The notes beneath the pieces are model-generated. The model ran no database searches. It was not told where the DNA came from and saw nothing but the letters and a program-made list of their open reading frames with translations. This document shows, piece by piece, positions 1-28,460 of a stretch of DNA of 28,460 bases. Position 1 is the first letter of the stretch. Every line of letters starts with the position of its first letter. The position numbers were made by a program, and so were the translations under genes. The stretch comes from Asterionella formosa (Eukaryota): the NCBI GenBank assembly GCA_002256025.1, contig NKIB01011255.1:62001-90460 (forward strand), in the 5' to 3' direction.

Positions 1-497
1 CATTTGGAATTAAAGAATAATTTGATGGTTCCTTGAGGTCACTGATTCCAATTTAGTTTTGAGCGATTTTAAAATGGGTTGTCAAGGCAAGCAACAGCAA
101 ACATCTTAGAATTACAAAGAAGAATGCACTGGACATTGCTTAGTTCTGAGAAGGAGGAATAAACCATGACAAGTTTGATGAACCTCAAAACTACTAAGGA
201 AGATAATTAAAGCTAGAATATCATTATAAACATACATTAGTAAGTGGAAAGGATTGGTAAGTTCATTTATATAGCACCATCATGAATCATATGTGTTTGA
301 GAACAAGTATCTTCATTGCTTTGGTCCACCCTTGTGAACTTTTGCAACAAGTATGTCAAAGTATGTATGGCCAATAGTTGAGAACAAAATGCAATGCATT
401 CAAGATTTTAATTGCCTTTCTTTTTTCCTTCCTCCAAAGATGTTTACAAACAGAAATTATAGAGGTAGATCAATTATGATGAGCACACTCAATTTCA

Positions 498-531
498 GAA
501 AATGAATTTGCGTTGAAAATGAATTTGCGTT
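498..531. repeat. Exact 17-bp tandem duplication GAAAATGAATTTGCGTT x2
   Basis: Read directly at 498-514 and 515-531. Confidence 0.9.
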
Positions 532-1327
532 GGTACATGTACCTGTTTCAACAAACAATAAAGGAGGACCCACATTCCCCGTAACATCATCCTTGTATCC
601 TTGATTGATGCAAGGCATTCTCTTGTTGACACGATAATAAATCGTCTCAATTCCAAGTCTCTCTTATCAATTGTTTCATTTCAAATTACTTCTAAATGGA
701 TCATATCCTTCTTGTACTTTTTGTTGAAACCTGTAGGTATCTTTCTCCTTTCCTGTTTTTGTTGAAACTTGTAGACAGTATTCACCTTGGCAAGCTTTTG
801 GCAATTCTGACAAATTGACTCTTCATGTTCAGACATGGGCATTGGATTTATGCTGACAGGCAAGGATTACCTACAGTGCCTTCCTTTCTTGTTAGTCTTG
901 TTATCATGCGTCGTTTTTCTTCCTCTTTGTTCTCCCTTTGTCACTGAAAATCAATTGCAAGTTTCCAACAATCTTATGGAACATGGAACGAATGGTACTA
1001 CCTGTCACCAAGAGCATCTGGGACTCAATGAGGAAGGCATTGCTGGTTGATCATAGTAATAACAAGGCATTGATGGTGAAGGCAGATCAAACAATGACTA
1101 ACAGAGGTATCATCATGGTGAGTGAAGCAATCGAGTGTGAGGCTGTGGCTCAGTGTATGTTGCATGTATTTGTCAAGAGATTCATGATGATTAATTATTA
1201 ACAAGTGGAATGTTCATTCATATATTTAATGGAGAGAAAAGGAACGACATCAACTAGGACGACTCTACTTTGATGTGTGCAAAATAAATAATGGGTTGTG
1301 CTAAATTTTACAACATAGAACCAGCCA

Positions 1328-1461
1328 CTGGTACAACGGGCCTGTGCGTGCATGATGTACCGGTACTTTGGGGGCGCACCAAGCCATAATTTGGATCGAA
1401 GTGCTGTATCCTACCGGTCGGTACATCGAATGGTACTTGGTACTGGTACCGGGTACACCAG
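1328..1461. repeat. GGTAC/GTACC-rich low-complexity cluster
   Basis: Repeated TGGTAC, GTACCGGTAC and GGTACTTGGTACTGGTACCGGGTACACC motifs. Confidence 0.7.
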
Positions 1462-1959
1462 GAACGAGGGTCTGTTGTGAGAGACCGCATGTTCATCAAT
1501 CTGGTTCCTATTGGTAGTTGACTATCGCCCATACACACATGATACTTACGTAATTTGCATCGAAGTGCATAAACACAGATTCCATCCCGACAACTGCTAC
1601 ATTAATGCCACGAGAAAACAACTACCAGAAGGAAACGGCCGTTCGTCCAGTATTCCCCTCAAATGATCAAACCACTCCAAGTTCAAGATAGAAGTCTTAG
1701 AACTGGGAATGAACGGAACTTCAGGCCTACCGGTACTGTCCGAACATTTCTACGAAAATCAGCGTAAGTGTCCAGTAGATGTCTGATGATGCATGTCCTC
1801 TCCGCAAACGTGATATTGTGCATTGACATCAAGCCATGAGCAACTCAGTTTTAACTAATACATAGTTCACAATAAAGTAAAACATTTCTTAGTTGGCTTT
1901 GAAATCCGATTTCTCGTGGATGGATTAAGTGTAGAAGGACGGAGGGAGACAATGATTGG

Positions 1960-3788
1960 TTACGTCGATTTTTTTGTAGGTTTTTTTTTTTTGGTAGGCA
2001 TTCTTGTTGGCATCGCAGATGGTCTGGATGTTGTAGGAGCAGGAGTGGGTGTAGGCTTCAAGGTGACTAAAGTTGCACCTGGGCAAGTTGAGCCCTGACT
2101 GTTTAAGCCAACTGAAAGGGTCACATACTTAGGGCTTGTTAAAGTGGCATTTACCATGTCACATGCTTCGATTCGGTAAGTGTCAATGACAATAAACTGC
2201 TTTGCTGAGAGTGATGCCACCATATTTGAAATCGACTTGGTGGTAGCGGCTGTTACAATCGTAATCATGTTTGCCTTTTCCTTTACTTGAAAGTTGGAAC
2301 CCTTGGCAAGATTGTACTGAATGAAATACAGATTGCCAACCACAATGAGAACATATTCGTTGCGACTTGTCGATGCCTGGGTATAGTCAATGAAGCCCAC
2401 AAGTTTGCCAGACCAGGCTCCATTTGATGCTGGATTAACAATTTTTTGCTTGTCCGCATACCAGCCAAGGACATAATTCTTGTGACCATTGAAGCACATG
2501 GCTGGATATCCACTGTAAGGGTAGCCGAAGCCCATAACACAGCTCTGGTCAGCATATTCATTGCCATCTTCACCTGAATGCTGGAGGCCTAAGTTATGTC
2601 TTCAGAAATCAATGAGAATGGTGAAAAATTATCAAGATAAAGATATGAATGAGACTTGGAAGACTCACCCTAGTTCGTGAATGTTGGCACTGAGACTGGC
2701 GCACCTCTCTGTGATAAGGATGCGAGAAATTTAAAACCGAGAAGTGTTGAGCGTTCAGTTTAAATACTTGAGTACATGCTTTTCAGTCAGAAGCTGCACG
2801 TACCATTGTTAAAGTATGAATATTGACCTGGTACATAGGCCCATGCTTGCCAATATTCGGAATTGGACCTTAGGGTACCATGGGGAATGCAAAACATGAT
2901 GTTGGAGAAAATACTGCCAAGCTCAGTAACACCGATTCCCAGTGCGCCCTTGACTCCAATTGTCAATGAGTTTTGGATGTCAGAGAAGTTTTTGTTATTG
3001 ATACTTGTGTTGAGTTGAAGCTCCATCACTCCATTTACGATCTTATTAGGAAATCCACTTGCTGCAACAAACGTTAGCTTCCCAGCCGAGCATGAGCTGT
3101 ACTGAGAGGCTACAGAGTACTGCTGACCTCCAGTACCGAAGGTACCATTTGCAAGGCTTGTCAAAGAGTTTGATTGTAATGAGTTAGGGGCTTTGACAAG
3201 GACGACAAGCAAAGATTTGATTCCAGTGGTCTGTACTACTAAGCGACGGTTACGATTGGCTCGACTTGCAACAAAGTGAATGTCAGCCTTTGGGGGAATA
3301 ATAATGTAGTCAGGTTCGCCAAACTCAGTACGAATGGCAGTACCACCCATGATGCAAATTGTAGACACACCAGAGTCCAGTGTTACCTTGTGTTCATTGA
3401 CAAAAGGTGTTGGAAGGTTGATAGAATACGACATTTCTGACTCTCCGTCACCCTCTTGAGACTGGTCAGTGAGACAGCAGTAACTTGAGACCCCCATACC
3501 GCCAGGTAACAAAACAGCAACAACTGAAACTTGACAGAAGAGACATTCGCCGCTTGCCACTTGAACTCCAGGAGATCCCTGTCATTGTAGTATGGATTAT
3601 AAGGAAATGGTTCAGCATGACTGTGGGGACAAGCAAGGCACAGTTCGCAAAATGCAATCCTACAATGAACGTATTTATTTATTGCGGATTTCAAGGATTG
3701 CAATAATCTTGTAACTTACACGTTGTCGTTTGCCATGAACGGTGGCTACAAGAATGAGTAATCCAGCTGAGAAGAATCTAGCAAGCAT
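1960..3788 (-). CDS. Secreted zinc metalloprotease, gametolysin/peptidase M11-like; 4 exons (3788-3720, 3578-2804, 2708-2669, 2599-1960), 507 aa
   Basis: Manual splicing across three GT-AG introns (141, 95, 69 nt) keeps one frame (1524 nt). The product has a signal peptide (MLARFFSAGLLILVATVHG), a basic RNRRL processing-like site, the metzincin motif HELGHNLGLQHSG followed by EYADQSCVMG (Met-turn), CFNGHKNYVLGWY, and a Pro/Thr-rich tail. Confidence 0.88.
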
Positions 3789-4510
3789 TATGTAATCTTT
3801 TTCTAGTCCTTAATTTTTATGGCAAGATGGCAGAATGTAATCCTCTCGAAATCATCTGGATGTGAAACCATTTTTCAAGTATGCCGGGGTTCACCTCAAC
3901 AAGCATCACTTCGCTCTTTCAGTTCTCAATTTTGATGGGAAGCTATCACAGTTTGAGTTTATCGAAACTGTCAGGGAGCATACTGAGGTTCACGTGGATT
4001 AGTTTCGAACAATCGGAACTACGTTTAGCTAACTTCAATGACATAATTTCCTTTTGCGGAGTTTTGAACGATAATTGAAACCCGTAAATTCCGTGGTGCT
4101 TTTGTCAGAGTATCTATGGCGATCATTTACCCTTCCTCGTGATAGAAATGGTCGGTCACGACACTTCGCTTTTATTTACTTAACGTATGACCGAATCCTG
4201 AAATGCACTTGCTTCGGCTTATTAAAGCAACCTACTTTGCGAGCCAGCTCCGAAAACAGAAATGCCACCTGCTGCTGTTGAGAAGCCGACCCTCATTCAG
4301 TCTTGCTCGCATACCTTTGTAGGGTGACCTTCATACTCTACTTACAATTACTGCGCACTATGTCACCCAGTGACAAGGGGTTCATCCATCATTTATGCCC
4401 CGGAATATTTCATTAGTTGAAATACTTACCGACTGTGTTCACGTTTGTTCCAGTATTTGCCGCCGCGCTTAAGCTTACCTTCACTCGGATAACTAAAGTA
4501 GGAACATGGG

Positions 4511-4600
4511 TGAGCGATTGTTGCTTACGTAAAAAGTAAATGAGCGTTCGGTGCTTAAGTAAAAAGTAAATAAGCGTTCGGTGCTTAAGTTTAAGCAAGA
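4511..4600. repeat. 30-bp tandem repeat, about 2.7 copies
   Basis: TGAGCGATTGTTGCTTACGTAAAAAGTAAA / TGAGCGTTCGGTGCTTAAGTAAAAAGTAAA / TAAGCGTTCGGTGCTTAAGT... Confidence 0.85.
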
Positions 4601-5049
4601 TGTCAGTTTCCTGCTTAAGATAAAAGTTTCCTCGGTGGGAAGGCCGGCGTGCATACATTTTACCCTGCCGGCCCATCCAAAAGGACGTCAACGTATAACG
4701 CCTTTAGTTGCTGCGGCGAATTTTGAAACGTGTATCAAAAACTCACTCTTTCATGTGAACAAGCACGTTTTCCGTATGTCCCAGGTTCCGTATATTTTAG
4801 TGTTCTTGGAAAGATTAAGCTAAATATCTCGATTACCGGACCTTCCATGGACCCCCAATGAACACTCCCGTCACTAATTTTATGCAAGGGGTCCGGGAAA
4901 TTTGTTGAGATTTCCCTTTTAATAGACCAAAAGTAGATTTTATTAGCTTTACAGGATGGCGCGTTCCATTCTAATACTTAGTAACATGTTCACTATTGCT
5001 TGCTCGAAAGTGAAACTGAGAAAGGTATTCACCTTGCTAGAAAAATGCG

Positions 5050-5746
5050 ACATCACGGTGCTGTCAATTTTCTACATTGTTCTTAAAATAATAAACCAAA
5101 GAGCAAAGCTTTGTTCTCAGTTTTCATGTAGAGATTCACTATTTTCTTCATGGTTAAGGAAGAGACAACATGATGCAGGATTATCCCGATGCTCACAACC
5201 ACTACCGGTTTACTCTAGTGTTTTGCATGAACAAAAGAATCGCATGCCAGTGGTATTTTACATGATCTAATTCTCCCCAATTAATCCATCTGCTCGTATT
5301 GTACAAGAAAAATGCCAAGTTTTCAATGACCTATGCACATTTGATACTATTTTAGGATGTGATTTGCTTTGTAAAGTTGGTTTCACCATTGATTTTGTAA
5401 ATAACACCATGTCTTGTTGTTTGGATATGATTGTTCCTTTGCATCCTTTCACATTTTTGAATATTGAGAACGTTTACGTGTTCTTATATTTTGATGCGCT
5501 ATTGTTACGGAATTCTCATATGCTCTGGAAATTAAAGTTGCTGAATAAAAATAAGTGGATATTCATGCAGTGGTGGATAAACAAGCTCATTTGAAAACAG
5601 TTCAACGGTCACATCTAGAAACTATAATGTCTAAATATCAAACATTATCTGATGGCAAATCAAAATTTTATCCTCATAAACAGGTATATTTGAAATTATT
5701 ATCAGATGCAATTCACCATCATCAACGAGCATATCCGATGACATGA
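5050..5746 (+). mobile_element. Ty3/gypsy LTR retrotransposon pol remnant, 5' part (aspartic protease to pre-RT linker)
   Basis: Degenerate FDTILGCDLLCKVGFTIDF (retropepsin C-terminal ILGRD motif) and QAHLKTVQRSHLETIMSKYQTLSDGKSKFYPHKQVYLKLLSDAIHHHQRAYP (pre-RT linker); frameshifts and stops present. The 5' boundary is approximate. Confidence 0.8.
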
Positions 5747-5785
5747 TCATGGTGACTCTCTTGAATGAATAATGCTTTTATTTGA

Positions 5786-6415
5786 TTTCAGCCATTTTCG
5801 TCAAGCTCCTTGAGCTTTTTGTTGTATCTGTTGATTCTGCTGATTCTTTCATGTGTTTGTACCTCATTACATACGCTGTAGTTATTGTGTGGCTCAAACT
5901 GCTGGTGCAGACCCAATTCTGATACCAGGATATCGACAAATGAGCTCCTCAATTGAATGATGCATGTTGTTGCATTCCAGTCATTTTTGTCAAGCTCCTT
6001 TGAGTTTCTCGTTTCTGTTGATTCTCTCATGTTTTTGCAGCTCATTGTGTAGGCTGTAGTTATGGAGACCCAATTACGATGCCAGCATATCGACAAATGC
6101 GCTCTTCAATCGAATGCGGGGGCATATTGTTATATTCCAGTAATTTTCATCAAGCTCCTTCAGTTTCTTGTTGTTTCTGTTGAGTCTTTCATGGTTTTGA
6201 AGCTCATTATGTACGCTGCAGTTGATGTGTAGCTCAAGCGCCAGTGCAGAACTTAATCCGATGCCAGCATATCGACAAATGCGCTCTTCAATCGAAAAAG
6301 GGGGCATGTTGTTGTATTCCAGTCATTTTCATCAATCTCCTTGAGTTTCTCGTTGTTTCTGTTGATTCTTTCATATGTTTGTAGCTTATTGCATACAGCG
6401 TAGTGATTTGGTAGC
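5786..6415 (-). repeat. Degenerate 160-190 bp tandem repeat, about 3.5 copies, with coding-like minus strand
   Basis: Units start at about 5786, 5975, 6135 and 6317 (TTCCAGTCATTTT..TCAAGCTCCTT). The minus strand repeats NKKLKELDEN.WN...L.S.FVD.L.S. Confidence 0.85.
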
Positions 6416-6505
6416 AAGAGTGGCCTGATTTGATTGTGCGGCTGTAACTATACATCGCCCTTAATGATGAGAGGCAGGAGGTGGTTATTAGTGCTAATAG
6501 GAATG

Positions 6506-8300
6506 CTTGACTGCATTAGTAGCATCTTTGATTCCATTCAACACTAGCATGTGTAGAAAAGGAATACCAGTTAATTCATCTCCATCGTCATGTGTAAAAC
6601 GTTCTTGACGGGGAAATCAGGCTAACCAATCATTTTCAAATTTCATCGCAATATTTTCTGATGTTTTATTATTGATAAGTGAAAACTTCTGCTAAATTGG
6701 TGACTGTTTCAACACAAGTTAGAGCACGAAATTCAATCGCTTGTGCGGCCACTGTTATCTTCCATGGACCAATTAAATCCACTGCGTCTTCTGTCCATGG
6801 TAATAAATATGCATTCTTTGGTGGAAGTTCACCATAACCAGCACCAAGTAATTATGTGCGCTGAAGTGCTTCACATATGCTTACAGTATGTTCCACTCTT
6901 GCTTTCAATGTGGGATGATAAAAATTCGTAGCAAATGTAGCATTTAATCTTGTCATACCCAAATGAGATGACCTCTGATGATACCAATTAATAAAAGGAT
7001 CCAATAGTAATGTAGGAATGAAAATACGCCAAGTTTCTCCTGGATTCTTCACAAAACATATTAAAAATATATCATGAAAATTGGTAAAAAGAAACTTTAA
7101 AGAATATGTTTGTTGATTGAGAATCAATTGCATATCCAGCAATTTTCTATCATGTTTTAAATTATAATCCAGAGGATATTGAATATTGTATGCCAAAACT
7201 GGATGATTGAGAAAACAGGTAAGCAGAGGTTGATCATCTTATTCAATTGAGAAAGTAGAAGTGAATTTTGATGCTGCAGATTTCGTCCCAATACCATCCC
7301 CCACCAAAGATTCAAGCCTCGGGAGGTGCGAGATGGATTCTGCTATATTATTATCAGTCCCCTTCACATAGTGAAAAGTAGGATGATATTCTTCAATATA
7401 AAGCCTCCACCATAGAACACGTTGAGTGTGTAAAATATTATAAAAAGATTACGACGATCTGTGTGAACATGTAGAACTGCGCCTACTAACATAGAGCGGA
7501 ATTCTTTGAAAGTTTCAACAACAGAAAGTCATTCTTTTTCAATAGTGGTATAATTTTTCTGAGAAGCAGCTAATTTGCTAGAATATCAAGCAACCGGGAG
7601 ATCATTTTGCATTAGTACTGACCCTAATTAATAATCAGAAGCATCAGTAAAAATATGGAAAGTAAAATTATGATTAGGTTAAGACATGAGTGTATCTGCA
7701 ACTAACAATGCTTTCATTTCTTCCAAAGCTTGTTGATGTATAGGTAACCATACAAATGGACCAGTTCCGACTAAGTCCGTGAGTGATCCGAGAACATGAG
7801 AGCGTCAAGGAAACATGTCTCGATAGTCATTAACAGCACCGAGAAACGATCTGACTTGTTTATGATTGGAAGGTACGGAGAAGGCATTTTCATCAATGCT
7901 CTGACCTTTTTAGAACAAGATTTCAGTCCAGTAGGAGTTAACCAATAGCCTAACCAATCTGTCTCTTGGACTGCCCATTCTCCCTTAGATGGATTAATTG
8001 TGAAACCATTTGCATGTTAACAATAAAATATTATCCAACGAATGTAGGTGATCTTTCAAATTCATAGAGAAAAAACCACATCATCAATGTAAATTTCCAC
8101 GTCATCTAAATCACCAAGAACCTGTTCCATGGTATCTTGTGCAATGTCAGATGATTTTTTTACCACATAGCGAGACGTAAATATTTACACAAACCAAATG
8201 GAGTGGAAATAATTCACAAATTTTGATTCTCCACGTCTAATGATATTGCATAGACACATCCAATTTTGTGAAAAATGCATAGACAGCGCGTTTAGTTAGA
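6506..8300 (-). mobile_element. Ty3/gypsy pol remnant, inverted central segment (RT - RNase H - integrase N-terminal and core)
   Basis: Minus-strand FFTKLDVSMQY; MEQVLGDLDDVEIYIDDV (YIDD at 8091-8080); RNase H FHIFTDASDY...KNYTTIEKE...HVHTD; integrase zinc region WYHQRSSHLG...C; core AVDLIGPW. Many stops and frameshifts. Confidence 0.93.
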
Positions 8301-8566
8301 GTAAGATGTGGGCACAGATTAACTCATTAGTGCCAGAATATGGTATACACAGCACACATAAGTCCCCCTATTCTCATTCAAAAGAGAGTATCCACCCTTT
8401 CTTTGCCTTGAAGCGCCCGAAGAATAACGTTTGTTGGGTTGATACTGAGTAGGTTAAGAATTTTTATAACCTAGGCTGTCAATTAGGATGCCAGGAAGCG
8501 CCATGCGGTCTGCCCTACTAACACCACTTGATTAGTCTTAAGGCGCTTAATAAATGAGGTTAACAA

Positions 8567-9075
8567 TACTAATGCAGTCAAGAATCCACAAACTAATGCT
8601 TTCTGTGAATTTTTACGTCAATATATCAGTAACAGTCTACAAGTTATGTTAAGGCTCATCTTCTTATTAATGAATTTCAAGCTAAAGATATCGTGGATAC
8701 ATGTTTTTCTGCTGCATCATATGCAGCTCGAGCTACTATTCATAGTGCATTGAATATTTCGCCAGGAGCATGGGTTTTTCAACGTGATATGACATTAAAT
8801 ATTCCTTTGATATCAGGTTCAGAAATAATATATCAACATCGACATGTGATAATTGACGAACGTTTATGTTGTGATAATTTCTGTTGTCGAGCTTGTGAAA
8901 ACAAAGTGGGTGACGATATTTTAATCCTATTGGATAATCCTACTACTTTGGATGATCTTGGCTGCGGTCCTCATTCTATCATTTAAGTACATGTCAAAGG
9001 CATAGTCACTTTCAACAAACTATGCATATTACAGAACAAATTAATATTTGTCATATCAAAGATTTTCATCATTAA
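8567..9075 (+). mobile_element. Ty3/gypsy integrase C-terminal remnant
   Basis: TNAVKNPQTNAFCE...YAARATIHSALNISPGAWVFQRDM...GPHSII*VHVKG...EQINICHIK (GPY/F-type tail); continues directly from the inverted segment. Confidence 0.88.
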
Positions 9076-9087
9076 ATTTTTCCCCTT

Positions 9088-9269
9088 AGTGTGGGAGAGT
9101 GAGCGATCCCGTGCATCAATACACCAGATGTATATACTAGGGTAAGTGTTATCTCATACATGCTATATATCAGAAATCAATAATAATGAGAGAACTCAAC
9201 TAGCACCTTTTTATACTTTGGTGTCAACTAAGAGAACGAGTTGCATATCAAGACTAAATAGTAAGCTCA
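9088..9269 (+). mobile_element. Putative polypurine tract and start of 3' LTR
   Basis: AGTGTGGGAGAG (9088-9099) follows the integrase end and is followed by TGAGC at 9100. A possible matching GCTCA end lies at 9265-9269. No second LTR is available in the window to confirm. Confidence 0.4.
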
Positions 9270-9871
9270 TATCTTCAACAAATCCTTCTACTTCGAGTTA
9301 GATACTTCACTTTGAATGGGGTAACCCACTATTTCTTGCACACCAGGCAAGACTGCATGGGAAAGTAAGGAGTGTGGGAGTCGAACCTAAAAGGTGATTC
9401 TCAACATACTGTGGGAGTCGAACCACATAACTTCTGATCAAACTGACATAAATGGTTCCTCTCTCCTTCATTAAGATCATTTCTGTAGTTTCATCAACTG
9501 ATTGATTGTCGGAAGCTTCTTCAAAAACTGCTGAAATTTCTCGAATATCAATCATTCTGCATTCTTGTTAATACCCCTGAAGGTACCAAGAATAGTCAGG
9601 AGTAAAATCTCCTTCAAAAAAGGAAAGTGATTTTATCTCCGTAATTTTTGAAACTGCACCAGGTCACATGGTTGTATATGTAGTTCATCAATTTGTTTGT
9701 CAGCTTCTTCGAATACCACATTTTTGTTTCACATTTTAGTTAAGTATAAAAGCAAGCATAATAAAGCCTATATCAGTATAATTACAGAGCAGCAAGGAAT
9801 CCGCTGGTAGGGCAAATACGAAGGTTTCCGGGTTTCGTTTCGGAAAAACTCTCCAAAAAGCCGCCATCGCC

Positions 9872-11039
9872 ATGGCCATAGCTCAATCGAACGCCGGTGG
9901 CCAAGAAGGTCCTGGTAAACAGTAGGCAACATCGTCTAAAACAAAAAGCGCATTTAAAGTAGTTAAAGGAAGCGAAGCAATCACAGGAAAATGCGAAAGG
10001 TAGCTGACATCACTGCATCTAACCACAATCGGGATGATGGGATGATGTTGAACTCACAATGGCATCAAAGAATGGCGCGGGCGAAAGAAACAGCAAAACA
10101 ATACGCTCAGAAAAAGCAGCAAAACATTCTCTCTGCACCAGAACAAGATCCAGAGTTCGTTTCCATCCTCAAGGGGGGGGGGGAGGGAACCGGGAAAAAA
10201 ATCCAGCATACCAAGTGACAACTCCGGTCCCATGAAATTCAACCCAGCAGATCTGGCTGACCATCTCGAAGCGCAAAAGGAAGGAAGGAATTCCATCGAA
10301 GTAATGATGCCACCACCATCTCAGATATCCTCACCTCGTGAATCTAAATCCACTAGATTATTGAACACTCCAGCACTATTAATCATCGATTCAGTAATAA
10401 GATTGCCTACCATGCTTCAGTGGAAAATGAAAGTTTTCGCAACAGTTAAACGACGAAAACTATTGAAGAATTGAAGAAACTGAGAAGGATTTCTGTCATC
10501 ACATCAAAGAGCTGTTAAGCAAGATGCTCTTGGGCGATCCAGCACTCAGATTGCTTCCATTGGAGAAAACAACAGAAGCTATTTCAATCCATGACTTATC
10601 AGGGATGTCAGAGGAGCTTCTCAAGCAATATTTTCTCCAACAAACCGCTCCAAAACAGCAACACATGGATGGTTTTTCACATATTTGCTCCAAACTCACA
10701 AGCGCCCCTTTAGAACAATAAGTATTGCCCTTTCTCAAGTTGGAAAATCTCTATCTGGAAGAGTACTTACCTAAAAATCTTGGGTGAGGTGTAAGTTGGG
10801 TGGTTGTTTGGAAAGAATTGCTTTTTTATCTCAAGTGCAGGAGTCAATTCATGGCTCAACAAGATGTTGGGTAGTACAGCAACAGAACTAGACTACCAAA
10901 TTAGGGTGTAAAGTATATGGTTCCAGAAATTTGGAATTAACTATTTGTTGCATGCTTGGCTTATCAGTGCAAGTCAGAGTACTGCTATGTGCACATATGA
11001 TGCTTTCACTAAGATACTACCCATTTCCAAGAATTCAAT
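9872..11039 (+). pseudogene. Degenerate ORF, probably ORF1 of the LINE whose ORF2 lies at 20200-22450
   Basis: A fragmented reading frame starts at ATG 9872 after a GC-richer leader. It includes DPALRLLPLE...LKQYF...LPFLKLENLYL...VGWLFG, reminiscent of diatom LINE ORF1s (from memory), and is on the same strand as the ORF2 remnant. Confidence 0.45.
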
Positions 11040-11779
11040 GGTGAAATGGCGTCTGCAAATAAAAACTATCATATTTCCTTGATGCATCATAGGATTGTGA
11101 TCATCTGATCATAATATTTTGTTATATCATCTAATAATTTTGATAAATGCCTTTGCAATTTAAATAGTAACCCTTTTGACTACATATATTTAATTATTAT
11201 ATGTATTGTTTCTATTTGATTCCTGTATACAAATTTCTTGGTAGGATAATTTACCAGTTCAAGTTATGTAATTTGGCTTGTCGTTTCCATCCGTCATCAC
11301 TCCGATTTTTGCAACAACAACAAAATACTAGCAATGACAAGCAGAATGAATGTTTGCGATAACGTCTTCAATTTGTTGGTCAAGTGATCATTATATCTTC
11401 GAGTAATTGTCATGTGCAGTGAACCTTTGTTCATAATCATTCAATTAAGAGTTTACAGGAGAGAAGAAATCATTCAAACTCGTAATGGTTCCGCACACAG
11501 GGCACATTGTGAATCTGTTTTGTCGACCACCAGCATGACAAACTCGCCAAGAATCAACTTGTAAACAAACACATTCTACTTGTTCTTGTTGACATTTTCA
11601 ATTCTCACATGATACTACATCTACTATTGAAATTCAGCATAGAAGGAGATACGAAAATGTGCGTAACAGACTACTGTCCACATAGCTATAGATATAGAAT
11701 GATTCTGATTAGAATGCATTTCATTTTCATATCGCTCGCTCGTTTCTGCATTTGGCATACTGTACTTGAATTAACTAAT

Positions 11780-12234
11780 GAACTTGTCCGCATCTTTGAT
11801 ACCATCAAGAGAGCGAAAGCAAGTGGCTCTTTTCATTGTTGTTTGCTTGTAGGAAAAATTTGATATCTGTATCGTCATTTGCTTGTTAGATTTGATATCT
11901 GTATCGTCATTTGCTTGTTGGAATTGTCCGTTGCCTCAAACCTGCTTGGCGTGTGCGTACACACACTGTCGACTTGTTTTCATTGATATGTTGTTCTTGT
12001 ATTCACTGTTGAACTTGTCCGCATCTTTATTAACATCAATAGAGCGACATGTGGGTGCGTCTCTTCATTGTTGTTTGCTCCTGGAAAAGTCGGTGTCCGT
12101 GTCATCCTCATCAATAGAGAGACAAGTTCTTTCGCTGAAAAAAATTGGTACTCTCAGTATCATCATTTGCTCGTTGGAACCACTGTGCGTTGCCTCAAAC
12201 CTGATAAGCGTGTGAGTATGTGCACTGTCGACTT
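11780..12234. repeat. Two diverged ~200-230 bp direct repeats with a nested exact 30-bp duplication
   Basis: GAACTTGTCCGCATCTTT...GTTGCCTCAAACCTG...CACTGTCGACTT occurs at about 11780 and 12011. ATTTGATATCTGTATCGTCATTTGCTTGTT occurs at 11858-11887 and 11890-11919. Confidence 0.85.
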
Positions 12235-13028
12235 TTGTACATTACAGGCGGAGTGACTTAGCTACTAAATTGCGTGATAAAATAATTTACCCCGTAGCAC
12301 GATGCATAATACAGTTGCTTCCCAATCATCTCATCATGATTGATAAGATGATAATGTGATATCATGATAGGGTTATATCGATGCATACATCACCAAAGTA
12401 TGATACGTAAAAATGAATAGAGTACATCACATAGCTATGATGCATTGATCATAAAACTATGATGATTTTATAAAATGTTTATGATAGTATTTTGATCAAA
12501 ATATGATCATGTAAAAATAGTACAATGACTATAAAGTAAGATAAAATATGTACGGAAGTGTTACCAAGACATCAAAAAATAAATAAATCAAGCAATCATA
12601 AAGTATGTTAATTAATTTATATGTTTGTCATTTAATGTATGCAGTTAAAGTCAACAGTTAATATGATAGTATTATACAGTGGATAGGATCTAAGTATACA
12701 GATGCATTGATATGTACATCACTATAATATGATTTGTGACATGGATTGATGCATATCACATACCGGTATCCTCAACAACCAGCCATCACGTTCATTGTCG
12801 TGTCGTCTTTCCTTGTTTTAGCTATATATGTGCCGGCATGTGTATTGTGTAAATACTATGCTGGCTGAACATGCATATTACACTGTGCTCTGTTCAACAA
12901 TTACTACACTCGGTTACCATCACACCAGTTCCACCTCCACAAGCGCCGCAAAAAGCTCCTCGAAAAGCTCCGCGTTTCCCTTCCACTGTTTTACATCATA
13001 GTCTTCTGGCCCTTTGACAACTTTCCAA

Positions 13029-15198
13029 ATGGCATTTCACGGATTTAATGGAAAGGATCAGTCAAACAAGAAACAAGACTTAGTACTTTCATAGTTTACA
13101 CTACACGACTTTATGTTTTCGGAAAAGGAGATGAAGAAACTTATCAAATCAATCGAAGATTCCATTGAATACACTCAAAGATCAAATGAATTTGAACAGA
13201 TTCATAATACTCCAGAAGAATAAATGAAGTATGCCGATACAATAGTGGCTGAGATTGAAAAGAAGGAAAGATTGCTTTCGAAGAGGAAAACCAAACAGTT
13301 GGTCTTCACGGATGAAGACTCTATTCGTACAGAGTCACAGTTCCACCATCCATCGTCGTATTTTGCTTATTCACCTGAAATCTCTGAAAATGAAGAAGAA
13401 CTCAGTGATTCTCATTAATTTGATGAACAAATTCATGCGATGAATGATAATATCGGCGGAAATGTGGCAGACAACACTCCAGAAGTAGAAATGGTGAAAA
13501 GTTGCAAAACCAGGAAATATGTCTTACTATTCGTCCAGAACATCAAGATGACCATAATGAAAGCAGAGAAACTATTGCATTTCTAAAAGAAAAGATATTC
13601 AAGAAAAATTCGAGCTAGATCAAGTCCTCGAATTCAAGAAGATCAATTCAGACAGAGATGTGATGCTGGCTAAGGCAGTTGATGCTCTTATTAGGGAACG
13701 AAGTCAGAAACACAAAATTGAATCTTTTTCCAAATCATACGCGGAAGAAAAATAATTTCTTTGTAAAATCATTGAAAACAATCCAGAAGGCAGCTACTTT
13801 TGTGAAGAGTCCGCATGTGAAATGTGTAGAGTTGTTATGCCAAAGCAAATGGCATTTTCCTTGAGTTTGCCGAAATCGCATGGACAACTAAAATTGTGGA
13901 AAGAAATGTACACTCGTACCCCGCAAGATATATGCAATTACGCCTCTTTATTTTATGGAGTCAAAGGTATCAAAAAATCATCTTCAGATTTTAAAGATCT
14001 TGCATATTGGGACCTTGAAACAATAACCTCTATGATCCATTTTAAAATTCATGAACTTCATCCAAGTGATGTAAAGGTTATATTTGATCTGGATGAGAAC
14101 CCAGAAAAGGATAATAACAATCCATATATATACCAAGGTGATTGTCATCCACTTCATCACGAAAGAAACTATTTTATGTGCTAATTGCGTATTGCAAAAG
14201 ATCAGATGAGGAGGAAAACAATCATTTTGTGAATTATCTTTTTGCTATAAATGATGAATTATGTCAAGTCCGTGACCCAGGAAAAGATGCAAGTGTGGAT
14301 GAACATTATGATCAAGTATTTCACCTTTCCCATAAGTACTGCATCATCCCCGGATGCAGAAAAGAATTGGAATTGTTATGCACCGATACAGGATATCTTT
14401 CACAAGAATCCCATATACCTGAAGAAATTGGGTTCTCGGAATCTTTCTATAATGGCACCTAAGCACCATTGCAGATCAGTATGGCCACTGAACATGATTC
14501 CAAGTCATTTCAACCAGAAGATGACAGTGGATGGTCATGTTGACCTTTTACAATTGTGAAAGTGTTGGAAACTCTATTGCAATTAGAAAGGAATGGCAAA
14601 ACCAAATTTCTTGGCAAACGGGCACATTTACGTTTGGAGACTGAGTCCTGGAAAGCTTTAAAACGTCAGGTGGCAGCAACAGATCGAACCGACGATTTCT
14701 TATCCATTACATCTTACCAACCAACCAAGTCAACAAACTTTCATCTTGGAACAGTTTGGCCTCAAGTGACAAAGACAAATTCTCGTGAGGATATGCATGT
14801 TTCAGTTGGAAATAACTGTTCTTCAATTTTGTATCGACAAAATTTTGACATCCTATTTAGATTTAAAAATGTTGAACGAAGTATTTGGACGAGTTCCTTG
14901 CAACTATTCTTTCAAGAAGTATGAAGTTGTCTACGTAAAATCCATGATACAACAAAGTTATGACAAACTTGCTCCCTTCAAATGATATAATCATGCACCT
15001 CTTGGCCAAATTTCTGGATGCTTCAAAATTGACAAAAAGTTGAAAGAAAATTTTGTATCTGATGAAATCCCTTCTGGAATCAAATTGAAGAAGTTTGCAG
15101 ACTCATATCGAACTGCAGTTGAAAAGTCGAGAAGCAAAGTTTCGGACGAAACGAGAAGGACCATCTTAGGTTCTTTGGGAGTGAAAAGGAACAAATAA
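13029..15198 (+). pseudogene. Transposon accessory pseudogene with a Ulp1/SENP-like (peptidase C48-type) cysteine protease domain
   Basis: The frame of 14142-14924 reads through two stops: NNHFVNYLFAINDELCQVRDPG (His 14223, Asp 14274) ... FQPEDDSGWSC*PF (Cys 14538; TGA where Gly is expected). Upstream are YWDLETITSMIHF and a CEESACEMC cysteine cluster. Confidence 0.6.
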
Positions 15199-15316
15199 TG
15201 GACCATTGGATAATCATTTCTTAGGAAATTGTAGTTTGTGAAAACCTCATAATAACCAATTTAGTATGCGAAATTATATTGTTACCATTATCATTTATGT
15301 TATTCTCATATATTTA

Positions 15317-18300
15317 TCAACGTTCGCTTGTTAGTTTTTGGTCCCACCCGATTGATTTCCATAAATTACGTGGAGGCATGGCAACATAAAAATTATCTTT
15401 CCGTATCTGTTCTAAAACTTCTTGCGGTTTCAAAGCAGGAACAACAAATGCTGCCGAAAGTATGTTATGAAATTCAACAACGCTCATTTCTGTTGTATCA
15501 TTGCATAATGTGTCTCCTCTTGCAAAAAACATACGTTTATGAATTTTCATTCCAGTTGAACTTTTCAAGGAACGAATGCACGCTAAGAGAATGGTTGTTG
15601 TGTTGGAGAAAATAACATTTCCCCAAAGAAGTAGTTTTGTAGGAACTGTGTAGGAACTTGATCCATCTCCCTTCTTCCAGTTCACTTACACTTCGACCCA
15701 GTCAAACCATTCACGACCAGAGATTCCTGCCTTTGAATCATTATTCCATTTCGGATGGCATCTGAAAATAGTAGTTTGGCCGGGAACGCTACTTTCAATT
15801 TTAACATGATAATAAAAGTAAATCCTTACAATGGAAACAGACCCAACCCCATCTTCAAGACTTTTGATTCTTGCTATTTCTATTGCTGAATTCACATTGC
15901 TCTTTACGTAGTTGGCCCCCTTCTGTAAATCAAGATGAACCAATTGAGACAAGGGTTCATCCTTACTCCGTGATACATGCCCAATCTTATTAGGGACACC
16001 TGCTATAGTCCATAGACCATTTGATGATGAAGCAGAAAATTGAACTTTAACAGGAAGGGCTGGTGAATGGATTTTGGTAGGCGATATTCCAAAATTTTCA
16101 TGCGACCTACTAGGCAACATCATTGTATCCGGAATCATTCCTTCGAATTAAATTTCTGCTGAAATACTCTCATTTACATTGATGGTATTTTCTCTACTCA
16201 TCTTCTTTTGTTTATTTTCTGTATGTAATGAATCACTTACAAAAAAAATTTCGTGCCAAGGCAAACTGCCTTGTTTCATATGATTTTGTTAAAATGTCAT
16301 GCTTTAATCGATGTAATTGCCCGTTGACACGCTTACTGGGACGTTTCAATTTGTCTTTCAAAAAAGACTCCAAATATCCACCAAAGAAATTAAGAGGAGA
16401 TCCGAACTTCCTAATCAGATGAGGGTTATGTTTCATTCCATGAAATTTTGCCATTCGTAAGCCAATTTGAGATATCATTTCCTGTTGGGGACCAATCATA
16501 ATCTTAGTAAGTGACATAAATCTCTTCACCCTTTCCTCTAAAATATCAATACATGCTGATGTATATTGTGGTATAAATAAAGTGTCATTGATAGATATAC
16601 ATAACCATAACAGTAATGTGAAATCCTTTTCTGGGCGCATGTTCTCTGAACCCATCATTCCACCCATTGAAAAAATAGTTAACAGACATAATCCGGGAAT
16701 TTCTTGCCCTGACATTTTCGACAAAGCTGTCATCCCAGATCTGTATGACAATTTTGGAATATCACGATCGCTTTGCCTTGCTTTCCAAATGACTAGTGAT
16801 ATATCTAGCAGCCACTTTGTTTGAAGTATAGTTTCGAAAATACATTTCTGGTGCTGGTACAAGTGTTGGGTCTTGATTTTTGCCAGTGTAGATATTTTTG
16901 ATAACTGGTGCGTGTGTCCTTTTTGGTCTTTGCCCTTTTCTTTGGTTGCTCTTGATCAAGAAAAGCAGAGTCTGTTGTTTCAGTGATACATTTATGATCG
17001 GAGATGTTTTCTGGAATATCTGGAGATTTTCTTTCTTTAAAAAAACATGTCCATTCTTCAGGGATAGTCCCATAATTGTACAAAAATTCCAAAATGTACT
17101 TAAATATTCCAAGTAGTAATTGATGAAGAACCTCAAATGGAGTTACACCAAATAATCCTTCTAAGTCACCACCAAAAAAATGATTTATTAGTGCAGGCAT
17201 AATAGGATTATGCGATATAACACGGCACCACTCGTTTGCTGTTGCGTATTTGCCATTAGATTGGGAGACACAATACTCAGGTGGGATACATGGCAATTTT
17301 CTATCAGGATATGCATTTTTGTCAAGAAACTTGTGTAAAAACATTTTAACATCTGTCACTTTACAACGTTCACATCCAATATCAGGATTATCAGCATCCT
17401 CAGTTGAAACCAGGCAATCACGACAAACATATCGTCGATATAATCCATTACCACCCCTGAAGCCACAAATTTTATTGTGTTCTTCTGTATCACCAATGAT
17501 CAATCCAATCTGGAAATAAACTTTTGTCATACCAAGACCATGAACCAAAATATCGTATGACTTGTCTGGATGGCTCTTCGAAAGGCGACAATAGAAATCC
17601 TGTAACAGAAAGATATAATTTGAGTCTACATAAGGACAAGTTGTCACCAGATAACTTATTATTCATTTGTTTCTCCAGATCAATGACTTCAATGTCTGAC
17701 AAAAGAGATACTAATTGCCATCCATCAACTTTTTCCTTCCTTCTAACGTTAAGTTTAACATTGTCAGCAAAAGCGGATGCTCGGAATGTTTCATTTGTTT
17801 ATCAATAGGTGAACCATCACTGAAAACTGCTAGGGCAACAAATAAACACCATGTCTTCAACACTCCATTTCCTGATGCAGGAGAATTGTTGAATGCGTTT
17901 TTTCAAAGTCTGGTAAGATGGAGCTTGATACCTTCCATCAAAACATTTCATTGCTTTTGCCTTGAACAGCCATTTCATTTGATGATCAAAGTAAAGTGGT
18001 GGAAGTTATGTAATTCTCGTTGAGGAATAACATGAGTTCTAATTCAATTGGATGCATGTTCAGAGAATGTTTACTTGGAAGTTGAAATTGAGGAAGAAGG
18101 GGCATTTCCATTGCATTTTCAGGGAGAAAGCCGGTGAGATCTTGAAAATCTGAATGTTGCATGGTTTCTGAATTCAACCCATGGAGAGTTTTTAGTCTTA
18201 ATTGTTCGTCCTGTTGTGACTGAATATTGTTATAAACTGAATCGTCGCTGTCGTCATGAAGTGGATGATTGTGGTCACTTGATTCAAGGATAGGACACAT

Positions 18301-18700
18301 AATCTCTTCTTGTCTAATCTCCCTAAATGCTCAGCAGTTACACTGCCATCATTAACTTCTTTCCTTGAATGATTAGATGCACTACCGCAACACATAGTTT
18401 CACTATGTATTCCAGGAACTCGATGTTCCTGCATGCAATGTCGACAGTGACCATACTCGTTAAAAACACGGTTGCTACAATTTCGATTGTGATACTCAGA
18501 TGGGGATTTGTTCTTCCGAAATTTGTAGCTACACAGATAACACCATTGCAATGTGCGCAAAGACATTGCAAATTGCAAATGATGAACAAGTCAGGATATG
18601 AAAAGGATATAATGAAAATGAATTAAGATACCGACAGTATTTGCCACATGTCGCTTGTTTCCATGAACCTCTTTATGGTTTCTTGAAGACATTGTACTAC
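15317..18700 (-). pseudogene. Plavaka/CMC-like DDE transposase pseudogene
   Basis: Ordered motifs across frameshifts: LAVFSDGSPID...HPLLLTMLNL...GWQLV; IIGDTEEHNKICG...VCRDC; PFEVLHQLLLGIFKY; RQSDRDIP...SGQEIPG; KFHGMKH...KFGSPLNFFGGYLESFLK; FRCHPKW...EWFDWVEV.W. An N-terminal CYLC...H...C cluster is present; the 5' end is approximate. Confidence 0.8.
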
Positions 18701-18749
18701 TTGATAACTGTTGTCGTTGTCTTCCTTAAAGTTCGATGATCTTAAATTC

Positions 18750-19260
18750 ATTTACTGTCCCGTTGCAGTAGCAGCAGTCATAGACATGTGGTGTTCTGTT
18801 GCTTGCTTATTACTCCGACTATTGGTTTTTAGTTTTACAATCATACAATCCTAAAACTATGATGATTTACTGTCCCGCTGCAGTAGCAGCAGTCATAGAC
18901 ATATGGTGTTCTGTTGCTTGCTTATTACTCCGACTATTGGTTTATAGTTTTACAATCATACGATACTAAAACTATGATAATTTACTGTCTCGCTGCAGTA
19001 GCGGCAGTCATAGACATAAGGTGTTCTGTTGCTTGCTTATTACTCCGACTACCGCTTTTCAGTTTCACGATCATACGATCATAAAACTATGATGATTAAC
19101 TGTCCCACTGCAGTAGCAACAGTCCTGAACATATGGTGTTCTATTGGTTCTTAGTTTTACAATCATACGATCCTAAAACTATGATGATTTACTGTCCCAC
19201 TGCAGTAGCAACAGTCCTGAACATATCGTGTTCTGTTGCTAGTTTACTACTCCGACTACC
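18750..19260. repeat. 115-bp tandem array, about 4.5 copies, each full unit with an internal inverted repeat
   Basis: Units start at 18750, 18865, 18980, 19095 and 19187 (the fourth is shortened to 92 bp). Units carry TAGTTTTA-N14-TAAAACTA, degenerate in unit 3. Confidence 0.95.
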
Positions 19261-20199
19261 CCCAGTATATCACTTACTACCTGCTACTGGTACTCTGTAT
19301 ATATATATGATATACTGTTTTTGTCATATGATGTATCGGTACACATGAAGAGCTCCTGCCCCAAAAAGGTGCTTAAACAATTTGCTACCAAAACCCTTGC
19401 GGTTATGACTTACACCAATTGAATGGTCTAAATAATTAGTTTCAACGGATGTAGAAAATATCGATGCAAACAAATTTCAGAAATAATACCGGTGCACGTA
19501 GTCGTGGAAAACAATGGACATATAGTGCATTGAGTATTTTCGAATTATGTATATGCAAGTATGATCATCTCAACCATATCAGATGTTCCGTATCAAGAGC
19601 GCCTTTGAATTTCATAAATGTATTACACTTCATATATACCTATATATTTACAAATTTTATTATTATATTCATGGCATATATATTTTTGAAATCGTTCTGT
19701 CATGTCAACAAACAATGCCTGCTGCTTCATGAAAAGATAGGTCGTAGTAAAGCACATGACAAGAAAAGAAAGTTTACGCAATACATAACAAAAAACATTG
19801 TGGCTTCGACACATTGCGCCTTCGAATGATGGAGAATGTTTAAGGCAATGAAGCCATCAATGTGGTACTTGGATGACAGTCGTTGGGAGGCAGGCAGCAC
19901 AACAACAAATTGTTAACTAAACGCACATTTCCTTTTTTCTCAGTTGATTCAACAGCTCGTTTCGCTTGTTGGGGAGCACCAATGTAAAACAAAACCAAAT
20001 TGCGTAAGTGTTCTTGTCGCTCGTTGGACCTATTCACTTCTGTTGGAAAAAAAATGACAAAACCTTTACCTTCTCTCAAAGTTGAGCTGACAAAAATGAA
20101 CTGGTAAGTTTCATTCGACAACATTGGATACCAGAAACATACTCATTCAAGAATTTACTGACAAGTTACTATTACAGACTTATGCATCAGTTGCATTGA

Positions 20200-22450
20200 T
20201 GTGTTGTAAGTGACGCAAGAGGATGCGATGGAATTGCGTGTTCTTGTGTCAATGTAACATGAGTAGCTAACAAATCATTCCTTCTCATTGTTACTGTAAC
20301 TGCATGCATAGGAAAATAAAAACAATCTAACAACGGAATAGTCGGCAAGTTCAGAATGACACTTACAGCAGGGAAAGAGACGCAGCATCAGTAAGGCACT
20401 TCCTTGCACAGGATTCAGAAAAGAGGAAGAAAAGGGTGAGACAGTAACAATATACATTGAGCCGAGTAGAGAGAGAAACGTTGGGTCGCTGGCATGTAGA
20501 TTAATAGAGAGCATTGCTTAATTTGATAGTTAAATTACGATCAATTTCAATCTATTTTTTACATTGCTTGTGATGAGAATTATGATCATGTTTACGATAG
20601 ATTTAGGAAGAAAAAATTCACATGAAAGCATAGAGTTGAGCTGGTTTTAGGATATGTTGTAGTTATGGTTATGTCATTCCCCTAACCCTAGAAAACAATT
20701 TTTCAGCGATATCATTGACTTCATTCAGGAACAACAAGAAATGAAACAAAAAATTCTCCTGATGATGGACGCAAATGAAAATATAACAATGGATTCAAAG
20801 GGGATAGTCACAATAATCCATGAATGCTCTCTGTTCAATTTAATGGGGGACCTGCATCCAACAAATTCTACACTGGTTATATATGACAGTGGCAACAGAA
20901 CAATCAACCAAATATTTGACAGTTCCCACGTGGGAAATTCGATGACAAGAGGGGATGCACTTCCGTTCTACCATCTTATCCAAGCAGACCACAGAACACT
21001 CTACATAGACTTTGACGCCAGACATCTTTTTGGTGGATCACAAGAAGATGGCCCTTCATCAAGACACAGATCCTTGATATCCACAAACCCCAAGGAACTA
21101 AAAAATTATCTCACAGAAGTAAAGGAGTATTGGAGGGAACATCACATACTCAAGAGGATTATCTCTCTGGCCTGCATGCCCGCACAAAAAAGCAATGAAG
21201 AAACCTCGTGGCAAGCAAGCATGGTCAAAGAAGTTACAGGCAAGACTGTATGCATATCAATACTGGAAGAAGCGCCTCAAATTAAGTCAATACCCAGCAC
21301 CGCAGGGGAATAACCAGGATGAATTTTAAAATTGATTAACACAGGGAAAACAATGAGCATGAATATCTCAGCCAGTATCGAAGTTATTACGATATGAGCT
21401 GCCGCAATCAGGTAGACAGATCATATCTATCACGCATGGGTTTCAACAAGGTGACATTAAAAAGTTTTTGGATAGCCATGGGAGATTTTGTAATACCCGA
21501 AAATATCAGCACAATTGTAAAACATTTATTGAAGGGAAAGGTGGTCTTAGCTTCAGAAGGGTCCTTAGTATCAGCAAATAAGAGTGCTACTAATGGGTAG
21601 AAAATACACTACAGAAAAACGAAAACTAAAACCTGTAGCCACAGATGGGCAACTGGTGGAGGTCAGGAAATGTCAACACTATGTCCTGAAATTCGGAGGG
21701 GAGGGGGCTTACTTGGAGGAATAGCAGCCACAGTACATATTTTACAGTTGATGCCAAGAGTTTCTATTCTGCAGCACCAGATTCAATTACCAGTGTAGCG
21801 CTCATTTCTTGGATCAGGAAATGGATTCACAGCGGTCCCTCTCGAAAACTCCATACAGATTTTGATCTACTACAGGTGACAATGAAATTGGAAGATAGAT
21901 ATAATATCGATTTAATACCAGGACATGTCAAGGCACACCAAAACAATGATTGCGTATGCAAGGACTTGTCATGGAAGGCTAAACTAAACTGCAACTGTGA
22001 TCATCAAGCAGCAATGGTGTGGTCTTGTCCAAGATGTATTGGCTCCACAGCACAGGCATATCAGCTACCTCCAGGACATTGTTCCGCATCTTTACAAATA
22101 GGAGCTTCTGTTGTGACTGCGAACTTACCAATGGCGATTTGCAAAGCAGCATACCACGAAGACATGGAGAATTATGTTATTCAAAAACAGGGTGGGATAC
22201 ACATGAAATTTATGACATGATGGATTGGTAAGCTAGATGTTAGACAAGCGAAGAAACACTTGGAGGATCACGGAAAATGATGGTATTAAATTGGAATTTA
22301 ATTTGTTGGCAACATTTTGACACTGGATTAAATATGAGAAGAGTTTGGATAACAGATGTTTTCAGTGTAAGCACCTTAATGAGGACATCAATCATGTGAT
22401 CATTGGCCTGGCAACTAAATAAGCGCAAGATGAGTTGCTGAAACATGTAA
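20200..22450 (+). mobile_element. Non-LTR retrotransposon (LINE, Ambal-like) ORF2 remnant: AP endonuclease, RNase H, CCHC-like knuckle; no RT recognisable
   Basis: Endonuclease motifs TLGRW, ILLMMDANE, YDSGNRTINQIF, ADHRTLYIDFD. RNase H motifs VLASEGS and GHVKAHQN...LSWKAKLNCNCDHQA. Then TGWDTHEIYDMMDW and RCFQCKHLNEDINHV (22354-22398). Confidence 0.8.
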
Positions 22451-23007
22451 TGGAGTCAGCTATTATGGGACCATCAGTCAAGTCTCTCAAAACTCTGAAA
22501 GCCTGAAGGGATGCTCACCCAACTCAATGCTGTCGTTGTAGCAACAACAAATGGGTATTGAGTTGCAACTGTGTCCTAATATTCTCTGCGCTCGGTTGAC
22601 TATTTCCAAAGTGGAGCTAGTTGAACAAGATTTGGCTACAATCTGCTGTCGTCTTTCATATGAAGTTTTCATGCTATCAAGTCAAAAGACAGTCTATGCA
22701 TTTACATGTCGTACACTCATCAGTTGAATATTACTTAAACATTTGTTGATTCTTTATGGCCATCACTTTTTCATTGATCCTACCAACTTTGCTTTGGGTT
22801 CAAATACAAGGGGACCAGATGTATGGATGTATGTTATAGATGGCCTTAGAGATCATACAATGTAAATCAACTCATATTGGACAAGCACATCACATAAATC
22901 ATTTTTAATTAAATTAGAATGAGATAACAAGAGTTGAAGAACAAAAAGACATTTTTCTTTCTTTCCCAGATAAGGCAAATCATGTCTTTTAAAAGTTTTT
23001 GGATCAT

Positions 23008-25452
23008 CTACAACTCATCACTACTTTTTCTCTCCTTTTTCTTTCCATCTGGAGGATTGGCCAGCAACACTTTGTCATAAGTGCCTTGTCTTGTTTCTTC
23101 AGACTCCTCAACTGAAATGTGCTCAGGAGGCCGACCAGAAAGAAATTGTGTCCAGGCTGCCATGAGCCCAGTCTCAAAATTTCGAACATACCTGGGGACA
23201 TCCCAGTAAGGGTGCATTGGATTTCTTTGTAGAGCGGTTGCAATAAGCTTGTTTCGAATGGCATTGTACAATGCAGGGTCATTAGCAACTTCAATAGCTA
23301 TGTCTTCATATTGCTTTGGCCCATTGTATGCATTGAGTTGTTCAAGTCCCAGCACAAGGTTCGCAGAAGTTGTCACACGGGATGACATATCATCTCCATC
23401 ACTGCGAGTGATAATTGGAACACCACCGTAAAGTGAATCTTGGGCAGTTGTGTGACCATTGTATGGATACGAGTCAAGCATGAGGGTGCAGAAATCTTGA
23501 TTTCGCATCTGGTGATCAAATGGGTTCATTTGCCAGGGCAAGAAATGAATTCTAGTGTTTAACTCATCACCATCTCCTGCTTCAAAGCTCACTTCATCTA
23601 TGTTGCCTCTGGAAGTGCCAGCTGCCTCGTGGATAAATTTGCGCATGTAAGCAACTCCAACATCTGGATTTTCCAACAAGCAAAGCATGCTGTTGGGAAC
23701 CTCGCGCAAAATGCGTATCCAAGATCGGATGGTTTCAGGGTTGTTCTTGAGGAATTTATTGAAATTGCAAAAGACAACTGATGGCTTACTGGGTCCCTTT
23801 CCAGCGGGGGCCATGCAGCGATTGGTCTGTGGGCTGCCAGTACCTGGATTATATGGGGTTTCCTTTGGTGTGTATTCATAGGTAGGCTGTTTCACCTCCT
23901 TTTGCATAGCGTGGCCCTTAGAGAAAAAGTGGTTTGGCATCCAAATGAGCTTTTCTGTGTACAATTTGTCGAGATGAGGAGGAGAGGTCACATTGTCGGA
24001 AAATATATAATCAACATACAAAGCACCAGAAGTTCCCAGATACTCTTGATGCCAAACCTGAATGGGGGCAGGGCGAAGTGAAAAAAGCCCCTGGGCTCGC
24101 TCTCCTTGTCTTGCATATCCGTCCCATTCCAATAAAATATGAATATTTTGGCTTTTGATGAACCGAGCCAATGAAATATGATCAGTCTTGTACCTTTGTG
24201 CATCATGAAAGTAATCAACATTGGCCTTAACTCGCTCCCTCCAATCCACCCCTCTCATGCCGTGTTCAATAAACATAGGGTTATCAGGTGCACCCATAGA
24301 AAATATGTGTACTTCAAAGGTATTTTTATCAAAAAATCGAAATATATCGTGAGACAAGTACAGCACAGCCTTGGAGTTGAAGCCACTAGAGACAAAACCA
24401 ATCTTTAGTTTGAATCCAGACTCCTTCGACTCTGCTATATATTCCGAGAGATGATCGTTTGGTTTAAAGGGAAGATCGTGTGGAAGATCTTTCATTGTCC
24501 CCGTGTGAATGTCCACACGAGACATCTTGTCCTCCATAAATGCTGCGGACTCTGCCACATAGCGTTTCAACATGGGGTCCACAGGATATCCCAACATCAT
24601 ATGAGGATGCGGTGACGTGGCTCGCTTCCAATGGAAGCTCCCATCTTGAGAGACGACGCGGAATTGATCGGTTTCCAATTCGACAATCTTTGCGATACGC
24701 TCCATGTCAGCATCGAATTGAGTACCGTTGAAGCCCCAATCAATAATCATGTTGCGACAATATACTGCATTGGTACAGGACGGTCCAATACGCATATTTG
24801 ACTTTTGACAGGATACTTCAAACGAATCCGCGCACTTTTCATAAGATTTCTCAGAAAACGATGCGGATCCCGCTGCATAGAGTTCTTCGGGTGTCCCCTT
24901 GAAATCAGCACCCCAGGGATATTTTTTGTCAACGGCCTCGTCCTCAATGTCTTGGCCTGCATTATCATCTGTGACGCTTCCCTTCAAAGCGTCTAGATTT
25001 TTGCCTAATCCCATGGAATCCAAATTTTCTTGCAACGTCCAAGCGTCTTCATGGTCAGGTTGCAGTTGAAGCGCTTGTTTCAGATACTGCTTGCCCATGT
25101 CAATCTGGCCTCTTTGAATGCTCTCTTGGGCTATGTATACAAAGCCATCTACTAACTTGCCTTGGGCCGCCCAGCATTGCATAAAGGATTGAAATATGCC
25201 TTCCACTCCATATTCCTTGGAGGTTCCTTTATATTTCTCCTGGACCAAGACGGCTCTCCAGAAATGCATGGCGGCTCTATCAAATTGCTGTTCGGCAAGA
25301 AGTCTGTTTCCTTCCTCAATGTTTTTGTGCCCATCCGCCGGATCTATCTTGGTAGAAAAGTCGAGTGAAATAGCAGCATCCACAAGATAGACACTCGCTG
25401 CTGCAGCAACAGCAACAAAGATCCAAGCGACCTGAACCCAGAAACGCTGCAT
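23008..25452 (-). CDS. TPR-containing GT41 family glycosyltransferase (OGT/SEC/SPY-related) with signal peptide and C-terminal SDEL; 814 aa from the ATG at 25452
   Basis: Uninterrupted ORF. TPR-like helices (YLKQALQLQPDHEDAW) precede GT41 motifs KIGFVSS, LRPAPIQV, VDYIFSD, YTEKLIWMP, VFCNFNKFLK, LDSYPYNGHTT...GVPIIT, SRV. The N-terminus is hydrophobic (MQRFWVQVAWIFVAVAAAASVYLVDA) and the protein ends KSSDEL. The ORF-track start at 25488 is a GTG. Confidence 0.92.
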   Translation of the reverse strand: MQRFWVQVAWIFVAVAAAASVYLVDAAISLDFSTKIDPADGHKNIEEGNRLLAEQQFDRAAMHFWRAVLVQEKYKGTSKEYGVEGIFQSFMQCWAAQGKLVDGFVYIAQESIQRGQIDMGKQYLKQALQLQPDHEDAWTLQENLDSMGLGKNLDALKGSVTDDNAGQDIEDEAVDKKYPWGADFKGTPEELYAAGSASFSEKSYEKCADSFEVSCQKSNMRIGPSCTNAVYCRNMIIDWGFNGTQFDADMERIAKIVELETDQFRVVSQDGSFHWKRATSPHPHMMLGYPVDPMLKRYVAESAAFMEDKMSRVDIHTGTMKDLPHDLPFKPNDHLSEYIAESKESGFKLKIGFVSSGFNSKAVLYLSHDIFRFFDKNTFEVHIFSMGAPDNPMFIEHGMRGVDWRERVKANVDYFHDAQRYKTDHISLARFIKSQNIHILLEWDGYARQGERAQGLFSLRPAPIQVWHQEYLGTSGALYVDYIFSDNVTSPPHLDKLYTEKLIWMPNHFFSKGHAMQKEVKQPTYEYTPKETPYNPGTGSPQTNRCMAPAGKGPSKPSVVFCNFNKFLKNNPETIRSWIRILREVPNSMLCLLENPDVGVAYMRKFIHEAAGTSRGNIDEVSFEAGDGDELNTRIHFLPWQMNPFDHQMRNQDFCTLMLDSYPYNGHTTAQDSLYGGVPIITRSDGDDMSSRVTTSANLVLGLEQLNAYNGPKQYEDIAIEVANDPALYNAIRNKLIATALQRNPMHPYWDVPRYVRNFETGLMAAWTQFLSGRPPEHISVEESEETRQGTYDKVLLANPPDGKKKERKSSDEL

Positions 25453-25702
25453 TTTGTTGTTGTAGTAGTTGTTAGTAGGAGATCTCACTTCACTGGAACT
25501 CCAAAATGCACAGTAGTATCAGCTGTTGCAACGATGAAGGCGTATGCGACAGGCGGATTGATGAGTATTGTCAAGATGACGAACCGCGTTTTATGTCTCG
25601 ATGGGCGGGGAGGAAGCGCGACGGACGAAATGATATACCGGCAAGTCAACGCGAAACCATGACTGGACAGGTAGATACATACCAGTTTATGTTGGTGTGC
25701 CC

Positions 25703-25920
25703 ACCTGGTACCCTGGAACCTGGTACCCTGGAACCTGGTACCTGGTACACTGGTACCAGGTACTTCCCTCTATCAGGGTGCCGGTACTAAATAAACAATT
25801 CAATATAGGATAAATAAAGCTAAACCTTTAGCTCCAGGACAATTACCGTAACTTGCAGGGTCCCAGGTACCGGTACTTGGAGTACCAAGGTACCTGGTAC
25901 TTGTACCAGGTACATACCAG
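25703..25920. repeat. GGTACC/CCTGGTAC-rich cluster including a 15-bp tandem ACCTGGTACCCTGGA x2
   Basis: Exact units at 25703-25717 and 25718-25732, followed by many GGTAC/GTACC words up to 25920. Confidence 0.85.
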
Positions 25921-26327
25921 CAAGTTGCGGTCATTTTGCCGAAAATGGAACGAGGCGCCGGCAAGCACTCAAAATCGACTCTCCGGTAATATTACTTAGA
26001 CATTTTGAAAATACTAACGGTTTCGCGCTGGCCAGATAATTTCATTATTATCAAAATCTAAAAATTTTGAAGAATGTTTTTCTGGAAAAACCAGTTTCCG
26101 AACTTTGCTACCTGTACGATTTTGGCTTTTGGATTGGGGGAATGAGTTTGACCCTAAACTAGTTCCTTCCAAATCGAATTCTAGCATAATAGTATTCAAA
26201 ACGATTATGCAAGGAATGAAAGATAACCGTTATCCGAGGTAGCCAGATCAAATATTTTAGTATTGGATCTACAGGCGTGTGTATCCGAGATGTCCAAATC
26301 GTCATTTCGGCAATTTTAGCGCACTTG
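25921..26327. mobile_element. MITE (non-autonomous DNA transposon), 407 bp, imperfect ~30-bp TIRs, 3-bp CAG target-site duplication
   Basis: Left end CAAGTTGCGGTCATTTTGCCGAAAATGGAACGA versus reverse complement of the right end CAAGTGCGCTAAAATTGCCGAAATGACGA. CAG flanks both sides (25918-25920 and 26328-26330). The interior is AT-rich with no credible coding sequence. Confidence 0.7.
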
Positions 26328-26797
26328 CAGTGGTACCGGTACTACTGTGTTAGTACGGTAGTGTACTACATAGTGCTACAACAGGTAAGTTCTACGTAAT
26401 GAGATGCCGGCACGCGGGAAGGAGTACGAAGCGATTAACAACGCCATGTAGCACCTAGCACCACCAGTAAAATGTAAAATAAAGAAATTTTCCAACATGA
26501 TGTTCCAATATGTATATTATATGACTACGATACGGAATATACCGATCATGTAGCTAATGTACGACTGTTTTCTTCATATCCGCCTTTTCGCTTGTCCCAT
26601 GGTTTGGTTTTGGTAGGTAGACTGACTATCCCGGTATGAATATATTCTTCGCCTGTCGACGCCGAAACAAACAACAAGATAAAAACCATACTCAAGAAAG
26701 TCCATCACCAAAATCTGATCGGTCTGGTCCACAGTGAACAATCTGTTGTAAGCACAGGATACTTTCATTTTGCGCCTTCCCTCCATCGATACACGCA

Positions 26798-28135
26798 ATG
26801 TTGGTTCGAATCCGAAACAATGTGGGCCAATGGAGAATTCACATCGACCCCGCCGCCACCGTTTCCGACTTGCTGGCCAAAATCGCCGAAACCCGTCCCA
26901 ATGTCGTCTACGAAAAACCCCTCTCCAGCGATCCCGCGTGTTCGTATCCTCTCGATCTTCACAGAACGCTTCAAGAGCAAGGCATGGACCACGGAGGGAT
27001 GATTCATTGTCGTGTCGATCCAGCCACGTGTGCCGAGTCGTCAGCGGCGGAAGCAGACAAAGCGACTAACATGAGGCGCATTATTGCCAAGGACGGCTCG
27101 GTGCATATGGTGCATTCGTCGGAGTCAGACAATAGAGGCTTTCGCAAAGGACAGCTTCCGCTTCGAGATATGAAGATGCAATGGACCCTAAATGATTTTA
27201 TCGCGCTAGACAGCCAATATGAATTCAAGATCCAGCGACAGGAGGAAGCCGTATGCAAAGGAGTGTCCTTGGATAGCGCAAGTGTAGATGGATTTCAAAC
27301 GTATCTCCGGCGGTTTCAGTTCTCACGACAGCGATGCGGATTTCTGTACGGTCGATTCACAGATGACGATACCAAAGTCGTGGTGGAAGCCATTTACGAG
27401 CCTCCTCAACGACCCGACCCGGATGCCCCTGAAGGCTTCCACTTGCTGGACGACGACAAGGAAGATCAAGTCGAACAGCTCGCATCGCTCTTAGGCCTCC
27501 ACAGGGTGGGGTGGATTTTTGGTCATCCACCACGAGCCAAGGGATTTTCGTTCTCTGCACATGAAATCATCTTGGCAGCAGAGTTTCAGCTTCATGCTGC
27601 GGATGGTGTGAACAAGACGCCGTTTGTGACAATCAAGGTCACATTAAACGACCAGGGTCACGTGGAAGTTGACGCATTTCAAGTATCACAGCAGTGTATG
27701 GAAATGGTGGCGGAAGAAGCCTTGGAAGTCGGAGACAATAGGGGATTTCTAGTTGTTAATGATACCTTCACTGCAATTCAAGAAGGAAAGGCTGCAAAGG
27801 AACTGGCTCCGGAATTCTTCTTAACGACTGTTCCTATTATTCAACATCAATCACAAGTCTTTGTATCGACATTTCCCAGGGTCAATAGGGACATGGACGA
27901 ACGATCGCCGTCAAAGGACGCGCTCAAGAAGCAACTATCAAAAAGTGGAAAGTCTGGTTGGACTTTTTGCGACTTACTGGCGGACTTCAATTTATTGATT
28001 TTTCTTTGCGACTTTATGGACTTGGCGACAGATATGCCGAAGATTTGCGAGTCTATTGTGAATAGAGAAGTTCTGTTGAATGATGGGTACAAGTTGATTA
28101 TTGCAGGTCTGGCCGGAATGGATAGGGCATATTAG
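26798..28135 (+). CDS. NPL4: NPL4-like Cdc48/p97 cofactor (N-terminal ubiquitin-like domain + MPN-like NPL4 domain), 445 aa
   Basis: MLVRIRNNVGQWRI ubiquitin-like N-terminus, then QRCGFLYG, VVVEAIYEPPQ, LGLHRVGWIF, FVTIKV...AFQVSQQC, FPRVNR and LADFNLLIFL, all typical of NPL4. Intact intronless ORF. Confidence 0.93.
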   Translation: MLVRIRNNVGQWRIHIDPAATVSDLLAKIAETRPNVVYEKPLSSDPACSYPLDLHRTLQEQGMDHGGMIHCRVDPATCAESSAAEADKATNMRRIIAKDGSVHMVHSSESDNRGFRKGQLPLRDMKMQWTLNDFIALDSQYEFKIQRQEEAVCKGVSLDSASVDGFQTYLRRFQFSRQRCGFLYGRFTDDDTKVVVEAIYEPPQRPDPDAPEGFHLLDDDKEDQVEQLASLLGLHRVGWIFGHPPRAKGFSFSAHEIILAAEFQLHAADGVNKTPFVTIKVTLNDQGHVEVDAFQVSQQCMEMVAEEALEVGDNRGFLVVNDTFTAIQEGKAAKELAPEFFLTTVPIIQHQSQVFVSTFPRVNRDMDERSPSKDALKKQLSKSGKSGWTFCDLLADFNLLIFLCDFMDLATDMPKICESIVNREVLLNDGYKLIIAGLAGMDRAY

Positions 28136-28460
28136 TCTTTGGTCTGTTACTCTAGTAACTGCTAGTCCCTCTTCAATATGCAAAGAATTTGGAGAATGAA
28201 TGAAATCAAAATATATGTATTAGACATCACTGGATTCACAATAGTCCGATGTAGATTGGTAGAGTCCTTGCCCCGTCCCCACTCTCTATACTGACAATGG
28301 GCTTCCAGTTGAAAGTTCTATTTCATCTTTTAAATCCAACTATGAGCCCGAATTCCCTTCAAGCGCATTTGAAGGAACATTTCGTAGGACTCACGCATAC
28401 TGACATCAGGCAACTTCTCTGGTGGACCCCATTCAGTCAGCAAGTAGTTGCCTCGGATGT

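Follow-up and report, generated by a model that had tools for sequence, protein, structure and literature searches.

A stretch of 28,460 nucleotides from Asterionella formosa (contig NKIB01011255.1, positions 62,001 to 90,460; hereafter the window) carries on its minus strand an intronless, expressed open reading frame of 814 codons whose product belongs to glycosyltransferase family 41 (GT41). Contigs of poly(A) RNA from three studies cover the gene (X3, 22890..25568; X5, 22938..25575; and X1, 22888..25408 plus 25379..25595), and all are colinear with the window, with zero joints. On the 5′ side they begin at 25568, 25575 and 25595, on the 3′ side they stop at 22888–22890, and one contig continues past 22890 with a run of 10 T residues, interpreted as the poly(A) tail of an RNA from the minus strand. 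The mRNA ends given in Table 1 are taken from these contigs, which place them approximately rather than exactly. No ATG occurs on the minus strand between 25453 and 25595, and the proposed start codon at 25452 is the first AUG of the transcript. Together with the in-frame TGA upstream, this means that the N-terminus is not changed by any upstream exon. The 814-residue gene model and N-terminus of the initial annotation are thereby upheld, and the upstream exon that it had named as a potential refutation was not found.

Table 1. Features of the GT41 gene and its predicted product (window coordinates; residue numbers refer to the protein).
Feature	Position	Strand	Description or basis
mRNA, unspliced	22888..25595	-	5′ UTR of ~116–143 nt, CDS, 3′ UTR of ~118 nt; colinear RNA contigs
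In-frame TGA, 5′ UTR	25519..25521	-	Translation of upstream sequence
CDS	23008..25452	-	814 codons plus TAG stop (23008–23010)
Predicted signal peptide, residues 1–26	25375..25452	-	Hydrophobicity and conservation; cleavage putative
TPR-like helical domain, residues 41–147	25012..25332	-	Three helix hairpins; AlphaFold helices
Acidic, poorly conserved linker, residues 151–186	24895..25002	-	pLDDT <50 at 151–176
Connector helices and N-terminal catalytic lobe, residues 188–516	23905..24891	-	Aligned to human OGT chain 467–710
N-glycosylation sequon N242-G-T	24721..24729	-	Kept in 113/120 aligned homologues
K361 (OGT H558)	24370..24372	-	Lys in 57/58 clade units; His in 31/31 OGT-clade and 79/83 other units
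Loop of 33 residues, residues 517–549	23806..23904	-	Gap between the two matches, at 516–550 of the query and 710–833 of the OGT chain
C-terminal catalytic lobe, residues 550–781	23110..23805	-	Aligned to OGT chain 833–1037
Y664 (OGT C917/SPY Y744), donor-size gate	23461..23463	-	Tyr in 58/58 clade units; Cys in 29/31 OGT-clade units
C-terminal SDEL, predicted KDEL-receptor retrieval signal	23011..23022	-	Sequence; homologue ends

Membership in GT41, as first proposed from the translated sequence, is confirmed by profile, sequence and structure comparisons. The Pfam model PF13844 (Glyco_transf_41) matches the protein in two stretches with an E value of 3.5e-60 (204.2 bits; cut-off, 25), and at E values up to 1 Pfam lists PF13844 and TPR models alone, with no match to GT61 or other families. 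Searches of the PDB by sequence returned human OGT (E 3.5e-49), Drosophila OGT (E 1.7e-44), XcOGT (E 2e-33) and SPY (E 1.5e-20). The AlphaFold model is globular, with a pLDDT of 91.3, and Foldseek matches it to solved GT41 enzymes with an E value of 1.5e-35. Superposition in VIA-align gives a Z score of 37.9 with XcOGT (rmsd 2.2 Å, 475/479 residues), ~35 with human OGT (rmsd 2.5–3.0 Å over ~548 residues) and ~32 with SPY. The NGT/HMW1C enzymes score 23.6–24.7 at 12–14% identity and are not among the sequence matches at E ≤0.01. As modelled, the catalytic domain is a two-lobe GT-B fold of the OGT/XcOGT type.

The N-terminal lobe contains H282-P-H284-M285, G357 and K361, and the nucleotide-sugar binding residues of the C-terminal lobe are N565, K569, H647/R650, H667, T668 and D672. 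The loop between the lobes replaces a segment of ~120 residues that separates the matched stretches in human OGT and that we take to be its intervening domain. The catalytic region had been described as complete. This holds for the two Rossmann lobes and for the residues that bind the nucleotide, but the intervening segment is cut to 33 residues and OGT's acceptor-side residues are exchanged at four positions. The "few TPRs" reported earlier likewise stand in part. Four Pfam TPR models match residues 105–139, all of them below their cut-offs (best, 17.5 against 23.5 bits), but the AlphaFold model does contain three helix hairpins (41–53/57–69, 83–96/100–113 and 117–130/135–147). When the structures are superposed, these hairpins and further helices at 188–264 overlie the final TPRs of both OGT and XcOGT. 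An asparagine ladder is not evident, as no Asn ahead of N544 is conserved at 90% or more in the homologue alignment.

The protein begins with MQRFWVQVAWIFVAVAAAASVYLVDA, followed by AISLDF, with the predicted cleavage point between the two. The parts of a signal peptide can be assigned to this stretch: an n-region (MQR), a hydrophobic core (residues 4–24), V at -3, and A at both -1 and +1. Residues 6–24 form the single hydrophobic segment of the protein, with a Kyte-Doolittle mean of 2.14 over 19 residues, so that the hydrophobic N-terminus and small-residue cleavage context (VDA/AISL) remarked on at the outset are borne out. The second-best 19-residue window reaches 0.79 and the model is globular, which excludes another membrane-spanning segment. 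In the AlphaFold model the N-terminus appears as an isolated helix (2–23) leading into a low-confidence stretch (23–29). Similar hydrophobic N-termini occur in 93/102 homologue models that are complete at this end and are missing from 9/102. Predicted signal peptides of the orthologues are short and typical, end in small residues, and immediately precede the conserved mature N-terminus. Since the hydrophobic core and the mature domain's first conserved residue are a median of 19 residues apart among homologues, there is no room for a transit peptide. Import into diatom plastids follows a rule of F, W, Y or L at +1 after the cleavage site, as given in the available portion of PMC2173943. The residue predicted at +1 here is A, which would not permit plastid import.

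The C-terminus reads KSSDEL and is followed by the stop codon, in agreement with the terminal SDEL noted initially. The homologue set (n = 120) includes 112 models that are complete at the C-terminus and 102 at the N-terminus. Ends in -EL are found in 89 of the 112 (69 xDEL, 10 xEEL and 10 other) and are lacking in 23. Homologues that lack the -EL end or the hydrophobic segment may in some cases be poor gene models and in others secreted or Golgi forms. Counted over all homologues, xDEL ends occur in 69/120, as opposed to 0/114 GT41 units outside the clade described below, which argues that SDEL is not a chance ending. A DDEL tail keeps an antibody in the ER of Phaeodactylum tricornutum, and its removal leads to secretion, according to the accessible text of PMC3503769.

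Phylogenetic analysis was based on 172 catalytic units in a midpoint-rooted tree that contains no named SPY sequence. Proteins with the predicted signal peptide and xDEL end form one clade of 58 tips with a support of 1.0, within which 38 units have a hydrophobic N-terminus and 40 an -EL end. Among the 114 units outside the clade, there are eight hydrophobic N-termini, one -EL end and no DEL. The two signals are thus kept together among orthologues. Only 7 of the 120 homologues are named, and those that fall in the clade are all diatoms. A second subfamily, at 33–37% identity, likewise has predicted signal peptides and xDEL or xEEL ends. The clade is joined to the OGT clade weakly, with a support of 0.75 under midpoint rooting. 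A simple relocation of OGT or SPY is not supported; the clade is a separate, old GT41 subfamily. At least 97% identity is seen at 173 positions across 121 aligned sequences, a pattern that fits purifying selection acting on an enzyme.

Several other features would be in keeping with a luminal protein. One is the sequon at N242 (Table 1); a second sequon, at N487, is kept in just 4/121 sequences. Another is that each of the nine cysteines in the mature protein is Cys in at least 101/119 homologues, although their odd number is a point against the luminal reading. C546, C591 and C655 are clade-specific; other GT41 units have W at the position of C591 and A at that of C655, and C546 lies within the 33-residue loop.

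Residues of the active site were equated with those of OGT by ungapped motif alignment, and columns were counted over the 58 clade units, 31 OGT-clade units and 83 other units. On the nucleotide side, K569 corresponds to the essential Lys, K842 in OGT and K665 in SPY, and H667, T668 and D672 correspond to H920, T921 and D925, which bind phosphate and nucleotide, according to PMC4840301 and PMC9715652. These residues are retained: K569 is Lys in 58/58 clade, 31/31 OGT-clade and 81/83 other units, and within the clade H667 and T668 are found in 58/58 and D672 in 51/58 (plus seven with E). On the acceptor side, H498, D554, H558 and Q839 of OGT are replaced by M285, G357, K361 and K566, the clade residues at these positions being M, G/S/N, K and K. 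K566 occurs in 57/58 and M285 in 54/58 clade units; the Asp equivalent to D554 is kept in 74/83 other units. The roles of H498, D554, H558 and the gate residue are described in PMC9715652 and the available part of PMC4840301, and the latter reports that mutation of D554 and H558 weakens Ser/Thr glycosylation by OGT. The lost D554/H558 pair could mean that the protein is a weak enzyme or a non-enzyme. Alternatively, replacements such as K361, K566 and M285 that are fixed rather than drifting suggest a site that has been retooled, not one that has decayed. The gate Tyr (Y664), in turn, suggests a sugar donor smaller than GlcNAc, approximately the size of glucose, galactose, xylose or fucose.

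Taken together, these sequences suggest that the gene product is probably a soluble GT41 enzyme, with a predicted residence in the ER lumen, and that the sugar it transfers is probably smaller than GlcNAc. The central proposal of the initial annotation, a GT41 addressed to the ER lumen, is supported as a prediction by two signals that are conserved together in a monophyletic clade and absent as a pair from other GT41 units. Its implied chemistry, equivalent to that of OGT or SPY, is not supported: the gate is an invariant Tyr, argued in PMC9715652 to leave no place for GlcNAc together with an acceptor peptide, and the D554/H558 pair and H498 are missing.

The same evidence bears on whether the protein might be a true luminal O-GlcNAc transferase, i.e., a GT41 counterpart of animal EOGT that carries OGT chemistry (UDP-GlcNAc to Ser/Thr) into the ER. 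The animal OGTs are its top PDB sequence matches, the clade groups with that of OGT, and the equivalents of K842, H920, T921 and D925 are kept. Against this, the gate is Tyr throughout the clade, as opposed to Cys in nearly all OGT-clade units; the gate Tyr of SPY clashes with GlcNAc plus acceptor, and the Tyr-bearing XcOGT and TtOGT have little or no O-GlcNAc activity (PMC9715652). The four acceptor-side positions differ as well, and the helical domain has no conserved Asn ladder. Given the gate, the missing pair and the absence of H498, luminal O-GlcNAc activity is unlikely.

It is quite improbable that the protein is a non-catalytic ER resident, such as a factor that binds peptides or nucleotide sugars in folding or quality control. 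TPR-like domains are common among co-chaperones, and loss of the D554/H558 pair and H498 would fit a protein without activity, given the weakened OGT mutants of PMC4840301 (as far as its available text goes) and the reported non-catalytic roles of OGT. The nucleotide-binding residues K569, H667, T668 and D672 are nevertheless invariant or nearly so in all 58 units, the replacements are fixed, and SPY is active even though it lacks equivalents of H498 and Y841 (PMC9715652).

There is also a low probability that the protein, although in the secretory pathway, is something other than a soluble resident of the ER, namely a type II signal-anchored enzyme of the ER or Golgi, or a secreted one with polymers of the cell wall or extracellular space as possible substrates. 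At 19–21 residues, the hydrophobic core is long and could represent an uncleaved signal anchor instead of a cleaved peptide, although the catalytic domain would be lumenal either way. A minority of C-complete homologues lack the -EL end, and GT41s of other organisms have been associated with the secretome or cell wall, as in oomycetes (PMC4316629), in brown algae, where GT41s are weighed as candidate polysaccharide fucosyltransferases (PMC11468063, in its available text), and in a pelagophyte (PMC11375080). In contrast, the query and most of its homologues (89/112) do end in -EL, the predicted signal peptides of orthologues are of the short, typical kind, and the xDEL type of signal holds cargo in the diatom ER (PMC3503769, available text). 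Finally, a cytosolic, nuclear or plastid enzyme whose N-terminus and SDEL have no targeting role would match all characterized eukaryotic GT41 enzymes, which are nucleocytoplasmic (PMC9715652, PMC8724618), but it is very unlikely in view of the co-conserved, clade-restricted signals (DEL in 0/114 units outside), the lack of an upstream exon or start, the lack of a transit-peptide-length extension or F/W/Y/L at +1, and the conserved N242 sequon and clade-specific cysteines.

If the protein is a soluble ER-lumen enzyme, its N-terminus would serve as a signal peptide that is cut after VDA26. The protein would then fold in the lumen, where N242 would probably be N-glycosylated and the clade-specific cysteines might enter disulfides, and molecules that escaped to the Golgi would be retrieved by the KDEL receptor via SDEL. 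The C-lobe would bind a nucleotide sugar, as in other GT41 enzymes, and a single sugar, smaller than GlcNAc as the gate suggests, would be transferred to a polypeptide that lies in extended form between the helical domain and the catalytic lobes. Acceptors would be proteins in transit through the ER, which in diatoms is continuous with the outermost plastid compartment. More tentatively, the clade may represent a new secretory-pathway glycosylation system: an ER-lumen GT41 lineage with a retooled acceptor side (Lys361, Lys566, Met285 and Tyr664 for His, Gln, His and Cys) that places a non-GlcNAc monosaccharide onto extended Ser/Thr-rich segments, with Ser-rich proteins of the cell wall, or precursors in the chloroplast ER on their way to the plastid, as conceivable targets in diatoms.

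GT41, with OGT, SEC and SPY, is the textbook family for nucleocytoplasmic protein glycosylation. If the luminal assignment is true, the same fold has been recruited to carry out glycosylation within the secretory pathway, and diatoms, possibly along with other ochrophytes, would gain a type of protein modification that still lacks a proposed enzyme. The clade would further offer a natural experiment on donor and acceptor specificity in GT41 (Tyr gate, Lys for His). Transformable diatoms would allow the prediction to be tested directly, and it has a practical bearing on recombinant glycoproteins made in diatoms.

No description of this type of GT41 clade was found in the literature, where signal peptide-bearing GT41s receive passing mentions only. 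They are counted in a table of an oomycete secretome paper (PMC4316629), and a single differentially expressed member in a pelagophyte, labelled "peptide N-beta-glucosyltransferase", is grouped with cell-wall modification genes (PMC11375080). More is known of ochrophyte GT41s in general. According to the available text of PMC11468063, many GT41 orthologous groups exist in all ochrophytes, with approximately ten genes per genome in brown algae; their donor sites favor UDP-sugars, and groups remote from GlcNAc-transferring enzymes "could indicate new activities". Those groups probably include one or more that match the present clade. The terms "signal peptide", "transmembrane" and "endoplasmic reticulum" do not occur in the main text of that paper, so that text describes neither the luminal targeting nor the replacements in the active site.

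Among known systems, OGT of animals and SEC of plants, both nucleocytoplasmic O-GlcNAc transferases, share with the diatom protein TPR-type helices followed by a two-lobe GT-B fold, the catalytic Lys, and the H-T-T...D motif, and OGT provides both the nearest clade in the tree (support 0.75) and the best PDB sequence match. In enzymes of the OGT/SEC type the TPRs, of which OGT has 11–13, form a long superhelix that carries an asparagine ladder. The diatom protein, unlike this superhelix, has approximately three TPR-like hairpins and no ladder (the OGT-type ladder is mentioned in PMC9715652). It also has a 33-residue loop in place of the long inserted interlobe domain, is predicted to be luminal rather than cytosolic or nuclear, and carries M, G, K, K and Y where OGT has H498, D554, H558, Q839 and C917.

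XcOGT, a bacterial GT41 from Xanthomonas campestris, is a cytoplasmic enzyme and the closest in structure (Z 37.9), with a compact architecture, a short TPR region and no inserted domain. Its gate is also Tyr (Y463; PMC9715652). Its sequence similarity (E 2e-33) is nonetheless below that of animal OGT, the D/H pair that the diatom clade has lost is retained among bacterial GT41 units (D in 74/83, H in 79/83), and no signal peptide or xDEL end is described for XcOGT in the literature examined.

SPINDLY, the O-fucosyltransferase of plants and protists, has 11 TPRs and resembles the diatom protein in its GT41 fold (Z ~32) and Tyr gate. At the positions of OGT H498 and Y841, SPY has L439 and A664 and the diatom protein M285 and L568, neither retaining His or Tyr. 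SPY is nucleocytoplasmic, as opposed to predicted luminal, its sequence similarity is much weaker (E 1.5e-20), and it retains a D491/H495 pair (PMC9715652) where the diatom clade has G/K.

With respect to location, the closest parallels come from unrelated families. EOGT (GT61), POFUT1 (GT65), POGLUT1 (GT90) and UGGT (GT24) are soluble ER glycosyltransferases with a signal peptide and a KDEL-like end, and they act on folded EGF or TSR modules or on glycoproteins that have misfolded. The predicted logistics are the same: a signal peptide, soluble lumenal catalysis, KDEL-type retrieval and addition of a single sugar. The GT61 domain of EOGT is absent from the diatom protein, in which Pfam finds PF13844 and TPR models (ER-localized POFUTs are mentioned in PMC9715652). 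HMW1C/NGT, the cytoplasmic N-glucosyltransferases of Pasteurellaceae, belong to the same CAZy family as the diatom protein and are structurally clearly more distant from it. They have no TPR domain. Their gate is a bulky aromatic residue, F517, and their donor is a UDP-hexose (PMC9715652).

A GT41 glycosyltransferase addressed to the ER lumen, as the initial annotation proposed for the 814-residue product of the minus-strand gene, is well supported, though not proven, by comparison of related sequences, in which a signal-peptide-like start and an xDEL end recur clade-wide. Profile, fold and catalytic Lys all place the query protein in GT41. It begins with MQRFWVQVAWIFVAVAAAASVYLVDAAISLDF, ends in KSSDEL, and its ORF is colinear with contigs of poly(A) RNA libraries from three studies (X1, X3 and X5), for which no joints are reported. 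Because this RNA is free of joints, the minus strand at 25453-25595 holds no ATG, and an in-frame TGA lies 5′ of the start at 25519-25521, an upstream exon altering the N-terminus is excluded and the N-terminus stands. A T run past 22890 on one RNA contig fits the poly(A) tail of a minus-strand RNA; the exact transcript ends cannot be fixed from the contigs. A near-identical public counterpart, P0002 (825 aa, listed at 100% identity), reads NNYYYNK versus NNYYNNK in the window product just 5′ of the start Met and has the tail …RKSDEL versus …RKSSDEL, and is likely an allele or strain variant.

Features of the window and segments of the query protein model
Feature	Position	Strand	Remarks
GT41 ORF (query)	23008-25452	-	ATG at 25452, TAG at 23008-23010
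RNA contig X1	22888..25408 + 25379..25595		
RNA contig X3	22890..25568		full 2679 nt aligned, 0 differences
RNA contig X5	22938..25575		2638 nt, 1 difference
NPL4-family ORF	26798-28135	+	445 aa; PF05021, E 8.5e-29
ACCTGGT-type tandem array	25703-25763		intergenic; period 7, 8.3 copies; also periods 15 and 22
GGTACC-rich stretches	up to ~25950; near 26263-26323		similar to the array
ORFs without Pfam match	1960-3497		
ORFs without Pfam match	13822-14184		
ORFs without Pfam match	15686-17530	-	three ORFs; could be exons of one gene
ORFs without Pfam match	18198-18566		
ORFs without Pfam match	19464-19829		
ORFs without Pfam match	20741-21313		
Isolated N-terminal helix	residues 2-23		AlphaFold model
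Three helix hairpins	residues 41-147		AlphaFold model
Disordered acidic linker	residues 151-176		AlphaFold model
Further helices	residues 188-264		AlphaFold model

The NPL4-family ORF is transcribed divergently from the GT41 gene and lies ~1.3 kb upstream of its start. NPL4 is a Cdc48/p97 cofactor in ER-associated degradation, and the adjacency may be a coincidence. Many unrelated RNA contigs touch the intergenic tandem array, their ends loose on either side, a pattern expected of a short dispersed repeat that is transcribed elsewhere. Nine further ORFs in the window (120-241 aa) had no Pfam match, and tRNA and Rfam scans of the whole window found nothing.

The initial description of the protein proved accurate, since the ORF, a single hydrophobic stretch and a PF13844 (Glyco_transf_41) match at E 3.5e-60 were all recovered, with the proviso that TPRs are detectable by sequence only below threshold: residues 105-139 are matched by four Pfam TPR models, all under their curated cut-offs. 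Sequence searches of the PDB returned human OGT (E 3.5e-49), Drosophila OGT (E 1.7e-44), XcOGT (E 2e-33), Arabidopsis SPY (E 1.5e-20) and Thermobaculum OGT (E 7e-18). Human OGT aligns with the query in two stretches, query residues 227-516 and 550-780, which are separated by ~120 residues in human OGT (chain 711-832), a segment that we take to be the intervening domain, but by only 33 residues in the query. An AlphaFold model was built from a 105-row alignment comprising 95 M-initiated sequences of 760-900 residues, query included, drawn from the first 121 sequences, plus 10 distant relatives from 149 representatives. The model (mean pLDDT 91.3, pTM 0.79) has a catalytic part of two Rossmann-like lobes, and human OGT is its top Foldseek match (E 1.5e-35). 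Structural alignment of the model with VIA-align gave the highest score for XcOGT (Z 37.9; rmsd 2.2 Å over 475 residues), followed by Drosophila OGT (Z 35.6), human OGT (Z ~35), Thermobaculum OGT (Z 33.1), SPY (Z ~32) and NGT/HMW1C (Z 23.6-24.7). Matches in the ESM Atlas were bacterial GT41/TPR clusters only, at 0.96-0.97, and confirm the family but nothing further.

The sole hydrophobic stretch of the query spans residues 6-24, where the Kyte-Doolittle 19-mer mean reaches 2.14, against 0.79 for the second-best 19-mer. A word-indexed search with the query yielded 346 proteins at E ≤1e-10, and the best 120, at 50-100% identity, were examined. Organism names are available for seven of these: Seminavis, Nitzschia (two), Cylindrotheca (two), Attheya and Epithemia. 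Attheya and Seminavis belong by lineage to the Bacillariophyta, and the other three genera are diatoms as well. Among the best 120, an xDEL end is present in 69 (28 HDEL, 14 SDEL, 7 NDEL, 6 RDEL, 6 KDEL and others), an xEEL end in 10, a different -EL end in 10, and none of these in 31. A hydrophobic N-terminal segment, defined as a 10-mer with a mean ≥2.2 inside the first 75 residues, occurs in 94, and 66 combine the two features. When the count is limited to those of the same 120 that are complete at the end in question, the segment is present in 93 of 102 N-complete models and an -EL end in 89 of 112 C-complete models; the remaining 23 C-complete models may be either poor gene models or real exceptions. 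In Phaeodactylum tricornutum, a C-terminal DDEL keeps an antibody inside, and without this end the antibody is secreted (PMC3503769).

The median distance from the hydrophobic core to the point where conservation of the mature domain begins is 19 residues, and the small residues that close the hydrophobic segment of the orthologues abut the conserved mature start; a transit peptide would not fit in between. Ala follows the predicted cleavage site of the query; plastid import in diatoms is reported to require F, W, Y or L right after the signal-peptide cleavage site (PMC2173943). A subgroup of the diatom clade, comprising P0012, P0017, P0019, P0022, P0030 and P0031 (Seminavis), has a conserved insertion, …NKMNFGMG(I/L/V)GVEHYLD…, immediately past the signal peptide, which points to paralogues within the diatoms.

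For the phylogeny, a catalytic-region profile (query 270-790) retrieved 488 catalytic units from 388 proteins, of which 172 units were kept: every fourth of the first 121 proteins, every sixth of those >1400 residues (best unit), and the best unit of each remaining protein. The tree (FastTree, LG + gamma, 394 columns, midpoint-rooted, no rows lost at trimming) places the proteins with signal-peptide and xDEL features in one 58-tip clade with a support of 1.0 (0.954 without the basal P0205, a distant signal-peptide-bearing homologue); as it was taken without named SPY or SEC sequences, it is only a partial version of the GT41 phylogeny that the initial annotation had envisaged. Of the tips in this luminal clade, 38 start with a hydrophobic segment and 40 have an -EL end of any kind, among them 31 DEL and 4 EEL; the 114 units outside it include 8 with the hydrophobic start and 1 with an -EL end, but no DEL and no EEL. 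Two subfamilies of the clade are that of the query (42 tips, support 1.0) and another around P0147 (12 tips, support 0.97); the members of the latter are 33-37% identical to the diatom sequences, also have signal-peptide-like starts, and end in SDEL, SEEL, VDEL, GDEL or ADEL. A search with P0205 gave 27 matches, none of them close, and a single Phaeothamnion protein was the sole informative name, with no gain on taxonomic range. The join of the luminal clade to the OGT clade, which holds animal OGTs and one Phaeothamnion protein (31 tips, support 0.985), has a support of only 0.75. The remaining 83 units look bacterial. Several proteins of 2000-3855 aa (P0128-P0130, P0137, P0146, P0152, P0251 and others), with TPR-rich N-termini and 3-9 GT41 catalytic stretches per chain, have units that group with bacterial GT41s and look bacterial themselves. 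P0350 and the fungal P0369 formed no catalytic units under the unit rules and lie outside the tree. P0350, with a name beginning 'Frag', was considered as a canonical diatom OGT and rejected; its identity of 68-70% to an animal OGT makes an animal origin most likely.

Additional features bear on a luminal location. The sequon N242-G-T is present in 113 of the best 120 homologues, while N487, the query's second sequon, is shared by 4 of 121 (query included). Each of the query's nine cysteines is matched by Cys in at least 101 of 119 of these homologues, three of them, C546, C591 and C655, being specific to the luminal clade. C591 stands for a Trp and C655 for an Ala of both other groups (the OGT clade and other units), and a new disulfide would be in keeping with such a joint exchange of one bulky and one small residue for cysteines; the total of nine is odd.

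Active-site columns, numbered as in human OGT crystal structures
OGT	Query	Luminal clade (n=58)	OGT clade (n=31)	Other units (n=83)
H498	M285	M 54	H 26	not aligned
D554	G357	G 37, S 9, N 6	D 31	D 74
H558	K361	K 57	H 31	H 79
Q839	K566	K 57	Q 31	N 36, Q 17
K842	K569	K 58	K 31	K 81
C917	Y664	Y 58	C 29	Y 53
H920	H667	H 58	H 31	H 54
T921	T668	T 58	T 31	T 64
D925	D672	D 51, E 7	D 31	D 67

The motif alignments between query and human OGT are ungapped, and crystal numbering is assumed to differ from the printed chain position by an offset of 10, which agrees with K842 and with published papers. The H-x-x-R of the query (H647...R650) resembles OGT H901...R904 given a one-residue deletion; HMMER instead pairs Q648 with H901. 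OGT activity is abolished by K842M, K898A and H901A, and Ser/Thr glycosylation is weakened by D554A and H558A, more severely in the double mutant (PMC4840301). H498, H558, Y841 and D554 were formerly candidate bases, with the alpha-phosphate now favoured; at these positions SPY has L439 (H498), D491 (D554), H495 (H558) and A664 (Y841) (PMC9715652). The residue at the C917 position, which is Y744 in SPY, Y463 in XcOGT, Y419 in TtOGT and F517 in HMW1C, is proposed to fix the size of the sugar pocket, a Tyr clashing with GlcNAc and the acceptor (PMC9715652). Since all 58 units of the luminal clade have Tyr at this gate, they should not be O-GlcNAc transferases, which makes the luminal O-GlcNAc chemistry implied by the initial annotation unlikely. 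The clade is not SPY-like either, since it is without the D/H pair.

Under the proposed mechanism, the protein would be imported co-translationally, cleaved after A26, N-glycosylated in the lumen and returned to the ER by the KDEL receptor. Its C-lobe would bind a UDP- or GDP-linked sugar, and the enzyme would transfer one sugar smaller than GlcNAc onto extended polypeptides in the ER lumen. Given the long hydrophobic core, a signal-anchored form is possible, in which the catalytic domain would still be luminal.

GT41 enzymes have been described as nucleocytoplasmic (PMC8724618, PMC9715652, PMC11853108). Brown algae have ~10 GT41 genes per genome, with homologues in all ochrophytes, donor sites favouring UDP-sugars, and some groups that may have new activities (PMC11468063); the main text of that paper is silent on signal peptides, on transmembrane segments and on the endoplasmic reticulum. 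Among the papers searched, signal-peptide-bearing GT41s figure just as counts in an oomycete secretome table (PMC4316629) and as a single regulated gene of a pelagophyte (PMC11375080). Neither a description of an ER-luminal GT41 nor a paper naming both GT41 and KDEL was found among them. An ER-addressed GT41 would be surprising to glycobiologists, a surprise tempered by the known diversity of GT41 in ochrophytes. Compared with the OGT/SEC type, the query differs in the gate residue, the D/H pair, H498 and the long TPR ladder, and it differs from the SPY type in the D/H pair and in its distant sequence. In its predicted logistics the query is similar to EOGT, POFUT1, POGLUT1 and UGGT, which are soluble ER glycosyltransferases with KDEL-like ends but belong to families other than GT41.
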